In this document: positions 1 through 64,000 of the stretch, piece by piece | Layout: every line of letters starts with the position of its first letter | Position numbering within the stretch: position 1 is the stretch's first letter | Origin: a virus | DNA length: 64,000 nucleotides | Direction: 5' to 3' (one strand) | Virus record (IMG/VR): IMGVR_UViG_3300037153_000606 | Program-made: the position numbers and the translations under genes | The notes under the pieces: generated by a model | Database searches by the model: none | The model's input: only the letters and a program-made list of their open reading frames with translations | Told to the model about the DNA's origin: nothing

Positions 1-58
1 CCGATCCGCAAGGTCGAGGCGATCCGGATGCAGGTCCTCAAGTACCGCGACGAAGCCT

Positions 59-130
59 GAGTTGTCATTACCCGAGTTGTTCTGCTACGATCAGAGCTAA
101 CGAACCACCACTTACGAGGAGCCACTCATG
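59..130 (+). promoter_or_regulatory. Putative early promoter/leader: GAGTTGTC box (reverse complement of GACAACTC), -10 TACGAT (86-91), leader GAGGAGCCACTCATG
   Basis: The same box, TAnnnT hexamer and GAGGAGCCAC leader recur at 52311, 53244 and 54560. Confidence 0.55.
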
Positions 131-544
131 AACGACCTGCACATCGTCATCGCCGCCGTCGGCGGTCGGCACAACAAGGCGCTGCTCGGCCACGCCGCCG
201 TCAGCGCGCCGCTCAGCTTCGCTGCGGCGCAGGACAAGTACGCCAAGCTGGCGGCCTTCCGTTCGCCCTACAGCCACGTGCTGCACTACGCGGTGCGCAG
301 CATCGACGACCCGCGTTGGGCCGGACTGGTCAGCGAGGGGTTCACCAACAAGCGCAACGCCACCAAGGCGTGGGCCAAGGAGCACGGCTACGTCGGCAAG
401 CCCGGCGGGTGGATCTACCGCCCGAACGGCGAGTCGGTCTGCCAGGGCTGGGACAGCCTGGCCGACACGCTTGTCCGGCAGCTCAAGCTCGCCAAGGGCA
501 GTGACGAGCGCTGGTATGTGCTGGACCGGGAACTGGTGGCCTGA
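128..544 (+). CDS. Hypothetical phage protein
   Basis: 138-aa ORF with strong RBS GAGGAG and GC3-biased codons. Confidence 0.8.
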   Translation: MNDLHIVIAAVGGRHNKALLGHAAVSAPLSFAAAQDKYAKLAAFRSPYSHVLHYAVRSIDDPRWAGLVSEGFTNKRNATKAWAKEHGYVGKPGGWIYRPNGESVCQGWDSLADTLVRQLKLAKGSDERWYVLDRELVA

Positions 545-1035
545 TGAGCACCGTTGACACCCAGGAGCTGGTGCTCCCTGTCACCGCCCAGGACCTGCGC
601 GCGCTGCGGCACGCCGATTCGGTGGTGTTCCGGCACCATCAGGGCCAGTCCACCATCGAGGCCAACAAAGACGGTAGCCACACCAAGGACGGTTTCGACG
701 TCAAGCACACGGTCTACGTGGCCGGGGAGGTGCGCGACCACGACCGGGCCAGGATGTACGGGCGGGAGCAGCACGCCGCGTTCTACATGGTGTCTGGCGC
801 GCAGTACAGCGACACGCTGCTCACCCTGTTGCGCAAGATTCGGCCCGGCGACCAGCTCACGCTGCGCTGGACGGCGGCCAACGACAACCAGAACGACGAG
901 GCAGTTGGTTGGCACCGCGACGAGCTGCGCCTGATCGTGCAACGCGACCAGCAGAAGCGGGCCGACGTGTACCTGGTCGCTGCCCAGCACGGGCCGGACA
1001 ACACGGCCCGGATGGTCCGGCGGGTGTGGTCATGA
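544..1035 (+). CDS. Hypothetical phage protein
   Basis: 163-aa ORF coupled to the upstream gene by a TGATG overlap. Confidence 0.8.
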   Translation: MSTVDTQELVLPVTAQDLRALRHADSVVFRHHQGQSTIEANKDGSHTKDGFDVKHTVYVAGEVRDHDRARMYGREQHAAFYMVSGAQYSDTLLTLLRKIRPGDQLTLRWTAANDNQNDEAVGWHRDELRLIVQRDQQKRADVYLVAAQHGPDNTARMVRRVWS

Positions 1036-1217
1036 TGGCCAAACCCCGGCCCAAGCATTGGTTGATCCGCGAAATGCTCGATCACATGGACCAGCCCTAC
1101 CTGGCGCAGTGTGATTGCCTGCTTGATGTCGACCATAACCAGGACGGGGCCCCGATGCTGCCCCGTCCCTACGGGGTAATCGGCTCGACACGAATCCCTA
1201 CGAGAGGAACAGCATGA
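1032..1217 (+). CDS. Small hypothetical protein
   Basis: ATGA overlap with the previous stop; start moved from the 909 ORF call. Confidence 0.55.
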   Translation: MMAKPRPKHWLIREMLDHMDQPYLAQCDCLLDVDHNQDGAPMLPRPYGVIGSTRIPTRGTA

Positions 1218-1375
1218 CCTTCGAAGATCGCCTGATCGAACTGGACGAGGCCTGCCACGCACTGCTCGACGAGATCGAGCGTCGGCTGGTCGAGCTGGAC
1301 CGTGACATCACCGAGGCTGCTCAGTCGCCGCAGGCCGTACAGACCCGCAACGACGCCGCGTTGGCTGCACTGTAG
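1214..1375 (+). CDS. Small coiled-coil protein (MTFEDRLIELDEACH...)
   Basis: RBS GAGAGGA, ATGA overlap, 53 aa. Confidence 0.6.
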   Translation: MTFEDRLIELDEACHALLDEIERRLVELDRDITEAAQSPQAVQTRNDAALAAL

Positions 1376-1377
1376 TG

Positions 1378-1533
1378 ATGGCCGCGTTGATCCTCGCTCT
1401 TGCGGTGCTGGTCACCACACTGTGGCTGACCGCCATCGTGCAGCGGCACGCCCGCTGGAAGCGCGAGGAACCGGCCGACGACGCGTGGATCGCCGAGTTG
1501 CAGAAGGCCAAGGAAGCCAGGCGGCGGCGTTAG
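1378..1533 (+). CDS. Small membrane-anchored protein
   Basis: Hydrophobic N-terminus MAALILALAVLVTTLWL; 51 aa. Confidence 0.5.
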   Translation: MAALILALAVLVTTLWLTAIVQRHARWKREEPADDAWIAELQKAKEARRRR

Positions 1534-1685
1534 TACCAGTAACGCCTGCCGCCGACCGTGCGGTTCGCTCCTCCGGCGGCGAGCAGGCACAACCCGATGG
1601 CGGCCACGATCAACCCGATGATCCACAGGATCTGGATGCCGAGCACGAATCCCACGATCAGCAGGATGACGCCGAGGATCAACAT
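1530..1685 (-). CDS. Small two-TM membrane protein (DUF6131-like)
   Basis: MLILGVILLIVGF...VGGRRYWY resembles a small actinobacterial membrane family. Confidence 0.65.
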   Translation of the reverse strand: MLILGVILLIVGFVLGIQILWIIGLIVAAIGLCLLAAGGANRTVGGRRYWY

Positions 1686-1731
1686 GTCCTGAGGATTCCC
1701 AGACTGGGGCGTTTGCAACCGCCCCGCACAG

Positions 1732-1780
1732 AACGAGGCCCGACCCCGAGGTGGCTCCCGGGGCCGGGCCTCGTTTCTTT
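1732..1780. terminator. Stem-loop, probable intrinsic terminator
   Basis: AACGAGGCCCG...CGGGCCTCGTT inverted repeat followed by TCTTT. Confidence 0.55.
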
Positions 1781-2580
1781 CAGAGCTGATCGGTCGGGTT
1801 CACCACTGGCTGGTCGGGTGACGGGGTGGGCTGTACCGGGGCGTCGGCCTGTTCCCCTGCATCCGGAGTGGTCACCGACGGAGTATTCGGGTCGGCCGGT
1901 GTGTCTGTTGAGGCGTTCGGATCTGCCGGTGCGGTGTTGCCGCCGTCTGCAGCGCCAGCGTCCGGGTCGGGCTGGACCACATTGCCGGTCGCTGGGTCGA
2001 TACCTCCGCCGGTCGCCGGGTCACCTCCTGCGGCCGGGTCAGCGCCCTGTGAGTCGTCACCGGTATCTGGTGCGGCTGCGTCAGCGGCACCCGAGTCGGT
2101 CGTCTCACCGTCACCTGCGTCGGGTGTCTCGGGAGCCGTGGAGGCTCCGCCCGCGTCCTCGGTGGCCTGGTCCTGGTCCGCACTCGCATGGGCGGAGAGC
2201 TGGTCGACGGCCGACTGGAGCGCGGACAGGTCGATGTCGCCGCCCTGCTGGGCCGAGTCGATCTGGGCCTGCAGCGTCTGCACCGCCTGTTGGATGGTCT
2301 GGTCGGCGGCCTGCACCTGCTGGGTGAGGGCGTCAACATCGGCTTGGGTGGCGCGGGCTTGGGTCATGAGCTGGTCGACCTTCCTGTCGAGATGGTGGAG
2401 AAGGAGGTGAGTGCCCGATTCAATCTTTAGGAGCCGAGTCATGGCCCGCACCAGTAGCCCGAGCAGCACATCGTTCGAGGGGACGCCGTAGAGCTGGTCG
2501 TCGGCGATGTCGGTGAAGTCATCCGGGGCATCGGGAGTGCTCACGTCTGGCGATCCTGGCACGATCTCGGCCCATGACAC
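1780..2580 (-). CDS. Hypothetical protein with coiled coil and acidic low-complexity tail (start uncertain)
   Basis: Q-rich heptads followed by a D/A/P/T-rich tail. Confidence 0.6.
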   Translation of the reverse strand: MSWAEIVPGSPDVSTPDAPDDFTDIADDQLYGVPSNDVLLGLLVRAMTRLLKIESGTHLLLHHLDRKVDQLMTQARATQADVDALTQQVQAADQTIQQAVQTLQAQIDSAQQGGDIDLSALQSAVDQLSAHASADQDQATEDAGGASTAPETPDAGDGETTDSGAADAAAPDTGDDSQGADPAAGGDPATGGGIDPATGNVVQPDPDAGAADGGNTAPADPNASTDTPADPNTPSVTTPDAGEQADAPVQPTPSPDQPVVNPTDQL

Positions 2581-2819
2581 AGCCCTCGCGCGCAGGCCGT
2601 CTTGGAGACTCCCAGCAGATGCCGGTGCCCAACGGTTCCCCAGACATCCAGAGCATGGTGATCGCGGACATCGAGAAGCGGCGCGAGCTGGGGATCAGCA
2701 GGTACGGGACCGCGCTGCAGGCACACAACGGGAGGGATGCACTGCTCGATCTCTACGAGGAGCTGATGGACGCGTTGGTCTACCTCAAGCAACTGCTGGT
2801 GGAACGCGAGACGAACTGA
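2574..2819 (+). CDS. Small all-alpha NTP-pyrophosphatase/MazG-like phage protein
   Basis: GxxRYG...D...YEELMDALVYL acidic helix pattern. Confidence 0.5.
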   Translation: MTQPSRAGRLGDSQQMPVPNGSPDIQSMVIADIEKRRELGISRYGTALQAHNGRDALLDLYEELMDALVYLKQLLVERETN

Positions 2820-2821
2820 CC

Positions 2822-2855
2822 CCTGTCCCTATCTGAGTCCCACGCGCGGAAGTAG
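2822..2855 (+). promoter_or_regulatory. Putative late promoter CCTGTCC-N20-GAAGTAG
   Basis: Bipartite motif seen upstream of nine structural or lysis gene blocks. Confidence 0.6.
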
Positions 2856-2889
2856 TGCACGCGTCCAGCGCACAGTGGGGATCTCAGTC

Positions 2890-4731
2890 ATGGGCAACGA
2901 CGTCGACCGGATGCTGGCCGAGTACGAGAACGCCTCGGACCGGGAGCCGATGCATGGCAAGACCGGCGAGATCCGGCGCAATCCGAGCACCGATCAGAAG
3001 AAGGCTCGACGCCGTCAGGAGGAGACCCGGTTGCTGCGCACCGCCGCGACCGCGTCCACCCTGGACGAGCAGCGCCAGGCCATGGTCGAGCTGGAGACGC
3101 TCCGCACCGAGGCAATGCGCGAGGACGACGAGGAGCGCGCACTCGACATCACCGCCGCCCGGATCGACGACACGTTGATCCCCGGGCACGTGCACGAGCT
3201 GCACACCGCCGCCACCGACTGGCTGCTGGAGATCCCCGAGCACACCGCATCACGCCAGGATGCCGAGCACGCCCTGATCGCCGAGGCGGTGCTGTGGTAC
3301 GGCCGGGTGGATTCCGTCATCAAGGCCGATGGCGAGGAGTTCGCCGAGCAGGCCCGCAACAAGGCCCGGCACGTGGCCAGCCAGTACGGCGAGCACGCCG
3401 AGTCCGCCGCCCAGGCGTTCCTGACCGAGGCGTCCCGGCTGTTGGAGCAGGAGGTCCGCACCGGCACGTTGAGTCACACCGCCGCGCTGATGGACGTGCA
3501 CGACCTGGGGGATCCCGAAGGCGGCATGGTGTCCCATGACGTGCCCGAGACGCCCGCCGAGACGGCCGAGCCGCAGGCCAGGCCGGTGCACGCCCCGGAG
3601 CTGGAATCGCCCAAGGTGGACCGCCCAGCGTGGGCGCACCACCTGCAGGGCGACACCTCCGGGCTGGAGGAGATGAGCCACAACTTCGCCCAGCACGTGC
3701 TGGGCAAGGCCTCTGCGCTCTCCCGCGAGCCGGAGCGCTTCCCCGAGCACGTGGGCGTCGGTGGGCCGCCCATCTCCGCCCAGGACGCTTCGGCGTCCCC
3801 GGGTGTCTACCCGCCTGAGCCGGATACCAGCTCCAACCGCGCCCCGGCACTGCAGGAGATGCAGAACTACGAAGGCTTCGAAGGCACCTCCGTGGTGCCC
3901 GACCCGTCCGGCCAGTCCGAGCAGATGAATGGCGACCAGCGCGCCAGCGAGGACTACGCCCGTCCCCAGGCCGGATTCCCGGTCAGCGGCAGCCACACCC
4001 AGAAGGAGTCATCCGTGACTGATCACGCCCAGTGCCCGACCTGCGGTGGTCTGGGCAGAGTCGCCGTGCGCAAGCAGGCCTATTCCGGCCTGCCCCAGGT
4101 CGACCAGATCGTGAACGCCGACGAGTCGCCGGGCGCGACCCCGTTGCCCACCGACGTGGCATGGCCGATCGTCTGGGACCCGAACGAGATCAACCGGGCC
4201 ATCCAGGAGACCGAGGGCCAGATCGCCCGCCGTCCGGAGGGGTTGCCCGGCCCGCCCGGGGCACCCGGGCACAAGGGTGCGTCCCGCCACGAGGCGCAGG
4301 GTCGAGACAACTCCGGCTGGATCGGCGACATGGGCGCGAAGGGGCCGGACTATCCGGGCTACTCCTACCCGGCCGGTTACGACGGCTCGAACAACCTGGG
4401 CCAGCCGGACCCGGTGTACGGCTACGGCGGGGACGAGCCGCAAGGCCCGAAGCTGCCCTACGGCAACGCCGAGGCGGACGATTTCACCAACAACCCGGGC
4501 GAGCCCTACAACCCGAGCGTGCCGCACAACAACGACCAGGGCTTCCAGGAGGTTGCGCCGGGCTTCGCCACCGCGCCGCCCGGTGGGTCCACCAGTGCCC
4601 CCGGTTCGGTCGGTTCGTCCCGGCAGTCCGCATTGGCCGACCCGTTCATCGCCGCCGCGCAGGAGGAGATCGCCCGTCAGCAGCAGTTGATCCAGACCCG
4701 TTCTTCGATGCTGGCCAGGCAAGGTTCGTGA
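2890..4731 (+). CDS. Head-region (putative virion) protein
   Basis: About 613 aa, follows the late motif, CxxC motif and P/G/Y-rich segments; start could be 2875. Confidence 0.65.
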   Translation: MGNDVDRMLAEYENASDREPMHGKTGEIRRNPSTDQKKARRRQEETRLLRTAATASTLDEQRQAMVELETLRTEAMREDDEERALDITAARIDDTLIPGHVHELHTAATDWLLEIPEHTASRQDAEHALIAEAVLWYGRVDSVIKADGEEFAEQARNKARHVASQYGEHAESAAQAFLTEASRLLEQEVRTGTLSHTAALMDVHDLGDPEGGMVSHDVPETPAETAEPQARPVHAPELESPKVDRPAWAHHLQGDTSGLEEMSHNFAQHVLGKASALSREPERFPEHVGVGGPPISAQDASASPGVYPPEPDTSSNRAPALQEMQNYEGFEGTSVVPDPSGQSEQMNGDQRASEDYARPQAGFPVSGSHTQKESSVTDHAQCPTCGGLGRVAVRKQAYSGLPQVDQIVNADESPGATPLPTDVAWPIVWDPNEINRAIQETEGQIARRPEGLPGPPGAPGHKGASRHEAQGRDNSGWIGDMGAKGPDYPGYSYPAGYDGSNNLGQPDPVYGYGGDEPQGPKLPYGNAEADDFTNNPGEPYNPSVPHNNDQGFQEVAPGFATAPPGGSTSAPGSVGSSRQSALADPFIAAAQEEIARQQQLIQTRSSMLARQGS

Positions 4732-5036
4732 ACTTCACGGCCGCGCTCGCCAAGCTGCAGCGTGAGGCGGGTTACGACGACGCGTTGGGCATCGGCCCGC
4801 AACAGCCGACGCCCATCTCGCCGCACACCCTGAACCGGCCGGTCAAGCACCAGCCGCCGGTGCAGACGGACGGCTTGGACCCGGCGGCCGAAAGCGGCCC
4901 GAGCCCGTTCAACTCCGGGCAGGGGCCGTACGGGCGGCCGGTGGTCACCGACCCATTGGTCGACCAGCCGATCCGCCCTGGCGCACCGGTGCCGTATCTG
5001 CCCGGTCCTGATCTTGACACCACGACGCTGAACTGA
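4728..5036 (+). CDS. Proline-rich hypothetical protein
   Basis: GTGA overlap start (MNFTAALAKLQREAG). Confidence 0.6.
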   Translation: MNFTAALAKLQREAGYDDALGIGPQQPTPISPHTLNRPVKHQPPVQTDGLDPAAESGPSPFNSGQGPYGRPVVTDPLVDQPIRPGAPVPYLPGPDLDTTTLN

Positions 5037-5050
5037 TGTAGGAGCGGGCC

Positions 5051-8000
5051 ATGCCCAACGAGATCGCGGCGACTGCCTTGTGGACGGATGCGGTGAGCGA
5101 CCACGACGCCGATGCGCACCGGCGCACCGTGGTGGCCGCCAAGGTCGCCCTGTCCGGCACCTGGCCGTTCTTGGCTGCGGCCAGTTCCGAGGAGGAGTTC
5201 GAGCACCGCCTCGCACTCGTCACCGCCCAGGTGGAGGAACACACCCCGGCCGAGGCGCTCGATGACGTGGTGGCCTCGTTGCGCCAGGACTTCGCCACCC
5301 TCGCCTCGGCCCGTGCCGCCGAAGCTGCCGCCGCCGCCGAGGTGACCGCCGAGGAGGGCATCGGCCTCGCCGAGCGGTACGCGCACGTGCGGCACCGTGG
5401 CGGGGACGAGGACGGGTACTTCCAGGTGGACCTGATCGGCCCGCAGACGGTGCAGACGCTGGCCCGGGCCGCCTCCCGGGACGAGGCGTTCACTGCCGCG
5501 CGGGCGCACCGGGTGCCGATCTACGAGAACGGCCGCCATGCCGAGCTGCCGCCGGTGGAGAGCGGTCAAGAGTTCTTCCACGCCGCATCCGGGCGGTGGG
5601 TCAACGCCCGCGAGTTCGCCGAGCGCGCGCAGCACCTGGGCGCGGCCGAGGACGACGACGACGAGGGGGAGGCGGGCCTGTCCCACCAGCAGCGGGTGGC
5701 CCAGGAGTACGCCCAGTTCCACCGGTCCCCGGACTGGGAGCTGAAGAACATCCACAAGGCCCTGAACATGCTGCCGTTCCTCAACGGCCCGCAGGAGAAC
5801 GCCCGGCTGGACGCGATCAAGCAGATCCGTTCCGAACGCCGCCGCCGCCAGGGTGTGTTCACCCCGGACCCCACCGACGCGATGCGCTACAACCGGTACC
5901 CGACGATCCCCTCGCCGGACTTCGGCGGTTCGCCTGCAGGGCCGGGTGACCACCCCACCGGGCCGGACGGCTTCCCGCCCGATGTGGCCCAGGGCGAACA
6001 ACGCTCCGAAGAGGCCTACGCCCGGCAGACCACGCCCGGTCCTTGGGTGGTGCCCCCGGACGCCGCGTGGCGCGACTCGATGCTGCCCAATGCAGCCACC
6101 GGCCTGCCGCAGGGCCAGTACCCGGCACCGGGCAACCCGGCGGTGAATGCATCTCGGTACATGGCCAGCGGCACCTCCGACGACTTCCACGGCGGCCGGG
6201 AGCGGGACGCCAAGTGCAGTGATTGCGGGGAGAACTACTCCTCCTCGCTGAGCAAATGCCCGAACTGCGGCAAGAAGACCTCCTCCCGGCACACCGCGCA
6301 GGAAGGGGTCGCGCCGTCCACGCACGCGCCCAACCCGAACTATTTCTGGCAGGGAGCCCAGATCGCCGGGCCGCCGACGTTCCCGCCTGACCCCGGCCCG
6401 GAACCCAAGACCAACAACAACGTCGACGACCTCTACGGCGCGGTGCCCCCGGAACAGTCCTCCGGCTCCCAGATGGGCCAGGTCGACGGTGCGGGATACT
6501 CCCGGCAGGGCACGCTGTCCCGTGAGGCGGTCCGCGAGGCCGCTTGGTGGTGGGGCATCACCCGCACCGGCGGCATGTACTACCACGGCCGCGAGTTCGA
6601 CCAGGCTGCGCGCGACAAGGCGGCCAAGTCCGGGCACGCCCTCTCCGACGGGTCGTTCCCGATCTACAACGCCAAGGACGTGCAGAACGCGAAGAACCGG
6701 ATCGGCACCTCCGACCACGACCGGGCCACGATCGTCAAGCACATCAACCACTGGGCCAAGGAGTACGGCGAGCCGCCGGTCGGCGAGGAGAAGGACGCTT
6801 CCCGGCACACCGCCGCCTCCCTGGAGGGGTTCCTGCACGGCCTGCAGTCCGGGCAGGAGGCCACCGTCGGCGAGCACTCGGTGCGTTACGACGCGCAACA
6901 GGCCCTGGACGACTACGGCCGACCGGCACGCGGGTTCACCGTCGGCACCTACTCGGTGACCGCCCCGGGCGGGGGCATCAAGTACTTCTCGCACTCGCCG
7001 TACAAGCCCGACTCCTGGGCGGGTCAGGCCAAGCGCGCCGCCGCCGAGGACGCCGCCCGGCACATCTGGGACACCCAACGGCAACGCCAGTCCTCGGTCC
7101 GGCACACCGCACCGGGCGGCGGGGAGCACGCGCCGTACCGGATCAAGAAGGTGGACGGCGGGTACGCGGTCTTCAACGACAAGGGCGAACGCAAGAACGA
7201 CGAGGCGAAGTCCTACCCCGAGGCCCGCCGCTTCCAGAAGGCGCTGTACCGCAACGTGCCCGGCGCGCGGCAGTCTGCCGAGGAGGACGAGGCGCACAAG
7301 GCCGCGTCCCGGGGCCGCCTCCCTTTCGCCCAGGCTGACCGGAGCACCGAACAACTGCGCGAGGAGGAGTACCGGGAGGGCCGTGAACACGCCGAACGCG
7401 GCCTGCCGCCGGAGACGTCCATCCCCGGCATCGACGACGTCTACGACGCTGGGTACGCCGACCGCCGTCACGACCTGGGCCGGATGGCCGCCCACCAGGC
7501 CACCTGTCCGGAGTGCGAGGGGACCGGCAAGGACTGGAACGACTACGACCCGTGCCCGCGTTGCCAGGGTTCGGGGCAGGCCTCTGCCAATACGCTGAGC
7601 CCTCCGGAGCTGGACAAGGACCACCGGCCGGTCAGCGTGGCCGGATGGCGGTGTGACGTCTGCGGGCACGAGGTCAACGGCCAGACCGACGAGGAGGGCA
7701 TCCCGACCCAGCGCGGAGACAGCGTGCGGCACACCGGATCCCGCCGGATGGCCAACACCTCCGGGCAGATCGTGGGGCATTGCGATCACTGTCACGCCCC
7801 GGTGCGCTGGCACGACGGCGACGATTCGGACGCCGGTCACCTGGAGCATCTGCACAACGCGTCCAACCGGTGCAGCGACGGGTCCCGCAACGTGGCCAAG
7901 ACCTCCGGGTTGACCCACCTCCCGCAGTTCTTCGACCCGTTCTGCGTCCCTCCGTCCCGGACCGCCTCCGGCCCGTTGGCCATGCAACCGGCGGCCCCTT

Positions 8001-8434
8001 CCGCCCCGGTCGCGCCCATTGCACCCGGACCCCCGGGCACGGCCACTCCGGCCGTGCCGAGCCCGGGTGGGCCGGGAGGTGCCGGAGGTACCGCCGTACC
8101 GGGCGGAGATTCCAACGTGCCGCAGGCATCCAGTGCAGACCTATCGCGCATTTCATCCGATTTGAAGGCATATGCCCTGCAGACGTTGACTGCACCCACC
8201 CCGGAGAACCCCACCGGGCGGGACCCCGACGAGTACCGGTCCAACACCTGGGAGGGGCTGGTCCGGCAACGGCCCATGCAGTCCGCCGAGGAGCGCAACG
8301 TGAACACCCCGACGCTGGCCCCGGAACCGATCCGGACCAGGAACGTGAACACGCCGACACCGGGCCTCGGGGACTGGGACGGGTCCACCCGCGACGAGGA
8401 CGACCTGGAAGGCGAAGAGGAGCGCGAGGACTGA
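5051..8434 (+). CDS. Large multidomain head-region protein (Zn ribbons, DnaJ-type CxxCxGxG, DGSFPI module)
   Basis: 1127 aa, RBS AGGAG, modules separated by SRHTA-like motifs. Confidence 0.75.
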   Translation: MPNEIAATALWTDAVSDHDADAHRRTVVAAKVALSGTWPFLAAASSEEEFEHRLALVTAQVEEHTPAEALDDVVASLRQDFATLASARAAEAAAAAEVTAEEGIGLAERYAHVRHRGGDEDGYFQVDLIGPQTVQTLARAASRDEAFTAARAHRVPIYENGRHAELPPVESGQEFFHAASGRWVNAREFAERAQHLGAAEDDDDEGEAGLSHQQRVAQEYAQFHRSPDWELKNIHKALNMLPFLNGPQENARLDAIKQIRSERRRRQGVFTPDPTDAMRYNRYPTIPSPDFGGSPAGPGDHPTGPDGFPPDVAQGEQRSEEAYARQTTPGPWVVPPDAAWRDSMLPNAATGLPQGQYPAPGNPAVNASRYMASGTSDDFHGGRERDAKCSDCGENYSSSLSKCPNCGKKTSSRHTAQEGVAPSTHAPNPNYFWQGAQIAGPPTFPPDPGPEPKTNNNVDDLYGAVPPEQSSGSQMGQVDGAGYSRQGTLSREAVREAAWWWGITRTGGMYYHGREFDQAARDKAAKSGHALSDGSFPIYNAKDVQNAKNRIGTSDHDRATIVKHINHWAKEYGEPPVGEEKDASRHTAASLEGFLHGLQSGQEATVGEHSVRYDAQQALDDYGRPARGFTVGTYSVTAPGGGIKYFSHSPYKPDSWAGQAKRAAAEDAARHIWDTQRQRQSSVRHTAPGGGEHAPYRIKKVDGGYAVFNDKGERKNDEAKSYPEARRFQKALYRNVPGARQSAEEDEAHKAASRGRLPFAQADRSTEQLREEEYREGREHAERGLPPETSIPGIDDVYDAGYADRRHDLGRMAAHQATCPECEGTGKDWNDYDPCPRCQGSGQASANTLSPPELDKDHRPVSVAGWRCDVCGHEVNGQTDEEGIPTQRGDSVRHTGSRRMANTSGQIVGHCDHCHAPVRWHDGDDSDAGHLEHLHNASNRCSDGSRNVAKTSGLTHLPQFFDPFCVPPSRTASGPLAMQPAAPSAPVAPIAPGPPGTATPAVPSPGGPGGAGGTAVPGGDSNVPQASSADLSRISSDLKAYALQTLTAPTPENPTGRDPDEYRSNTWEGLVRQRPMQSAEERNVNTPTLAPEPIRTRNVNTPTPGLGDWDGSTRDEDDLEGEEERED

Positions 8435-8438
8435 GGCC

Positions 8439-9389
8439 ATGAGCATCGCCATCTTCTGTGCCGACTGCCACGCCACCGGCGAGGTCGAGCGGGTCACCCC
8501 TGGCCTGATGTGCCGGTGCGGGTCGGCCAACCTGGGCCTGGACGGGGTGGACCCGAAGCCCTCCATCCACACCGCCGCACCCACCGGTCCCGGCACCGGG
8601 TGGGGACGGCCGCGACCGGACCCCACCGCCGGGTGGGACCAGTACCAGGGCCCGCCGCCCACCCCGAACCCGTACGGGCCACGGGACGGCAACCATCCCG
8701 AGGACAGCTGCCCGGAGTGCCTGGGGTCCGGCTACGACCTGATCGACAAGTGCCCGTGCCGGGCCTGTTTCGGCACCGGTCGGCGCAACCCGACCACGTC
8801 CGCACCGGCCGACGCCACGCACCCGCTCACCTGGGATTCGCACCAGGGCCCACCGGCGGGCGGGGCACGCTGGCAGGGCACCGCCACACGGCAGATCACC
8901 TACCCGGCGGGCAGCCCCACCCCTGAGTCCACTCAAACCGGACATGGCCCGGGAACGCGCGTGAGCAGGGCACAGAGCCACGCGACCCCCCATCCCAGTG
9001 TCTCTGCCCAACCAACCCCTGTTCGTGCGCCTGGCGACACCTCCGCACCCCGCACGGCGGCCCATTTCCCGTTGGTCACCGCGTCGTGTCCCAAGTGCGG
9101 GCAACGCAACGCGACCCAGCTCACCGCCGACCTGGCCAACCACGCGTGGTGGGACTGCCGCCGGTGCGGCGGGCTCGCCGACCTGGACCGGCACCCGGAG
9201 ATCGACCCGTTCGACCCGCCGCCCGCACTGCCGTCCGAACGACGCCGCAAGGCCTCCAGGCTGCGCCGTGCGCCCAAGCCGGACGGCCGCCTGTTCCCGA
9301 TGTTGGACGCGATCACGGCGGCCAACGACATCTCGCCGCGCGAGGCCCTTACCCTGGCCCGCCGGGCGCTGACGGCGCACCCGGAGTAG
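8439..9389 (+). CDS. Zinc-finger protein with DnaJ-like CxxCxGxG
   Basis: CPECLGSG, CRACFGTG, CPKC and CRRC motifs. Confidence 0.7.
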   Translation: MSIAIFCADCHATGEVERVTPGLMCRCGSANLGLDGVDPKPSIHTAAPTGPGTGWGRPRPDPTAGWDQYQGPPPTPNPYGPRDGNHPEDSCPECLGSGYDLIDKCPCRACFGTGRRNPTTSAPADATHPLTWDSHQGPPAGGARWQGTATRQITYPAGSPTPESTQTGHGPGTRVSRAQSHATPHPSVSAQPTPVRAPGDTSAPRTAAHFPLVTASCPKCGQRNATQLTADLANHAWWDCRRCGGLADLDRHPEIDPFDPPPALPSERRRKASRLRRAPKPDGRLFPMLDAITAANDISPREALTLARRALTAHPE

Positions 9390-9601
9390 ACGACCATGGG
9401 GCTTGCCAAACTTGACGGACCATCGGTACCCTCAACGGGTACCGATCGCCCAGAGCGCAAAAAGCTCCGGCGGTCGGTTTTTTGGTACCTCTCCCCCCGG
9501 TCGGCACCGGAACACTCCGGAAGCGTTATCGGCCCCGCATTTCCTGCCTCAGGGGCATTTGCGATCATGTCGTGTTACTCGCCGGTAGAAGGATCATCGT
9601 C

Positions 9602-10072
9602 GTGAGTGGGACGACGAGCTTCTACGAAGGCGACACGGTCGCCTACGTCGGGGACGCTTTGGATGGGATTGCCCCGGCTTCGGGCACGCTTCTGGCGTTC
9701 GCGTCCTCCTCCGCCGCGCACGTGAAGTGGACCTCCGGCCCGCATCTCGGCCAGATCGAGATCGTTGATCTCTACGACCTGATGCCGACCGCCTCGGTGG
9801 CGGCCCTGGAGTCGCCGCAGATCACTGCGCACTCGGTGCGCCGGGTGATGAACGCCGAGGGCGAGACCGGGGTGTTGAACTTCCTGTCCAGCGCCCGCCA
9901 ACTCGACACGTGGCCCACCATCGCCGCCGACGCGTTGGACTACGTCACCGGCCGCCTCAAGGCCGACACGTCCATGGAACTGGTCTGGGAACAACTGCGC
10001 CCGGACGAGGTCGAGAAGGTGGCCGCACTGGCCGCCGTGGTGTTGTTGCGCGACTCGTTGCCGGAGGAGTGA
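9602..10072 (+). CDS. Hypothetical protein
   Basis: GTG start after GAAGGA; coding-type GC3 bias. Confidence 0.65.
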   Translation: MSGTTSFYEGDTVAYVGDALDGIAPASGTLLAFASSSAAHVKWTSGPHLGQIEIVDLYDLMPTASVAALESPQITAHSVRRVMNAEGETGVLNFLSSARQLDTWPTIAADALDYVTGRLKADTSMELVWEQLRPDEVEKVAALAAVVLLRDSLPEE

Positions 10073-10287
10073 TGGACACCCTCGTGCACTACCTGCGCAC
10101 CATGGATGCGGCACACCCGGAACCGATCGCGAACCCGTTGATCACTATCCAGAAAAGCCAGACGACCTGCCCCGAGTGTGTGACCGTCCGACGACGGCGC
10201 AGACGGACGACGGTCTGTTTGCACAAGCACGAGCATCTGCCCGCCGGGCAGTACATCTGCCGGTGCGGTGGCCGGTTCGAGGTCTGA
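10072..10287 (+). CDS. Small Cys/His-rich protein
   Basis: TGATG coupling and RBS GGAGGAG. Confidence 0.55.
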   Translation: MDTLVHYLRTMDAAHPEPIANPLITIQKSQTTCPECVTVRRRRRRTTVCLHKHEHLPAGQYICRCGGRFEV

Positions 10288-10297
10288 GGAGGCCGTC

Positions 10298-10471
10298 ATG
10301 TTCGCACTCGTCGCCTGCGTGTTGTTCATCATCGCCGCCGTGAAGCAGGGCCATCCGTCCACGGCCCTGTTCTGGGTCTACCTGGCCCTGGCCGCGTGGT
10401 CGTTGCACTTCTTCCTCGACCCGTGGTTGAGCCCGTACTACCCGCGCCGCCGTACCCGCACCGCGCCCTAG
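10298..10471 (+). CDS. Small membrane protein
   Basis: RBS GAGGAGG, two hydrophobic segments. Confidence 0.6.
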   Translation: MFALVACVLFIIAAVKQGHPSTALFWVYLALAAWSLHFFLDPWLSPYYPRRRTRTAP

Positions 10472-10481
10472 GATCCTCACC

Positions 10482-13400
10482 GTGCTGCTCACCGAGGCCG
10501 AGCTGGCCCGGAAGGCCGCGCACCAGAGCGACAACGAGCTGAACTACGCGCGGTTCGGGTGTTACCACACCGCGTTGGGCCGGGTGTTGAAGGGCCACCG
10601 CCGTGCCCTGCTCGAAGACGCCGCGATGGACCGCCCGCCGCCGGGCATCGAACCGGTCCGCCACGTCATCGAGGGTGCCCGCGCGTTCAACGCCCACCAC
10701 GGCCTGGGCGACCCGCACGGCGACGTCGACTACCACCGGGTGCGCACCCACCGGGGGTTGTTGACCGACCTGGCCAAGGCCTACGACCGGATGCCCGAGG
10801 ACGACCCCGAGGCGCACCGGCACTTCGCCGCCATGGGCCGCGAGGTGGACCGCCAGTACGAGCACATGACCAACCGGATGGGCATCCACGTCCAGGTCAC
10901 CGACCACGACCCGTACCGCGACGTGCACGAACTGCGCGAGGATGTGGCCAACAACCACCGCATCAAGGTCCTTGGCACGCACGCGACCGGCGGGCACCCG
11001 TTCTTCTCCAACGAACAGAACGACCGGTTCCGTGCGGTGCACGACCTGTTCGGGCACCTGGGCACTGGGCGCGACTTCGACCGGCACGGCGAGGAGGCCG
11101 CCTTCCAGGCGCACGCCCGGATGTTCACCCCGCAGGCTCGTGGTGCGCTCGCCTCCGAGACCCGCGCGCAGAACGCCCACCTGATCACCACCGGGCGTTT
11201 CGGTGCCCAGAAGATCGCGTTGATGCCGAAGCGGTTGTGGCACCCCGGCCTGGCGCACATGGCGGCTTCGGACCCGTCATGGGAGAATGATTTTCATGCG
11301 ATCCAGCGAGCTGCCTCCGGATCATCGGGACTACATGCATCCCGAGGTCGAGGCCGAGTTGGAACGGCGGATGAACGACGGGTACCGCTGGGACGATCCG
11401 AGTCGAGTGGCACATACCGAACGCGAGTTGCGCGAGCAGATGGACCGCGATCTGGCAGTGGCCGAAGAACACGAACGGCGACGCAGGACAGCCAGTTCGA
11501 CTTCCGCGTCCGTAGGCATCCGGGACTCGAATCCGACATCCTGAACCTGCCGTCTGAACTTCGGCCCAAGCTGCATAACCGCATTATCGAGATGGCGCGC
11601 GGCCATGAGCCGCCTGATACGCACGACCTTGACGAAGAACCATTGTCACGAGGCAGATGGCGTGCCGGGACGATCATGGACGAAACCGATCCCCAGCACG
11701 AGCAAGATCGTTGGAGGTGGATCCACCGCTACCACGGCGGCGACCTGCAGATCTTCGCCGCCGGGGCACACCATAAGCCGGGAGAGCCGGTCGATCCCGA
11801 TGCTCCTCCCGACATTTATCGACATGCCCGGGAGCGATGGGAAGACCCCGATCGGCGGTATTTCGCCGCCATCGAGTACGTCGCCATGGGCCACGCCGGA
11901 CCGGACTACACCGGGTTGAGTTTTACCGACACACAGCACCACCAGTACCGCGAGATCTCTTACCGGCGCTTACAGGCATACCATCCCGACCACGATACGC
12001 CGGTCGGCGAGATCTCCTTCTCGGTGTCCCCGCCGCACGCCAAGCGCCCGTTACCGTTGATCCAGATCGACAACGTCGGGGTGCCCGCCGAACACCGCCG
12101 CCGGGGCGTGGCCACCGCCTTGATGAACGAGCTGGAGCGGCAGTATCCGGACCACGTCATCGACCACGGGGAACGCACCAAGCCGGGGGCGGACTGGGCG
12201 AAGTCGAAGTACGGGCCGGGCCAGACCCGGGGTTGGTCCAAGGCCCGGGAACGGTTCACCACCACCGACCTCACCCTCAACGGTCGGCCCTACACCGCCA
12301 TGGGCCAAGCAGGACCGGACTACGAGGGCCTGACCTTCAAAGACATGTCCGGGTTCGAGTACGGCGCGCACCCGGACCTGCACCACCATCGATTGTTGTT
12401 CGCCAGACACCCGGACGAACCCGGGTACCTGGGCCACGTCCAGTACGAACAACACCCGCACGAGATCGAGATCCACAACCTGACCGTGCACCCGGAGTAC
12501 CAACGCCGGGGGGTGGCCAGTGCGTTGATGGGCGAACTGGAACGGCGCAATCCCGGCGTCGTGATCAACCACGGGATGCGGTCCTCGTCCGGCACGCAGT
12601 GGGCCAAGGACTTCTACGGCCACGAGGGCCCACCATTGAACAACGGCCAGCAAGGGTGGACGGTCGCCCCGCGCACCCGCGACCGGGAGAGGGTCGCCAA
12701 GCACGTCGCCGCCGAGGGATTACCGCCCGGTTACACCATGGCGGTGCGCGAGGACCCGAGCACCGAGCGGTGGGGCCTGCCCGCGCTGCACGTCAAGGTT
12801 CGCCACGGCGGTCGAGAAGTCGGCGCGTTGAGCGTGCACCAACGCGACATCGACGACGAGCGGGTCGGGCACCCGAACATCTACGTGGACCCCGAGCACC
12901 AACGCCAGGGTCTGGCCAGTGCCATGTACGCCGAGGTGCACCGGCGGTGGCCGAAGGTACCGGTGGTGCATTCCGAACACGCCAGCGATGCCGCCAAGGC
13001 GTTGAACCAGCGCCTGCTGGAGCACTTGCCGCAGTTGCACCGGCAGGCCGCCGCCGAGCGCTACTACCACGCGACGCCTTATGACTTGGATCGAGAGACG
13101 CATGTCCGGTCACCGATGGAGACAGGTCGGGAGCCGCATTGGGGTGGAATGGGCGACCAAGAGGACGCTCAGGTCTTCGGCACCCACTCCATCGAGAACG
13201 CGCACGAGTGGGGCGGCGAGATTGCCGACTCGTCCCACTACCGCATTTACGAGGTGCAGTCCGAAGGAAATGTGGAAGACCACTCTCACACCTGGGCCGC
13301 ACCCCGGGCTCGGATCCTGCGTCGGGTGCACCCTCCGGTTGCCAAGCAGGCCGCCGCCAGGCACACCATGTCATTAGCCGAACTGCGCACGTTGCCTACC

Positions 13401-15224
13401 GAGGACTACCGGGTGCGGGTGGACAAGGTGCGGGCCAAGATGGAGCACGAGTGGCGGCACGGCACGGACACCCAACGCACCTCCTGGCGCGTACACGGCG
13501 GCCCGTCGGGGTACCTGGATCAGCTCGGTGCCGACATCACCGCGCACGGCATCACCGAACCGATCGTCATCGGGCACCGGCCCAATGGGCGCACCACGAT
13601 CTACGACGGCACGCACCGGGCCCTGGTCGCGCACGAACAGGGCATCGACCCGGTGCCGGTCACCCATCTGGATCTGGTGCCGGGTCAGCACATTGCGTGG
13701 GACAATGGGAACCATGGCCGAGGACAAGCCCCGCCGGTACCCGTTGGACGAGAACGGGCGACCGGATCTGGCCGACGAGTGGGATCTGCCCGAGGACTGG
13801 CCCAAACCGGAGGACAATCCGTACGCGGTACGACCGGGCGAGGATCATCGCGAAGTGTTCAACCGGATGCGTACCGACGGTCGTCGCGAGAGAGAAGCTC
13901 GGGAAGCCGCCGAGAGGGAGCGCGCGGTCAAGAGCTGATTGTCCATCTCCCAGATCCGCATCCTCATCTGAAGAACGATCTCGATCGCCTCAGTGATGAC
14001 GATCATGAGCATTACCTAGATCGTATTGACGTCCTCAGGACTCATGATCTCGGTGGCAATACTCATTTACTGACTCACGGTCGACTTGCTGGGTGGTCTG
14101 GTACGTACCTGCACGATGACGCCCAGACACACGTAATCGTGCATCGCCGTCGTCGATACACAAGAGTGCCTCGATTACAGGTGTTGGCGGTTGGCCCCCA
14201 TGACGAGGCATACGCGAATGCCGAGCGGCGATTGTCCAATCCCTCACGACGGTTCGCCGCCGCCGACTGGGACGAGTTCCGGCGCATCCAGGACACTCAA
14301 CGCCGCCGGTACGAGCGGCCCGGCGTCGGTGGCGACCAGGAAGACCGGGACCGGTACTTCGGCACCGGTGAGATGCGCGGGGTCGGCGAGGAACGCCTGA
14401 TCACGCCCAAGGACTGGATCACGCACTCGCGCAACCAGCGCTTCGAGGACACCGACCCGCACTTCCAGGAGCACTGGCGCGGGTACGAGCTTGGACACGC
14501 GCACGGTGCGAGCGGCAGGGTGGACGCCGAAGAGTTGGAACGCGAACACGCCCGCAGCCCGCACCAGGACCATTTCCGGGCCGGGTACGGGGAAGGACTG
14601 GAGGCCGCGATGGACCGGGTGGCGGTGTTGGTTGGACCGGGTACGCCCACGGCGGTGACCATCCCGAAGACCGCGCACGTGTCCGGCAACACCGTGGACG
14701 CCCTGCACTGCCCGTTCTGCGGTAGCGGTTCGGTCACGGCACGTTCGGACGGGTCGATCGAATGCAGCTTCTGCACCGCCGCCTACACGGTGCAGGTGCA
14801 GCCGCAGTACTCGGCGTTCCCGCAGACCGTCAACGACATGCCCTACCCGTGGCCGGGCCGCGACGACCTGGGTGCGGGCGGCCTACCGGGTGGCGTAGTA
14901 GACGAACAGGACGGCGAGCAGGACGAAGCCGACGGCGAGCAGGATGGCGACGGGTCGGTCCCGCCCTGGTTGGGTGGCGGTGAAGGAGATGACCAGGACG
15001 CCGAAGACGAGGCAGACGAGGGCGAGGATGAGGACGAGCCCGAGGATGACGAGGCGTCCGTCCATGGCAGCAAGGCTCCTCCGTTCGGCAAGAAGAAGTC
15101 CTACCTGAACACACGTGGGCAGGAATTGTCCGAAGAGGACTACTTGCGGCACTTGGCGATCCTGGTCAGCCCGGACCCGGCGGCCATGGCGGCGAAGGTC
15201 AGGAAGCAGCGGGTGGGTGCGTGA
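10482..15224 (+). CDS. Polyvalent head-region polyprotein: 2 RelE/ParE-like, 3 GNAT, ADP-ribosyltransferase-like, ParB-like and Zn-ribbon domains
   Basis: GNAT motif A three times (VPAEHRRRGVA, VHPEYQRRGVA, VDPEHQRQGLA); YYHAT...VFGT...IYEV; GITEPIVI...YDGTHR; CPFCGSG...CSFC. Confidence 0.75.
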   Translation: MLLTEAELARKAAHQSDNELNYARFGCYHTALGRVLKGHRRALLEDAAMDRPPPGIEPVRHVIEGARAFNAHHGLGDPHGDVDYHRVRTHRGLLTDLAKAYDRMPEDDPEAHRHFAAMGREVDRQYEHMTNRMGIHVQVTDHDPYRDVHELREDVANNHRIKVLGTHATGGHPFFSNEQNDRFRAVHDLFGHLGTGRDFDRHGEEAAFQAHARMFTPQARGALASETRAQNAHLITTGRFGAQKIALMPKRLWHPGLAHMAASDPSWENDFHAIQRAASGSSGLHASRGRGRVGTADERRVPLGRSESSGTYRTRVARADGPRSGSGRRTRTATQDSQFDFRVRRHPGLESDILNLPSELRPKLHNRIIEMARGHEPPDTHDLDEEPLSRGRWRAGTIMDETDPQHEQDRWRWIHRYHGGDLQIFAAGAHHKPGEPVDPDAPPDIYRHARERWEDPDRRYFAAIEYVAMGHAGPDYTGLSFTDTQHHQYREISYRRLQAYHPDHDTPVGEISFSVSPPHAKRPLPLIQIDNVGVPAEHRRRGVATALMNELERQYPDHVIDHGERTKPGADWAKSKYGPGQTRGWSKARERFTTTDLTLNGRPYTAMGQAGPDYEGLTFKDMSGFEYGAHPDLHHHRLLFARHPDEPGYLGHVQYEQHPHEIEIHNLTVHPEYQRRGVASALMGELERRNPGVVINHGMRSSSGTQWAKDFYGHEGPPLNNGQQGWTVAPRTRDRERVAKHVAAEGLPPGYTMAVREDPSTERWGLPALHVKVRHGGREVGALSVHQRDIDDERVGHPNIYVDPEHQRQGLASAMYAEVHRRWPKVPVVHSEHASDAAKALNQRLLEHLPQLHRQAAAERYYHATPYDLDRETHVRSPMETGREPHWGGMGDQEDAQVFGTHSIENAHEWGGEIADSSHYRIYEVQSEGNVEDHSHTWAAPRARILRRVHPPVAKQAAARHTMSLAELRTLPTEDYRVRVDKVRAKMEHEWRHGTDTQRTSWRVHGGPSGYLDQLGADITAHGITEPIVIGHRPNGRTTIYDGTHRALVAHEQGIDPVPVTHLDLVPGQHIAWDNGNHGRGQAPPVPVGRERATGSGRRVGSARGLAQTGGQSVRGTTGRGSSRSVQPDAYRRSSRERSSGSRREGARGQELIVHLPDPHPHLKNDLDRLSDDDHEHYLDRIDVLRTHDLGGNTHLLTHGRLAGWSGTYLHDDAQTHVIVHRRRRYTRVPRLQVLAVGPHDEAYANAERRLSNPSRRFAAADWDEFRRIQDTQRRRYERPGVGGDQEDRDRYFGTGEMRGVGEERLITPKDWITHSRNQRFEDTDPHFQEHWRGYELGHAHGASGRVDAEELEREHARSPHQDHFRAGYGEGLEAAMDRVAVLVGPGTPTAVTIPKTAHVSGNTVDALHCPFCGSGSVTARSDGSIECSFCTAAYTVQVQPQYSAFPQTVNDMPYPWPGRDDLGAGGLPGGVVDEQDGEQDEADGEQDGDGSVPPWLGGGEGDDQDAEDEADEGEDEDEPEDDEASVHGSKAPPFGKKKSYLNTRGQELSEEDYLRHLAILVSPDPAAMAAKVRKQRVGA
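11296..11544 (+). CDS. Overprinted small charged ORF, candidate antitoxin 1 (leaderless)
   Basis: Alternate frame inside the polyprotein; GAGAAT-N7-ATG; precedes and overlaps the start of a RelE-like domain. Confidence 0.5.
   Translation: MRSSELPPDHRDYMHPEVEAELERRMNDGYRWDDPSRVAHTERELREQMDRDLAVAEEHERRRRTASSTSASVGIRDSNPTS
13714..13938 (+). CDS. Overprinted small acidic ORF, candidate antitoxin 2 (leaderless)
   Basis: Alternate frame; GACAAT-N7-ATG; ends where the second RelE-like domain begins. Confidence 0.5.
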   Translation: MAEDKPRRYPLDENGRPDLADEWDLPEDWPKPEDNPYAVRPGEDHREVFNRMRTDGRREREAREAAERERAVKS

Positions 15225-15535
15225 CCTCCTCGGCCACCGTCACCGCGTTGCTCGCCGACTACGACCTCGGCGAGTTCGCCCGCGCCTCCGAGCATCCGTG
15301 CCAGGCGTCCCGGTTCCACTCACCGCGCCCGTTGTTGACCCGCCATTACGACTTCGGCACCCATTACGTCTCGTACTGGTTGTGCGGCACCTGCGCGGGC
15401 AACATCCAGATGTTCCTGTTGGTACACGAGAACGAGGGCGAGCTGCCCTGGTCCACGCTGCGCGAGTTCGGCAACGAAGTACGCCGTATCGGCAACACCA
15501 TTATCCTGCGCCGCCAGCAGGCCAGCCGTGGCTAG
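15221..15535 (+). CDS. Hypothetical protein
   Basis: GTGA overlap; CxxC motif; overlaps the portal start. Confidence 0.65.
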   Translation: MTSSATVTALLADYDLGEFARASEHPCQASRFHSPRPLLTRHYDFGTHYVSYWLCGTCAGNIQMFLLVHENEGELPWSTLREFGNEVRRIGNTIILRRQQASRG

Positions 15536-18323
15536 TTTCGTCGTCACCGACAACCGGGGCCGCCGGGTGCCGTTGCCCAACGGCACGGCAGGCCCGCCAA
15601 ACGGGTTCTCGCGGATCTCCACCCGGCGGGTCACCGAGGCCGACCAGCAGGGTTTCTCCTCGCGCGGGTTGCCCTTCGGCACGCCGGACGTCAACGCCGC
15701 CGTGACGCACGCCCGGGCGCAGAAGCTGACCCACGCCTCACGGATGCGCCGCACCGGGGCGTACGGCGGCGGCACCGCGTCGATGCAGTTGGCCACCTCC
15801 CGGCCGCGCGACCCGATGTGGTACTGGAAGCAGAACAACATCCCCTTCGACTTCACCGAGCCGGAGGAGCTGGCCAAGATCCGGGAGTTCTGCACCACGC
15901 CGGACACCCCGGTCACCATGGCCGACAACTCCAGCAAGCCGATCGGCACCGTGGCGGTCGGCGAATCGGTGTACGGGTGGACCTACCGGTTGCACGTCAA
16001 CGGCGGTTTGGAACGCAACTGGGTCGCCTCGAAGGTGATCGCGGTCGGGGTGAAGCAGGCCCCGGTGGTCACCGTGACGCTGGCCAGCGGGGCCACGGTC
16101 ACCTGTACCGCCGACCACCGGTGGGCGAACCCGAACTTCACCAAGTTGCAGCGCACCGAGCGGATCGGGCCGTGGGTGCAGGCCGACTCGGCCACCGAGT
16201 ACCAGAGCGCGCAGGTCGGCACCGCGTTGTTGGCCGCGTCCAACTGCCGGGTCGAGCACAACGCGCGTGGGTACGGCTACCCGGCCGCCGACACGTTCGA
16301 GGACAAGGTGATCTCGGTCGAGCCGGTGCTCGACGAGGACGGCGTGTTGGTCTACACCGACGTGGTCTCGCTGCAGACGCTGACCGGCAACTACATCGCG
16401 GGCGGGTACTGCAGCAAGAACTGCCGCCTGCTCTACGTGACGCACCCGATCGTGAGTGCCTGCATCGACGTCTACTCCAAGCTGCCTATGCAGGGGATGG
16501 CATTCACTTGTAAGGACCCGCAGCTGGTCGACTTCTACACCGACCTGTTCTTCGACCAACTGAATTACGAGGACTTCCTGCTCGACCTGGGCACCGAGTA
16601 CTGGCTCTCCGGGGAGAGCTGGGGCCTGGGCGGTTGGAACGACACGCTGGGCGTGTGGGAGTCCGACGCGCTGATCAACCCCGACGACGTCGAGGTGGAG
16701 AACTCGCTGTTCCAGCCCGAGCCGCGCTACCTGATGCGGTTGCCCGAGTCGCTGCGCAAGATCCTCACCACCCGCACCCCGCACTGGCAGTACACCCAGC
16801 TGGTCACCAAGTGGCCGGAGCTGGCCAACTACGCGTCCGAGGACGCGCTGATGCCGGTCTCGAACTACATCCTCAAGCAGCTGCGGTTCAAGGCGGATCG
16901 GTTCTCCAACCGGGGCATCCCGATTTTGATGCGCGGGTTCCGCACCCTGATCCAGGAGGAGATGCTCAACTCCGCGCTGGATTCCATCGCGGACCGGCTC
17001 TACACCCCGCTGATCCTGACCAAGCTGGGCGCGACCGCGCAGGACCTGGGCACTAACGTGCCGTGGATCCCTACCCAGGACGAGATGGAGGACTTCAACG
17101 CGGTGCTGGACGCCGCGCTGGCCGCCGACTTCCGCGCCTTGACCTACCACTGGGCCGTCGACATGCAGCCGGTGTTCGGCCGGGAGAACGTGCCGGACCT
17201 GTCCAACGACTTCGACCGGATCGTGGAACGCATCCTGATGGTCTTCGGGCTGAGCCAGACCATGCTCACCGGAGCCGAGGCGGGCGAGACGTACGCCGCC
17301 GACGCACTGAACCGCGACGTGGTCACCCAGCTGCTCTCGCACTACCAGAAGATGATCTCGCGCTACGTGCACGACCGGGCCGCGATCGTCGCCGAGGCGC
17401 AGGAGCACTACGACTACGAGGTGCGCCAGGGCCGCCGGTACCTGGTCACCGAGGAGATCTACGAGGTGGACGAGGAGACCGGCGAGGAGCGCATCGTCGA
17501 GCAGCCCAAGCTGTTGGTGCCCGACCTCGAATTCAAGACGCTCAACATCTCCGACGAGGAGGACGAGCGGCAGTTCGTCGAGACGCTGGCCGCAGCGGGC
17601 GTGCCGGTGCCCTACCGAGCCCGGCTGACCACCACCGGCATCGACTTCGACGAGGCGATCGAGGAGCGCTCCCAGGAGGACGTGGCGCTCGCGGTGGCCG
17701 AGCAGGAGACCCGCAAGAAGACATTCCAGGCGTTGCAGCGGGCCGGTCTGCCCATCGCCGCCGACCTGGCCCAGGACTTCTCCCCGAAGGCGATCCAGCC
17801 CGGCAACGAGCCCGCGCTGGGCATGGACGGGCAGGACGCGCTGCTCAACCCGTTGGGTCTCGCCCCCACCGACCTGCCCGCGCTCGCGCCGACCCAGGAC
17901 GACCTGGACCAGGACACCGGCATCGAGGACACCAATGCGCCGCCGTCCGACCAGGGCGACGGGTACGGGCCCGGCGGTGAGGGTGACTACCCGGGCCGCC
18001 CGGAGGAGTCCGACGAGGAGCGTGACGGCATGCCGACCTCCAACCAGCGCGCGGCCAGCCTGGCATCCGGTTCTCCGGACACCAAACCGCCGATCACCAA
18101 GATCTCCGGCTACCAGATCGGGCAGCGCTTCGGGATCCGCCAGGCGGTTGCCGAGCACTACGTCGCGCCGGACAACTCCGAGGAGGAGAACGCCCGCGAC
18201 TTCCGGCCCACCGGCCGGTTCGGCGCGCCCCGGGTGCTCGGCATGCGCCAGTACCTGAACCTGGGCGGCGTGCCGACCCGGGTGGCCAAGCGGCCCCGTG
18301 GCGAGGAGGACGCAGATGGCTAA
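15528..18323 (+). CDS. Portal protein containing a mini-intein
   Basis: HPIVSACIDVYSKLP and RGIPILMRGFRTL...DRLYTPLILTKLG resemble Bxz1-type portals; located in the head module. Confidence 0.75.
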   Translation: MASFVVTDNRGRRVPLPNGTAGPPNGFSRISTRRVTEADQQGFSSRGLPFGTPDVNAAVTHARAQKLTHASRMRRTGAYGGGTASMQLATSRPRDPMWYWKQNNIPFDFTEPEELAKIREFCTTPDTPVTMADNSSKPIGTVAVGESVYGWTYRLHVNGGLERNWVASKVIAVGVKQAPVVTVTLASGATVTCTADHRWANPNFTKLQRTERIGPWVQADSATEYQSAQVGTALLAASNCRVEHNARGYGYPAADTFEDKVISVEPVLDEDGVLVYTDVVSLQTLTGNYIAGGYCSKNCRLLYVTHPIVSACIDVYSKLPMQGMAFTCKDPQLVDFYTDLFFDQLNYEDFLLDLGTEYWLSGESWGLGGWNDTLGVWESDALINPDDVEVENSLFQPEPRYLMRLPESLRKILTTRTPHWQYTQLVTKWPELANYASEDALMPVSNYILKQLRFKADRFSNRGIPILMRGFRTLIQEEMLNSALDSIADRLYTPLILTKLGATAQDLGTNVPWIPTQDEMEDFNAVLDAALAADFRALTYHWAVDMQPVFGRENVPDLSNDFDRIVERILMVFGLSQTMLTGAEAGETYAADALNRDVVTQLLSHYQKMISRYVHDRAAIVAEAQEHYDYEVRQGRRYLVTEEIYEVDEETGEERIVEQPKLLVPDLEFKTLNISDEEDERQFVETLAAAGVPVPYRARLTTTGIDFDEAIEERSQEDVALAVAEQETRKKTFQALQRAGLPIAADLAQDFSPKAIQPGNEPALGMDGQDALLNPLGLAPTDLPALAPTQDDLDQDTGIEDTNAPPSDQGDGYGPGGEGDYPGRPEESDEERDGMPTSNQRAASLASGSPDTKPPITKISGYQIGQRFGIRQAVAEHYVAPDNSEEENARDFRPTGRFGAPRVLGMRQYLNLGGVPTRVAKRPRGEEDADG
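15891..16421 (+). mobile_element. Mini-intein (177 aa, Hint domain, no homing endonuclease)
   Basis: C1 CTTPDTPVTMAD, block B TCTADHRW, end GNYIAGGYCSKN followed by +1 Cys. Confidence 0.85.
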
Positions 18324-18489
18324 GTGGCGGGTCGGCCGCAAGGTCGGGCGGACGATCTATATCCAGTCCGGTGACACGCCTTCCGACGGTGACGAGTTGA
18401 TCGGCCTGATGGACTCCATCGAGCTGGCCCAGGAGGCCGTGGACGCGGTGAACGCCCTCGACGAGCCGGAGCCCGACGATGACGATTGA
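18316..18489 (+). CDS. Small hypothetical protein (WRVGRKVGRTIY)
   Basis: RBS GAGGA; overlaps the portal stop. Confidence 0.6.
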   Translation: MAKWRVGRKVGRTIYIQSGDTPSDGDELIGLMDSIELAQEAVDAVNALDEPEPDDDD

Positions 18490-18856
18490 GGCGTTCGCGC
18501 CACCCGAGCCTGAGTCGCCGCGTTGCCCGGAGACCGGTGACATCTGTGTCCGGGATTGTCTGGTGGGATGTTTCGAGCGGTGGTCGCACCGGGAACGTCA
18601 TCAGGAACAGACCACCAGACTGATCGGAAAGACCGAGGAGTTGGTGCGCACCTCGGCGACACTTGGGCATCGGTGCAGTTTGCGGCGTTGGTACGACCCT
18701 GCGCGCCGTATGACCTACATCCAGTGCGACGATGTCCGGCAGCCTGTGACCGATCAAGCGCTGTTTGTCGCCGAAGACCCGGAGTACGTCGTAGCGCTCG
18801 CCACTTATCGAGTAGTGCGTGATGCGCATCCGGAACCTGAGCCCCGTGATGTGTGA
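18479..18856 (+). CDS. Hypothetical protein
   Basis: 125-aa ORF in a tightly packed operon. Confidence 0.5.
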   Translation: MTIEAFAPPEPESPRCPETGDICVRDCLVGCFERWSHRERHQEQTTRLIGKTEELVRTSATLGHRCSLRRWYDPARRMTYIQCDDVRQPVTDQALFVAEDPEYVVALATYRVVRDAHPEPEPRDV

Positions 18857-19122
18857 GGTCGGCGCGCGCTGCCCGAACTGCGGCCAGCCCGAACTGGACG
18901 CCGACGAGGTGCACTGTTGCACCATCAACGGCCGGGCGCAGCGCATCTACATCTGCCACGACTGCGAGGCCGAGGTGGTCGTCAGCGTGCTCGTGCCGGA
19001 GTCGGTGCGGGCATGATCGTCGGGCCGGTGCCCACCTGGACCTACGGGCGGACCATCACCCGGTGCTTCAGGTTCGTCCCGGTCACCGTCAACGGTCGGC
19101 TGTGGTGGTTCATGTGGACCCC

Positions 19123-19344
19123 GTGAGCACCGCCGCGCCGGAATGGCTGCCCGAGCGTGCGCTGTACTGGGAGCAGCTGCCGTTCCTGGTGCACGACGGC
19201 GACACGGTCCAACCCGGCCAGCTGGAGTGGCAGCGCCCGGACGGGCAGGTGTTCACCTTCCGCGCGATGCGCTGGCATCTGGAGCGTCACGACTGGGTCG
19301 ACTACCTGGTCATCGACGCGTGGGAGAAGATCGCGCGGCCATGA
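19123..19344 (+). CDS. Small hypothetical protein
   Basis: GTGA-coupled start; ATGA overlap with the next gene. Confidence 0.5.
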   Translation: MSTAAPEWLPERALYWEQLPFLVHDGDTVQPGQLEWQRPDGQVFTFRAMRWHLERHDWVDYLVIDAWEKIARP

Positions 19345-19622
19345 GGATCACCGAGGGCGAACTGCGCGAGCGGTTCGGGTACTCGCCCAACCCGGACCGC
19401 GCACACGCCGCCGCCCAGGCCGACGTGCACCGCCGCCTGTTGCAGGTGGCCGTAGTGATGTCCAACGTGCTCCCGCAGGGCCGGGAGGCCACTTTGGTCA
19501 TCACCAAGCTGGAGGAGGCACTGTTCTGGGCGGACGCCGCGATCGCGCGCACCGAGCACCTGCCGGTACGGCGCGGACGCCCGCCCCGCGAGATCATCGA
19601 TCAGCCGTTGCCGGAGAACTGA
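19341..19622 (+). CDS. Acb2/Tad1-like cyclic-nucleotide sponge protein
   Basis: RFGY...LPQGREATLVITKLEEALFWADAAIAR matches the Acb2/Tad1 helical hairpin pattern. Confidence 0.65.
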   Translation: MRITEGELRERFGYSPNPDRAHAAAQADVHRRLLQVAVVMSNVLPQGREATLVITKLEEALFWADAAIARTEHLPVRRGRPPREIIDQPLPEN

Positions 19623-19776
19623 CCCGCTGATCCAGACCCAACATCTGCAAGACGAGCAGCACGTCCTTACGCGGTACCCGGTCGCAGACCACCAACTGCG
19701 CCTTGTGCGCGACCCAACCGGGCAGCTCGACCGCCCGCGTTGTGGCCCACTCGTCCTGGCCGTAGGCGCGGGTCAT
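19594..19776 (-). CDS. Small hypothetical protein
   Basis: Last gene of the minus-strand block. Confidence 0.45.
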   Translation of the reverse strand: MTRAYGQDEWATTRAVELPGWVAHKAQLVVCDRVPRKDVLLVLQMLGLDQRVSSPATADR

Positions 19777-19783
19777 CCGTGCG

Positions 19784-20437
19784 TCACTTGCTGATGTCCT
19801 CGCGTTGCTCGTCGGTGAACGCCAGCGACTCCTCGGCGACGGACACCGACTGCCCACCGCCCCGCACGCCCCGATAGGCCGACACGTTCTGCGAGACGGT
19901 GGCGTAGGTGCCGATCATGTTGTTCTTGTCGAACACCGCCGAGGTGTTGGCGTTCATCCCGTAGGACTTGGCCGTCTCGATGGCGTTCTCGTCCGCGCCC
20001 AGGAAGATGAACTGCCAGCCGTAGTCGTTGCGCTGCTGGAGGATCAGCTTGCGGACCTGTTCGGCGGTCCACTCCTTCGAAGAGTTCTCCAGCCCGTCCG
20101 TGACGATCACCACGATGATGCTGGCGGGCCGCTTGTCCTCATCGAGCGCGGCCAGCCGCTCGCCCAGCTTGGTGCAGGTGAACCCGATCGCGTCCAGCAG
20201 CGCAGTCATGTTGCGCGGCACCAGCTGATAGGCCGGGGCCGACGACGCGGGCTTGTCGAGGTAGACCACGTCGTGCTTGTCATCGAACTGGCTCAACGAC
20301 ACCAGGCACTGTCCGGGCTGCTTGGCCTGCTCGGCGACGAAGCTGTTCCAGCCGCCTTCGGCGTCTTCGCGGATCGACTGCATCGACCCGGATCGGTCCA
20401 GGATGCCCTGGATGTAGGTGAGATTCTGGTCGGTCAT
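19784..20437 (-). CDS. von Willebrand factor A (vWA) domain protein
   Basis: MIDAS motif ILDRSGSM, TALLDAIG, IVTDGLENSS. Confidence 0.85.
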   Translation of the reverse strand: MTDQNLTYIQGILDRSGSMQSIREDAEGGWNSFVAEQAKQPGQCLVSLSQFDDKHDVVYLDKPASSAPAYQLVPRNMTALLDAIGFTCTKLGERLAALDEDKRPASIIVVIVTDGLENSSKEWTAEQVRKLILQQRNDYGWQFIFLGADENAIETAKSYGMNANTSAVFDKNNMIGTYATVSQNVSAYRGVRGGGQSVSVAEESLAFTDEQREDISK

Positions 20438-20841
20438 TTCTCGAACACCTCCGGGTGTTTGGTGTGCATGTGCCGTTCGACGTTGTCGAAATGCCTTCTA
20501 CAGTGCGGGCAGACGCCGTGCTCGGCGCGGGCGATCTGCTTCTTGGCCCGGGTCAGGTGACCACGGGTGGTGACGTGGCTGGCCCGTTCGGCACGCAGGT
20601 CCTCGTCCCGGTTGGCCACCCTGCGGTTGAGCCGTTCGATCTCGGCCCGGGCATCGCGCAGCTTCTCCTCATCCGACTTGGCGGTGTAGTGCTGCTGGTG
20701 CCCGGACGGGCAGTAGAACATCGCGTGCGACTTGCGCAATTCGCGCTGCATGTCTGCGGTGATCGCGAACAGCACCCCGCATTCGACGCAGCTCTCGGTG
20801 ACGAGGGTGACCTCCTCGATGATGGTGTGCCCGCGCATCAT
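20434..20841 (-). CDS. Zn-binding coiled-coil protein with C-terminal C2H2 motif
   Basis: CVEC, FYCPSGH, CPHC...HMHTKH. Confidence 0.75.
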   Translation of the reverse strand: MMRGHTIIEEVTLVTESCVECGVLFAITADMQRELRKSHAMFYCPSGHQQHYTAKSDEEKLRDARAEIERLNRRVANRDEDLRAERASHVTTRGHLTRAKKQIARAEHGVCPHCRRHFDNVERHMHTKHPEVFEK

Positions 20842-20863
20842 GACTCCTCCTTGTCCGTGGTGA

Positions 20864-21055
20864 TCATTGGTTGCGCACGTTCCATCTGATGACGGACGTG
20901 AGCGGGAACGTGGTCACTTCGCTGCCCTGGATGATGCGCAGCAGCCCGTCGCGTATGTCGTAACGCCATTCGTTGCCCGAGTAGGTGTAGTTGCTGGCCA
21001 GCGTGAACTCCTCGGTGCTGCCGTCGTTGAGCGTCACGATCAGCTTCTTGGTCAC
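20864..21055 (-). CDS. Small hypothetical protein
   Basis: GTG start with GAGGG RBS. Confidence 0.55.
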   Translation of the reverse strand: MTKKLIVTLNDGSTEEFTLASNYTYSGNEWRYDIRDGLLRIIQGSEVTTFPLTSVIRWNVRNQ

Positions 21056-21246
21056 TCGTCCCTCGCCAACCCTGGTATCGAGTGCAGGTTGGCATGGGAT
21101 GCGAGCACCTCGCGGATGGTCGGTTCGTGACCTTCGGCGAAGTGGGTCTGGCACCCGTCCGGATACCGCACGTGGATGCGCTTCTCGTCCAGCCGACCCG
21201 GTTTGCCGGGCAGCAACAACACGATGTCGAGCGGGTCCTCGGTCAT
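21052..21246 (-). CDS. Small hypothetical protein
   Basis: Part of a chain of coupled 4-nt overlaps. Confidence 0.55.
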   Translation of the reverse strand: MTEDPLDIVLLLPGKPGRLDEKRIHVRYPDGCQTHFAEGHEPTIREVLASHANLHSIPGLARDE

Positions 21247-21440
21247 GGGTTCTGTCCCAGCATCTCGGCAGTCACCTGCACGGGGTTCATCCGTGTGACC
21301 TCCAGCGACTCGTCGGTCTCGGTGATCGCGATCGGCTTGGTGTTTTGGTAACGCTCGATCGCGTCACCGAAACCCTCGGCCTTGACCACCCACGAGGTGC
21401 GGACCGTGATGGTTTTCGTGACCTGGAACTTGTCGGTCAT
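21243..21440 (-). CDS. Small hypothetical protein
   Basis: ATGA coupling (MTDKFQVT). Confidence 0.55.
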   Translation of the reverse strand: MTDKFQVTKTITVRTSWVVKAEGFGDAIERYQNTKPIAITETDESLEVTRMNPVQVTAEMLGQNP

Positions 21441-21751
21441 GACTGCACGCCTTGGCAATCCGGGCAGGTGTATCCGCCGTGCGGTCCACCGTGACAATCG
21501 CAGGAGGCAGGAGCTGCCGTTACCTTCAGTGCTTCGGCGACGGCCAGCAACTCACGCACGTCCGAATCGGTGGACCAGTCGTAATGCTTTCCCGCCGATG
21601 CGCGCTTGTGCCGTGCGATCACGCCGTCGATGTGCTTGGCCTGCGCTGCGTGATAGTTAGAGATCGCCCGGTTCGAGCCCTTCCACTCACGCACCATCTG
21701 CCGCTCCCACGCCGCGAGCGCGGTCAGCGTCGCCACCGGATCATCGGTCAT
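21437..21751 (-). CDS. Hypothetical protein (MTDDPVAT N-terminus)
   Basis: Shares its N-terminal sequence with neighbouring genes. Confidence 0.6.
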   Translation of the reverse strand: MTDDPVATLTALAAWERQMVREWKGSNRAISNYHAAQAKHIDGVIARHKRASAGKHYDWSTDSDVRELLAVAEALKVTAAPASCDCHGGPHGGYTCPDCQGVQS

Positions 21752-22004
21752 TACGTTGCCTCTGCTTCCGTCGCAACCGGCGCATCAGTTCGTCACCCTT
21801 CTTCTCTCCGGCCAACGTCCCGCGACGCAGTTCCACGCCGTCTTCATCCAGATAGACCTCTGGCGGTAGTTTGGCGACAGCCTCAGCTGCTGCGGGGAGA
21901 CTGTCGGCTGCGACGTAGAACACGCGCCTGCCGTACCAGTCGGCATCTTCAGAAATCCAGCTATCGACGGTGATCCGCCAGGTCGCCACCGGATCGTCAG
22001 TCAT
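21741..22004 (-). CDS. Hypothetical protein (MTDDPVAT N-terminus)
   Basis: ATGA coupling; shared N-terminus. Confidence 0.6.
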   Translation of the reverse strand: MTDDPVATWRITVDSWISEDADWYGRRVFYVAADSLPAAAEAVAKLPPEVYLDEDGVELRRGTLAGEKKGDELMRRLRRKQRQRNDR

Positions 22005-22228
22005 TGGCCCCGGTCCTTCCGAACCAGTTCGCGTTGCTTGAAATCTTCGAGCGCTCTCTTTCCCCGTGTGCGGGACTTGATCCGATCGGCAACACGCCAC
22101 TGCGCGCGGGCCAGCGTCATGAGGTAGAACGCCAGCGCTTCGTGGTACTCCGGTGTGCCGTAACCGAGGTCGTTGATGGCCTGTTCGATCTGGGCGACAG
22201 TCGGTGCCGCCACCGGGTCGGCAGTCAT
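22001..22228 (-). CDS. Hypothetical protein (MTADPVAA N-terminus)
   Basis: ATGA coupling and RBS GGGAG. Confidence 0.6.
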   Translation of the reverse strand: MTADPVAAPTVAQIEQAINDLGYGTPEYHEALAFYLMTLARAQWRVADRIKSRTRGKRALEDFKQRELVRKDRGQ

Positions 22229-22440
22229 TGCTTGCTCCCCGGTCGAGGGATCAGCTCAAGGTCGATGAACGTGCCATCCCGGGCAACCCGGTACGACCGG
22301 AGCGTCATCGCCGGACCCAGGCCGTTGATGTCCGCACCGATTTGACGGTCGAGGCAACCAGGCGCGAACACCTCACCGTCGGCGGCCTGCCAACGTATCT
22401 GAACACTGTGCGTGAACGTCACCGGGTCGCTCATGTCCAC
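22225..22440 (-). CDS. Small hypothetical protein
   Basis: Coupled ORF. Confidence 0.5.
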   Translation of the reverse strand: MDMSDPVTFTHSVQIRWQAADGEVFAPGCLDRQIGADINGLGPAMTLRSYRVARDGTFIDLELIPRPGSKQ

Positions 22441-22664
22441 ACCATCCCGGGTCCGTAGTACCCGAGCTGTTCATCCAGGTCGGCACGGTGCTGCTCGCGG
22501 ATCGGATGTGCATCCCAGTCCCGGTCGACGCAGTCTTCGGGTGCCGATACGAGGTAGTAGCTCAGGTGCGCGTTGTCATACCAGTGCATGAACCGGTTCT
22601 TGTCCCGGAACGGCCCGGCTCCGCAGTCCTCCTCGGCGCAGACGAACCACTCCTCGTCAGGCAT
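22431..22664 (-). CDS. Small Cys/His protein (C2H2-like)
   Basis: CAEEDC...HWYDNAH; RBS GGAGGG. Confidence 0.5.
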   Translation of the reverse strand: MPDEEWFVCAEEDCGAGPFRDKNRFMHWYDNAHLSYYLVSAPEDCVDRDWDAHPIREQHRADLDEQLGYYGPGMVWT

Positions 22665-22932
22665 GGTTGATCCGGCCCTCCGGGTTGAGCAACCGCAACG
22701 CCTCGGCCACGGCCAGTGCCTTCCGCACGTCCGGGCAAGGCATATCGACATCGCCACACCAGGAGCAACGCCATTGGTCGAGCGGTCGGTGCCGTTCGGC
22801 GATGCTCTCGACCAACTCGCTCAGCGCCTTCAGCCCGCGCCGGTCGTTCTGCAGGTGCACCCCTTTGGACCACCGGCGCAGATAGGTGGCGAGGTGGGTC
22901 AGCGTGGCGGTGATGTCGACGTCGTCAGTCAT
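22657..22932 (-). CDS. Hypothetical protein
   Basis: H...CSWC...PC motif common in phage small proteins. Confidence 0.55.
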   Translation of the reverse strand: MTDDVDITATLTHLATYLRRWSKGVHLQNDRRGLKALSELVESIAERHRPLDQWRCSWCGDVDMPCPDVRKALAVAEALRLLNPEGRINHA

Positions 22933-23125
22933 TGGCCCAGATCACCGGTTCACCGAAGTCATCGAAACGCACCCGGCCGCCCGCCTCGATATAGCGCTTC
23001 GCGCCACGCTGCTCGCCGTGGACCAGCACCAGCGCCTGTGCGAGCGCCAACTCCTCCATGGCGGTCGCCAACAGCTCGACACGCTCCGGCCGGGAGGAGA
23101 GGTTGGCGATGCGTACCCAGCTCAT
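22925..23125 (-). CDS. Small hypothetical protein
   Basis: Coupled ORF. Confidence 0.5.
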   Translation of the reverse strand: MSWVRIANLSSRPERVELLATAMEELALAQALVLVHGEQRGAKRYIEAGGRVRFDDFGEPVIWAND

Positions 23126-23363
23126 CGCGGATCCGGGTCACGCGGAGGGCGGTCGCCGAACATGATGCGCCACGACGCACGATGGTTCTCGTAGACGTGC
23201 CAGGACGCCTCGCGCCCGGCCTGGTCACGGGTCGGCCACTCGTAGGAGCGCCATCCGCAGATCTGGCAGGTGCTGTGTGCCACCGGTCAGTTCTCCGGGT
23301 CCACGAGTTCGGCCGTCACGTCCGGGGTGAAGTCCGGTACCTCGATCTTCTGGGTGCTCATGC

Positions 23364-23594
23364 TCACCCCGCGTTGAGGTCGTCGGCGAACTGGTACCAG
23401 CAGCGTTGTGAGCAGACCGTGCCGTCGGACCAGGCCTCGGTGAGCTGGTAGGGCTCTCCGCAGTTGGCACACTTCGCCCACCGCTCACCACGGTCCCGGA
23501 TGCCTATGTTGATGTACGCGTATCTCTTGTGGATGGGGTGTGCGGTCGGGTCAGCCAGGATCGCGTCCGGGTCATAACCGGCGTCGTTTGCCAC
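23364..23594 (-). CDS. Small Zn-ribbon protein
   Basis: CANC...VCSQRC. Confidence 0.55.
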   Translation of the reverse strand: MANDAGYDPDAILADPTAHPIHKRYAYINIGIRDRGERWAKCANCGEPYQLTEAWSDGTVCSQRCWYQFADDLNAG

Positions 23595-23639
23595 GAGGTA
23601 AGCCTTCCGACGTAATGGGTTGTGCGTTGTCCCGTGAGA

Positions 23640-23858
23640 CTATCCCCAACCCGGGCTCTGCGGCACCCGGAACATCTTCGCCCGCGCCACCAGCAGGTGC
23701 AGCTTGGCCAGTTCCAGCTTCGGCACCACCCCGGGCACCTCGTCGTCCTGGTTGCGGGCGTACCAGTTGCCGTTCTCCACCTGTGCGATCAGCTCACAGG
23801 CGTGCCGGATGTGCTCGTTGGGCCGCCAGGCGGCGATGTCCACGTCAGACTTGGTCAT
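23640..23858 (-). CDS. Small hypothetical protein
   Basis: ATG (MTKSDVD) coupled to the upstream gene. Confidence 0.5.
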   Translation of the reverse strand: MTKSDVDIAAWRPNEHIRHACELIAQVENGNWYARNQDDEVPGVVPKLELAKLHLLVARAKMFRVPQSPGWG

Positions 23859-24109
23859 ATCGGTGGTTCTTCCCGCCTGCCGGTGATCATCTGGCCGACT
23901 TGAGAATCCCACCACCCGCACCGGTAGGCCAGCACCGTACGGCGGTGCATCAGCATCACCGCGCTCCCCAGCAGCACCAGGAGCACAGTTGCCAGCCATT
24001 GCCTGTTGACGGCGTTGATCACGGCCGCGACCAGGCACGTCGCCAGCACCACGCACGAGCCGATCAGGCTGAACCGGAACGGGAAAGAGGGCTTGACCGG
24101 ATCTCCCAT
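23855..24109 (-). CDS. Two-TM membrane protein
   Basis: Two hydrophobic helices. Confidence 0.55.
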   Translation of the reverse strand: MGDPVKPSFPFRFSLIGSCVVLATCLVAAVINAVNRQWLATVLLVLLGSAVMLMHRRTVLAYRCGWWDSQVGQMITGRREEPPI

Positions 24110-24212
24110 CCGGTCAGTCTGACCGAATCCTGCCGGGTGACCTCGTGAGCGGGCGGAAGCAGGGGACGGTCCAGTGCGACACTCGCTGGTCGCCGGGTGA
24201 GGGAGGTACGCG

Positions 24213-24560
24213 GTGGCCGAGCCCAAGGTGGCCGCGTTGTTGGAGCGCCGGTGCCGGGCCCGGGTGGAGCGTTTCCGGATCCGGGGACGCGGCCGGTGTA
24301 TCTACCCACAGCTGCATTCGGGTGATCACGGCGTGGTGCGACGCAAGCAGACCTTCCGGTGGTCCACCAGGTGGGTCGTGCCGGTCGACAACCGGCATGT
24401 CGACGATCTGGCCAGGACCTTTCACGCCGCCTACGGCGAGGCGTCCCGCAACACCGGCTGGGGCGGTCCCGGGTGGCAGGCCTGGGATGTGCTGCCCGAG
24501 GCCGGGCGGGAAGCGACCCGGACCGGCGTGTTGGCACTGTTGCGTGAACTGGACCCGTAA
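24213..24560 (+). CDS. Hypothetical protein
   Basis: RBS GGAGG; TAATG coupling to the next gene. Confidence 0.55.
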   Translation: MAEPKVAALLERRCRARVERFRIRGRGRCIYPQLHSGDHGVVRRKQTFRWSTRWVVPVDNRHVDDLARTFHAAYGEASRNTGWGGPGWQAWDVLPEAGREATRTGVLALLRELDP

Positions 24561-25045
24561 TGCTCACCGTACTGGCCGCCGATCCGGCCACCGCGACATC
24601 GGTCACCGCCACCATCGTCGCCATTGCCACCGGTGCGGGCGCGATCGTGACGGCGATCGGCGGTGTCCTGCTGGCCATCCGCACCGTGCGGTCCCGGGAA
24701 CGGATGGCCGCACAGAAGGAGACCGATCAGATCATCGGCGAGATGGCCTACGTGGAGGACCTACTCGCCTGGGAACGCTCCGAACGGGTCGACGTGGAAA
24801 CCTGGGCGCACCAGATGAGCCTGGACATGGCACGGGCGAACATGCCCATCCCACCGCCGCCGATGTCCCGGCCACGCCCGAAACGCTCGATGCACAAGAA
24901 GGACGACGACGGCGGCAAGCAAGGAGGCGATGATGAGCCCGACGAACCTGGCACTGGCGGTGCTGAAGACTCCGGTGATCGCGTTCCTGATGGCGGGGAT
25001 ACTGGGGGCAACGTGCATCGGTTCCGTCGTCGTAGCAGCGGCTAA
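24560..25045 (+). CDS. Membrane protein
   Basis: N-terminal TM segment, charged C-terminus. Confidence 0.6.
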
Positions 25046-25709
25046 CGCCACCCCGGAGACCAAGATCGGTCCCACCGGCCCTGCCGGACCCACCGGGCCA
25101 TCGGGTTCCCGGGGACCGACCGGGCCTGCCGGTCCCACCGGTTCGCCGGGACCGACGGGTCCCACCGGAGCGAAAGGCTCGCGAGGACCGACCGGAGTGA
25201 CCGGCCTGCAGGGTCTGCCCGGCGGTCAGGGAGTTCCGGGAGTCCAAGGTATCGCGGGTGCGCAGGGGCAACAGGGACCGGCCGGTCCGCGCGGAGCCAC
25301 CGGCCCTCGCGGCAGTCGCGGGCCGCGCGGTGCGACCGGCAGTACGGGGCCACGCGGCCCGGCGGGCCCGAAAGGCTCTCCCGGCCCTACTGGTCCTGCC
25401 GGAATCACCGTGGTGGAGGGCATCGTCAACGCTGACGGGTCGGTGAACACCGGCACCGGGTACACCGTCACCGTGCTCGGGCCCGGCCGGTACCAGCTGA
25501 ACTTCACCACCCCGTTCAAGGGCGTGCCGACCGTGCTGGTGACCAACGTGTACGGCTCGATCGGCGTGGATGCCGGGGCCGGGGTGCAGCCCGCGCAGAA
25601 CGCCGTGGTCGACCAGGCCACCGCCGGTTTCGCGCTGGTCGCCACCGGCGACGCGAACGGTGTCCCGTCCGCCGAGAGCTTCGGCTTCATGGCGCTCACC
25701 AAGCCGTGA
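24930..25709 (+). CDS. Collagen-like protein with N-terminal signal/TM segment
   Basis: Long GXY run; hydrophobic N-terminus; RBS AGGAGG. Confidence 0.75.
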
Positions 25710-25886
25710 CGACCTTGGCGTGGCAGCAGCCCGCAGTCGCGATCCTGTTCATCTCGTTGGCGATCATCGTCGGGGTCGGCATCGTCTTCCTCATCGCAGT
25801 GGTCGTGATAACCCGAAGGCAGAGGCGTTTCGAGCGGCGCATCGAACGCCGCACTCGGGAATGGCGTCTGCCACCGCCGAAGTAAC

Positions 25887-26630
25887 GTGACCACGCCGCC
25901 GGTGCATGCCCCCAGCTACTCGCTGGTGAGCCAGCCGCTGGAGCTGACCGTCCAGTCCGGTGCCGACTGGACCACCACGATGGCGGTGTACTCCTACGAC
26001 GGCATCACCCCGCTGGCGGTGGACGACCCGGTGCTGGAGATGCGCCGGGACCGCACCCCGAACTCGCAGCTGCTGGCCCACCTGGACTCCTCCGGCCAGG
26101 CCGACGGCACCATCGTCATCGGCACCGACTTGGTCTGGCACCTGTCGATGAGCGCGGCGACGACCGCCCAGATCCCCACCGGGCGCGGCTTCTGGGACGC
26201 GTTCGGCACGGTGTCCGGGCAGCAGCTGCTGATCGCCTCCGGCGTGGTGCTGGTGCAGCCCCGGGTCACCGGCACCACCACCAGCTACGTCCCGCCGACC
26301 CCGCCTCCGCCGCCGATCGTGGTGGACACCCAGCCGACCGAGGTCGACCTGGTCTTCCCGGCCGGGGACGACCTGTACCTGGACCTGGCGCTCACCGAGG
26401 ACGACGGCTCACCGGCCGACCTGTCCTCCTCCTCCGCGACCGCCGTGGTCACCACATCGACCGGCCAGGTGCTGGCCAGCTTCGACACCTCGATCACCGA
26501 CAACATCGTGCATCTGCACCTGGCCGCCGCCGACACGCAAGATCTCCCCGCCTCGGCGAGGTGGAAGTGCACGGTCACCGCGCCGGACGAGGTCGAGACG
26601 GTGGCGGCCGGAAGCGTGCGGGCGACCTGA
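25887..26630 (+). CDS. Virion-associated protein with two similar beta-rich repeats
   Basis: Two LxxxxGxD...HLxLxAxxTxxLP repeats. Confidence 0.6.
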
Positions 26631-27775
26631 TGGCCCGCCACGTTGTCGTCACCACCCCGGAGGACAAGACCGCCTTCCCGTACACCCCGGGACCGCAGGG
26701 TCCACCCGGTCCGCCCGGGCCACAGGGCGATCCGGGCCCTACCGGTGATCCGGGCCCGACCGGACCCCAGGGTGCCACCGGCCCGGCAGGCCCGGCCGGT
26801 CCGAAGGGCGCGGACTCGACCGTTCCGGGCCCGCAGGGTGTCATGGGCCCGCAAGGCCCGGTGGGGCCACAGGGCCCGAAAGGTGCCGACTCCACCGTCC
26901 CGGGGCCGCAAGGCATTCAGGGCCCTGCCGGTGCGACAGGCCCTACAGGGCCGACCGGGGCCGACTCGACGGTGCCCGGCCCGACCGGCCCGGTAGGTGC
27001 CACGGGGTCCACTGGGCCGCAGGGACCGAAAGGGGACACAGGTTCCCCCGGTGCCCAGGGCCCGCAAGGTGCCACCGGCAGCCAGGGACCGACTGGTGCG
27101 ACCGGGCCCCAGGGTCTGCAGGGGCCGAAAGGAGACACCGGCGACACCGGTCCGCAAGGACCGTCCGGGTCGTCCTCGAACCTGTTCTTCTACCAGTTCT
27201 CCACGTCCACATCCGAACCGCCGACCGGCAGCCAGATCAGGCTGAACGCCTCCGACCAACTGGCTGCCACCAAGATGTGGGTGGTCAACACCACCACGGA
27301 CGGGCTGGACGCCTCGGTCCTTTTCAGCCAGGCGGACGCGACATCACGGCTGTACCTGCAGGACGCGGACGACCACACCAAGTACCAGGTCTACAACCTG
27401 ACCGACGTCGGCATTGCCAAGAGCGGCTACTTCGAGTTCCCGATCAACTGGAACCGTGGTGGCAGTGCACTCACCGCGCAGAAGGTCGTGTTGGGTGTCG
27501 TCAACACCGGGGCACAGGGTCCACAGGGACCACAAGGACCGAAAGGCGACACGGGGGCCACCGGGTCGACCGGTGCGACGGGACCTGCTGGTGCCACCGG
27601 TCCGGCCGGTCAGAGTGCGGGGATGTACGCGATCCGCTACACCGGCACCCAGCCGCTACGCAACACGGTCACCTCCGACACCACCGCGCCGGTGTTCTGG
27701 TACGCCGCCACCGCGCCGACCATCGGTTCCGGGTACGCCATCTCCGGGCTCGACTACTGGGTGCCCACAGCCTGA
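26630..27775 (+). CDS. Collagen-like tail/fibre protein
   Basis: GXY runs with repeated GADSTVPGP. Confidence 0.75.
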
Positions 27776-29097
27776 TGGTCGTTTACACGGTCTTCAACCA
27801 GGCCAGTGTCGGTATCACGTCCAGCGCCGGGGATACCTCCGGCTACACCATGGCGATGACCTTCAAGGTCATCCAGGCCGCCGCGCTCACCGGTATCTGG
27901 TTCTTCTCGCCGCCGGGTGCGGCGCACCTGCCGGTCACCTGCGGGGTGATGCGCGACTCGGACCAGGCCACCGTCGCGGTGAACAGCGCCCCGTCCTGGT
28001 CCGGCGCGGCAGGCTCCGGCTGGGTGAAATGCAGTTTCGACGGCTCGGTCACGCTGTCCCCGGCGCAGAGCTACAAGGCGTGCATCGTCGCCCATTCCGG
28101 GTTCGACACCTACGGCGCGTCGGCGTTCTACTGGTCCGGTGCCGGGGCGGGCGCGAACGGGATCGTCAACGGGCCGCTGTACGCACCGGGCGCGGCGTAT
28201 GCCAGCCCCGGCCAGGACTCGTTCGTCGGGCAGTCGACCGACACGCTGAGCTTCCCGACCGGCTCGTTCCACGACGGCAACTACGGCATCGACGTCGAGA
28301 TCAGTGCCACCGTCGTGCCGTCCACGACGACACTGCTGGCCGCGTACTCCTTCGACGCCTCCAACGGTGCCGACGACTCCGGCAACGGGCACACCCTGAC
28401 CGACACGACCGGCGGGCACGTCAGCTTCGTCACCGGTAAGGACGGCACCGGCAAGGCGATGCATGGTGATGGTGCCGGTGGGTTGGGTGCGGTGTCGTTC
28501 GGGCAGGCTGACTCGACCTCCTGGCTGAATTCGTCGGTCGGTGACCAGATCACGATCATGGCCTGGGCGAGCGTCAGTCCCGACGAGCACCCGGTCATCT
28601 CCTGCGGCAATACGGCGGACTGGGTCGACAACCTCGCATTGTGGATCATCGGCGGCAACATGTACGTGCTGGTGCCTGACTCCACTGCGTCACAGGCCAC
28701 CCACGGAAGCTTCACCGCGAACACCTGGACCCACTTCGCCGTGGTCTACAACTCGGTGACCGGGGTGGTGCTGCTCTACATCAACGCCATCCTCGCGGCG
28801 GACACCGTGATCTCCGGCGTACTGAACTTCCCCAGCGCGAAATTCACCGTCGGCACCACCGCCGTCTACACCAGCGACAGTGTGGTCAACGGTTCGGTCG
28901 ACGATGTCCGGGTCTACCACGGTGCCTTGACTGCGGCCCAGATCGCGACCTGCATGAACACCTCGGTCGGTACCAAGGCCGACCCGCTGGTGACGGTGGA
29001 TCTCAAGCGCGCCACCGGTTCGGGATGGGCAGACACCGGGATGCAACTGGCCGGGTCGAGCGGCTGGGCGTCGGTGAAGGCACCCAAGCCGCTCTGA
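27775..29097 (+). CDS. DUF4082-like plus LamG (concanavalin A-like) domain protein
   Basis: NYGIDVE; NTWTHFAVVYN...LYIN...GSVDDVRVYHGALT. Confidence 0.75.
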   Translation: MVVYTVFNQASVGITSSAGDTSGYTMAMTFKVIQAAALTGIWFFSPPGAAHLPVTCGVMRDSDQATVAVNSAPSWSGAAGSGWVKCSFDGSVTLSPAQSYKACIVAHSGFDTYGASAFYWSGAGAGANGIVNGPLYAPGAAYASPGQDSFVGQSTDTLSFPTGSFHDGNYGIDVEISATVVPSTTTLLAAYSFDASNGADDSGNGHTLTDTTGGHVSFVTGKDGTGKAMHGDGAGGLGAVSFGQADSTSWLNSSVGDQITIMAWASVSPDEHPVISCGNTADWVDNLALWIIGGNMYVLVPDSTASQATHGSFTANTWTHFAVVYNSVTGVVLLYINAILAADTVISGVLNFPSAKFTVGTTAVYTSDSVVNGSVDDVRVYHGALTAAQIATCMNTSVGTKADPLVTVDLKRATGSGWADTGMQLAGSSGWASVKAPKPL

Positions 29098-29098
29098 C

Positions 29099-29236
29099 TC
29101 ACGAGTGGATGCGGATCTTCTTCGGCAACGGGTGTTTCTTGTCCTCGTCGGGGAGGTATTTCTCGATCAGCCTGGCGAGGATGATGAAGAAGAAACTCGA
29201 ACCGGTCATGACGATCGAGGTGAGGGCGTCACTCAT
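29099..29236 (-). CDS. Small membrane protein (45 aa)
   Basis: RBS GGAG; MSDALTSIVMTGSSFFFIILARL. Confidence 0.5.
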   Translation of the reverse strand: MSDALTSIVMTGSSFFFIILARLIEKYLPDEDKKHPLPKKIRIHS

Positions 29237-29516
29237 TGCACTTGCTCCACAGCATTTGGGGGATTCCACGGAACCCGGCAGTGCACATGGAGTCCAGGTT
29301 GATCCGGGCAGGGCTGCAGCATATGTCGTCCCAGCCGCTCGATTGAACAAAGATTTTACAAGTGGAGCAAGATCCTCTAAAGACAGCCCGGGACGGCAGT
29401 CCTCTAGACCAATTCACAGGCGTCTGCGGCCTGGTTGGTCGATCAACGAAACCGCAAGTGTGACCTCCGCCACAATGAGATCACTGCGGCAACGGGCCCG
29501 GATTCGTCGAACCGTT

Positions 29517-29522
29517 TAGAAT
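29517..29522 (+). promoter_or_regulatory. Putative -10 hexamer TAGAAT for the orphan guide array
   Basis: Ends 12 nt upstream of the first GGC; no convincing -35. Confidence 0.45.
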
Positions 29523-29534
29523 GATGCCGCCCAT

Positions 29535-30087
29535 GGCACGGCTTGGCCGGGCATGCCTTGGCGCGGTTTGGTTCGGCAGTCAGGGCGCGGCCTGGCCCGG
29601 CGCGGCTGGTCAAGGCTTGGCCTGGCATGGCAGGCGCGGCAACGGCTAGGCAGGGCTTGGCCGGGTTTGGTCAGGCTTGGCATGGCAGGCAAGGCGGGGC
29701 CCGGTTAGGTACGGCGAGTTAGGGCGGGGCAGGGCACGGCAGTCGCGGCAAGGCTAGTTAGGGTTCGGCCGGGCTTGGCCGGGTTTGTCAGGGCAGTCGT
29801 GGTTCGGCCCGGTTCGGCTAGTCGGGGCCTGGTTGGGCACGGCAGGCATGGTACGGCTTGGCGAGGCATGGCAACGCAAGGCGAGGCGCGGCAGTCGGGG
29901 TTTGGCTTGTCGCGGCCAGGCACGGTCCGTCCCGGCTCGGTAGTCGTGGTGCGGCTGGGTCCGGCAGGGCTAGGTGCGGCGCGGTGCGGCAGCCGTGGTT
30001 GGGCATGGTTCGGCAAGTCCAGGCTAGGCAGGTCGCGGCAGGCAAGGGCAGGGTCTGGCGGGTTAGGGCGCGGTTGGGCGTGGCAGG
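29535..30087 (+). ncRNA. Orphan GGY-NN pentamer guide array (11 units of about 8-10 pentamers)
   Basis: 5-nt period with GGCA(G) phase shifts every 49-55 nt; flanked by TAGAAT and a hairpin; same grammar as the array next to the RAMP-like gene. Confidence 0.8.
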
Positions 30088-30118
30088 GCCCCGGTTCTTC
30101 ACTAAGTGGAACCGGGGC
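30088..30118 (+). terminator. Hairpin closing the orphan array
   Basis: 10-bp stem GCCCCGGTTC / GAACCGGGGC. Confidence 0.6.
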
Positions 30119-40921: not shown

Positions 40922-41439
40922 GTGCTGCGGTATCGCTGGCTGGCCTCTTGTCGACAGGTTCGGCAAGCCCGGACACCCTTGTACAGGTATGTGTTCTCGG
41001 CGGTGAACTCGTGACCATGCTTACAGTGCGTCTTGGCGAGATTCCAGGCTTGAACCGAGTTGCCGCGCAGTGTGTTCTCCCGCGAGGTGACCGGTCGGAC
41101 ATGGTCAGGATTGACGCAGGCCCGGTTGTCGCAGACGAAGTGGTCGAGTACTTTTCCGACCGGTACGGGTCCGTATTTCCGTTCATAGTAGAACTTGGTC
41201 GCCTTGACGGTCTTGTGTCCCTTGGCGGGGTCGTTGGTCAGTCCGTACCCGTCGGCATTGAGGTGCTTCTGCCAGATCCAGCACCCGTTGCCCGCGACGA
41301 TGTAGTCGATCTTTCGGGTGTTATGTCCGTGGACGAAGCGCATCGGTTCTCCACGCACCCAGCCGAATCTTCGGTGGGACTGTGGAGCGATCTTGGTGCG
41401 TTGTCCGCAGCCACACTCGCAGAGCCCATCACTTGCCAT
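40906..41439 (-). CDS. HNH homing endonuclease
   Basis: CECGCG; CWIW...GYG; DHFVCDNRACVNPDH; KTHCKHGH...CRTC. Confidence 0.85.
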   Translation of the reverse strand: MASDGLCECGCGQRTKIAPQSHRRFGWVRGEPMRFVHGHNTRKIDYIVAGNGCWIWQKHLNADGYGLTNDPAKGHKTVKATKFYYERKYGPVPVGKVLDHFVCDNRACVNPDHVRPVTSRENTLRGNSVQAWNLAKTHCKHGHEFTAENTYLYKGVRACRTCRQEASQRYRSTRDRT

Positions 41440-41462
41440 GTGATGAATCTTTGCGGAGGTGA

Positions 41463-44400
41463 GTGATGTTCCGCAAGTTTGCTTCTGCTGAAGTGTTGGC
41501 CGTTGCAAAAGGTGAGTCATTGAAAAAGGATGCTCATCGAGCGGTCTTTTCATTTGTACCTCGACCTGGGTTTCTCTATGTAAGGTCTAGAAGTATATCT
41601 AGTCGCTGCAACGACAACTACGATTTTTTCGGCGCGGACGAGATCGCCAAGTCCTACCGGACCTTCATCGGCAAGCCGGTGTTCGTCAACCACAACAACT
41701 CCGACCACCGCCGGGCCCGGGGGATGGTCATCGACGCGGTCCTGCACCGGGACCGCAACGCCGACGGGTCCCCGGATTTCTGGGTCGAAGCGCTCATGGA
41801 GGTCGACGCCGAGACCTACCCGAAACTCGCCAAGTCGATCCTGTCCGGCGAGATCGACCGCACCTCGATGGGATGCGACGTCGAGTTGTCCAAGTGTTCC
41901 TACTGCGGCAACGAGGCGACCTCGCCGTTGGAGTACTGCCAGCACATTCCCGGCAAGAAGGGCAAGCGGATCTACAAGATGCTTCCCGACGGACGCCGGG
42001 AAGGACAACTCGTCTTCGAGATCTGTTCTGGTTTGTCGTTCTTCGAGAACTCACTGCTGGTGGAGCCTCCGGCAGATCCGACGGCTTATTTCCTTGGGCA
42101 GCCGGTATTGGGACCTGGTTTAGAGCATCTCAGGCAGAAAGCAGCGAATCTGCAGGCCGTTCTGGAGGAACAGCCTGCCGCGCCACGCCATGACATGCCT
42201 AGCCGAGCCTCGACAAACCAAGCCCGGCCGTTGCAGCGTACGGCAGCGGCTGGTGACGACTGGCATGTCGGGATGGACCCTGAGCGCCGCCGCAAGGCCG
42301 AGGAGGCCGCAGGCAAGCTCTGGGAGGGGTTCCACCAGATCATGGATCCGGGGTCGACGCCCGCCTCACGCGTCTCCGACCGCAACATGCGGGTGATGAA
42401 CAACCTGCAGAACCTGGGATATCAGCCGCATCACATCAAGTTCGAGGACGACGAGGACGAAGGGCATCCGTACGCCCACATCCAGGGACCCAAGGGGTGG
42501 TACGGCGTCGACTACGGCGGCCCGCACATGGAGATCCGGCACCAGGCCACCGGCAACGAGTCCCACGACTTGATCAACTTGCAGCACTACGACAAGGAGA
42601 CCCGCGAGCAACACCGGATGCCCGGGTACGGACCGCACGAGGCCGAGGCGGACCTGCACCACTGGGTACACGGCGACCCGGAGGAGACTGGCGGGAGCGC
42701 CGAGTACCTGGAGCACAACGACCCGCGCATCAAGCGGTGGATCGGCCGCCACCAGGCCGCGTTGCAGGTCGAGGCGGTCACCCAGGAGCATGCCGAGGAC
42801 TACCTCAACGAGCACCCGATCAGCCCCACACACATCCTGAGCCGGGTCGAGCAGGCCGCCTCGGACCCGGCCACCCTGCACTCCGGGATGAAGTGGTACG
42901 ACGACGCACACGGGATGGCCAAGACCATGGCCAGCCACCACGGCGTGCCGTTGCAGCACGCGGCAGGTGCACTGGGGGTCTACTCCTCCAGCTCGGCCCC
43001 GGCCCCGAACTTCCACATGGCCTCGATCGCCCTGCATGCCGGAAAGGGGATCTGGGCCCGTGAGTCCGGCGGTTCCGCCGAACACGGTTACAAGGGATCC
43101 CCGATGGCGTCCGAGGCCGATGCCAAGAAGGTGGACCGGATCTTCTCCGGAGAGCACTACAACGACGTCATCGGTTCGTCCAAGACCAAGCACTACGCCC
43201 GGCTGATCCACGACCCGTCCAACGATCACGACGTGGTCATCGACCGGCACGCGGTGGCGGCGGCGATCGGTCATTACGGCAACTCCGGCGAGCCGTACAA
43301 CAACGTGGCCGGGCCGATGGAGAACGTCAACGCCAAGGGGGCGGGCAAGCTCTACGACCGGTTCTCCGACGCCTACCGGCAGGCCACCCACCACCTGAAC
43401 ACGTCGCCCGAGTACAGCCCTCTGCGCAAGCACATGGTCCGGTCCGGACTGCTCGGCGAGGGCGAGAAGATCAAGCCGCACCAGGTGCAGGCGCTGGCCT
43501 GGATCGCGCAGAAGGACATCAGCGACCAGCATGCCCGCAACGACATGACCAACGCCAACCAGCGCGCCATCGACGACTGGCAGAACCACTACACCAGCCG
43601 GTACGGGGTGGACGCGCACCACCCGGTGTCCGGCAAGGGGTTCTACGGCCAGGAGCCGACCCCGGCGAAAGCGGCGAGCATGCAGCGCCTCTCCTACGGG
43701 GAAACGAAAGCCCCTCAGGACGTCGACACGCTGCGCGACGAGCGGTGCGCGATCTGCGGTAACGACACGGCCTACGACGGGCGGGAGTGCCTGGTCTGCG
43801 GGTACATCGCGCCGCCCAAGGCGTTGGGTGACCCGGACGTCGACAAGGCCAAGCATCTGGACGAGTTGAAGCAGTCGGTCGACGACGCGCTCTCCGAGGT
43901 CGACCCGTCCCGGCCGGGTGCGGACTTCGACCCCGGCGACCTGGACGAGATCCAGGCCGAGATCGGTGAGGCGGGCACCCCGCCGATGGTGTGCCCGAAC
44001 TGCGACTCGGTCTTCGACCCGGCCGAGGAAGAGATCAATGCCGGTGATACCTGCCCGGACTGCGGTCAGGCCGAGGTGGCGGAGGCCGAGCCGGAGGAGG
44101 GCGAGGGAGACGCCCAGGATGTGGCCGAGGACGAGGCCACCGAGGGGCTGCCCGGCGAACAGGCCGAGGACCAGGACGTGCCCAGCGGGGACGAGGACGA
44201 AGACGCCGACGAGGACGAGGAAGACGAGGACGGGGAACCAGACGACGAAGACGAGGAGGACGAGGAAGACAAGCGCAGACGTCGTCCTGTTGCCAGCCGG
44301 TCCGCGACCTCGAAGTACCGACCACCATCGAAGGGGTACGACATGCAGAAGGCACTGGCGGCACTGGCCGAGCTGCAGGCCCTGGTCGAGCACCAGCAGC

Positions 44401-45263
44401 ACGAGAACCTGAAGCTGCAGCGGCGGCTCGCCGCCAAGGACAGCCAGATCCAGCGGTTGACCTACGGTCTGCAGGCGATCGCCCAGCATCTCGGCCCCGA
44501 CGTGGACACCCTGGTGCGTTCGGCCATGCTGCGCAAGCGGGCCGACGAGCAGAACCCGGCCCAGCCGGTGCCCGAGCCCGCGCCGGAACCGCCGACCGAG
44601 TCCACCGTGCAGGCCGAGACGCCGGAGGCGTTCGCCGACGTCACCGCGCCGGGCATGGTGCCGGGGTCCACCCAGGACGTGGCCGCCGACGCCGTCTCCA
44701 CCGCGTACACGCCCGGTCAAGACGTGGGCGCGCCGCCACTGCGCCAGTTGGTCGACGTGACCCGGCCCATCGACGGCACCCAGGGACCGCGCCCGTTAAG
44801 CGAGACCAAGACCAACGTGGACGTGCGGGTGGGCAACCCGATGAACCCGCAGACCGCGTTCCCGCTCGGCGGTGACTTCGCCCAGGCGCAGCGCACCGGT
44901 TCGGTCAACGGCGGCAGCGGGGACCTGAAGACGATGGCCTCGATCCGGCTGGCCAGGCTGCGCATCGCGGCCAACATCGAGGACGGCGAGGACCTGGCCA
45001 TCGCGCAGCGCATCGCCGCCGAGCTGGACGTCCCGGCGATCAACGCCGAGATCGCCACGCTGTCCAACGTGATCAAGGCGAGTGCGGCGCGCCGCCAGCA
45101 GCAGCCACCGCCGCGCGGAGTGCCGCCGCGCCCGGCTCCGGGGGTGGGCCGCACCGTTCCGCCGATGACCCGTTCGGCCGGGTTGCGCACCGCATCGCGG
45201 CCGGACGCCGAGGACGCCGACCTGGCGCTGGTTTTCCTCTCCGAGCAAGCCCTGTCCAGCTGA
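41463..45263 (+). CDS. Capsid maturation protease/scaffold polyprotein
   Basis: YRTFIGKPVFVNH, TSMGCDV...CSYC...C.H, FFENSLLVEPPADPTA; acidic and coiled-coil C-terminus; upstream of the capsid genes. Confidence 0.75.
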   Translation: MMFRKFASAEVLAVAKGESLKKDAHRAVFSFVPRPGFLYVRSRSISSRCNDNYDFFGADEIAKSYRTFIGKPVFVNHNNSDHRRARGMVIDAVLHRDRNADGSPDFWVEALMEVDAETYPKLAKSILSGEIDRTSMGCDVELSKCSYCGNEATSPLEYCQHIPGKKGKRIYKMLPDGRREGQLVFEICSGLSFFENSLLVEPPADPTAYFLGQPVLGPGLEHLRQKAANLQAVLEEQPAAPRHDMPSRASTNQARPLQRTAAAGDDWHVGMDPERRRKAEEAAGKLWEGFHQIMDPGSTPASRVSDRNMRVMNNLQNLGYQPHHIKFEDDEDEGHPYAHIQGPKGWYGVDYGGPHMEIRHQATGNESHDLINLQHYDKETREQHRMPGYGPHEAEADLHHWVHGDPEETGGSAEYLEHNDPRIKRWIGRHQAALQVEAVTQEHAEDYLNEHPISPTHILSRVEQAASDPATLHSGMKWYDDAHGMAKTMASHHGVPLQHAAGALGVYSSSSAPAPNFHMASIALHAGKGIWARESGGSAEHGYKGSPMASEADAKKVDRIFSGEHYNDVIGSSKTKHYARLIHDPSNDHDVVIDRHAVAAAIGHYGNSGEPYNNVAGPMENVNAKGAGKLYDRFSDAYRQATHHLNTSPEYSPLRKHMVRSGLLGEGEKIKPHQVQALAWIAQKDISDQHARNDMTNANQRAIDDWQNHYTSRYGVDAHHPVSGKGFYGQEPTPAKAASMQRLSYGETKAPQDVDTLRDERCAICGNDTAYDGRECLVCGYIAPPKALGDPDVDKAKHLDELKQSVDDALSEVDPSRPGADFDPGDLDEIQAEIGEAGTPPMVCPNCDSVFDPAEEEINAGDTCPDCGQAEVAEAEPEEGEGDAQDVAEDEATEGLPGEQAEDQDVPSGDEDEDADEDEEDEDGEPDDEDEEDEEDKRRRRPVASRSATSKYRPPSKGYDMQKALAALAELQALVEHQQHENLKLQRRLAAKDSQIQRLTYGLQAIAQHLGPDVDTLVRSAMLRKRADEQNPAQPVPEPAPEPPTESTVQAETPEAFADVTAPGMVPGSTQDVAADAVSTAYTPGQDVGAPPLRQLVDVTRPIDGTQGPRPLSETKTNVDVRVGNPMNPQTAFPLGGDFAQAQRTGSVNGGSGDLKTMASIRLARLRIAANIEDGEDLAIAQRIAAELDVPAINAEIATLSNVIKASAARRQQQPPPRGVPPRPAPGVGRTVPPMTRSAGLRTASRPDAEDADLALVFLSEQALSS
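42171..42229 (-). repeat. Single GGY-NN unit embedded antisense in the protease gene
   Basis: 10 pentamers plus GGCAGGC junction; TACGCT upstream on the minus strand (42240-42235). Confidence 0.65.
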
Positions 45264-45283
45264 CCGTGCTACCCGCCAAGCAA
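45251..45283 (+). promoter_or_regulatory. Putative late promoter CCTGTCC-N19-CAAGCAA
   Basis: Variant of the recurring motif. Confidence 0.5.
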
Positions 45284-45312
45284 TAGCAACGGCGTAGAGA
45301 GGAAAGATCACA

Positions 45313-45828
45313 ATGCTGAGGACGCCACTCAACCTCAACTACATGAAGCGCACCATCCGGCCGCTCTACGCCAACACCCAGGCCACCCCGAAGGGCATGT
45401 TCCTGGACCCGGCGTGGGCGTTCACGGTGGACATCTACCCCGGCATGGCGATGCAGAAGAACGCGGGCCAGCTGGTCGCGCCGCTCGGCTCCGGCGACCC
45501 GTACGGCCTGTCGGACTTCTTCGAGGCCCCCACCCTCGGGATCCGTCAGATCACCGATTCAGGCATCAACGCCTGCGCGGTGTGGGTGCTCGATCCCGAT
45601 GCGGAGTTCCAGGTGCTGCCTCCGGCCTTCGACACCACGCTGGCCTGGGCCGAGGCGGGCGGAGGTGCGATGACCCCGGTGTTCGCCTACACCAGCGGCG
45701 CGAAGCAGGGCCAGCTGGCGATCGGCACCGGTGCAGGCATCGGCACCAAGGCGGTGGCCCGGCTGCTCAACGTGTCCGGCACCGGGGCCAATTCAGTGAT
45801 CACCATCGGCGGGCTGCCGAGCAGCTAA
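45313..45828 (+). CDS. Capsid decoration/minor capsid protein
   Basis: KRTIRPLYANTQATP; directly upstream of the major capsid gene as in Bxz1-like phages. Confidence 0.65.
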   Translation: MLRTPLNLNYMKRTIRPLYANTQATPKGMFLDPAWAFTVDIYPGMAMQKNAGQLVAPLGSGDPYGLSDFFEAPTLGIRQITDSGINACAVWVLDPDAEFQVLPPAFDTTLAWAEAGGGAMTPVFAYTSGAKQGQLAIGTGAGIGTKAVARLLNVSGTGANSVITIGGLPSS

Positions 45829-45873
45829 GACGCCCGGACCATCGTTCCCGGCCCGAGAATCAGGAGAAGCGCA

Positions 45874-46848
45874 ATGACCCAGCTGATGGTCCCGCAGGGC
45901 GTCCAGGTCCCGATGAAGTCGGACGACTACGTCGCCCAGATCATGGCCAGGCACCAGGGCAAGACAGCCACCCACAACCAGAAGCTGCAGGCCATCGCGC
46001 GGGTGCTCTCCGACGAGGTCTCCGGCTTCAAGCGGCTCGGTGTCGGCATGATCGGCCCGATCCAGCTCAAGCTGCGTTATCAGGGCATCACCCGCAACGT
46101 GCTGGTCGAGGACCCGGTCACGCCGGGCACCCCGGTCGAGTACGACGTGTGGGACGACCTGGGCCAGGCCTTCATCCTGTCCGGCAACGAGGGCGAAGTC
46201 GACATCACGATCTTCGAGGGCAAGCGGGTGCGGGTGGACTTCTACCGCATCGCGTCGCAGGCCCAGATCCGCAAGGAAGACCTGATGTACCTGCGCATCA
46301 ACGCCGTCGAGCAGGCGCAGGACGAGACCAAGCAGTCCATCCTCAAGCAGGAGGACTCCCGGCTGATCATCGTGTTGCAGGCGGCGCTGACCAACTACGC
46401 GACCCGGCCGGACCACGTGATCACCCCGAACCACACGGTGTCGGAGACCTCGGGCTACTACACCCCGGCCTCGTTCTATCAGGCGGTCGCGCAGACCGAC
46501 ATGCACGAGCTGGTGTCCAGCCGCATGCTGGTCAACCCGATGGACTACCGGGACTTCTTCAAGTGGGACATCAACACCACCGGTTGGGCGTTCAAGGACC
46601 GCGTGGTGGCCGGTGAGACGATCACCAGCTTCGGCGAGTTCCAGGTGCAGCGCTCGATCATGGTGCCGCAAAAGTCGCTCTACCTGCTGCCCGAGCCGAA
46701 CTTCCTCGGCGTCTTCCCGGTCCTGTACAGCTTGGACGTGGAGGAGAACCACCAGGTGGCGCGCTTCCTGCGCGGTTGGGTGTTCGACGAAATGGTTTGC
46801 CAATTGGTTCTCAACCCGAGAGGCATAGCGGCTGTTACCAAGCCGTGA
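45874..46848 (+). CDS. Major capsid protein
   Basis: MIGPIQLKLRYQGITRNVLVED...GWVFDE...LNPRG; 324 aa; RBS AGGAG. Confidence 0.85.
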   Translation: MTQLMVPQGVQVPMKSDDYVAQIMARHQGKTATHNQKLQAIARVLSDEVSGFKRLGVGMIGPIQLKLRYQGITRNVLVEDPVTPGTPVEYDVWDDLGQAFILSGNEGEVDITIFEGKRVRVDFYRIASQAQIRKEDLMYLRINAVEQAQDETKQSILKQEDSRLIIVLQAALTNYATRPDHVITPNHTVSETSGYYTPASFYQAVAQTDMHELVSSRMLVNPMDYRDFFKWDINTTGWAFKDRVVAGETITSFGEFQVQRSIMVPQKSLYLLPEPNFLGVFPVLYSLDVEENHQVARFLRGWVFDEMVCQLVLNPRGIAAVTKP

Positions 46849-46864
46849 GACCATAGTTTTACGT

Positions 46865-46907
46865 TACTACCCCTTCCCATTCGATGGTGAAGGGGTAGTA
46901 TCGTTTT
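46865..46907 (+). terminator. Hairpin after the capsid gene, also occluding the RBS of the downstream nuclease gene
   Basis: 12-bp stem TACTACCCCTTC / GAAGGGGTAGTA followed by TCGTTTT. Confidence 0.65.
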
Positions 46908-47738
46908 ATGCCTCGGCCGCCGTCTCCAACGACTTCGAAGACGTGTCAACGTGACGGTTGCGATAACCGATTCGAAGTCACCCAAGCCAAAGCTCAGAGG
47001 GATCGTCGATTTTGTTCGAAAGATTGCTCGAACAAAGCCACCGCGCTAATCCGTGGCGCTTCGTATCGAGCCAGTCATGGGTATAAGCCGCCAGTTTGTC
47101 CATGTGGTCGTTCTATCCAACCGAGACCGGGCCAGCGGTACGTCTATTCGAAGAAATATTGCGACATGGAGTGTCGTGCTCGATTTAGCCCGAGGCGACA
47201 ACCCAATCCTGAAAAGTGGGGTTCATACACGTGTCGCGTGTGTGGCACTGAATTCACCCGCCGGAAGAACTCTCGTAATGCCAAGATCTATTGCAGCCTT
47301 GCGTGTGCCAACAAGGAGACCAAGAAGAAGCATCACATCGTGTTGCGCGATGACGATGTTGTGTTCGACAGTGCCTGGGAGGCGTTCTTTTACGGCGCGT
47401 GCAAGATCGCGAAGATCCCGATCGAACGGTTCGACCGAGATCATGGTGTTGCCTACGACCCAGAATACCTGGATCGGTGGTACGCGCCAGACTTCTGGTT
47501 GCCCGACGTCCAGGCATGGGTCGGTCGCACCGGCGTTGCGATCGAAATCAAAGGTGTTGAAGACGACCGCGACGAAACCCGGTGGACCGCCTTCCGGTCG
47601 ACGGGAGTCGACCTGGTGGTGATGGACCGGTACCGGATGGAGAACCTGTCTGCACACTCGTTGTCCGACATCCTGCGAGTCGCCACGATGAGGGACAATC
47701 CCGCCTTGCCATGCCAAGCCGCGACACGCCTAGCCTAA
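46908..47738 (+). CDS. Free-standing endonuclease with Zn-ribbon repeats and a PD-(D/E)XK-like domain
   Basis: Three CxxC...(F/Y)CxxxC repeats; DSAWE...YAPDFWLPD...IEIKG; lower GC. Confidence 0.7.
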   Translation: MPRPPSPTTSKTCQRDGCDNRFEVTQAKAQRDRRFCSKDCSNKATALIRGASYRASHGYKPPVCPCGRSIQPRPGQRYVYSKKYCDMECRARFSPRRQPNPEKWGSYTCRVCGTEFTRRKNSRNAKIYCSLACANKETKKKHHIVLRDDDVVFDSAWEAFFYGACKIAKIPIERFDRDHGVAYDPEYLDRWYAPDFWLPDVQAWVGRTGVAIEIKGVEDDRDETRWTAFRSTGVDLVVMDRYRMENLSAHSLSDILRVATMRDNPALPCQAATRLA

Positions 47739-49273
47739 CCTTGCCACGCCGAACCAGGACTGCCGCGCCCTGCCAAGGGTTGCCCCGCCCAACCCAACCG
47801 GGCCTCGCCTGGCACGCCGAGACGAACCCGGCCAAGTACCGCCGTGCCATGCCGCACCTTGGCAGCCTCACCGAGCCATGCCGAGCCATGCCCATCCACG
47901 CCGTGCCCTGACCACCATGCCGTGCCTGCCGAGCCACGCCAAGCCTTGACCCGCCCTGACGGGCCGAGCCTTGCCCTGACTGCCGAACCACGCCAAGCCA
48001 CACCAAGACCCGACCTGCCAAGCCGAGCCGTGCCGAGCCATGCCTGCCCCGCCGCACCACGCCGCACCATGCCGCTGCCCTACCGTGCCGCACCCTGCCC
48101 GCCTTGCCCAGCCAAGACGTGCCACTCCAGGCCAAACCCTGCCCGCCTTGCCTCACCTCGCCGTGGCCCGCCCAACCGCACCGAGCCCCGCCAAGCCTGC
48201 GTCGCCCCGCCGTGACCCGTCACGCCGGGCCCAACCAAACCACGCCTGCCCGACCGAGCCCTGCGTTGCCCTGCCTGGACCAACCGCGCCTCGCCTGCCA
48301 TGCCCCACCTGGCCAGACCATGCCCAGCCGTGCCAGCCTGCCAAACCGAGCCCTACCGAGCCGTACCCAGACGAGCCAAGCCACACCGTGCCCGCCCAAC
48401 CGGGCCGCACCGGGACTCGCCGAGCCCTACCTTGCCTGCCTTGCCGAGCCGAGCCTCGCCAAGCATTGCCATGCCCAGCCGTGCCTGCCGAACCGAGCCC
48501 TACCGGGCCGAGCGGTGCCCTGCCTGGCCTAGCCGCGCCGCGACTGCCCTGCCTTGCCTCACCCAGCCTTGCCGAGCCGCACCAAGCCTTGCCGCGCCTG
48601 CCGTACCTCGCCCAGCCGAGCCCGGACGGACCTAGCCCCACCGCACGGTGCCCTGCCGAGCCATGACTGCCCTGCCCTGCCGCACCGAACCGAGACGTGC
48701 CGGACCACCCGGGCCAAGCCACGACTGCCGTGCCACACCCTGCCGACCATGCCCAACCCAGCCATGCCGAGGCTGCCCCGCCGTACCGGACCCGGCCGCA
48801 CCAAACCAAGCCATGCCTGCCGCGACCTGCGATGCCCTGCGGTACCAGGACATGCCGTGCCTGCCGAGCCGGGACCCGCCCCGCCATGACTAGCCATGAC
48901 CGGACTTGCCCCACCGAGCCTGCCCAGCCACGCCTTGCCCAGACTTGCCAGGCCTTGCCGTGCGCTGCCAGCCGAGCCAAGCCTTGGCTGCCTCGCCACG
49001 CCGAGCCCTGCCGAGCCCACCTAGCCTTGCCCTGCCACGGCTGCCCTGACATGACCCGCCGTGCGATGCCGAACCGGGCCGGACCATGCCTGCCTACCAG
49101 GCCACGCCCCGACTCGTCCCGCCTTGCCTTGCCTGCCGGGCCGAGCCTTGACTAGCCATGCCTAGCCACGCCATGCCGAGGCTGCCCAGCCATACTGCGC
49201 CGTGCCGAGACTTGCCCCGCGACGACCCGACATGCCTGCCCGACCTCGCCACGCCCACCTAGCCGTGACTGCC
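47701..49273 (-). ncRNA. Main GGY-NN pentamer guide array (about 30 units, about 300 pentamers)
   Basis: 5-nt periodicity with GGCAG(G/T/C)C unit junctions; directly downstream of and co-oriented with the RAMP-like gene pair. Confidence 0.85.
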
Positions 49274-49282
49274 ACGAAGCGA

Positions 49283-49320
49283 ACCGCCGGGATCATGCCC
49301 CACCACATGATCCCGGCGGT
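49283..49320 (-). promoter_or_regulatory. Perfect 15-bp hairpin leading into the array
   Basis: ACCGCCGGGATCATG-N8-CATGATCCCGGCGGT. Confidence 0.7.
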
Positions 49321-49363
49321 CCAAAGCCACCCATTCCCTCCCGCGAGACGAGTGGCCGGTCTG

Positions 49364-49819
49364 TCAGCTCGCCTGATGCTCGCCGTTCAGGTCGTCGAGC
49401 ACCATCCGGGTGAACTCATCCAAGTGACGGTACTGAGCTGCTAGCGCACGCCAGCGCCGTTCCGCCTCCTGCAGGATCAACCTCCGCTTGAGCGGGTCGA
49501 GCGCGATGTCCTCGACCGGTTCATAGTTCGGTTGGTGCGCCGTAGGGCGCGACACCGCGATGTACTTGCGGACCCGTTTCTCCTCGTCCGATGCATCCCG
49601 GTAGACCACCTTCACCGAGGTGATCAGCTTGTGGGCCTGGGTGAGCCGGTGTTTCTCCCCGGCCACCCGGTTGTCCCACTCGAAACGCGAGTACAGCGGG
49701 TGTTTCCTGCCGAGCGACTGGACGTCGGCCAACACCGCCCGAGGAGTCAGCTCGCCCTGTCGTTGGCGAACCTCCTCAAGCTGGCGAGCCAACTCCTCGT
49801 GAGCGGTGAAGGCGGTCAT
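49364..49819 (-). CDS. Accessory protein of the RAMP-like/GGY-NN locus
   Basis: LTPxxV...HPLYSRFEWD...RLTQAHKLI; starts 3 nt after the RAMP-like stop. Confidence 0.75.
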   Translation of the reverse strand: MTAFTAHEELARQLEEVRQRQGELTPRAVLADVQSLGRKHPLYSRFEWDNRVAGEKHRLTQAHKLITSVKVVYRDASDEEKRVRKYIAVSRPTAHQPNYEPVEDIALDPLKRRLILQEAERRWRALAAQYRHLDEFTRMVLDDLNGEHQAS

Positions 49820-49822
49820 GGC

Positions 49823-50452
49823 TTAGTTGATGACCGTGATCTCGCGGGCCTGGTCGATCTCGAACGTCCCGTACTCGCCGTTCTTCTCCGGACGCCACTC
49901 ACCGACACCGACGGTGAGACCGGCGGCGGAGATGATCGAGAGCACCGAGTCGCGGGTGATCGCGGACTTGACGTACTGCACGGTCAGCTCGGAGGTCCAG
50001 TCCGGGAACTCGGCGCGGTAGCGCAGGTCGGTGCCACTGATGCCAACCGTCACCATGTCCTCGCGCATCTTCGGCTCGCCGACGATCGGGAAGAGCGCCT
50101 GGTTGCAGTGTTCGCTCATCACGCCACGGAAGAACAGGAACTGGCGCAGCTCGGTCATCCGGACCGACTTGCCGTACAGCCGGGCGGCGGACACCGTCGC
50201 GGCCTTGAACGCGACGGACGGGAAGCCGTAGCCGTCGGCGGTGCGGTACAGCGAGGACTCGAACTCGGCCTCGGGGTCGCGGGGTTCCTTGATGGTCTTG
50301 CGGCCCTGCTGGGTGTCCAGCATCTGGCGCTTGGCCTTCTCCGACCAGTTGTGCACGATCAGCGGCATGGTGCCGACGACCGGCACGAGCAACGTCTCGA
50401 CGTCGATCTTGGTGATGTCCAGTTGGGCTGGAGCGGCGGCTGCTGCGGGCAT
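49823..50452 (-). CDS. Stand-alone RAMP/Cas7-like protein (209 aa)
   Basis: GTMPLIVH, FPSVAFKAATVSAA (compare RAMP IPGSSLKG), C-terminal Gly-rich loop GVGEWRPEKNGEYGTF; RBS AGGAGG. Confidence 0.75.
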   Translation of the reverse strand: MPAAAAAPAQLDITKIDVETLLVPVVGTMPLIVHNWSEKAKRQMLDTQQGRKTIKEPRDPEAEFESSLYRTADGYGFPSVAFKAATVSAARLYGKSVRMTELRQFLFFRGVMSEHCNQALFPIVGEPKMREDMVTVGISGTDLRYRAEFPDWTSELTVQYVKSAITRDSVLSIISAAGLTVGVGEWRPEKNGEYGTFEIDQAREITVIN

Positions 50453-50549
50453 GTAAGCCTCCTGGGGCTCGATACGTAATGGGTAGAACGTTGACGAGGG
50501 GGAAGTTAGCACGGTGAAGAGGACTCCCGCAAAGCCAGTACGTTTTCTT

Positions 50550-50582
50550 CCTGTCCTTTGCTGGATACACACGCAGAAGCAA
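50550..50582 (+). promoter_or_regulatory. Putative late promoter CCTGTCC-N19-GAAGCAA
   Basis: Recurring motif just before the lysin start. Confidence 0.55.
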
Positions 50583-50583
50583 C

Positions 50584-51546
50584 GTGGATGCCGCCACACT
50601 GGTCAAGGCGATGCCGGGGCTCAGCCTCACCCGGGCCAGCCAGCTGGTCAATGGGGCCAATGCCGCGATGTCCATCGGGCAGATCAACACCGTCAAGCGG
50701 TGTGCGATGTTCCTGGCGCAGATCGGCACCGAGTCCGCTTCGTTGCGTTACCAGCAAGAGATCCAGCCGCCGCCGGGCGCGCAGTACCCGCCCTACATCG
50801 GGCGCACCTTCATCCAGGTCACCTGGCGGGACAACTATTCCGCGTTCGGCAAGTGGTGCAAGGCCAAGAACCTGCTCGCGGACGCGAATCTGTTCGTCAA
50901 CAAGCCCGCCACCCTGGCCGCCGACCAGTGGGCCTGGCTCGGGCCGGTGTGGTACTGGACGGTGGCCCGGCCCAATCTGAACGCGATGGCGGACGCGGGT
51001 GACATCGTCGGGTGCACCCGGGCCATCAACGGCGGGCTGAACGGGCTGGAGGACCGCACCCAGCGTTACCACCGCTGCCTGAGCCTCGGCACCGCGATCC
51101 TGCCGACCACCGCCACGCCCCAGCCGGAGGACGACATGCCCACCCAGCTCTACCTCACCGCATCCTCGAAGAAGCCGACCAAGGTGCCCGCTGGCGGGAA
51201 ATGGACCCCGGTGCTGTGGGACGGCTGGTCCCCGAAGGGCATCTCCGGCGGTGTCGGCGTGATACTCGGCAAGACGACCAAGTTGTTCAGCATGTCGGCG
51301 TGGCTCTACACCACCGGGCTGACCCCGGATGACAACATCTACTTCAAGGTGCAGACGCTGGCCACGAAGGACAACAAGCCGCTGGCCACTTTCCCTTACT
51401 CGGAGCAGCGTGGCACCACCGGCGGGTCCAACTTCAACTACAGCCAGGTCGGTTCGGTCAACCCCGGCACCAACCTGCGGCTGCTGGTCTCGGCCACCCG
51501 CGAATGCACCGTCACCCAGGCCTGGTGGCGAATCTTTGTTTGGTGA
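50584..51546 (+). CDS. Endolysin, glycoside hydrolase family 19
   Basis: AMFLAQIGTES, YIGRTFIQVTWRDNY, TRAINGGLNGLEDR. Confidence 0.85.
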   Translation: MDAATLVKAMPGLSLTRASQLVNGANAAMSIGQINTVKRCAMFLAQIGTESASLRYQQEIQPPPGAQYPPYIGRTFIQVTWRDNYSAFGKWCKAKNLLADANLFVNKPATLAADQWAWLGPVWYWTVARPNLNAMADAGDIVGCTRAINGGLNGLEDRTQRYHRCLSLGTAILPTTATPQPEDDMPTQLYLTASSKKPTKVPAGGKWTPVLWDGWSPKGISGGVGVILGKTTKLFSMSAWLYTTGLTPDDNIYFKVQTLATKDNKPLATFPYSEQRGTTGGSNFNYSQVGSVNPGTNLRLLVSATRECTVTQAWWRIFVW

Positions 51547-51557
51547 GTGAGGTTGCC

Positions 51558-51899
51558 ATGCTCAACGCCTATGTCACCTCCGCGATCCGGACCGGCGTGC
51601 CGCTCCTGGTCGGTTGGATCGTCTCCTGGCTGGTGGCCAAGGGGATCGGCATCGACGACCAGACCCGCGACTGGCTGGTCTCGTTCCTGACCTTCGTGCT
51701 GTCCATGGCCTACTACCTGATCGCTCGCTGGCTGGAGCAGAAGAACCCGAAGCTGGGCTTCCTGCTCGGGGTACCGGTGCAGCCGGTCTACGTCGCGCCG
51801 GGTGCGACCCCGGCGGCCGTGTCCTCCACCACGGATACGGTGACCGAGGACGTGACCGTGACGAAGAAGGCGGCCAAGCCGCCCAACTCGGCTGGCTAG
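51558..51899 (+). CDS. Holin (putative)
   Basis: Two TM segments, IRTxVP...YY.IARWLE...GFLLG; follows the lysin. Confidence 0.7.
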   Translation: MLNAYVTSAIRTGVPLLVGWIVSWLVAKGIGIDDQTRDWLVSFLTFVLSMAYYLIARWLEQKNPKLGFLLGVPVQPVYVAPGATPAAVSSTTDTVTEDVTVTKKAAKPPNSAG

Positions 51900-51927
51900 G
51901 TCCTTCCGGCGTGGCTACTCTGCGCCC

Positions 51928-52314
51928 GTGCGACTACGGGTGCTGATCCTCGGCGACTACGACTACGGGCGGCCTGAGCGGGTCTACGCCGACCTGTCCC
52001 GGCTGTTCCTGCAGGACGGGCTGCAGGTGCTCACCGTGGTGCACGGCGGCGCGCTCACCGGCCCGGACCGGATGGCGCGAACGTTCGCCGAGGAGTGGCA
52101 ACCCTGGTGCGTGTTCTTCGGCCGTGACGTGGTGCAGGAGGTGCACCAGGCGGCCTGGGCGGCCTTCCAGCTGGAGGCGGGTGGGATCCGGGACTGGGCC
52201 ATGATCGCCACTCAGCCCGACCTGTGCCTGGCCTACCCCGGACCGTCCGGGCGGAGCCGGGGTCTACTGGACGAGGCGCGGCAGGTCATGGAGGTCTGGG
52301 ATCGATCCGGTTGA
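51928..52314 (+). CDS. SLOG/DUF2493 (YspA-like) protein
   Basis: VVHGGALTGPDRMA...AGGIRDWAM...PDLCLAYP. Confidence 0.65.
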   Translation: MRLRVLILGDYDYGRPERVYADLSRLFLQDGLQVLTVVHGGALTGPDRMARTFAEEWQPWCVFFGRDVVQEVHQAAWAAFQLEAGGIRDWAMIATQPDLCLAYPGPSGRSRGLLDEARQVMEVWDRSG

Positions 52315-52381
52315 GACAACTCCGGTTATGCGATACACTGATGGAACAGTTACGACCCACTTTTACCGAGGAGCCACCATG
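52311..52381 (+). promoter_or_regulatory. Sigma70-type promoter TTGAGA-N17-TACACT with GACAACTC box
   Basis: Canonical spacing; GAGGAGCCACC leader. Confidence 0.6.
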
Positions 52382-53233
52382 ATGATCGAGTTGCTCAAGT
52401 ACCGTCCCGGGATGCCGATCCATGCGGGGATGCGTGTACTCGTCTTCCGCAAGATCGCGGACTTCTGCTGCGAGTGGTCCCCCGCGCTCATCGTCAGTAT
52501 CAATTCTGACGGCGATCCCGAGTTCCTATTCGATGGGGACGAACCGCGAGAAGGGCAGCTGCAAAAGCTGTCGATGGACGTACGGCAAGAGAATGGAGAT
52601 GTGATCAATTACATCCACTCCTATCCGCATCTTTTGCACGGTAAGAGATTCTTGATGTGGGATCGCGATCGACAGGGGTGGGAACCCGGGACGATTATCT
52701 TCGGCAACGGGGTGAACGGCGGAGGCTATTCGATCAGGTTCGATCACCCAGTTGTGCCGGTGCGTGTCAAGGCTGAGCTGACCCCTGCACAAGAGCGTTC
52801 CCGGAATCGTTGGGCGGGCTACCAGGTCGTGCTGGGCCTCATCTTCCTGTTCATCTATCTGGGCACTGTCGGCAACGCCAAGGGGGTACCGGGCGGTCTG
52901 TTCCTGCTCGGCCTGGTGTTCATCATCGGCTTCTTCTCGCTGTTGACCTATCTGGCCTACCGGTTCCCGACCGCGACCAAGGCCGTCGCCGTCATCGGTG
53001 GCGGGGTCGCTGCCGCGAGCATGGCGAGCCGGGTCTACCGTGCAGCCGCGCATCCGAGCACCGGTGACTCCAGCACGTGGTTGCCGCCCGCACCGGTGCC
53101 GCCCGCCGTGCCTCCGGCCCCCTCGGGGCGTTACATCTACCACGAGATGAACACCCCGTACGCGCACGGCTCGAACGGGCAGACCTATGTCGGCAACGGT
53201 GGTCCGCTCCAGTGGGTCCGCGATCCGCAGTGA
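52379..53233 (+). CDS. Membrane protein
   Basis: Three hydrophobic segments; lower GC; start placed by RBS GAGGAG. Confidence 0.65.
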   Translation: MMIELLKYRPGMPIHAGMRVLVFRKIADFCCEWSPALIVSINSDGDPEFLFDGDEPREGQLQKLSMDVRQENGDVINYIHSYPHLLHGKRFLMWDRDRQGWEPGTIIFGNGVNGGGYSIRFDHPVVPVRVKAELTPAQERSRNRWAGYQVVLGLIFLFIYLGTVGNAKGVPGGLFLLGLVFIIGFFSLLTYLAYRFPTATKAVAVIGGGVAAASMASRVYRAAAHPSTGDSSTWLPPAPVPPAVPPAPSGRYIYHEMNTPYAHGSNGQTYVGNGGPLQWVRDPQ

Positions 53234-53243
53234 CCTGAGAAAA

Positions 53244-53317
53244 GACAACTCAGGTTGTGGTGACTCAGTTTATTGGGCTATGATGGTGCTACCACCTACT
53301 GAGGAGCCACACTCATG
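53244..53317 (+). promoter_or_regulatory. Early-type promoter/leader (GACAACTC box, TATGAT, GAGGAGCCACACTCATG)
   Basis: Recurring leader family. Confidence 0.6.
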
Positions 53318-54268
53318 AACGCCAGAACTGACGTCCACCGCCCGTCCGCCCCCGAGTTCGACCCGGCCCTGTACGACTGCCGGGGCGTCTTCGACACCTG
53401 CACCGACCCGCTCAAGGGCGGCGGTTCGCAGCAGCCCCGTCTGGACGCCGTTCGTGCGCTGCGCGAGCAGGGCTACACGTTCGGTCCGGGTTCCTCGCAC
53501 CAGTGCGGGCACTGCGGTGCGCACATCCGCTACTGCGCGCTGATGGTCCGCGAGGACGTCAAGCAGTTCATCTACGTCGGCGAGACCTGCCTGGACGGCC
53601 GCTTCGAGCTGACCAAGGGCGAGTTCGACGCGCTGCGCAAGGCCGCCCAGTTGGACCGGGAGAAGCAGCGGCTGCTGACCGCCTACCGCGAGCTGTGCGA
53701 GCGTCACCAGGCACTGGCCTACGCCTCGTACGCGATCGACATCATCGACGGCTACATCAACGAGGTGTCCGACCCGGAGCGGGCGCTGCACCTGCGTGCC
53801 GGTGCCGGGTGGGCGCTGTCCACGATGGCCGACATCGCCCGCAAGGCGCGCAAGTACGGCGACATCAGCGACAAGCAGGTCGCCTTCCTGGAGCGGCTCC
53901 TGGTCGAGGTGGACGAGAAGATCGCCGCCCGGATCGCCAAGGACGCCGAGATTGCCAACAAGCCCCAGGCTGTTCTGGTGGTCACCGGCAAGCGCCAGCT
54001 GGTCGAGGGCACCGTGATCAGCCGCAAGGACCAGGAGAACCCGTACAGCTACAACGGCGGCAGGATCTGGAAGATCTTGGTCGAGCAGGCCGACGGTTCC
54101 CGGGTCTGGGGCACCGAGCCGGGTGCGTTCGTCACGGACAAGGGTGACAGAGTCAAGTTCATGGCCGCCGTCAAGGTCTCCGACAAGGACCCGGGGTTCG
54201 GGTTCTACTCCCGGCCGACCGGCTTCGAGGTCGTCGAGCGCACCGCCGCCGAGGAGGTGGCGGTGTGA
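53315..54268 (+). CDS. Hypothetical protein with Zn ribbon and OB-fold-like C-terminus
   Basis: CGHCG...VGETC; VEGTVIS...KGDRVKFMA...FYSRP. Confidence 0.75.
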   Translation: MNARTDVHRPSAPEFDPALYDCRGVFDTCTDPLKGGGSQQPRLDAVRALREQGYTFGPGSSHQCGHCGAHIRYCALMVREDVKQFIYVGETCLDGRFELTKGEFDALRKAAQLDREKQRLLTAYRELCERHQALAYASYAIDIIDGYINEVSDPERALHLRAGAGWALSTMADIARKARKYGDISDKQVAFLERLLVEVDEKIAARIAKDAEIANKPQAVLVVTGKRQLVEGTVISRKDQENPYSYNGGRIWKILVEQADGSRVWGTEPGAFVTDKGDRVKFMAAVKVSDKDPGFGFYSRPTGFEVVERTAAEEVAV

Positions 54269-54471
54269 GCACCTGGCGGTTGACCCTGCGCGGGTACGGC
54301 TTCGAGATGCGCGGTGTCGCGAGCGGGGACGTGCTGCACGAAGTCATCAGAGATCTGGACACCTTCGGCAACGCGCACCACATCCAGCTGATCTTCAGCA
54401 AGACCGGGGACGACTATCAGCCGTTCTCGGGTCCGGATCCGCAGGAGGACGTTCCGGGGTATCGGTCGTGA
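54265..54471 (+). CDS. Small hypothetical protein
   Basis: GTGA overlap. Confidence 0.55.
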   Translation: MSTWRLTLRGYGFEMRGVASGDVLHEVIRDLDTFGNAHHIQLIFSKTGDDYQPFSGPDPQEDVPGYRS

Positions 54472-54559
54472 CCGCACTCATCGTGACTATCTGGGTCGTC
54501 GTCGCGGTCATGGTCCTGTACGTGGTCGGTGAGCACTGGCTGGACCACAAGCGCGACGA

Positions 54560-54648
54560 TTGACAACTCACGTTCTACAACTCATCTTGCGCCATGGTGT
54601 ATAATGGTGCTGTACGTTTCATCAACTACTTGAGGAGCCACACTCATG
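54560..54648 (+). promoter_or_regulatory. Early-type promoter/leader (two ACAACTC boxes, TATAAT, GAGGAGCCACACTCATG)
   Basis: Perfect TATAAT at 54600-54605. Confidence 0.65.
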
Positions 54649-55533
54649 GACAAGCAACTGGATCGCATCAGCAAACTGCTCCGGCAGGCCGAGAAGGCCG
54701 GGACCCCGGAAGAGGCCGACGCCTTCATGGCCAAGGCGCAGCAGCTCGCCACCGCCACTGCCATCGATCTGGAGGTCGCTCGCCAGCACGTCGCCGACAA
54801 AGAGCGCCGCAAGGTGCCCACCATGCGCCAAGTCAAGATCGGCGAGCAGGGCAAGCGGCTGCTGCACACCTACGTCGAGCTGTTTTTGGCCATTGCCCGC
54901 GCCAACGACATCACCTGCGACATCGCGCACAACTCCACCTACGTCTACGCCTTCGGCTTCGACACCGACATCGACGTAGCCGAGGCGCTCTACGCTTCGC
55001 TGGTGGTGCAGATGGTGGAGGCCTCCAATGCCTATCTGCACTCTGGTGAGTTCAAGGCCGAGAAGATCTGGGTGCCTGGTGGTTACCGTCGCACCGGCAA
55101 GCGTTACTACAACGAGTGGACCGATCGCTATGTCCAGGACACGGAGTACGTCGAGGGGCGGTACAAGTCCACTCCCACCATCACCGCCCGCAAGTCCTTC
55201 CAGGTGGCCTTCGCCCGCAAGGTCGGCCAGCGGCTCACTGAGGCCCGTGGGCAGGCCATCGCAGCCGCCGAGGCGGCCGAGGCCGAGCTGATCATTCCAG
55301 TGTCCGGAGTTCCGGATGCCGCCAGCACCGGGACCGCGCTGGTCCTGCGGGCCAAGGAGGTCGAGGTCCGCGACTTCTACAAGGCCACCTCGCGCGCACG
55401 CGGCTCCTACCGGGGCGGTCGTTCCTCAACCAGCTCCGGCCATGCCCGCAACGCGGGTCGCGAGGCCGGGGCCAAGGCTCGGCTCGGCGGGGAGCGGGCC
55501 ATCGGCGGCGGCCGGAGGACGATCACCTCATGA
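54646..55533 (+). CDS. DUF2786 domain protein
   Basis: LDRISKLLRQAEKAGTPEEADAFMAKAQQL. Confidence 0.8.
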   Translation: MDKQLDRISKLLRQAEKAGTPEEADAFMAKAQQLATATAIDLEVARQHVADKERRKVPTMRQVKIGEQGKRLLHTYVELFLAIARANDITCDIAHNSTYVYAFGFDTDIDVAEALYASLVVQMVEASNAYLHSGEFKAEKIWVPGGYRRTGKRYYNEWTDRYVQDTEYVEGRYKSTPTITARKSFQVAFARKVGQRLTEARGQAIAAAEAAEAELIIPVSGVPDAASTGTALVLRAKEVEVRDFYKATSRARGSYRGGRSSTSSGHARNAGREAGAKARLGGERAIGGGRRTITS

Positions 55534-56024
55534 GCGGGCGCGACTTCCAGCGATCCAAGGTCTACGCCGCCGAGATCGAGATGATCAACCTGGTCGACAC
55601 CGCGCAGAAGATGGGCATCACCACGCTGCGGATCGGCGCGTCGGACATCGCGGTGCCGATCGAGCGCAAGTTCGGCGACATGGACGGTGTGCAGCGCTAC
55701 GTGGACCTGGTGCTCGGCGAGGTGGCCCGCGAGTACGGCGTCTCGGCAGACGTGCGGGTGCGTGAGCGCAAGGGCAACACCAAGGCGCATTACGAGTCCC
55801 CCGGCGGAGTGATCGCCGTGCCGCCGCACCAGGGCTCCCGGTCCTCGTGGGCGATGCGCGAGTTCGTGGTGCTGCACGAGATCGCGCACCACCTGACCAA
55901 CGGGCACCAGCACGACGGGGTGTTCGTGGCCGCCCTCGCCGACCTGTTCGGCCGCTTCGTCGGTCCCGAGGCGCAGTTCATGTTCACCGTCATCACGCAC
56001 CAGGGCAACGTGACGCACAGCTGA
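55530..56024 (+). CDS. HEXXH metallohydrolase (TIGR04338-like)
   Basis: RDFQRSKVYAAE...KAHYE...WAMREFVVLHEIAHH. Confidence 0.8.
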   Translation: MSGRDFQRSKVYAAEIEMINLVDTAQKMGITTLRIGASDIAVPIERKFGDMDGVQRYVDLVLGEVAREYGVSADVRVRERKGNTKAHYESPGGVIAVPPHQGSRSSWAMREFVVLHEIAHHLTNGHQHDGVFVAALADLFGRFVGPEAQFMFTVITHQGNVTHS

Positions 56025-56025
56025 C

Positions 56026-56058
56026 CCTGTCCTGTCGGCCCCCTCCGGACGGAAGTAG
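56026..56058 (+). promoter_or_regulatory. Putative late promoter CCTGTCC-N19-GAAGTAG
   Basis: Exact match to the motif consensus. Confidence 0.65.
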
Positions 56059-56083
56059 CGACACCCGTCCTGAGGAGGCCGAT

Positions 56084-56650
56084 ATGCCGTTGGCAGCGCT
56101 GGAACTGGCTCGTCTGGCGAACGAGACCGACATGATCGTGTTGCGGAACACCCGACCCGGTTACACGGTGTTCCAGGACGACAACACCAAGGTCACGTTG
56201 GTCTTCGCCGGAGCAGGTGACCCGGCTGGTGAGGATGTGCAGCAGTGCTCGGCGGCGCTGCTGAAGAACTCCCGGCTGGTGCGGGCCGTCTCCATCGGGA
56301 TCCTGCAGATCGAGGAAGCTCCCGAAGCGCTGCAGGCCGCTCTGGACGCTCAACGCAACGAGTACGAATCCCGTGAGGCGAAGATGGCCGAAGCGGCCGA
56401 TCTCGCCCAGCGTGCGGCCGACCGGACCGTCGCCCGAGGCATCGCCTGCATCGCGCCGAAGGGGTCCCGAGGCGAGCTGTGCGGCTCCTACACGCTGGCT
56501 GCGCAGAACCCTCGGGAACGGCCTCCGTTGTGTGCCGAGCACCAGCACCTGGCCAGCCAGTACGCGATCATGGAGACGGACAACATCGACGACAACGGCA
56601 AGGCTGAAGTGGTATGGCGGCGCGCGTCGCTGTCGCGGGCGCGCGGGTAA
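56084..56650 (+). CDS. Structural/assembly-region protein
   Basis: RBS GAGGAGG; follows the late motif; C-terminal C...C...LC..H. Confidence 0.65.
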   Translation: MPLAALELARLANETDMIVLRNTRPGYTVFQDDNTKVTLVFAGAGDPAGEDVQQCSAALLKNSRLVRAVSIGILQIEEAPEALQAALDAQRNEYESREAKMAEAADLAQRAADRTVARGIACIAPKGSRGELCGSYTLAAQNPRERPPLCAEHQHLASQYAIMETDNIDDNGKAEVVWRRASLSRARG

Positions 56651-56680
56651 GAAACCTATCCGGAGAAGGAAGAGAAGGAC

Positions 56681-57286
56681 ATGACCGATCCCAGCACCCC
56701 CGACGTCCCCACCACCTCCGAGGCTGCCGCCGCAGGACCGCCCTCCGGTGAGACACCGGTCGCCACGGCGCAGTCCGCCGAGACGCCCGCCGATGAGGAG
56801 TCCGGCCAGGAATTCGTGCCGAACCCGCTGTTCCAGACCGGCGTGGTGGACACCTCTGGCCTGGGGGTTCCCGACATCAGCTCGGTCAGCCCGGTGCTGG
56901 ACCAGGCGCGGTCCGACTCGCTGCAGGCGGCCATCGACGACCTGGAGTCCGATGCCCCGAACACCGGCAACGTGGTGCTGGGCGATCGGGACAAGGACGA
57001 GGTGCTCGGTGAGCTAAAAGCCGCCCAGGAGGCGCACGAGGCCGCTGTGGCTGAGAAGGCCGGAGAGGGCGACGAGGCCGCCGAGGCCGCCGAGGCCGGT
57101 GAGGGCGAGGCTCCTGCCGCCGATGAGACGTCGGCGGGCACCGGGACCGCAGACAGCTCTGGCACTCAGGTGGAGGGCACCGTCGAAGGCACCGTGCACG
57201 GCACCGATGATCCGGCGTCCGAACCGGCCGCCGACAGTCAGGCCGAGGAGTCCGGGACTACCGACGAGTCCACGCCGCCAGCCTGA
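56681..57286 (+). CDS. Acidic low-complexity protein
   Basis: RBS AAGGA; E/D/A/T-rich. Confidence 0.65.
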   Translation: MTDPSTPDVPTTSEAAAAGPPSGETPVATAQSAETPADEESGQEFVPNPLFQTGVVDTSGLGVPDISSVSPVLDQARSDSLQAAIDDLESDAPNTGNVVLGDRDKDEVLGELKAAQEAHEAAVAEKAGEGDEAAEAAEAGEGEAPAADETSAGTGTADSSGTQVEGTVEGTVHGTDDPASEPAADSQAEESGTTDESTPPA

Positions 57287-57317
57287 TCCTCGGGCCCTTC
57301 TCCCGGAGATCTGTCCA

Positions 57318-57359
57318 GACCGACCGGCACGCCACTGACCCTTGGCGTGTCGGTCGGTC
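57318..57359. terminator. 17-bp stem-loop
   Basis: GACCGACCGGCACGCCA / TGGCGTGTCGGTCGGTC (one G-U pair). Confidence 0.6.
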
Positions 57360-57392
57360 CATGCCGGGGCCCGGCGCTCGGAGGCGAAGTAG
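57360..57392 (+). promoter_or_regulatory. Putative late promoter CATGCCG-N19-GAAGTAG
   Basis: Recurring motif. Confidence 0.5.
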
Positions 57393-57438
57393 TGCGATGC
57401 GCGGCGGTTCCGGCCCAGGCCAGAGAGGCAGCGGATAG

Positions 57439-58083
57439 ATGACGGCCAATACCACGCCCCGGTTGGGGCTGATGCTGCCAGTCGGTTCCGACACCTTCAC
57501 TCCGGATGACTTCATCTCCACCTTCACCAAGCTCGACGGAGTACCCGGGATCACTCCGGTGTCGAGCTATGCCGCATTGCCGACCGGCCTGACCGAGAAG
57601 CAGCACGGATCGGTCTACATGCAGACCGACAACCTGGCCCAGTGGATGTGGAACAAGCCGACCTCGACCTCGACCGGCGTGTGGCAACGGATCAACTCGG
57701 TCGGTTTCCTCGGCAGTGCCCCGGCCATGACGAAGAGCTACACCAACAGCACCACTTCGGAGACCGGTGCGCCGACCATCCAGACCGTCACCGTGAAAGC
57801 GCCAGGTGGTCGCCGTCTCGGCGTCTACGCCCGTATCTCGTCGATGAGCCACAGCGCGTCGGGCGTCACCGAGATCTTTATCGTGTATAACGGCACGACG
57901 GTCGTCGTCAGGGGTTATGGGAGTTCCGGCAATACCACCGGCAACTCGCAGGAACTTTACTACATCACCGGGGTGGCTTCGGTGGGCCAGAGCCTCCAAT
58001 TCGACTTCAGGTTCCGGCCCTACAACGCAGGTACGTCAACTGCCAACAACGGCGGCAGCGCCCTGTACGTCTGGGAGATCTAG
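57439..58083 (+). CDS. Virion structural protein (fibre-like N-terminus)
   Basis: TTPRLGLMLP...DTF...KLD. Confidence 0.6.
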   Translation: MTANTTPRLGLMLPVGSDTFTPDDFISTFTKLDGVPGITPVSSYAALPTGLTEKQHGSVYMQTDNLAQWMWNKPTSTSTGVWQRINSVGFLGSAPAMTKSYTNSTTSETGAPTIQTVTVKAPGGRRLGVYARISSMSHSASGVTEIFIVYNGTTVVVRGYGSSGNTTGNSQELYYITGVASVGQSLQFDFRFRPYNAGTSTANNGGSALYVWEI

Positions 58084-58089
58084 TTCGCG

Positions 58090-58935
58090 ATGGCCGACAG
58101 CGACCGGGCCTACGTCTCTCAGTACTCGCAGGAGACGCTCGGCCTGATGCTCGCAGTGGCCTCGGTACCCACCGACGCCGACGGCACCGTGCTGGTCACC
58201 GTGTCCAACCAGGACACCCAGGCCACGCTGTTCCAGCGGGTCGCCGATCACGTCGGCGTCGGGCAGTACCAGATCGATCTGACGCCGGACGACACGGCGG
58301 TGCTGGGCAACTACATCGCGCAGTGGGCCTACCAGCTCAACGGCGCGCAGAAGAGCTACAACGGCTACTACTCCATCGGCGGCGCAGAACCGGCCTACGA
58401 CCAGCTCACCCCCGCGCTGAAGCAGATCGTGGACAACGTCTGGATCCGCTTCGCCGACCTGTTCGACTCGCCGTCCGGCGGCCCGAACCTGCAGACCTAC
58501 TTCCAGACCAACTGGAACCGGGGCCGTATCGCCCAGTTGATGGGGTTCGCGGTCGGCTACCTGAACACCATGGCGCAGCCGTACTCGACCTACACGGCGG
58601 CCACCTTCCCGGTCGACCAGTGGGGTTCGCTGCTCGAACAAAGCACCTACGTGGAGTGCCTGAAGCACCTGCGGCGCAGCTACGTCGAACAGCCCGAATA
58701 CCAGGGCGGCTCGATCTCCCGGCTGGACCGGCGTGACTACCTGCAACGCTGGGAGGACGTGCTCGCCGACGAACAGGCGCTGCTGAAGGGCCAGATGGAC
58801 ACCTTCAAGATCAGCCAGATGATGCTCGGTCGTCCGGCCGTGCTCGTCTCCGGCGGAGTGTTCGGCAGGTGGGCCCCGTCCGCCTACCCGGGCAACATGG
58901 GACGCCCCCGGCTGTGGTGGTCGAATTATTTTTAG
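58090..58935 (+). CDS. Head-to-tail adaptor (putative)
   Basis: RFADLFDSPSGGPNLQTYFQ...HLRRSYVEQP...LDRRDY resembles Bxz1-like neck proteins; gene order. Confidence 0.6.
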   Translation: MADSDRAYVSQYSQETLGLMLAVASVPTDADGTVLVTVSNQDTQATLFQRVADHVGVGQYQIDLTPDDTAVLGNYIAQWAYQLNGAQKSYNGYYSIGGAEPAYDQLTPALKQIVDNVWIRFADLFDSPSGGPNLQTYFQTNWNRGRIAQLMGFAVGYLNTMAQPYSTYTAATFPVDQWGSLLEQSTYVECLKHLRRSYVEQPEYQGGSISRLDRRDYLQRWEDVLADEQALLKGQMDTFKISQMMLGRPAVLVSGGVFGRWAPSAYPGNMGRPRLWWSNYF

Positions 58936-58970
58936 ACTATTCAGTAATCTGACCGTGCTACGGTCCCACT

Positions 58971-59480
58971 ATGGTCAACCCGACATGGGACACCAGCAGG
59001 GTCGAGGACGTCACCGAGCACTTCTGGAGTCGGGTCGACGGATCCGGTGGGCAGGACGCTTGTTGGCCGTGGACTGGCCCTCCGATGAAGTCGGGATACG
59101 GGCAGCTCAACCTCAAGGCGCTCGGCGGCCACGTCTACGCCCACCGGATGGCCTTCATCCTGTTCTACGGGCCGATCCCGGATGAGGCGTCCGTCGATCA
59201 CGAGTGTCACAACCGCGATCACTCCTGTGCGGGCGGGAACAGTTGTCCGCACCGCCTGTGCTGCAACCCGAAGCACCTGAAGGCCAAGACGCGGGGCGAG
59301 AACGTCAAGGCCGCCTACGAGGGCCGCCAGCGCGGATCCAACATCACGCACTGCCCGCACAACCACGAGTACACGCCGGAGAACACCAAGACCACCGGCC
59401 ACGGTCGGCAATGCCGGACCTGCCTGCGGAAGAGAGCCAACGAGTACTACGCCCGGAAACGAGCCGAGCGCAATAGTTGA
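58971..59480 (+). CDS. HNH homing endonuclease
   Basis: FWSRV...CWPW...GYG...AHR...DHEC...CCNPKHL...THCPHNH...CRTC. Confidence 0.85.
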   Translation: MVNPTWDTSRVEDVTEHFWSRVDGSGGQDACWPWTGPPMKSGYGQLNLKALGGHVYAHRMAFILFYGPIPDEASVDHECHNRDHSCAGGNSCPHRLCCNPKHLKAKTRGENVKAAYEGRQRGSNITHCPHNHEYTPENTKTTGHGRQCRTCLRKRANEYYARKRAERNS

Positions 59481-59496
59481 TCTTGGTTTGGCCTGT

Positions 59497-59529
59497 CCTG
59501 CCGTGTGTACCGATCCCGCCGCGAAGTAG
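59497..59529 (+). promoter_or_regulatory. Putative late promoter CCTGCCG-N19-GAAGTAG
   Basis: Recurring motif. Confidence 0.55.
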
Positions 59530-59559
59530 GGAGCGCGGACTGACGGACGGAGACCGGGC

Positions 59560-59904
59560 ATGGCCATCGCCACCGATACCGAGAAGAACTCGATCATCAC
59601 CAAGTACGGTTCCGACGTGGTGGCTTTTTCGCTGCACTCGGCCGACCCGGGAACCACCGGGGCGAACGAGTTGGGCGGCGGGTCACCCCCGTACGCCCGG
59701 AAGGCACCGGCCTGGTCCGCCCCGAACGCGGGTGTGATCACCAGCCAGACCGTCTTCGACATCCCTGCGGGGGCCACTGTGGCCTGGGTGGGGGCCTGGT
59801 CGTCGGTCTCCGGCGGCACCTTCCTGGACAAGGCCCAGGTCTCCCAGCAGCAGTTCAACAGCCAGGGCCAGTACCAGGTCAACGCCACGGCCACAGCGCA
59901 GTAG
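59560..59904 (+). CDS. Small virion structural protein
   Basis: SLHSADPGTTGANE...YAR...GGTF motif of tail-associated proteins. Confidence 0.7.
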   Translation: MAIATDTEKNSIITKYGSDVVAFSLHSADPGTTGANELGGGSPPYARKAPAWSAPNAGVITSQTVFDIPAGATVAWVGAWSSVSGGTFLDKAQVSQQQFNSQGQYQVNATATAQ

Positions 59905-59914
59905 GGGGTGGCCC

Positions 59915-61525
59915 ATGGTCCCGCAGCAGCGGGACGTTCTGAACTATGACGCCACGTCGGTCTCCAACGCGTCTTTCAGCATCCCGCTACCTTCCACCGT
60001 CACCGGCACCGACGGGGACGGCAACCCGATCTACACGATCACCATCCAGCCCGATGACTGGGGCATCGTGCTGGTGGTCTGGTCGGCGGTCAGTGGTTCC
60101 CCGCTCGCCGGGCTGAGCACCTCCTGGCAGGTGCTGCAACCGCCGACGGTGGCCAACCAGGTGTGTTTCGCGGTGCTGGCACGCCAATTCGTCGATGGCG
60201 ACACGGTCGTCGACATCGAGCTGACCGACAGCAGGTTCCTGCTCGCGGTCGGTATCTGGTACTCCGGCGCGGACCGGGTTGACACAGTGGGACAGCCGGG
60301 GATCAACCCGAGCGCGGTGCTGCAGACCTCGACCGCGCCGTCGATGGTCGCCTCTGGCGCGTCCGACGAGCTGGGCCTGTCGCTGTTCGTCTCGGCGATG
60401 CGGTCCGTGCCGCCGGTGGTGCAGGTCAGCCAGGGCACCGTGGTAGTCGGCAGGACCGGCAATCCGAACACGGTGCTCGGCCTGATCGCCGCCGGGCCGC
60501 TCTCAGGACCCGGGCCCACCGGGGACGTCATCGCCACCTACGACACAGGCGCACAGTCCCGCGCCGGGATCCAGCTCGGCCTGCTGACGCTCGGCGGGCA
60601 GATCGCCGGGACCGCCAGCTTCGGGACCCAGGTGACCCTCGCGGCCACCGGCGTCCCGGCACGGCCTACCGACGCCGCATTCGCTGTTGCGGTCGCACTG
60701 GCCGTCACCGGCCTATCCGGTAGTCAGGCCGCGTTCACCCCGACGGTCGTACTCAGCGCAGTGGGGCGACCGATCGTCCCGATCAACCTCAACCCGGTCG
60801 TCAACCTGAGCACCGTCGGGCAGATACGCGGCTTCGCCACGAAGACCATGACCATCGGGCTGGCCACCATCGGCTCGCCCCACTTCACCGGCACGCCCGC
60901 GTTCAACCCGAGGGTCGTCCTCGCCGCCACCGGGGTGAAGAAGGTCAGCGGCATGATCGGCCTCGGCCCCACCGTGACACTCTCCACGCGGGGTCGGGCG
61001 CTGACCTGGGCACGTCCCGGTTTCACCGTCACCGTCCGGCTGGCGGCACTGGGCACCCCGACCATTCCCGGCACCGCCCATTTCCGGCCCGGCGTCACGT
61101 TGTTCACCCGGCGCAACGGGGTCTTCATCCTCGGCACGGCGGGCTGGGGGCCGTTGGTCACACTGCGCGCCGCCGGTGTGTTGATGGCCACCTCCGGCAG
61201 TGCGGACTTCACCCCCGAGATCACTCTGACCGCCGACGGCACTCCGGACTTCACACCGGTCGGGGAAGTCGATTTCGGACTGCGGGTGACACTGGCCGCC
61301 GACGGGTTCTCGCTGCCGCGCGGCCCGGTGGGTGTCACCATCAAACCGGTGCTGCAGGAACCGGATCCGGACTGGCACGGGCGGCCCAAGGACGAGTACG
61401 ACTGGCGGGTGGACCTGCCGGTCGGCACGGCCGGGTTCGATACTGAGGTCACCCTGATCGCCGAAGGCGGCGAGCTGCTCGGCGCGACCCAGCACGCCGC
61501 GCACACGTGGAGCGTGGACGAATGA
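59915..61525 (+). CDS. Virion structural protein with repeated beta segments
   Basis: Repeated GxAxF...VTLxAxG units. Confidence 0.65.
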   Translation: MVPQQRDVLNYDATSVSNASFSIPLPSTVTGTDGDGNPIYTITIQPDDWGIVLVVWSAVSGSPLAGLSTSWQVLQPPTVANQVCFAVLARQFVDGDTVVDIELTDSRFLLAVGIWYSGADRVDTVGQPGINPSAVLQTSTAPSMVASGASDELGLSLFVSAMRSVPPVVQVSQGTVVVGRTGNPNTVLGLIAAGPLSGPGPTGDVIATYDTGAQSRAGIQLGLLTLGGQIAGTASFGTQVTLAATGVPARPTDAAFAVAVALAVTGLSGSQAAFTPTVVLSAVGRPIVPINLNPVVNLSTVGQIRGFATKTMTIGLATIGSPHFTGTPAFNPRVVLAATGVKKVSGMIGLGPTVTLSTRGRALTWARPGFTVTVRLAALGTPTIPGTAHFRPGVTLFTRRNGVFILGTAGWGPLVTLRAAGVLMATSGSADFTPEITLTADGTPDFTPVGEVDFGLRVTLAADGFSLPRGPVGVTIKPVLQEPDPDWHGRPKDEYDWRVDLPVGTAGFDTEVTLIAEGGELLGATQHAAHTWSVDE

Positions 61526-62229
61526 CGCAGCCGAAACCGTTCCTCCCGGTGCAGCCGAACAACCAGCCCTACTACGTGCGCGAGGTGCAGAACTGGGCGA
61601 TCCAGCAGGAACGGCAGAGGCATATCGAAGCAATCCTCTGGGTCGGAGAGCCGACTCTGTTTCTGTTGCTCTGGAAAGTGGAGGACTACGAGGCCGGGTA
61701 CGTGGCCCGGTGCCCGCGTTGCCGCCTGTCCGACGACTCGCTCAACGACCGCATCGAGAAGGTCTACCAGCAGCCGGTACAGGCCACCTGCCCGTACTGC
61801 TTCGGCACCACTTTCGACGGCGGGGTGCGGGCCAAGGTGGTCCGGCCCGCGATCTTCACCGACTCCAACGAGATCGAGCGCAAGTCGGCCCGGGGCGTGA
61901 TCTATCCGGAGAGCTGCGTGGTGGAGAGCACCGACGACTTCCGGGCCCGGCAGGGCGACTACGCCTGTCGTCAGGACGGATCGCGCTGGCAGTTGTCCCA
62001 GCCGAACGGGATCCAGCTGCGCACCGGGTATGCACACCCGGCCCAGGCCAACGCCGCGCTCGGCTACGCGCAGATCCCGGCCACCCGCCAGGACCCGTCC
62101 AGCGTGGCTTTCCAGATCCCGCCCAACGACGCCGAGCTGGGTGGCTGGCTCACCTCGCCGCAGTACTGGCCCACACCGGCCAACGACATGGTCGCGGGCC
62201 CGGCCATCCCGGGTGGGGAGGTGCCGTAG
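61522..62229 (+). CDS. Neck/head-tail connector protein
   Basis: CPRC...CPYCFGTTFDGG; ATGA coupling; gene order. Confidence 0.6.
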   Translation: MTQPKPFLPVQPNNQPYYVREVQNWAIQQERQRHIEAILWVGEPTLFLLLWKVEDYEAGYVARCPRCRLSDDSLNDRIEKVYQQPVQATCPYCFGTTFDGGVRAKVVRPAIFTDSNEIERKSARGVIYPESCVVESTDDFRARQGDYACRQDGSRWQLSQPNGIQLRTGYAHPAQANAALGYAQIPATRQDPSSVAFQIPPNDAELGGWLTSPQYWPTPANDMVAGPAIPGGEVP

Positions 62230-62960
62230 TGCCGCTGGAGATGCTGCCCGAGTCGCGGCTGAGCTGGGACCCGGACCGGATCGTGATCCTGGTCGACTCG
62301 ACCGGCGGGTTGGACACCAACCTGCTGGCTGAGCAGGCGGTGCACGAGGCACGGGTGGTGATGCCGAAGGTCACCGGCTATCTGGTGACCACGCTGCGGG
62401 CCATCCACGGCGACAACTTCTTCGGCATCTACTTCCCGGACAAGCGGGTCCGGTACCTGGAACAGGGCACCGGGCCGTTCACCATGAACAACCTGGCCGG
62501 GAAGACCGTCCCGATGTGGATCGACGACCCGAGCGGGAAGGAGCGGGCCGCCAACCCGAAAGCGAAGACCCGGACCACCGTGGACGGCCGGACCCAGGTG
62601 CTCATCTTCCGGCGCGCGGCGCTCAAGGGGTCGCGCCGCAACGTGCGCAGAACGCTCCCAGGCGGCCGTACCCGCGTCGTCAGCGTCCCGGCCTCCTATC
62701 CGGGTGCGGCGGGCCGGATCAGCCGCCGTGAGGCCTCTCAGCCCCTCACCACGGCAGGCCGTCAGGGCGGCCGGGTGGCACGCGGCAACGTCGGGGTGCG
62801 CTGGCGGCACCCCGGCATCACCGGACGCCAGTTCCTCAACTACGCGATGTCGGTCACCGCCATCACCAACGGATTGGGTGTGGACGTGGTCTACCTCGCC
62901 GACGCGGTGACCATCTTCACGCTGCTGCGCAAGTACACCCAGGGAGGTGGCAGCGCATGA
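62229..62960 (+). CDS. Neck/tail completion protein
   Basis: YLEQGTGPFTMNNLAGKTVPMW...WRHPG; TAGTG coupling. Confidence 0.6.
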   Translation: MPLEMLPESRLSWDPDRIVILVDSTGGLDTNLLAEQAVHEARVVMPKVTGYLVTTLRAIHGDNFFGIYFPDKRVRYLEQGTGPFTMNNLAGKTVPMWIDDPSGKERAANPKAKTRTTVDGRTQVLIFRRAALKGSRRNVRRTLPGGRTRVVSVPASYPGAAGRISRREASQPLTTAGRQGGRVARGNVGVRWRHPGITGRQFLNYAMSVTAITNGLGVDVVYLADAVTIFTLLRKYTQGGGSA

Positions 62961-63622
62961 CCGCACCGCACACCGGCTACCTGACCCGGCTCAAGGGCTG
63001 CGTCGTGGACGCGCTGTCCACGGTGTTCAATTCGACCTTCCCCGACCCGCGTTTCCGGGGTCTGAAGGTGTCCATCGAGTACCCGTTGGACCAGCAGAGC
63101 TACCCCTCGATCTGGGTGAACTACGACGACTCGGACTCGCTGGAGATCGCTTCGATCGACCATCGCGAGTTCCTGGTCGATACCGACGGCCTGCATCACG
63201 AGGTAACCCGGTGGAACTTCGCCGGATCAGTCACCCTCACCGTGGTCGCGCTGAGTTCGCTGGAGCGCGACGCGCTCTATGACGAGGTGGTGCGCATCTT
63301 CGCGTTCAGTCGGATCGAGGAGGCCAATCCGGACTTCCGCACCATTCTGGAGACCAACGACTTCCTGTATCTCGCGGTCAACTGGGACCAGTTGCGCCCG
63401 CACGGGGATGCCGCCGCCCCGGGTACCCCGTGGGGCAGCGAGGACGAGGTCATCTACGAGCGGTCGCTGGGCTTCGACGTGGAAGGTGAGTTCGTCTCCG
63501 ACTGGCGTACCAACACCCTGGTGCCGCTGCGGGAGATCGTGGTGGTCGGCGAGGCGGTCAACGATGCGGGTGATCCGCTCGGGCTGGAACCAATGATCCT
63601 CGGTATCGGCCGCACCGACTGA
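62957..63622 (+). CDS. Tail terminator/completion protein (putative)
   Basis: VSIEYP...YPSIWV...ALSSLERD; directly before the sheath gene. Confidence 0.55.
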   Translation: MTAPHTGYLTRLKGCVVDALSTVFNSTFPDPRFRGLKVSIEYPLDQQSYPSIWVNYDDSDSLEIASIDHREFLVDTDGLHHEVTRWNFAGSVTLTVVALSSLERDALYDEVVRIFAFSRIEEANPDFRTILETNDFLYLAVNWDQLRPHGDAAAPGTPWGSEDEVIYERSLGFDVEGEFVSDWRTNTLVPLREIVVVGEAVNDAGDPLGLEPMILGIGRTD

Positions 63623-63625
63623 CCT

Positions 63626-63658
63626 CCTGCCCTGCCACCGGGCCGCGCAGCGAAGTAA
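63626..63658 (+). promoter_or_regulatory. Putative late promoter CCTGCCC-N19-GAAGTAA
   Basis: Recurring motif. Confidence 0.6.
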
Positions 63659-63691
63659 CGAGCCTTCGCGTCCATCAGCCAGGAGGGCCTC

Positions 63692-64000
63692 GTGACCAGT
63701 GGCGTCAACTTCTCGGCGGGCTATGTCCCGCCCGGTGTCTACGTCTCCACCAAGTCCACCGGCTCGACCGGCGTGGTCGGGGTCGGCGACACCGTCGTCT
63801 GCCTGGTGGGACGGGGAATCGGCTATCAGACCTACACCGAGTCGATCAACTTCGGCAGCGGCGACAACGTCACCCTGGACAACCTGGGCATCGACCCCAC
63901 TTCGGTGGTGGTGACCAGCTCGGGCGCGGCACAGACGCCGTACACGCCGGATGAGCCGAGCCTGCCGCACGACTACTCGGTCAGCCAGAGCCAGGAACCG
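63692..64000 (+). CDS. Tail sheath protein, N-terminal part (runs off the window)
   Basis: RBS AGGAGG; GTG start; YVPPGVY sheath-type N-terminal motif; open to the window end. Confidence 0.7.
   Translation, partial: MTSGVNFSAGYVPPGVYVSTKSTGSTGVVGVGDTVVCLVGRGIGYQTYTESINFGSGDNVTLDNLGIDPTSVVVTSSGAAQTPYTPDEPSLPHDYSVSQSQEP

Follow-up and report, generated by a model that had tools for sequence, protein, structure and literature searches.

Polyvalent proteins of phages and conjugative elements include PBECR domains, which are RNases with a RelE fold (Iyer et al. 2017, PMC5512222). That text contains none of the terms 'immunity protein', 'antitoxins' and 'neutraliz-', so it seems to describe no cognate inhibitor genes for them. 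The MuF polymorphic toxins carry their toxin at the C-terminus, and a separate immunity ORF lies immediately downstream in 89% of cases (Jamet et al. 2017, PMC5576092). Type II operons of the RelE/ParE group (relBE, parDE, yefM-yoeB) place a small acidic gene first, touching or overlapping the region for a domain of roughly 100 residues. Toxin and antitoxin genes can also merge into one, and fused single-gene modules are listed by Gerdes 2025 (PMC11980606).

We analysed a window of 64 kb (the whole stretch of DNA studied, 64,000 nucleotides) from an uncultured high-GC phage, in which a 1580-codon gene lies directly upstream of the portal gene. As in the described polyvalent proteins, GNAT, ParB-like and BECR-like effectors would share one polypeptide encoded among head genes (PMC5512222), but here each BECR-like domain has its own nested partner gene. 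As for the MuF toxins of temperate phages, a head-associated carrier is encoded beside the portal gene and a small ORF is presumed to protect the producer (PMC5576092); in contrast to them, the partner lies upstream and inside the ORF itself, in a different frame, and the domains occupy internal positions. The gene order resembles that of type II RelE/ParE operons, whereas the toxin-like half lacks a start codon of its own and sits inside a 1580-residue protein, no DNA-binding domain is detectable and no family HMM matches either half. Unlike in the fused modules, the antitoxin-like half is not joined in frame and the DNA is read in two frames. Complete small genes in a shifted frame of a larger gene are also known from Rz1 inside Rz of phage lambda and comS inside srfA of Bacillus subtilis. 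Both are thought to have arisen within their host gene, whereas the small genes of the window appear older by their codon pattern, the linker having been laid over them after insertion. We found no published case of an antidote-like gene nested in this way.

The gene and its surroundings are composed of the following features.

10482–15224, plus strand: 1580-codon gene for a predicted polyvalent (multi-effector) virion-region protein, one continuous frame
10518–11264, plus strand: N-terminal conserved module, residues 13–261, ending ..GLAHMA (phrog_3170, E = 5e-70)
11265–11882, plus strand: cassette 1, 618 nt, inserted in comparison with the closest homologue
11280–11288, plus strand: TGGGAGAAT, an extended -10-like element or SD-like GGAG, 7 nt before the ATG at 11296
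11289–11492, plus strand: main-frame read-through of nested gene 1, an R/G/S-rich linker of pI 11.9
11296–11544, plus strand: nested +1-frame gene 1, 82 aa, acidic (pI 5.3), best coding frame of six
11493–11882, plus strand: putative RelE/ParE-like domain 1, residues 338–467, without its own start codon, ending in the junction motif ..RRYFAA
11883–13040, plus strand: three tandem GNAT acetyltransferase modules (Pfam PF00583/PF13508, E about 1e-20, three stretches)
13515–13676, plus strand: weak ParB-N-like segment, residues 1012–1065 (PF02195, E = 0.13; phrog_8071 and phrog_723, E about 3e-4)
13698–13706, plus strand: TGGGACAAT, 7 nt before the ATG at 13714
13710–13931, plus strand: main-frame read-through of nested gene 2, an R/G/S-rich linker of pI 12.0
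13714–13938, plus strand: nested +1-frame gene 2, 74 aa, acidic (pI 4.9), best coding frame of six
13932–14270, plus strand: putative RelE/ParE-like domain 2, residues 1151 to about 1263, ending in the junction motif ..SRRFAAA
14271–15224, plus strand: conserved C-terminal module with a weak Lar-type zinc ribbon and an acidic tract
15528–18323, plus strand: portal protein gene, given for context (phrog_2833, E = 1e-137)

Judged by its sequence, the 10482–15224 product belongs to the phage "polyvalent proteins": it has three GNAT domains and one that resembles ParB. Several unrelated effector domains are predicted in one polypeptide, and the gene lies among virion and packaging genes beside the portal gene. 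This synteny is kept in a related locus (L159), where the polyprotein gene is likewise followed by a gene of about 105 aa and one of about 925 aa. The location among virion genes implies that the polyprotein may be packaged and delivered. Its N-terminal module is 58–73% identical to three related proteins (P0005, P0006 and P0007), the part from residue 1264 on is 43–48% identical to P0004 and P0006, and the GNAT region is also seen as a repeat (D1). The relatives carry MuF, ART-PolyVal, Arr and intein domains, and modules are shuffled among them. An identical 1580-codon product was called in three Logan assemblies, and an assembly error is unlikely because the gene sequence is the same in four independent samples.

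Two stretches of the gene read as though they were out of frame. The main frame there encodes 50–57% Arg, Gly and Ser, compared with 25% for the whole protein, with a pI of about 12. Along the 4.7-kb ORF, codon log-odds favor the +1 frame over the main frame in 11262–11500 and 13662–13940 only. A six-frame test gives +0.20 and +0.25 for the +1 frame and values from -0.04 to -0.52 for the other five, and the low-GC codon position moves within the islands to match the +1 frame. Genes on the minus strand were ruled out as the source of the GC pattern by their negative log-odds. Each island matches an ORF that starts with ATG, of 82 and 74 codons respectively, and main-frame log-odds through nested gene 1 fall to -0.2 to -0.3. 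The TGA stop of each nested gene overlaps a main-frame CTG (CTGA). Neither in these islands nor in that of L159 was a group I or II intron or another Rfam family found.

Both shifted-frame ORFs look like real genes. The original prediction had seen the G/R/S-rich stretches and proposed that another frame encodes a plausible charged protein in each; this agrees with the acidic products and with the +1 frame being the only one with a positive codon score. It had also called the small ORFs overprinted, and on this point the codon pattern reverses the order. Because the +1 frame has a normal codon pattern and the main frame is non-coding-like in the islands, it is the polyprotein linker that was overprinted, and the acquired small gene is the older reading. 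Read-through of a small gene by the polyprotein frame is plausible, as the -1 frame is open in 43–46% of 75–83-codon windows of real genes here. Standard annotation would miss a nested partner of this kind because gene callers keep the long ORF. Nested gene 1, for which an alternative ATG exists at 11287, was called as a gene by the JGI gene caller on a 1277-bp fragment.

We regard it as an even bet that two cassettes resembling toxin-antitoxin operons were acquired at junctions of the polyprotein, each leaving its domain fused to the large protein and its antitoxin-like gene nested in the +1 frame. Each cassette holds a co-oriented, adjacent pair with the small gene first and ending at or within the start of the domain, and each small ORF abuts a main-frame domain of 100–130 residues. 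Two-gene cassettes of this type II layout would have been acquired horizontally into module junctions, and the second gene, for the RelE/ParE-like domain, would have been fused in frame into the polyprotein. As it is without a start codon of its own, the domain would be produced solely within the 1580-residue protein. The first gene, which in nested gene 1 is antitoxin-like by position, would stay an independent gene in the +1 frame. Crossing it one base off, the polyprotein frame would yield a disordered linker rich in Arg, Gly and Ser. The 82- and 74-aa proteins would most likely be made from internal starts, by a leaderless transcript or by internal ribosome binding.

These small acidic proteins would act in the virion-producing cell by binding the adjacent domain and silencing it. 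The domain would travel with the particle protein into the next host, probably released by cleavage at the x-A-A motifs that recur at the junctions (after residues 261, 463 and 1260). How the producing cell and the late translation of the phage survive toxin-like domains in virion polyvalent proteins is a question that a partner gene hidden in another frame would answer. The locus would also illustrate a route of gene capture in which one gene of an operon joins a host protein, the other remains independent, and the same DNA doubles as gene and linker.

Sequence comparison shows that domains 1 and 2 are homologous. As had been predicted, a similar domain follows each small ORF: tblastn aligns the two over about 120 aa (E = 0.003, 29% identity), and their local score of 68 exceeds that of shuffled sequences (32.3 ± 5.8; 0 of 1000 shuffles reach it; Smith-Waterman z about 6). 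Their RelE/ParE identity is weakly supported by sequence and models. The neighbors of domain 2 in a language-model protein atlas are RelE/ParE clusters (0.94–0.95), with all ten of the best ten named matches in one clan, and the nearest named clusters for domain 1 are YhaV and ParE. An hhalign comparison of domain 1 with an actinobacterial PF05016 profile (34 toxins, the locus of an unpublished genome, G154, left out) scores 20.3, versus 9.8 ± 1.8 for shuffles. The score lies above all shuffles for domain 1 and for a two-sequence profile, with probabilities of 4–19%, and the alignment is co-linear over 77 columns.

Structure modelling gives a weak hint of the RelE fold for domain 2. The single-sequence AlphaFold2 models are poor (pLDDT 48 and 43), and the low-confidence model of domain 2 shows the order helix, helix, four strands, helix that is right for the RelE/ParE fold. 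Its top match among 48,161 chains is HigB, at a non-significant Z of 4.7 over 87 aligned residues, and HigB is also the top Foldseek match, at a non-significant E of 1.2. The model of domain 1 gives no RelE-type fold match above noise (YoeB ranks 38th, Z 2.3).

The resemblance to RelE/ParE toxins that was originally proposed amounts to a weak signal rather than an established match. No significant match of either domain to a family profile was found in Pfam (PF05016 and related), NCBIfam or PHROG at E up to 10, and hmmsearch with the profile of 34 ParE/RelE toxins gave a non-significant E of 1–2. Sequence searches of the PDB with each domain and with the two-sequence profile returned nothing useful. 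With domain 1 as the query, a full HMMER search recovered the parent protein only from 1.84 billion representatives. For domain 2, tblastn against plasmids found nothing and a word-index search returned the query itself or nothing. The nested genes have no Pfam, NCBIfam, PHROG or PDB sequence match even at E up to 10, and neither small protein matches a family of antitoxin DNA-binding domains (RHH, HTH, Phd/YefM, AbrB). For nested gene 1, tblastn against phages found no homologue and a word-index protein search gave the query itself or nothing; a low-complexity match of 30 residues in a JGI metagenome was discarded. None of the four cassette parts shows similarity by phmmer to ORFs beside the 34 actinobacterial ParE/RelE genes.

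The cassettes could instead be acquired modules of another function, for example a small chaperone or regulator with an effector or structural domain, whose likeness to RelE/ParE reflects a common small alpha/beta arrangement. We consider this unlikely, yet worth serious attention, as it would fit the complete lack of HMM-level matches to toxin or antitoxin families, the fold matches with Z below 5 throughout, and a C-terminal H-R...Y motif of the RelE-like group that is kept only in part. It would also fit the near-neutral, His-rich character of the domains (pI 5.8 and 6.5), in contrast to typical ribosome-binding RelE toxins, which are basic. Against it, several independent weak lines converge on the RelE/ParE superfamily and on no other, the order and lengths of the genes agree with type II operons, and about a quarter of polyvalent proteins are already known to contain BECR-fold RNase domains (PMC5512222).

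Judged by their foreign composition and by their absence from the closest relatives, the cassettes are recent insertions. In P0006 the N-terminal module (to residue 252) abuts 'AMGQRGPDY', which corresponds to residue 468 of the window protein, and in P0004 and P0006 the C-terminal module follows the GNAT module directly, without cassette 2. The linker and domain of either cassette are present in 0 of 28 relatives. Cassette 1 has a GC3 of 0.38–0.70, compared with about 0.9 in its flanks, and main-frame codon log-odds of about 0 or below; domain 2 has a GC3 of 0.44–0.56. Each whole cassette, small gene plus domain, has a GC3 below the rest of the gene and atypical codons. Neither target-site duplications nor terminal inverted repeats surround the cassettes, and no flanking repeats or intron RNA were found at them. 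A megablast search of the polyprotein gene against 50,697 phage records and an exact-word search of IMG/VR for relatives of the cassettes gave no match. Scans of genome contigs and IMG/VR with the N- and C-terminal modules returned one distant locus (L001), which lacks the cassettes, or nothing.

The two nested genes share a start signal. TGGGA(G/C)AAT-N7-ATG, a motif defined post hoc from its two sites, occurs exactly twice in the 64 kb, at 11280–11298 and 13698–13716, which upholds the earlier observation that both ORFs begin 7 nt after it. In leaderless genes of the actinobacterial -10-only type, a TANNNT hexamer lies 6–8 nt before a start codon at which transcription also begins. Here the hexamers are GAGAAT and GACAAT, each following TGG and 7 nt before ATG, with G in place of the usual T as first base. 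TAGGAT-N7-GTG is found at the start of the 10482–15224 gene itself. A consensus scan scored no sigma-70-type promoter at the nested-gene starts. The shared motif also holds an SD-like GGAG or GGGA; the GGAG lies 10 nt upstream of the ATG at 11296, a spacing found at some ordinary genes of the phage, and the claim that a ribosome binding site is missing is therefore not strictly correct.

It is quite unlikely, in our judgement, that the small genes are silent relics of recently captured operons whose +1 ORFs are still open for want of time to decay, the polyprotein being the one product that counts. Their weak start signals would agree with it, as would the recent look of the cassettes in GC3 and in their absence from all relatives, and the four copies of the gene hold no variation that could show selection. 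About one third of +1-frame windows of nested-ORF length are open in any case. Two small genes without sequence similarity to each other nevertheless both retain an ATG, a full frame and the 9-nt motif at equal spacing, and a domain with toxin activity would require an antidote in the producing cell. Both small proteins and both domains are short, separable units, well suited to toxicity and rescue assays in laboratory strains.

Acquired cassettes could also serve a more elaborate scheme, which we think rather improbable, in which RelE/ParE-type toxin domains enter the capsid as parts of a polyvalent protein that the phage ejects, and the antidotes are hidden in the linkers upstream of them, as a timer of host shut-off. 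The antidotes would keep late translation alive in the producing cell. In the next host the injected toxin would act first, and the antidote would be made later from -10-only leaderless promoters as DNA enters. Junctions of polyvalent genes would be landing pads that absorb toxin-antitoxin pairs or homing endonucleases and reuse their DNA as linkers. If true, this could explain multidomain RelE-like proteins that seem to have no antitoxin.

Nested ORFs by themselves mean little in DNA of this composition: 66 ORFs of at least 60 aa occur in 10 kb, and 25.7 kb of genes contain 11 ORFs in the +1 frame that start with ATG and reach 74 codons or more. Even so, we find it very improbable that the linkers are ordinary low-complexity sequence with accidental +1 ORFs in high-GC DNA, as the +1 frame is the only one with positive codon log-odds and the two islands are the sole ones of their kind among the large genes tested. 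No comparable internal island occurs in other large genes of the window, and no frame-switch island occurs in the relatives L001, L160 and L161 (five loci examined). The genuine low-complexity linkers in the polyproteins of L161, L162 and L163, which served as a control, retain main-frame codon usage. It is extremely improbable that a +1 ribosome shift near the ATGs fuses the upstream module to the small-ORF sequence in shorter alternative products: a main-frame TTT-C just before the ATG of cassette 1 might allow a +1 slip, but cassette 2 lacks such a slippery sequence, no family of stimulatory RNAs was detected and both small frames start with ATG behind a common signal.

The acquisition of cassettes at polyprotein junctions has a parallel in the related locus L159. 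There, a gene for an HNH endonuclease (PF13392, 30.6 bits) lies out of frame within the polyprotein gene, at the same module junction, and the polyprotein frame remains open through it. Like free-standing homing endonuclease genes and inteins in the structural genes of phages, it fits the picture of selfish elements that spare the host protein, whereas the cassettes of the window encode no recognisable endonuclease. The HNH gene suggests that the junctions tolerate, and perhaps attract, selfish DNA. Other relatives carry LAGLIDADG inteins in their polyproteins.

The window carries phage head genes in DNA of 62-71% G+C, a composition that suggests an actinobacterial host. Its polyprotein gene is followed directly by a 104-codon gene and then the portal gene. 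Two small genes are nested in it, and each forms a cassette with the main-frame domain that follows.

10482-15224 (+): polyprotein gene, 1580 codons, from the ORF listing
residues 13-278: conserved N-terminal module (N-module), phrog_3170
11296-11544 (+1 frame relative to the polyprotein): small gene 1, ATG start, 82 aa, pI 5.3
residues 338-467 (main frame): domain 1
11883-13040: three tandem GNAT acetyltransferase modules
13714-13938 (+1 frame): small gene 2, ATG start, 74 aa, pI 4.9
residues 1151-1263 (main frame): domain 2
within the polyprotein: ParB-N-like segment, weak match
within the polyprotein: zinc ribbon, weak match
15528-18323 (+): portal gene, phrog_2833, E=1e-137

The 1580-residue product was called, identical, on three Logan contigs (14-72 kb long), and a 1277-bp fragment from a fourth sample (JGI) has identical sequence, so the long frame is not an assembly error. 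No deposited phage record matched the gene, and an exact-word search of IMG/VR gave no match either. The 28 polyprotein relatives from public metagenomes have part of the modules in common, in a different order, and their extra domains include MuF, ART-PolyVal, Arr and intein domains. The window gene thus encodes a "polyvalent protein" as defined by Iyer et al. 2017 (PMC5512222). GNAT modules 1 and 2 open with (Y)xAMG(H/Q)AGPDY(T/E)GL(S/T)F, encoded by a 55-nt direct repeat (75% identical), and relatives carry one to several GNAT copies in other orders. The motif [R/K/H/Y/F]-x-A-[A/M] lies at module borders (residues 259, 460/466, 604, 741, 854, 955 and 1257; window positions 11256, 11859/11877, 12291, 12702, 13041, 13344 and 14250), and relatives have H-x-A-A at the equivalent of the first border. 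Both cassettes end at such a motif on their 3' side. The motif could be a protease cleavage code.

Two islands in the polyprotein gene have the coding signature of another frame. Along the gene, codon positions 1, 2 and 3 have GC contents of about 0.7/0.45/0.9; at 11232-11457 and 13707-13857 it is main-frame position 3 that is GC-poor. A codon log-odds model was built from the large genes of the window. In a scan with it, the +1 frame scored best within the 4.7-kb gene solely at 11262-11500 and 13662-13940, and the other confidently called large genes of the window contained no internal frame-switch island. The remaining positives in other genes came from ORFs whose start had been misplaced or that were not the true gene. 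A 1383-codon gene with a NUDIX domain (30526-34677; PF00293, E=2e-13) and a 1127-codon gene with a DnaJ-type CXXCXGXG zinc finger (5051-8434) are without such an island. In a six-frame test of the islands the +1 frame alone was positive (+0.20 and +0.25), and the minus-strand frames able to mimic the GC pattern scored -0.04 and -0.15. Read in the main frame, both islands are 50-57% Arg+Gly+Ser with a pI of ~12. As a control, three related polyprotein genes were scored over low-complexity linkers of comparable length; these were positive in the main frame and negative in the alternative frames.

The original prediction had noticed two off-frame stretches with a plausible protein in another frame, which the GC-position shift and codon log-odds bear out. 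It had also seen the small ORFs as overprinted on the polyprotein; here the direction reverses. Because the normal coding signature sits in the small-gene frame and not in the polyprotein frame, the small genes are the older reading, and the polyprotein linker came on top of them. Such read-through needs no special luck, since T is rare at third positions: of 75-83-codon stretches taken from real genes of the window, 43-46% have no stop in the -1 frame.

Comparison with relatives delimits the insertions. In the related polyprotein P0006, the N-module stops at residue 252 and is followed directly by "AMGQRGPDY..", equivalent to residue 468 of the window polyprotein, so residues 262-467 (11265-11882) are extra in the latter. 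In P0006 and in P0004 (2403 aa, encoded by L159, JGI contig Ga0455950_0000220), a GNAT module is succeeded immediately by the module beginning at residue 1264 of the window polyprotein. The linkers and downstream domains of both cassettes aligned with nothing in any relative examined. Each cassette has a GC3 of 0.4-0.7, where the flanking sequence has ~0.9, and its codon log-odds are near zero; both fit recent acquisition of small gene and domain as a unit. A search for repeats flanking the cassettes found none.

A clear-cut nested gene occurs on L159, where the log-odds scan detected one island, directly after the equivalent N-module.

L159:1179-1679 (+2 frame): HNH endonuclease gene, 166 codons (PF13392, zf-His_Me_endon)

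The nested ORF scores 30.6 bits against PF13392 (cut-off 24.8). The P0004 frame crosses it without a stop, giving a linker rich in Ser, Thr and Pro. A search of this island revealed no intron RNA. Furthermore, LAGLIDADG/intein domains (PF14528, PF14890) lie inside P0006 and the related P0008 and P0009, so that the gene family has taken up selfish insertions of two kinds. Module junctions thus repeatedly accept foreign genes while the big protein remains unbroken. This lends credence to the two window cassettes, which may also be purely selfish.

Domains 1 and 2, described as similar in the original prediction, are homologous to each other. They match over ~120 residues in a tblastn search of the six-frame window (E=0.003), with 29% identity and common motifs HPxLxxD..L, THDL, GR..W, LQ(I/V)xAxGxH and Y..A..R. 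Their local score of 68 was reached by none of 1000 shuffles (32.3+-5.8). No ATG, GTG or TTG occurs in the main frame near the start of either domain, so each is made only as part of the polyprotein.

The domains probably have a RelE/ParE fold. The nearest protein-atlas clusters of domain 2 are RelE/ParE toxins (0.94-0.95), with all ten best named matches in one clan, and the nearest named clusters of domain 1 are YhaV (0.89) and ParE (0.88). A low-confidence model of domain 2 has the order helix-helix-four strands-helix; the RelE topology is given in PMC11980606. With this poor model, HigB toxins ranked first both in Foldseek (E 1.2) and in alignment against 48,161 chains (Z 4.7, 87 residues). 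Using hhalign, a profile of 34 actinobacterial PF05016 toxins scored 20.3 with domain 1, 17.1 with domain 2 and 22.3 with both (shuffles ~10+-2, maxima 15.5 and 17.8); the signal sits in the RelE-like rather than the ParE-like subgroup, and under a relaxed setting co-linearity extends across 77 columns. The likeness to RelE/ParE toxins claimed originally thus recurs in several weak signals, but HMM library and PDB sequence searches matched neither domain, the quality of the structure models does not allow a fold to be assigned, and both domains are near-neutral rather than basic. For these reasons we do not file them in the superfamily. With domain 1 as the query, a full HMMER search across 1.84 billion proteins retrieved only the query. 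That the cassettes are a two-gene module of a kind other than toxin-antitoxin (TA) is unlikely: this would suit the charge and the empty family searches, and the atlas, fold ranking and hhalign point to toxins.

The small genes match the antitoxin slot of a relBE/parDE-type operon in size, charge and upstream position. Their products are acidic and mutually unrelated in sequence. Phage, protein, metagenome and family-HMM searches found no homologue or family, and comparison with ORFs beside the 34 actinobacterial ParE/RelE genes gave nothing significant. Small gene 1 overlaps domain 1 by ~50 nt, and the stop of small gene 2 touches the first strand of domain 2. Both stops overlap a main-frame CTG as CTGA (11541-11544, 13935-13938). 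In cassette 2 this CTG is exactly at the domain's would-be first residue, like an ATGA/GTGA start-stop overlap minus its start; in cassette 1 it lies within the first helix, probably by coincidence.

TGGGA(G/C)AAT-N7-ATG occurs solely at the two small-gene starts, where 10 of 16 upstream bases agree by hand count when anchored on the ATG. It may be an extended -10 (TGn + nAnnnT) at the right distance for leaderless transcription. The first hexamer base is G at both sites, and a consensus scan called no promoter there. The shared element 7 nt before both ATGs stands as predicted, but the supposed lack of a ribosome-binding site does not hold for small gene 1: GGAG lies 10 nt upstream of ATG 11296, and some ordinary genes of the window share this spacing. 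Just weak GGA/GGGAA precedes 13714. The polyprotein gene itself starts with TAGGAT-N7-GTG (10466-10484), a canonical TANNNT with the same hexamer-to-start geometry as both nested genes; its AGGA may equally be a ribosome-binding site.

It is rather improbable that the small genes are unexpressed relics; the consensus scan would agree with this, and the shared start element and the retained ATGs and full-length frames speak for use. The JGI gene caller predicted an 85-codon version of small ORF 1 as a gene on the 1277-bp fragment, which truncates the long ORF. Chance islands are very improbable: nested ORFs per se are frequent in window DNA, and the codon pattern sets these two apart. Frameshifting instead of separate small proteins is scarcely credible for genes that each have an ATG after the shared element.

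The anatomy of the cassettes is directly visible, and we infer the fold and toxicity of the domains, their binding by the partners, expression and packaging. In the most likely scenario, two TA-like operons would have been captured at polyprotein module junctions, the toxin-like genes becoming modules of a virion-region protein and the partner genes staying independent and doubling as linkers. In the producing cell the domains would probably be kept silent by their partners, and they would probably exit with the particle protein.

BECR/RelE-fold RNase domains are known in ~26% of polyvalent proteins (PMC5512222), a study in which the terms "immunity protein", "antitoxins" and "neutraliz-" are absent. 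In MuF polymorphic toxins the immunity ORF is separate and downstream (PMC5576092), whereas the window's partners are upstream and nested. Gerdes 2025 lists in-frame TA fusions and leaves out many multidomain RelE-like proteins for want of an identifiable antitoxin (PMC11980606); nested partners would be one explanation for these. No natural antitoxin nested out of frame turned up in our literature searches. The window case adds evidence for the older frame, insertion boundaries and the HNH parallel.

Elsewhere in the window, 19341-19622 encodes a 93-residue protein with a Pfam Acb2_Tad1_hairpin domain (precomputed match on a Logan contig), which suggests an anti-CBASS/Thoeris sponge.

Follow-up and report, generated by a model that had tools for sequence, protein, structure and literature searches.

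A vrRNA array distant from vipr in a soil phage, with guides putatively directed against CBASS genes

The window analysed here, a 64-kb stretch of viral DNA, carries two arrays of pentamer-based guides, one beside a VIPR locus and the other about 20 kb away from it. The second one, hereafter the distal array, is considered with a probability of roughly three in four to be a genuine second vrRNA array of the VIPR system of this phage, operating by the mechanism proposed below and including guides against CBASS. One of its guides is predicted, from its matches in genomes and metagenomes, to target the catalytic-motif sequence in genes for CBASS phospholipase effectors. A soil phage may, on this evidence, silence host defence by means of an RNA guide.

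VIPR (Viral Interference Programmable Repeat) comprises Vipr, a RAMP protein of about 20 kDa, vap and the GGY/NN vrRNAs (bioRxiv 10.64898/2026.04.26.720920). Its guides bind double-stranded DNA, skip one base per pentamer, usually the codon wobble position, and repress transcription (same preprint). In the VIPR preprints of the Doudna laboratory (2026), the vrRNAs are made of tandem YNNGG / GGYNN pentamers, 9-16 per guide, and the neighbouring vrRNAs of a staggered array overlap by 1 nt (fig. S18 legend, VIPR preprint). Structures of Vipr have been described as well (bioRxiv 10.64898/2026.04.26.720927). Viprs are small RAMPs that possess an RRM core, a G-loop and a thumb. The system itself is therefore already known from these preprints, and the decoding 'code' put forward in the initial annotation of this DNA is the published 1-nt-skip rule (bioRxiv 10.64898/2026.04.26.720920).

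Anatomy and surroundings of the distal array

Strong 5-nt periodicity is found in only two regions of the 64-kb window, the distal array and the interval at about 47700-49270. Across 29500-30090, the lag-5 autocorrelation is about 0.5, compared with 0.26 in the background, and lag 3 gives no signal. Register tracking resolved the units into runs of 8-10 GGYNN pentamers plus a junction pentamer, with a register slip of -1 at each junction, the form of which is GGCA followed directly by G(T/G)C. Ten junction sites were located at spacings of 54, 55, 54, 54, 49, 49, 49, 49 and 49 nt, the unit lengths being 49 nt (10x5-1) or 54 nt (11x5-1). A total of 101 pentamers could be parsed, 81% of which are GGY. 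The region thus displays the fixed GGY, variable NN and tandem pentamers of VIPR guides, together with the 1-nt unit overlap of a staggered array and no tail or ribozyme between units. A CRISPR array has cas genes associated with it and direct repeats of about 24-48 nt in alternation with spacers; the present region differs by its periods of 5 and 49/54 nt and by the lack of a conserved long repeat, and an Rfam gathering scan of the 64-kb window returned no family. Contigs spanning the array in four independent soil metagenome runs are identical, without variants or joints. The runs found to contain this DNA are all DNA metagenomes, with no RNA run among them. The coordinates of all features are collected in Table 1.

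Table 1. Position of the main features in the 64-kb window
Feature	Position	Strand	Remarks
45-aa hydrophobic ORF	29099-29236	-	convergent with the LamG gene; located between it and the distal array
TAGAAT, candidate -10 element	29517-29522	+	single copy in the 64-kb window, both strands counted
Distal array	29532-30089	+	558 nt, staggered vrRNA array, about 11 units
Probable CD-NTase guide	29742-29791	+	decodes to L[KN]R[KN]R[DE]LY[FL]A
CapV guide	29894-29938	+	target pattern GANGGNGGNGTNTGNGCNAANAANCC, encodes DGGVWANNP
Terminal hairpin, terminator-like	30080-30127	+	dG -36 kcal/mol, z = -4.0
Zn-ribbon-like ORF, 99 aa	30205-30504		downstream of the distal array
Isolated unit	32054-32128	+	12 pentamers, inside the 1383-aa ORF
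Isolated unit	42174-42229	-	11 pentamers, antisense to a 1266-aa ORF
Main array	47700-49267	-	staggered vrRNA array, 1.57 kb, about 30-35 units
18-bp hairpin	49281-49322	-	between vap and the main array; dG -43.5 kcal/mol, z = -4.85
vap, accessory protein, 151 aa	49367-49819	-	phrog_15946
vipr, minimal RAMP effector, 209 aa	49823-50452	-	phrog_4652

Candidate expression signals are present at both ends of the array. The hexamer TAGAAT is placed 10-13 nt before the first pentamer and is taken as its putative promoter element; in a simple sigma-70 scan, the plus strand showed neither a -35 match nor a complete -35/-10 promoter. The terminal hairpin was not equalled in folding by any of 200 shuffled sequences and lacks a U-tract. 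Among related VIPR arrays, 18% terminate in a hairpin of -30 kcal/mol or below, against 1% of background 70-mers. The initial annotation had described 11 GGCA-delimited units on the plus strand, with TAGAAT upstream and a hairpin downstream. The ten junctions, the unique hexamer and a hairpin stronger than claimed agree with this description. Its further mention of promoter-like and terminator-like signals proper to the locus holds for TAGAAT and for the hairpin, and not for a full -35/-10 promoter or a U-tract.

The gene upstream of the array has a Laminin_G_3 domain. The small hydrophobic ORF on the minus strand and a promoter-like site on the same strand at 29381-29353 are interposed between this gene and the array, which makes read-through from the LamG operon less likely and a separate promoter of the array more plausible. 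The plus-strand ORF at 29025-29519 is probably non-coding, with a GC3 of 0.61 versus 0.80-0.85 in real genes. Downstream of the array, in addition to the Zn-ribbon-like ORF, an ORF of 1383 aa carries, besides a NUDIX domain, PHROGs to which no function is assigned; no close relatives of its product were found in IMG/VR. The array had been placed between a LamG gene and a head polyprotein gene: the LamG domain could be confirmed, the head polyprotein identity could not, and the two genes do not flank the array directly.

Relation to the vipr locus and its main array

Vipr is the sole RAMP in the 64-kb window. As a single sequence, it matches PDB entry 36pp, 'SUSP1 Vipr protein', with E = 8.4e-6 (phmmer), and a profile built from 32 homologues matches the same entry with E = 4.9e-15 over positions 12-189, the GVGEWRP loop being aligned with GVGDWRP. 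The AF2 model has a pLDDT of 87.6 and its best Foldseek matches are Csm3/Cas7-type RAMPs. On the basis of these alignments and of this model, the 209-aa protein is homologous to SUSP1 Vipr with a predicted RAMP fold. A vap homologue is located directly after vipr in related loci, as seen from 74 match rows in tblastn. The AF2 model of Vap (pLDDT 91) has no significant fold match in the PDB and gave only weak winged-helix-like rows. The main locus contains the two-gene vipr-vap operon, the window holding one vipr and one vap, both about 20 kb from the distal array, which has no adjacent vipr. About 70 related loci show the same vipr-vap-array order, their array following vap on its strand. Their arrays span 100-620 nt, and the main array of the present phage is longer than any of them.

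The two arrays were compared with respect to scaffold, junctions and guide composition. GGY conformity is 0.81 in the distal array and 0.79 in the main array, and the respective shares of GGC, GGT and GTC are 0.59, 0.22 and 0.12 versus 0.61, 0.19 and 0.12. The junction motif is common to both. In both arrays, a single phase fits the NN composition, namely codon positions 1-2 with the guide antisense to the coding strand. The difference in log-likelihood between the antisense and sense readings is +0.163 nats per NN in the distal array and +0.165 in the main array, versus -0.043 for 62 other VIPR arrays pooled and treated with the same model. Absolute likelihoods call for caution: across all the VIPR arrays examined, C is seldom found at the first N (12%), perhaps for structural reasons. 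The contrast between the readings is unaffected. Relative to the 62 pooled arrays, the antisense bias is, as judged from composition, particular to this phage. No unit of the main array is repeated in the distal array, the best partial NN identity being 50-71%. The unit spacing is more regular in the distal array, and no similarity was detected between the flanks of the two. By these sequence statistics the two arrays are indistinguishable. The earlier statements that their units differ and that their decoding polarity is the same are both upheld by these figures.

Whole-record pattern scans were performed on nine related records, namely the complete GenBank genomes of Gordonia phages Ecliptus and UmaThurman and of Mycobacterium phages Quico and Philus, and five IMG/VR contigs. 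Pentamer arrays were found solely beside vipr in eight of the nine, and one of the IMG/VR contigs showed no pentamer-array match at all. A zero-mismatch scan of a sixth IMG/VR record (L072) gave no match and was too strict, a 282-nt array being located beside its vipr. The comparison with related phages suggested in the initial annotation recovered, in this manner, arrays beside vipr and not the distal one. Since published solo vrRNAs are carried by elements without vipr and the arrays of relatives lie only beside vipr, a distal array of 11 units is new among the records searched. Two isolated units in clean GGY register are also present elsewhere in the window (Table 1), and guides are apparently dispersed over this genome. 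The locus had been called 'orphan', which is justified by its distance from vipr and not by the definition of solo or orphan vrRNAs (Lopez et al.), the carrier of which is devoid of vipr: the present contig carries vipr at 50452-49823. Distal array is therefore a better term. The idea of a guide locus used in trans has fared well: the single vipr/vap pair 20 kb off, the matching scaffold, junction and polarity, and the exact in-frame CapV matches detailed below support a stand-alone vrRNA array that would be used in trans by the distant Vipr.

Guides of the distal array and their predicted targets

In CBASS phospholipase effectors (CapV-like), the motif with the catalytic Asp reads DGGVWANNP. 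In the degenerate reverse-complement NNx reading, the CapV guide decodes to [DE]GGV[CW]A[KN][KN]P, and guide 29943-29987 to AAA[Y*]LG[HQ]AT; the two peptides initially decoded from the array, DGGVWANNP and AAAYLGHAT, are both reproduced in this way. The NN dinucleotides of the CapV guide fall on codon positions 1-2 of the target and the wobble base is skipped, as in the 1-nt-skip rule. A search of 401 Actinomycetes genomes returned 2 exact 18/18 matches for this guide and no exact match for its backwards control; with up to 2 mismatches, the numbers were about 38 and about 10, respectively. Both exact matches are in frame as DGGVWANNP within patatin-like phospholipase ORFs. In genome G365, the matched ORF is the first of four genes in a CBASS operon located on a 90-kb contig; the operon is composed of a phospholipase effector, an oligonucleotide cyclase, E1-E2 and a SAVED-HNH endonuclease. 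No further matches of the CapV guide were found in 60 relatives of the exact-match genome.

Metagenome contigs provided at least 120 exact matches of the CapV guide, and 80 of these loci were analysed. The match is in frame in an ORF of at least 150 aa in 77 of them, and 63 of the 80 show the upstream GxSxG and GGGxxG hallmarks of patatins. All of the 40 target ORFs sampled match the PADLOC models of CBASS phospholipase effectors, even as they share a mean identity of only about 32%. Of the 59 loci with sufficient flanking sequence, a cyclase-like ORF is encoded within 3.5 kb of capV and on its strand in 49; it is located downstream of capV in 36, where a roadblock in capV would therefore be polar. 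Guide 29688 of the same array, of similar length and used as a control, gave 0 matches in the same metagenome collection. The CapV guide is thus predicted to be aimed at the DNA for the catalytic motif of CBASS phospholipases.

For the guide at 29742-29791, a CD-NTase motif is the probable target. This guide yielded four matches of at least 16/20 (80-90%) in the capV-bearing loci, for a null mean of 0.3 and a null maximum of 2. All four read LKRHRD[LI][YH]F and lie in the gene adjoining capV, and the matched genes are SMODS / DncV-like cyclases. No exact match of this guide was obtained in IMG/VR or in the 401 Actinomycetes genomes, for which reason it is termed only a probable guide against the CBASS cyclase; in the latter set, the single match with 2 mismatches equals the control. 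Five further guides of the distal array were searched besides the CapV guide. Exact 1-nt-skip scans in IMG/VR gave 0 matches each for guides 29579, 29688, 29742 and 29796. The only match of the fifth, guide 29943, is out of frame, contains a stop codon and is attributed to chance; in 301 genomes, this guide had 6 matches with one mismatch versus about 10 for its backwards control. The tally of the array is therefore one guide of about 11 with an exact target family and one more with a probable target, no target being identified for nine of the eleven.

In the viral contigs of IMG/VR, the main-array guide at 48544-48490, which served as a positive control of the procedure, had 38 exact matches (22/22). 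They are all located at an [DE]ELGDVLWYAA motif (37 as DELGDVLWYAA), and the three target ORFs sampled are Pfam MazG proteins. The phage consequently also possesses guides of the published anti-phage kind. When the other guides were compared in frame with the G365 CBASS operon, none was significant beyond the CapV guide. No self-targets were detected in the 64-kb window, the best matches of 36 guides remaining within the shuffled-guide null in a scan that left out one 19-pentamer run. Comparison of the guides with the vipr and vap genes of 80 relatives produced a single 16/16 match (A1_49133 on L016), which is off the wobble register and probably due to chance.

Mechanism, alternative readings and comparison with known systems

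The proposed mechanism can be summarized as follows. The distal array would be transcribed, probably from its own -10-like TAGAAT, up to the terminal hairpin. By analogy with published staggered arrays, the transcript would be cut at the 1-nt-overlapping junctions, between GGCA and G, into about 11 guides of 8-10 pentamers and about 49-54 nt. Vipr supplied by the distant vipr gene would polymerise on GGY and expose the NN dinucleotides, as suggested by the published structures. These would pair with double-stranded DNA with every third base skipped, so that codon positions 1-2 are read and the wobble position is ignored according to the published rule. The most likely role of the bound guide would be that of a CRISPRi-like transcription roadblock on the CBASS operon of the host or of a resident mobile element, and RNA-guided counter-defence is proposed as the outcome of the CapV and CD-NTase guides. 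The main weakness of this mechanism is timing. CBASS proteins are normally made before infection and would therefore not be removed by a block of transcription after entry; a benefit would presuppose lysogeny, a prolonged latent period or an added activity. As a speculation, the antisense bias leaves room for an effect at the RNA level, the guides being complementary to mRNA as well.

Several other readings of the array were considered. A functional array could serve the competition between mobile elements, its capV and cyclase guides silencing the CBASS of rival prophages or plasmids. According to the VIPR preprints, guides are directed at rival phages, at satellites and at other VIPR loci, and the 38 exact matches at the MazG motif in viral contigs point in the same direction. 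CBASS operons are moreover often carried on mobile elements, so that what the CapV guide targets might equally be regarded as a rival element. The targeted genes are nevertheless defence effectors wherever they are located, as is the gene that heads the G365 operon, and this use of the guides is regarded as possible but rather unlikely. Competition and counter-defence overlap in practice. Reading of the array by a different Vipr, either encoded by a second vipr elsewhere in the genome or redirected from a co-infecting phage, is held to be improbable. It has a published precedent in solo vrRNAs that hijack a foreign Vipr, and the genome continues past the window; the distal array nevertheless agrees in scaffold, junction and polarity statistics with the main array, which adjoins the resident vipr, the single one within 64 kb. 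The genome as a whole extends to over 110 kb and may hold another vipr.

It is very improbable that the array is a decaying partial duplicate of the main array, or the relic of an old insertion, which is no longer expressed or used. The occurrence of a distal array in no relative searched deprives it of an argument from conservation, and the sigma-70 scan did not find a full promoter consensus. A relic would nevertheless hardly be expected to combine GGY conformity on par with the main array, a more regular spacing with no unit in common and a guide that still matches a conserved target at 18/18 positions, nor to be bounded by a -10-like motif found once in the window and by a strong hairpin at its end. 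That region 29532-30089 is no guide array at all, being instead a G-rich structural DNA element of period 5, a coding region or a chance repeat, deserves next to no credit. Spurious ORFs do cross the region, and GG tracts recurring every 5 nt could form G-quadruplexes. This reading is contradicted by the periodicity tests (lag 5 without lag 3), by the composition of the variable NN, which is that of codon positions 1-2, and by their exact match to a protein motif; the same architecture is furthermore found after vipr-vap in about 70 loci. A second vrRNA array in use by the resident Vipr is accordingly the preferred reading.

VIPR has hitherto been described as a phage weapon against rival phages and satellites, or against phages once moved to bacteria. 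If true, the activity proposed for the CapV guide would add a third use, the programmable silencing of host immunity, and would show how an entire protein family can be covered by a single guide through the wobble-skipping code. Such a code would allow one guide against an invariant motif to bind capV genes that share about 30% protein identity. By extension, the VIPR arrays of phages could be motif-level counter-defence libraries, in which one such guide shuts CBASS across hosts; this generalization is advanced tentatively, at somewhat less than even odds. The extra array, the solo units and the antisense polarity could reflect a specialised gain or use of guides, for instance on the coding strand or on mRNA. 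The present arrangement also shows that vrRNA arrays can occur at a distance from vipr, among virion genes or even within large ORFs, and surveys restricted to vipr neighbourhoods therefore undercount guides.

The texts of the VIPR preprints contain no mention of CBASS or of anti-defence targets, and none of the papers searched combines vrRNA and CBASS. A distal multi-unit array in a VIPR-positive phage, a strict antisense polarity and a guide apparently directed against a defence effector are absent from these preprints. The system described here resembles staggered VIPR in its SUSP1-type Vipr, the adjacent vap, the GGY/NN guides with 1-nt overlaps and its location on a phage, as well as in the wobble-skipping matches to coding DNA and the lack of self-targets. 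It differs by its two arrays 20 kb apart and its isolated units. The guides of this phage show a strong bias towards being antisense to coding strands, whereas published VIPR targets are on both strands; these targets belong to rival phages and satellites, whereas at least one guide is predicted here to act against a defence effector. With the solo vrRNAs (bioRxiv 10.64898/2026.10.15.759431) the distal array shares a location away from vipr and an action in trans, which is predicted in the present case. Solo vrRNAs consist of 1-2 guides on satellites or on VIPR-null SUSP1-like phages, carriers without vipr, where they are located at the site of a vipr-vap1 deletion or function as decoys for the Vipr of a helper (10.64898/2026.10.15.759431). 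The distal array, in contrast, has 11 units, is located among virion genes and belongs to a phage with a vipr of its own.

Beyond VIPR, two known phage strategies invite comparison. The phage anti-CBASS proteins Acb1, a phosphodiesterase, and Acb2, a nucleotide sponge, act on the cyclic-nucleotide signal once it is made. The purpose proposed here is likewise anti-CBASS, whereas here a guide RNA would bind the genes of the effector and of the cyclase themselves. The CRISPR-Cas system of Vibrio phage ICP1 is directed against PLE, an anti-phage island of the host, by means of contiguous spacers and DNA cleavage. Both cases would represent an RNA-guided attack of a phage on an anti-phage element, the present one differing from ICP1 in its pentamer-coded, gapped guides, which would act by binding and repression as published for VIPR.

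Guides of the main array and their composition

The main vrRNA array (47700-49267, minus strand) extends over 1.57 kb and comprises about 30-35 units, while those adjoining the about 70 related vipr genes examined measure 100-620 nt and are all shorter. In many loci the guide unit A1_49090 (see table) overlaps the catalytic-Asp (DGG) site of the CBASS phospholipase gene capV with a 10/12 match; this is about double the level given by shuffled guides, and the unit may be a second, shorter guide to the patatin motif. For unit A1_48706, 19 matches at 12/14 or better were obtained in capV-bearing metagenome loci vs 4.2 per shuffled guide, one of them being LLADEVGVGKT within a 909-aa helicase-like ORF (L228). 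Another main-array guide, A1_49133, displays a 16/16 match on the minus strand of comparison locus L016 (2893-2915), where it falls in the 3'-terminal part of a 99-aa ORF located 2 kb upstream of the vipr of another phage. The skipped base falls off the wobble, at codon position 2; the match is therefore probably due to chance.

The guides of the main array and of array 2 (29532-30089, plus strand) are biased towards the antisense of coding strands, by +0.16 nats per NN (the two pairing bases of each GGYNN pentamer). The 62 other VIPR arrays pooled from L003-L081 show a slight sense lean (-0.04 nats per NN). In all arrays compared, both those of the window and the L003-L081 set, C is seldom the first N (12%), a scarcity which may reflect a scaffold constraint.

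Coordinates and descriptions of guide units, small ORFs and actinophage VIPR loci
Feature	Genome	Location	Strand	Description
A1_49090, main-array unit	window	49090-49061	-	decodes V[IM][DE]GG[IM]
A1_48706, main-array unit	window	48706-48672	-	decodes LLA[DE][DE]VG
Lone vrRNA-like unit	window	32054-32128	+	12 GGYNN pentamers in register, GGCAG at end
Lone vrRNA-like unit	window	42174-42229	-	11 pentamers, GGCAG at end
45-aa hydrophobic ORF	window	29099-29236	-	unannotated, convergent with LamG gene
99-aa ORF	window	30205-30504	+	rich in CxxC, immediately 3' of array-2 hairpin
Array	Philus (L001)	gene 52
Array	UmaThurman (L112)	gene 40
Array	Quico (L002)	2985-3250
VIPR module	Gordonia phage Ecliptus (L111)	10039-11651		HTH gene, vipr, array, vap

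Lone units and small ORFs

Away from both arrays, the plus-strand lone unit sits in frame within a 1383-aa NUDIX-containing ORF and, read in antisense, gives L[IM]VSVGLSY[CW]TY. The minus-strand unit lies opposite a 1266-aa ORF (41463-45263) and reads LAT[IM][IM]Y[DE]S[KN][KN]R in antisense. Targets were searched for both units among the comparison loci examined and none was found.

Close to array 2, the 45-aa ORF is accompanied by a sigma-70-like site (29381-29353); the plus-strand ORF overlapping it (29025-29519) looks non-coding from its GC3 of 0.61. With E = 0.017, the 99-aa ORF matches the Lar restriction-alleviation family weakly and below threshold.

VIPR modules in GenBank actinophages

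In the GenBank records of Philus, UmaThurman and Quico, the vrRNA arrays carry a 'hypothetical protein' CDS label, form a portion of such a CDS or are left without annotation, and both vipr and vap are labelled as hypothetical proteins. In Cluster F mycobacteriophages the array precedes vipr and belongs to the early lytic operon, where it follows cro and the antirepressor. The Ecliptus module is inserted between the genes for the tail assembly chaperone and the tape measure; structural operons can therefore house VIPR cassettes.

Follow-up and report, generated by a model that had tools for sequence, protein, structure and literature searches.

The run of pentamers at 42175-42229 on the minus strand is probably a solitary vrRNA gene of a VIPR system, which has been maintained by selection, is overprinted antisense on the linker of a protease-scaffold gene and would work like the guides of the arrays in the same genome. 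All positions given here refer to the window, which is the whole 64-kb stretch of DNA analyzed, and the run is called the 42-kb unit throughout.

In VIPR systems, Vipr is a minimal RAMP protein that binds guide RNAs consisting of GGY/NN repeats (bioRxiv 10.64898/2026.04.26.720920). The NN pairs read double-stranded DNA with one base skipped between the pairs, and the skipped base is usually a wobble position; the targets are mostly located in competing phages (bioRxiv 10.64898/2026.04.26.720920). In staggered arrays the units overlap by one base, and the vrRNAs were placed in intergenic regions flanking vipr. The criteria applied there are a tract of 9-16 pentamers (at least 4 for calling), an NN match of at least 80% and the lack of a self-target (bioRxiv 10.64898/2026.04.26.720920).

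Anatomy of the solitary unit

The repeat tract consists of 11 in-phase pentamers of the form G[GT][CT]NN, nine of which are GGY and two GTC. Its variable dinucleotides read, from 5' to 3', CG TT TT GA TC TA AT AT GT GC AG. The terminal GGCAG is followed by GCTG (42171-42174, minus strand), so that GGCAG/GCTG can be read as GGCAG plus GGCTG with one G in common. This is the one-base-overlap junction GGCAG/GC, which is typical of staggered arrays. The earlier note had described 10 pentamers plus a GGCAGGC junction on this strand; our motif scan yields 11 pentamers and the two counts are equivalent. When the guide is read on the reverse complement with one nucleotide skipped, it decodes to L-A-T-(I/M)-(I/M)-Y-(D/E)-S-(N/K)-(N/K)-R, in which the leucine appears only if the terminal AG is counted. 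The decoding AT(I/M)(I/M)Y(D/E)S(N/K)(N/K)R proposed before is thus correct by the published 1-nt-skip rule.

A hairpin with an 11-bp stem and a 5-nt loop (42152-42178, minus strand) begins within the last pentamer. It is a simple hairpin and not a pseudoknot tail of the SUSP1 type. Its folding z of -1.35 (91-nt stretch) makes it the weakest hairpin of the set compared, the corresponding values of the other three solitary units being -2.4, -3.3, and -3.9. The hairpin forms on both strands. On the 5' side, a -10-like TAnnnT hexamer (TACGCT, 42235-42240, minus strand) is separated from the first pentamer by 5 nt (gcaac), as had been noticed from the sequence before.

The unit is embedded in a plus-strand gene of 1266 aa (41463-45263), the product of which comprises a head-maturation protease, a variable linker, a DUF7178 domain, and a long acidic scaffold-like C-terminal part. 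The protease domain covers residues 25-210 approximately and matches phrog_18299 with an E-value of 6.7e-26. The unit occupies codons 238-256, which belong to the variable, disordered linker after the protease domain, and the plus strand across it encodes QPAAPRHDMPSRASTNQARPL. Hundreds of homologues of the protease-scaffold protein were found, many of them on contigs of about 150 kb in Streptomyces and Kitasatospora assemblies. A search for near-identical phage records gave none.

The VIPR system of the window

The vipr gene (49823-50455, minus strand) encodes a RAMP (Cas7-like) protein of 210 aa, which was recognized by structure prediction and Foldseek. The model of this protein had a pLDDT of 94.7 and matched Csm3, Cmr4, Cmr6, and type VII Cas7 chains with E-values down to 4e-6 and a probability of 1.00. 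A homologue search returned thousands of relatives of the vipr product, and Pfam searches with this protein, its partner, and the product of the upstream gene gave nothing significant.

The pentamer scan located two staggered vrRNA arrays in the window, both of them non-coding. The main array (47701-49177) is on the minus strand and the second (29535-30091) on the plus strand, with TAGAATGATG just upstream and a hairpin at its end. There is one more solitary unit, which consists of 12 pentamers (32057-32116, plus strand) and lies in sense orientation in the gene of a 1383-aa polyprotein; it is preceded by TTATGATGA (32037-32045) and followed by a 15-bp hairpin (32129-32161). The view of the earlier note that unit-sized pieces occur in both orientations is borne out by this sense unit and the antisense 42-kb unit. 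Binding RNA of a TRAP-like ring protein, G-quadruplex tracts, and a Gly-rich or Pro/Ala-rich repeat protein had also been considered as readings of the repeats and were dropped; the arrays are non-coding and the VIPR description fits.

About 40 array guides are present in the phage of the window, and the array units comprise 8-13 pentamers each. When the units of the window's arrays were pooled with those of the array on a related IMG/VR contig (L071, see below), GGCAG was found to end 53 of these 61 units (87%), and in 46 of them (75%) GC comes next, which shifts the phase by -1. GTC accounts for 9-13% of the array pentamers. Strong hairpins close the window's plus-strand array and the array of L071, and they are also found 3' of the sense units of both genomes. 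The 42-kb unit agrees with the array units in its length, its share of GTC, its terminal GGCAG followed by GC, and the hairpin thereafter. It is located on the same strand of the same genome as vipr, 7.6 kb away from this gene and 5.5 kb from the array.

Orthologous units in related contigs

The earlier note had suggested aligning homologues around the unit. In such an alignment a guide was found at the same site in L071 and L040 and, judged from its peptide signature, in P0002; together with the array-unit features this upholds the reading as an embedded guide unit, antisense within the protease/scaffold gene. L071 (also G001) is an 85.7-kb IMG/VR contig. Its protease-scaffold protein is 74% identical to that of the window over the first 235 residues or so, and the contig carries its own vipr (71% identical) beside an array of about 3.7 kb. 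At the same position of the linker, L071 has 12 antisense pentamers, one of which is degenerate. In L040, a short contig (57% protein identity), the last four pentamers and an identical GGCAG/GCTG are found at the same codons, at which point the contig is cut, and the changes from GGC to GGT preserve Y. The linker peptide of P0002 (71-73% identical) back-translates into 12-13 antisense pentamers, and the guide deduced from it differs from that of the window at several NN pairs. P0002-P0004 were judged from their peptides, and the orthologous DNA is that of L071 and L040, the latter being incomplete. Among 121 homologues (137,724 residues), peptide runs of at least 14 codons that are compatible with antisense pentamers occur only in P0001, P0005 (which is L071), and P0002, the runs of all others being 13 codons or shorter. 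About 60 other relatives for which DNA was examined have no pentamers in their linkers, and these linkers are quite different.

Between the window and L071, the GGY letters of the unit are identical at 29 of 33 positions and the NN letters at 11 of 22 (Fisher p = 0.004), a test that is partly circular because both sequences were chosen as pentamer runs. In the protease domain of the same two genes, the identity of third codon positions is 0.50-0.56, which is about saturation, and that of first plus second positions 0.78-0.79; the NN positions are therefore as diverged as synonymous sites. Since the unit sits at an orthologous codon position in at least two contigs with saturated synonymous sites, it is old and vertically kept. 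The hairpin 3' of the unit is present in the window, L071, and L040 as three different sequences encoding different peptides, which argues for selection on the RNA.

Signals of transcription

A consensus scan called neither a sigma-70-type promoter nor a U-tailed terminator at the 42-kb unit. L071 has TATATT in place of TACGCT, 5 nt ahead of an out-of-phase pair (GGCAA GGTCG) that abuts the in-phase tract. Both hexamers are the antisense of Q-R/Y-T codons, which belong to an LQxTA motif (LQRTA in the window) that is also present in homologues lacking the unit, and for this reason TACGCT is weak evidence for a promoter.

The two sense cassettes of the window and L071 have a common 5' flank, but their sites within the protein are not the same. 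The window and L071 contain one copy of TTATGATGA each, in both cases 11-13 nt before the sense-strand unit, and CCGTTTNAANCGG is found in L071 only before its two solitary units. None of TTATGATGA, TAGAATGATG, and CCGTTTNAANCGG is present at the 42-kb unit.

The guide of L071 and its targets

The guide of the orthologous unit in L071 decodes to D-V-W-V-E-A-L-M-E-V-D, a motif that is better conserved than any other in the protease domain of the gene family housing it. It matches L083, a 102-kb IMG/VR phage, at 22 of 24 NN letters with the first 11 pentamers being perfect, and it matches the protease motif of the window (D-F-W-V-E-A-L-M-E-V-D, 41775-41809, plus strand) at 21 of 24. About 35 other relatives match at 17 or more of 22 letters, the counts at this threshold as well as the shuffle and register figures having been scored with an 11-pentamer core. 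All matches to the protease motif keep the reading frame, and the base that is skipped is the wobble base.

With this core, 33 sites scoring at least 17 were observed vs at most 23 for any of 1000 guides in shuffled order, and only 1.2% of the shuffled-order guides reached a best score of 19/22. The excess is confined to the register with one skipped nucleotide. With 0 or 2 skipped nucleotides there was none, and the 3-base register returned only the guide's own locus. An 18-letter core of the guide has three exact matches in 2.9 million viral contigs, two of which are the protease motif in homologues.

The own gene of L071 reads D-T-W-C-E-C-L-M-E-I-D at this motif and matches the guide at only 14 of 24 letters; this allele is unique among the 121 homologues. 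By the published criteria (match of at least 80%, no self-target), the sequence of L071 thus presents a live guide, which would be aimed at the rivals' copies of the gene that houses it. The guide and the recoded allele are about 420 bp apart in the same gene, so they are inherited together, and by analogy we infer that this linkage resembles a poison-immunity pair.

Candidate targets of the window guide

Half of the letters of the window guide differ from those of the L071 guide, and only about half agree with the protease motif of the window itself. We scanned 1.66 Mb (0.83 Mb of related phage DNA, both strands) and obtained a best match of 18/22 (82%) at positions 4334-4365 of L036. This score is just at the published threshold of 80% and was reached by 1.5% of 1000 shuffled-order guides (p about 0.015). 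L016 and L018 match at 17/22 at the homologous site. In all three contigs the match is in frame on L-G-T-V-I-T-E-S-N-N-R, which is the invariant core of a family of 80-aa proteins (29 members) encoded in the head-gene region of more distant relatives. No homologue of this family was found in the window or in L071. The motif may be regarded as the best, though weak, candidate target of the window guide.

An exact target for 20 letters of the guide occurred neither in IMG/VR nor in 185,579 species genomes. With the 18-letter sub-patterns, there were 2 low-GC matches without extension, and 14 taxonomically scattered matches, none of them in Actinobacteria, which is about the number expected by chance. 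In the 64-kb window, there is no self-target within 3 mismatches of 22. When array guides were run as controls on the same local DNA, 0 of 53 scored above their own shuffles; for array guides a missing match therefore carries no information, and it is the two protease-embedded guides that stand out.

The most serious alternative is that the 42-kb unit is a dead relic, i.e., a copy of an array unit that reached the linker in the past, has ceased to be transcribed or loaded, and is tolerated because the Pro/Ala-rich linker is floppy. Several of the findings above fit such a history, namely the lack of a called promoter and of the common 5' cassette motifs at the unit, the absence of a convincing target of the window guide from our scans, and the fact that P0004, at 74% identity, does without this stretch of the linker. 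A dead tract would, however, be expected to lose its phase at saturated synonymous divergence, but the pentamers are intact in 11 of 11 cases in the window and in 11 of 12 in L071, and the visible end of the L040 unit is intact as well. Moreover, a hairpin is maintained after each orthologous unit by different sequences, and for the L071 orthologue there is a natural target that is perfect over 22 letters. Taken together, we consider a relic rather unlikely and prefer the selectively maintained vrRNA gene.

The periodicity resides in the nucleotide sequence

After removal of the two arrays, only two runs of at least 5 pentamers are left in the window, which are the 42-kb unit (11) and the sense unit at 32057-32116 (12). 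The earlier note had raised the question of whether runs of this length occur at chance frequency in shuffled sequence. A run of 11 pentamers was not reached: The longest run was 6 in dinucleotide-preserving shuffles (n = 300), 7 in 670 kb of DNA from 68 related metagenomic loci, and 8 when the same 22 codons were permuted (300,000 trials). When the peptide was fixed and the synonymous codons were redrawn according to the phage's own usage, at least 11 pentamers were obtained in 5.5e-4 of 300,000 trials. From these shuffle and codon controls, it follows that the pattern is a property of the nucleotide sequence and does not result from a Pro/Ala-rich peptide.

These data also bear on a reading in which selection acts on the protein or on the sense strand, for instance on a linker with an Ala-x-Pro-x-x period or on an element of the mRNA, and the antisense pentamers are a side effect. 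All carriers do have a Pro/Ala-rich linker peptide, and a hairpin possible on both strands would be compatible with an element of the mRNA. Yet the peptides of the carriers differ at most positions, the period is five nucleotides and not a codon multiple, and only the above-mentioned small fraction of synonymous recodings keeps the run. In addition, the run terminates in the array-specific GGCAG/GC, and the relatives with quite different linkers do without any pentamers. We therefore regard this reading as improbable. A chance run in GC-rich coding DNA, for which the frequent GCC and CCN codons at 67% G+C might be held responsible, is refuted by the maxima of 6, 7, and 8 pentamers vs the 11 observed and by the recurrence of the run at the orthologous site of L071 and L040, and hardly deserves consideration any more.

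Inheritance and movement of single units

From the dispersed units the earlier note had deduced a mechanism for generating or moving them. For the 42-kb unit itself this did not hold for the recent past, since the unit is at an orthologous position and, as the alignments indicate, is inherited in place. Elsewhere, turnover of cassettes is seen. The sense unit of L071 together with its hairpin is a clean insertion of 33 codons relative to the homologous polyprotein of the window, and L071 has no counterpart of the segment containing the 32-kb unit of the window. In P0002, an insertion of 32 codons, which six homologues lack, contains a second stretch compatible with antisense pentamers. The linker unit is missing from P0004. 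Judging from these alignments, single-guide cassettes of 32-33 codons are evidently gained or lost in big genes of the virion module (portal-side polyprotein, protease/scaffold gene).

A more far-reaching scenario is conceivable, although we are inclined to doubt it. Single-guide cassettes of about 96-99 nt, consisting of a -10-like box, 10-12 pentamers and a hairpin, might be mobile and might insert in frame into floppy linkers of virion polyproteins. A protease-embedded guide and a recoded target allele a few hundred bases away would then form a tightly linked poison-and-immunity pair, which might turn an essential head gene into a drive-like selfish module in co-infections. The lineage of the window would have kept the sensitive allele and re-lettered its guide.

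Possible mode of action and comparison with known systems

If the 42-kb unit is a functional vrRNA gene, Vipr (49823-50455) would bind an antisense transcript from it along the GGY triplets, and the transcript would be trimmed at the GGCAG/GC junction and the hairpin. The complex of Vipr and guide would bind double-stranded DNA that matches the NN pairs if one base is skipped from pair to pair, so that codons would be read irrespective of the wobble position, and the bound complex would silence the matched gene in a competing phage. The guide of L071 would be aimed in this way at the conserved protease motif of its rivals, including that of the window's gene, its own protease allele having been recoded. 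The DNA of a guide locus spaces the NN pairs by three bases and the target by one; because of this, a guide locus is never its own target and can therefore sit inside an essential gene.

Both the VIPR class and solo guides have already been published. The 42-kb unit shares with the staggered arrays described before (bioRxiv 10.64898/2026.04.26.720920) the Cas7-like Vipr, the GGY/NN guides of 9-13 pentamers, the one-base overlap, the wobble-aligned code with one skipped nucleotide, and, in the case of its L071 orthologue, the putative targets in competing phages. In contrast to those intergenic arrays, it stands alone and lies antisense inside a protein-coding gene. Solo or orphan vrRNAs have been described for satellites and VIPR-null phages in elements of Enterobacteriaceae; they lack a cognate Vipr and borrow this protein in trans (bioRxiv 10.64898/2026.10.15.759431). 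These guides, which are wobble-aligned, address conserved and often catalytic motifs of rivals, and have a self-match below the non-self match (bioRxiv 10.64898/2026.10.15.759431), are similar to our unit in being single and off the array, and to its L071 orthologue also in the kind of target. However, the phage of the window has its own Vipr and its own set of array guides. An essential gene is overlapped by the guide, which in L071, the cousin, targets the gene family that houses it. With vipr in the same genome at the distance given above, the 42-kb unit is therefore a solitary, dispersed guide of a VIPR-positive phage and not a solo or orphan vrRNA. A term search covering two of the three VIPR preprints (all but the structural one) turned up neither guides located within coding genes nor guides to which an immune allele of the target is linked.

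Two other types of genetic elements invite comparison. Virus-borne mini-CRISPR arrays and solitary repeat units are isolated, intergenic guide units directed against related viruses, and they need repeats and the Cas machinery of the host. If a contiguous spacer were placed inside a gene, it would match the locus that carries it, which is avoided by the gapped code of VIPR. Toxin-antidote or poison-immunity pairs and homing-endonuclease genes with immune alleles are comparable by analogy only. The L071 guide would be a 'poison' for the WVEALMEVD allele and is located near an immune one, but its effector would be an RNA-guided silencer and neither a protein toxin nor a nuclease.

VIPR was described only in 2026, and its guides have been reported as intergenic arrays or solo loci. 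The 42-kb unit suggests that essential coding sequence can accommodate an overprinted guide gene and retain it over long periods, and the gapped code would make such overprinting safe, the guide's own DNA not being a target. Guide finders that are limited to intergenic DNA would miss such units, and annotation reads them as odd Pro/Ala linkers. The L071 guide against the motif of its rivals, together with the recoded allele of its own, may serve as a concrete case of allele-specific warfare among closely related phages. It also points to a reason for the high variation at two positions of the protease motif in this family, at which V/A/C/T and V/G/A/T/C are found.

Predicted and candidate targets of the embedded guides

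The protease motif of the window's phage (DFWVEALMEVD, plus strand, 41775-41809) matches the guide embedded in the protease-scaffold gene of the related phage contig L071 (G001, 85.7 kb) at 21 of 24 NN letters, and from this sequence match the motif is a predicted target of that guide. In a co-infection of these two phages, the window's phage would be the one targeted. Among the protease-scaffold homologues P0001-P0121, variation of the corresponding xWxExLMExDx motif falls at positions 3 (V/A/C/T/S) and 5 (V/G/A/T/C). Cysteine occupies position 3 in P0002, P0003 and P0005, three close relatives with an actual or possible linker guide, and this pattern of variation could be the footprint of diversification driven by guides.

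When P0002 was compared at the protein level with six close homologues, an insertion of 32 residues (793-824) was found that these homologues lack. Back-translation of this segment is compatible with about 14 antisense pentamers, so that the protease-scaffold gene of that phage probably contains a second embedded guide here.

For the window's own guide (42175-42229, minus strand), we tentatively consider a family of 80-aa proteins (P0122-P0150) with the invariant core TDELGTVITES(D/N)NRQDV as the best, albeit weak, candidate target. In more distant relatives, the corresponding genes, such as that at 4181-4420 (plus strand) of L036, are located just past a large polyprotein ORF, with the protease gene following a few kb downstream. 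No Pfam domain was found in this family and neither the window nor G001 carries a member.

Sense-strand solitary units and upstream motifs

The sense-strand solitary units of the window (32037-32161, plus strand) and of L071 (7830-7945, plus strand), coordinates including flanks, share a 5' flank, in which TTATGATGA, followed by GGCGA, lies 11-13 nt ahead of the first pentamer, and each has a strong hairpin 3' of its pentamers. Directly ahead of both units [S/G]-Y-D-D is encoded. They occupy different sites within the homologous polyprotein and each constitutes an insertion when compared with the other phage.

Within G001, the near-palindrome CCGTTTNAANCGG is present at 8227-8239 and 11210-11222 only, in each case directly upstream of one of the two solitary units of this contig. 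It could serve as an operator or belong to a promoter, and was not found in the window. The plus-strand array of the window has its first pentamer 8 nt past TAGAATGATG (29517-29526, plus strand), which makes a good -10-like box. The window's minus-strand array and the G001 array start instead immediately 3' of the terminator-like hairpin of the upstream gene.

Follow-up and report, generated by a model that had tools for sequence, protein, structure and literature searches.

The region at positions 47701 to 49273 of a 64,000-nt stretch of viral DNA (the window; IMG/VR record IMGVR_UViG_3300037153_000606) is very probably the main vrRNA array of a VIPR system in a soil actinophage. VIPR is a phage RNA-guided gene-silencing system that was first described in 2026 preprints (bioRxiv 10.64898/2026.04.26.720920, 10.64898/2026.04.26.720927). 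A neighbouring gene matches the Vipr protein of Escherichia phage SUSP1 and has a Cas7-like fold, which identifies the locus as a VIPR system with a "staggered" array. The source is a soil actinophage of ~150 kb, with a capsid gene that resembles those of large Gordonia phages. A reading of the array from its sequence alone had proposed that its dinucleotides (NN) spell codon positions 1 and 2 of target genes. This two-letter, wobble-skipping reading is right but was already published in 2026: a "1 nt skip rule" with wobble alignment was shown experimentally for a related system, and its rationale, that synonymous escape is blocked, is the same one that the sequence-only reading gives (bioRxiv 10.64898/2026.04.26.720920).

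The vipr gene (49823..50452, minus strand) was assigned by a PDB sequence match, a fold model and homologues. It starts with an ATG at 50452, with AGGAGG upstream, and encodes a 209-aa RAMP/Cas7-like protein. The C-terminal 60 residues match PDB 36pp_D, the "SUSP1 Vipr protein," with a phmmer E-value of 1.5e-5, and the best Foldseek matches of the AF2 model (pLDDT 84.5) are Cas7, Csm3 and Cmr4, with probability 1.0. A total of 4736 homologues were found. The locus has two features expected of a VIPR system, a small (~20 kDa) RAMP/Cas7-fold protein homologous to a characterised Vipr, and non-coding GGY/NN (YNNGG) pentamers that flank vipr; VIPR guides hold 9-16 repeats, and most units here 8-13. 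Three other phages, Ecliptus and UmaThurman (Gordonia) and Donkeykong (Mycobacterium), likewise carry a GGY-NN array beside their vipr homologue; phased GGY pairs reach 29-35 in 200 nt there, versus a background of ~1.

In published VIPR systems, the vipr-accessory (vap) genes fall into six classes. A candidate vap gene (49364..49819, minus strand) begins 3 nt past the vipr stop and encodes a 151-aa protein that matches phrog_15946. In Ecliptus, UmaThurman and Donkeykong, the vipr homologue (and array) is directly followed by a gene of 140-151 aa, similar to it in size and position. Comparison of the 151-aa protein to Pfam and to PDB sequences gave no match, and its model (pLDDT 70) has weak winged-helix-like fold matches only, with E-values of 0.4 or worse. 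A perfect 15-bp hairpin, read off the sequence at 49283..49320 on the minus strand, separates the accessory gene from the first repeat of array 1. In a soil metatranscriptome, two 151-nt contigs map to vipr and none to the array. DNA carry-over may account for the two contigs, and they say nothing on guide expression.

Array 1 (47701..49273, minus strand) is of the staggered type and was resolved by a dynamic-programming parse. Its ~1.6 kb (1.57 kb) consist of ~320 NN(G/A)CC pentamers on the plus strand, equivalent to GGY-NN repeats on the minus strand, which is also the strand of vipr; the parse yields 281 five-letter NN(G/A)CC tokens, 39 four-letter tokens and two of six letters. The only periodicity is 5 nt. 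Junctions in which GGCA is followed by G bound 24 units, or ~24-30 depending on cutting, and ~27 guides with at least 8 NN result once long runs are split at other 4-mers; most units hold 8-13 NN. The triplet that follows GGCA in array 1 is GGC (14 times), GTC (five), GCC (three) or GGT (once), such that the next base is always G, and this junction rule holds in 23/23 cases in array 1 and 8/8 in array 2. The last G of GGCAG is also the first G of the next G(G/T/C)C repeat, which produces a 1-nt overlap between neighbouring guides. The guides directly abut, and neither a tail nor a ribozyme intervenes; an Rfam search of the whole window returned zero families, hence no Rfam ribozyme. A protein-coding role for array 1 was ruled out, as no ORF crosses the region and every junction shifts the frame, and a CRISPR-Cas identity was rejected because direct repeats of 25-40 nt are absent. 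Genes near the array include an endolysin, a capsid gene and an endonuclease. A promoter and terminator scan gave nothing informative.

A second vrRNA array (array 2; 29533..30086, plus strand) was recognised by a periodicity scan and by reading. It spans 0.55 kb, ~18 kb from array 1 and vipr, and its GGY-NN repeats form nine units bounded by the same GGCA and G junction, or ~10 guides with at least 8 NN after splitting. It is preceded by tail-fibre-like genes that encode Laminin_G_3 and collagen domains and followed by a hairpin at ~30086-30120. The two arrays together carry ~37 guides. One array 2 guide matches a viral contig (G307) at 8/9 NN, out of frame, and this match was treated as chance.

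Judging by gene orientation, the minus strand would be transcribed through array 1, probably as one unit that also includes vipr (49823-50452) and the gene for the 151-aa accessory protein, to give an RNA of consecutive GGY-NN pentamers. By analogy to SUSP1, copies of the Cas7-like Vipr would polymerise on each guide, grip every GGY and expose each NN. The NN would then pair with double-stranded target DNA, with every third target base skipped, and target binding would silence transcription. Because the skipped base is the codon wobble position, a guide in effect reads an amino-acid motif, and synonymous mutations give no escape.

The choice of phase is supported by the composition of the NN. 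Codon positions 1-2 in the sense orientation fit best (-3.99 bits per NN), ahead of the antisense phase that also skips the wobble base (-4.19), and the four wobble-including phases do worse, at -4.36 to -4.94. The counts estimated by hand in the sequence-only reading (GA 37 versus TC 13, CT 26 versus AG 6, CA 21 versus TG 3) are close to those computed (36/13, 23/6 and 18/7), and the strand asymmetry holds. Its six hand-parsed peptides were all reproduced at their coordinates, with both of its "2-nt spacers" resolving to the 4-mers ACCC and GACC. The form of the target, NNxNNx with the skipped base on the wobble position, is supported by three guides with in-frame matches to coding motifs, some exact and some close, at a 1-nt gap only.

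Two of these three guides correspond to peptides among the six of the sequence-only reading. The MazG guide (48490..48544, minus strand) has 11 NN that spell (D/E)(D/E)LG(D/E)VL(W/C)YAA, a signature by which MazG-like nucleotide pyrophosphohydrolases are known. Searched as NNx, it has 57 exact matches (19 in GTDB genomes and 38 in IMG/VR), and all 57 are in frame, in the sense orientation and in MazG-like genes, where they read (D/E)ELGDVLWYAA; these matches are mutually homologous and count as one independent event. Identical NN strings occur in genes of several phyla and in many viral contigs, which suggests that, by its sequence, the guide could have a very broad reach. In the MazG gene of Gordonia phage JSwag, the guide matches 9/11 NN at gap 1 and 6/11 at gaps 0, 2 and 3, against a maximum of 7 for shuffles, and it was the only guide to match this phage. 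The helicase guide (48672..48725, minus strand), with 11 NN and one 4-nt repeat inside, spells LLA(D/E)(D/E)VGTG(K/N)T, which is the Walker A motif (motif I) of an SNF2-type helicase. It has four exact NNx matches in IMG/VR, all four in frame in phage helicases that read LLAD(E/D)VGTGKT, and a reversed-order control has none. The helicase family is present in 268 actinophage records, 109 of them from Gordonia phages. Phages Commandaria and Zany match at 8/11 NN at gap 1 and 5-6 at other gaps, and helicase genes overall match at 7-8/11 NN at gap 1 versus 4-6/11 elsewhere. Exact matches to both guides are, per base, far commoner in viral contigs than in genomes. As read from these matches, the verified targets are conserved catalytic motifs in genes common among rival actinophages, MazG-like genes and motif I of SNF2-type helicases.

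The gapped search that was proposed with the original reading, with gaps of 0, 2 and 3 nt and shuffled controls, puts gap 1 ahead in JSwag, in the helicases and in a local 836-kb set. This set, 11 phages plus the window, was used for an unbiased test of 52 guides with a threshold of at least 80% of NN. Matches numbered 1, 5, 1 and 1 at gaps 0, 1, 2 and 3, with two of the five at gap 1 present by construction, and shuffled guides gave 13 matches in 1040 trials. The excess at gap 1 in this set is modest, at 3 versus ~0.65 expected. No guide targets the window itself at 80% or more of NN at a 1-nt gap (64 kb of the ~150-kb genome, with arrays masked), and none does so above shuffled guides.

Other motif assignments fared less well. 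The HNH-like VTLEIHHID has one exact IMG/VR match, in frame but reading VTLEIQQMD in a contig of 38% GC, and it is not an HNH gene. The TIR-like RDLFLCHAS has two exact IMG/VR matches, neither in an ORF and both chance-like, and the MBL-like ALKLPHHGS has none in the exact IMG/VR scan. These three of the six labels, which depend on ambiguous letters resolved towards known motifs, are at chance level, whereas the MazG and helicase labels stood. The sixth peptide, KELDVHENTV, for which no motif had been named, has no match at 80% or more in the 836-kb phage set, the sole set searched. A patatin-like unit of array 2 has no exact match in IMG/VR and none at three or fewer mismatches in 151 sampled genomes, and the unit at 48866-48920 has no exact match in IMG/VR and none in metagenome contigs. 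Exact scans of six tested units thus gave nothing convincing, and for most guides no target was identified.

These failures bear on the rival view that the reading is over-fitted, and that a degenerate pentanucleotide satellite or a scaffold for protein binding, with NN that hold no target information, would account for the array. The three chance-level peptides, with 1, 0 and 2 IMG/VR matches and none in the proposed family, would be expected if so, as would two unbiased 11-NN units without any match and the admitted resolution by hand of D/E, H/Q and the like. However, 9-NN patterns have ~1 chance match each, so that only ~0.004 IMG/VR matches are expected per 11-NN pattern, and two guides got 38 and 4, every one in frame at the signature motif of its family. 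The two other 11-NN guides with no exact match indicate that such patterns do not match by chance. Given also that NN composition singles out the wobble-skipping phases, that a Vipr homologue is encoded next door and that the code was experimentally demonstrated in a related system, over-fitting is already largely refuted and is very improbable.

The third guide of the window with an assigned target is one that was not among the six peptides of the sequence-only reading. The E1 guide (48603..48667, minus strand) has 13 NN that spell VS(H/Q)(D/E)RGYPAVL(D/E)(I/M), and its nearest targets are ThiF/E1 genes in multiubiquitin operons. In a sample of 301 genomes of the GTDB order to which a Saccharopolyspora genome belongs, it has two matches at two base mismatches, and a backward control has none. 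Both matches are in frame, reading ASHERGYPALLDI, and both loci adjoin a Multiubiquitin gene; one adds HmaA (E=0) and HmaB, and the other a transposase and an IrrE-like peptidase. The remaining guides have no match in the 20-kb regions around both targets.

These near matches, of which one lies beside HmaA and HmaB, raise the idea that the guides serve counter-defence by silencing genes of host immunity, for example operons of the ubiquitin-like E1/JAB kind and DISARM-, Hma- or BREX-type SNF2 helicases; anti-defence use is unmentioned in the text of bioRxiv 10.64898/2026.04.26.720920 and 10.64898/2026.10.15.759431. An exact E1 target is absent, however, from the GTDB-derived genomes and the metagenome contigs searched, the HmaA gene beside the E1 target is unmatched by the helicase guide, and the patatin-like unit found no counterpart in its sampled genomes. 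The per-base preference of the exact helicase and MazG matches for viral contigs, with a helicase family that is an actinophage gene, also argues against it, and multiubiquitin operons may themselves ride on mobile elements. Counter-defence is accordingly considered unlikely as the function of the guides.

Almost every guide is antisense to a coding strand. By maximum likelihood, a fraction of 0.92-0.96 of the units in array 1 and 0.97-0.99 of those in array 2 run in the coding-sense orientation. The same composition-based test gives ~1.0 for Ecliptus and UmaThurman, and 0.3, or no bias, for Donkeykong. The verified targets, of three guides of the window and one of Ecliptus, are all (4/4) sense and in frame. 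The proposal that guides are complementary to the sense strand is therefore upheld; mRNA, which the reading also offered as a target, would differ from published VIPR, which binds dsDNA on either strand. Antisense action of staggered-clade guides on mRNA rather than dsDNA would explain the near-uniform complementarity to coding strands and the sense orientation of all four verified targets, and published type II VIPR targets, by contrast, lie on both strands (bioRxiv 10.64898/2026.04.26.720920). The sole biochemistry and structures available, though, show dsDNA binding with an R-loop triplex (bioRxiv 10.64898/2026.04.26.720920, 10.64898/2026.04.26.720927). The bias could equally stem from a stronger transcriptional roadblock on one strand or from the origin of the guides, the orientation test is composition-based, and the Donkeykong array is unbiased. 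Targeting of mRNA is thus improbable, and dsDNA remains the favoured target.

The locus most resembles the published staggered VIPR, with a lone small RAMP (Vipr) gene plus a small accessory gene, long GGY-NN arrays, carriage by a phage and a wobble-aligned 1-nt skip; the 1-nt overlap between adjacent guides is also described there, in the legend to fig. S18 (bioRxiv 10.64898/2026.04.26.720920). It differs in that the 1.57-kb array beside vipr is joined by a second one of 0.55 kb, ~18 kb off, and in the antisense orientation of nearly all its guides. The text of that preprint does not name the present locus, and small-RNA sequencing has yet to confirm staggered arrays (bioRxiv 10.64898/2026.04.26.720920). 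Among VIPR types I-VII, the type II VIPR of SUSP1 and of a Pseudomonas fulva prophage, for which cryo-EM is available (bioRxiv 10.64898/2026.04.26.720927; PDB 36pp), shares a homologous Vipr, the GGY/NN code, 9-16 repeats per guide and rival mobile-element targets. The SUSP1 vrRNAs, in contrast, are separate ~100-nt RNAs with a structured 3' tail, whereas the guides here are tailless with GGCAG junctions only. SUSP1 targets a satellite on both strands; the targets verified here are motifs of universal enzymes, all on the coding strand. SUSP1 vrRNA4, aimed at the active site of a satellite recombinase, is likewise a wobble-aligned guide on the codons of a catalytic core, a placement in which non-synonymous escape would harm the enzyme (bioRxiv 10.64898/2026.10.15.759431). 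It is one guide for one satellite family, whereas the MazG guide fits genes of several phyla. With the Cas7 backbones of Class 1 CRISPR-Cas (Cascade, Csm, Cmr), the system shares the RAMP fold, oligomerisation on a guide RNA and periodic unpaired positions. Unlike Class 1 CRISPR-Cas, it is without CRISPR repeats and spacers or cas1/cas2, its guides are hard-wired rather than acquired, and 2/5 of guide bases pair rather than 5/6.

The locus confirms, rather than discovers, the gapped wobble-skipping guide code. It adds a large natural example of the staggered type, which is still uncharacterised, with two arrays and ~37 hard-wired guides, and its relation to cultivable Gordonia phages, with homologous loci in the isolates Ecliptus, UmaThurman and Donkeykong, makes laboratory testing possible. 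Three features go beyond the text of the preprints: guides on universal catalytic motifs (MazG and helicase Walker A), a strong coding-strand bias and one guide that nearly matches a defence-island gene. Possibly new are the near-uniform antisense guides and the prospect that one guide may target a host defence gene. The combined claim, that almost every guide of the actinophage clade lies antisense to a coding strand and that at least one is aimed at a defence-island ThiF/E1 gene of a multiubiquitin operon, is put forward as a long shot. If true, staggered-array VIPRs may act strand-specifically and in part as RNA-guided counter-defence via conserved protein motifs, not just as a phage-phage weapon. 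The catalytic-motif targets, the strand bias and the defence-gene near-match thus lead to concrete tests of target range, strand rules and anti-defence use.

The array at 47701-49273 is explained by a published system, Viral Interference Programmable Repeat (VIPR; bioRxiv 10.64898/2026.04.26.720920), which comprises a RAMP protein (Vipr), vrRNAs of the GGY/NN type and an accessory gene (vap), and which targets rival phages and satellites on both strands. Its "1 nt skip rule", in which the skipped bases coincide with the wobble position, was established by pangenome searches, binding assays and GFP repression, and its seven types include "staggered arrays" with 1-nt overlaps (10.64898/2026.04.26.720920). 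By cryo-EM, the Vipr filament grips GGY and exposes NN, with an R-loop triplex (10.64898/2026.04.26.720927). The sequence-only reading had arrived at the same skip rule from raw sequence, and thus rediscovered it.

On the plus strand, 47701-49273 is a near-continuous run of NN(G/A)CC pentamers, or GGY-NN on the minus strand, which a dynamic-programming parse of the interval divides into 281 five-letter, 39 four-letter and 2 six-letter tokens. No ORF spans the array, and an Rfam search of the whole 64-kb window matched no family. A TGCC four-mer (GGCA on the minus strand) resets the pentamer phase about every 50 nt. Given that a G directly follows GGCA at 23 of 23 junctions, and at 8 junctions of a second array, the junction can be described as a GGCAG repeat whose last G also begins the following G(G/T/C)C repeat. 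The second array (29533-30086, plus strand, GGY-NN) has 9 units delimited by GGCA|G, which hold about 10 guides at least 8 NN long, and is closed by a hairpin at about 30086-30120. Some 18 kb separate it from vipr, and the genes before it are tail-fibre-like, carrying collagen and Laminin_G_3 domains; it amounts to a remote or orphan vrRNA array of this genome. Directly downstream is a NUDIX-domain ORF of 1383 aa (30526-34677, plus strand).

The vipr gene (49823-50452, minus strand) encodes 209 aa and has AGGAGG before its ATG. The protein matches the SUSP1 Vipr protein (PDB 36pp) in sequence with E=1.5e-5, and has more than 4700 relatives. With its predicted model (pLDDT 84.5), a structure search retrieves chains of Cas7, Csm3 and Cmr4 with a probability of 1.0, pointing to a RAMP-like fold. 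GGY-NN arrays also adjoin the vipr homologues of Gordonia phages Ecliptus and UmaThurman and Mycobacterium phage Donkeykong, in each of which vipr is closely followed by a gene of 140-151 aa. The candidate accessory protein beside the window's own vipr belongs to no recognisable family, and a fold search gave only weak winged-helix-like matches. UmaThurman gene 40 (5625-5948 of region L004) and Donkeykong gene 48 (4480-4866 of region L005), both 'hypothetical protein' in GenBank, coincide with GGY-NN arrays and are probably mis-annotated vrRNA arrays. One Donkeykong unit (L005 4640-4720) holds an internal duplication of five NN, one NN and the same five NN. Soil metagenomes are the source of the phage, and one metatranscriptome yielded just two short contigs, both on vipr. 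A low-GC (about 53-57%) ORF of 276 aa (46908-47738, plus strand), with PHROG matches to phage HNH-endonuclease and Holliday-junction-resolvase-like proteins, is convergent with the first array and overlaps it by its final ~38 nt. Since relatives such as RedWattleHog have a resolvase gene in the same place and no VIPR cassette, the cassette looks like an insertion.

All six stretches of protein decoded by hand from the NN pairs hold at their coordinates, and the two "2-nt spacers" invoked are four-mers, ACCC and GACC. These four-letter repeats (48707-48710 and 48745-48748, spelled here as on the plus strand) lie within guides and correspond to GG-NN lacking the Y. The claimed strand asymmetry is real: GA 36 versus TC 13, CT 23 versus AG 6, and CA 18 versus TG 7. 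Scored against models from the window's own genes, NN composition fits codon positions 1-2 in sense best (-3.99 bits per NN), followed by the antisense phase that also skips the wobble base (-4.19); the four phases that include that base are clearly poorer (-4.36 to -4.94).

Units were then written as NNx patterns and scanned against public collections. The MazG unit (48490-48544) has 19 exact matches in GTDB one-genome-per-species contigs and 38 in IMG/VR, and all 57 are in frame and in sense, reading (D/E)ELGDVLWYAA in MazG-like pyrophosphohydrolase genes, although their mutual homology makes them one independent event. The helicase unit (48672-48725) has 4 exact IMG/VR matches, 4 of 4 in frame as LLAD(E/D)VGTGKT in helicase genes, and none with its dinucleotides in reversed order. 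Because this match is exact across one four-letter repeat, the shortened scaffold triplet keeps the code in register. The HNH-, MBL- and TIR-like labels of three 9-NN units stay tentative, as does a patatin-like label of a unit in the second array: the three 9-NN units have 1, 0 and 2 exact IMG/VR matches respectively, two outside any ORF and none within the proposed family. These counts imply a chance rate of about 1 per 9-NN pattern and about 0.004 per 11-NN pattern, so the MazG and helicase matches are far beyond chance. Two other 11-NN guides have no exact match, KELDVHENTV has no target in the local phage set, the sole collection searched for it, and most guides gave no target in the searches run.

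Exact in-frame matches and gap controls bear out targets of the form NNxNNx. Gordonia phage JSwag was selected through homology of its MazG protein; there the MazG guide matches 9 of 11 NN at gap 1 and 6 of 11 at gaps 0, 2 and 3 (shuffle maximum 7). The helicase guide at gap 1 matches 8/11 in Commandaria, 8/11 in Zany and 7/11 in Hawkeye helicase genes, against 4-6 at other gaps. In the local set (836 kb; 11 phages plus the window, arrays masked), 1, 5, 1 and 1 of 52 guides from five arrays reach 80% NN at gaps 0, 1, 2 and 3; of the five at gap 1, two are present by construction of the set. Shuffled guides reach that level in 13 of 1040 trials. Among the unbiased matches is that of an Ecliptus guide reading QLEQIIWM: 8 of 8 NN agree, in frame, with an 887-aa gene of Gordonia phage RedWattleHog.

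For a 13-NN guide not chosen by the sequence-only reading (48603-48667), a search allowing up to 3 mismatches covered 301 genomes, a sample of the GTDB order to which a Saccharopolyspora genome belongs. The guide has two matches, each with 2 base mismatches, and its backward control none. Both are in frame, reading ASHERGYPALLDI, within ThiF/E1-domain genes adjoining a Multiubiquitin gene. At one of these loci (bacterial regions L070, 2527-11022, and L071, 8806-11401), HmaA (SNF2 helicase) and HmaB (methylase) adjoin, and at the other the neighbours include a Mutator transposase and an IrrE-like peptidase; both contexts are defence-island-like. The ThiF/E1 gene carries a JAMM-like HxH...S..D stretch. 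The near-match raises a possible, thinly evidenced use of guides in counter-defence, an application unmentioned in the text of two VIPR preprints (10.64898/2026.04.26.720920, 10.64898/2026.10.15.759431). The searches run found no exact E1 target, and other defence-flavoured readings failed.

The proposal that guides are complementary to the sense strand agrees with the verified targets, 4 of 4 in sense, whereas published VIPR targets lie on both strands (10.64898/2026.04.26.720920). A mixture model gives coding-sense fractions of 0.92-0.96 for the first array and 0.97-0.99 for the second. The Gordonia phage arrays of Ecliptus and UmaThurman are likewise biased, at about 1.0, but the Donkeykong array, at only 0.3, is not. 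A later preprint describes one guide on recombinase active-site codons (10.64898/2026.10.15.759431). The MazG guide lies on a signature motif, and genes from several phyla share its NN string exactly, such that one guide could cover many rivals. Coding-strand orientation, broad MazG reach and possible counter-defence may go beyond the published VIPR work.
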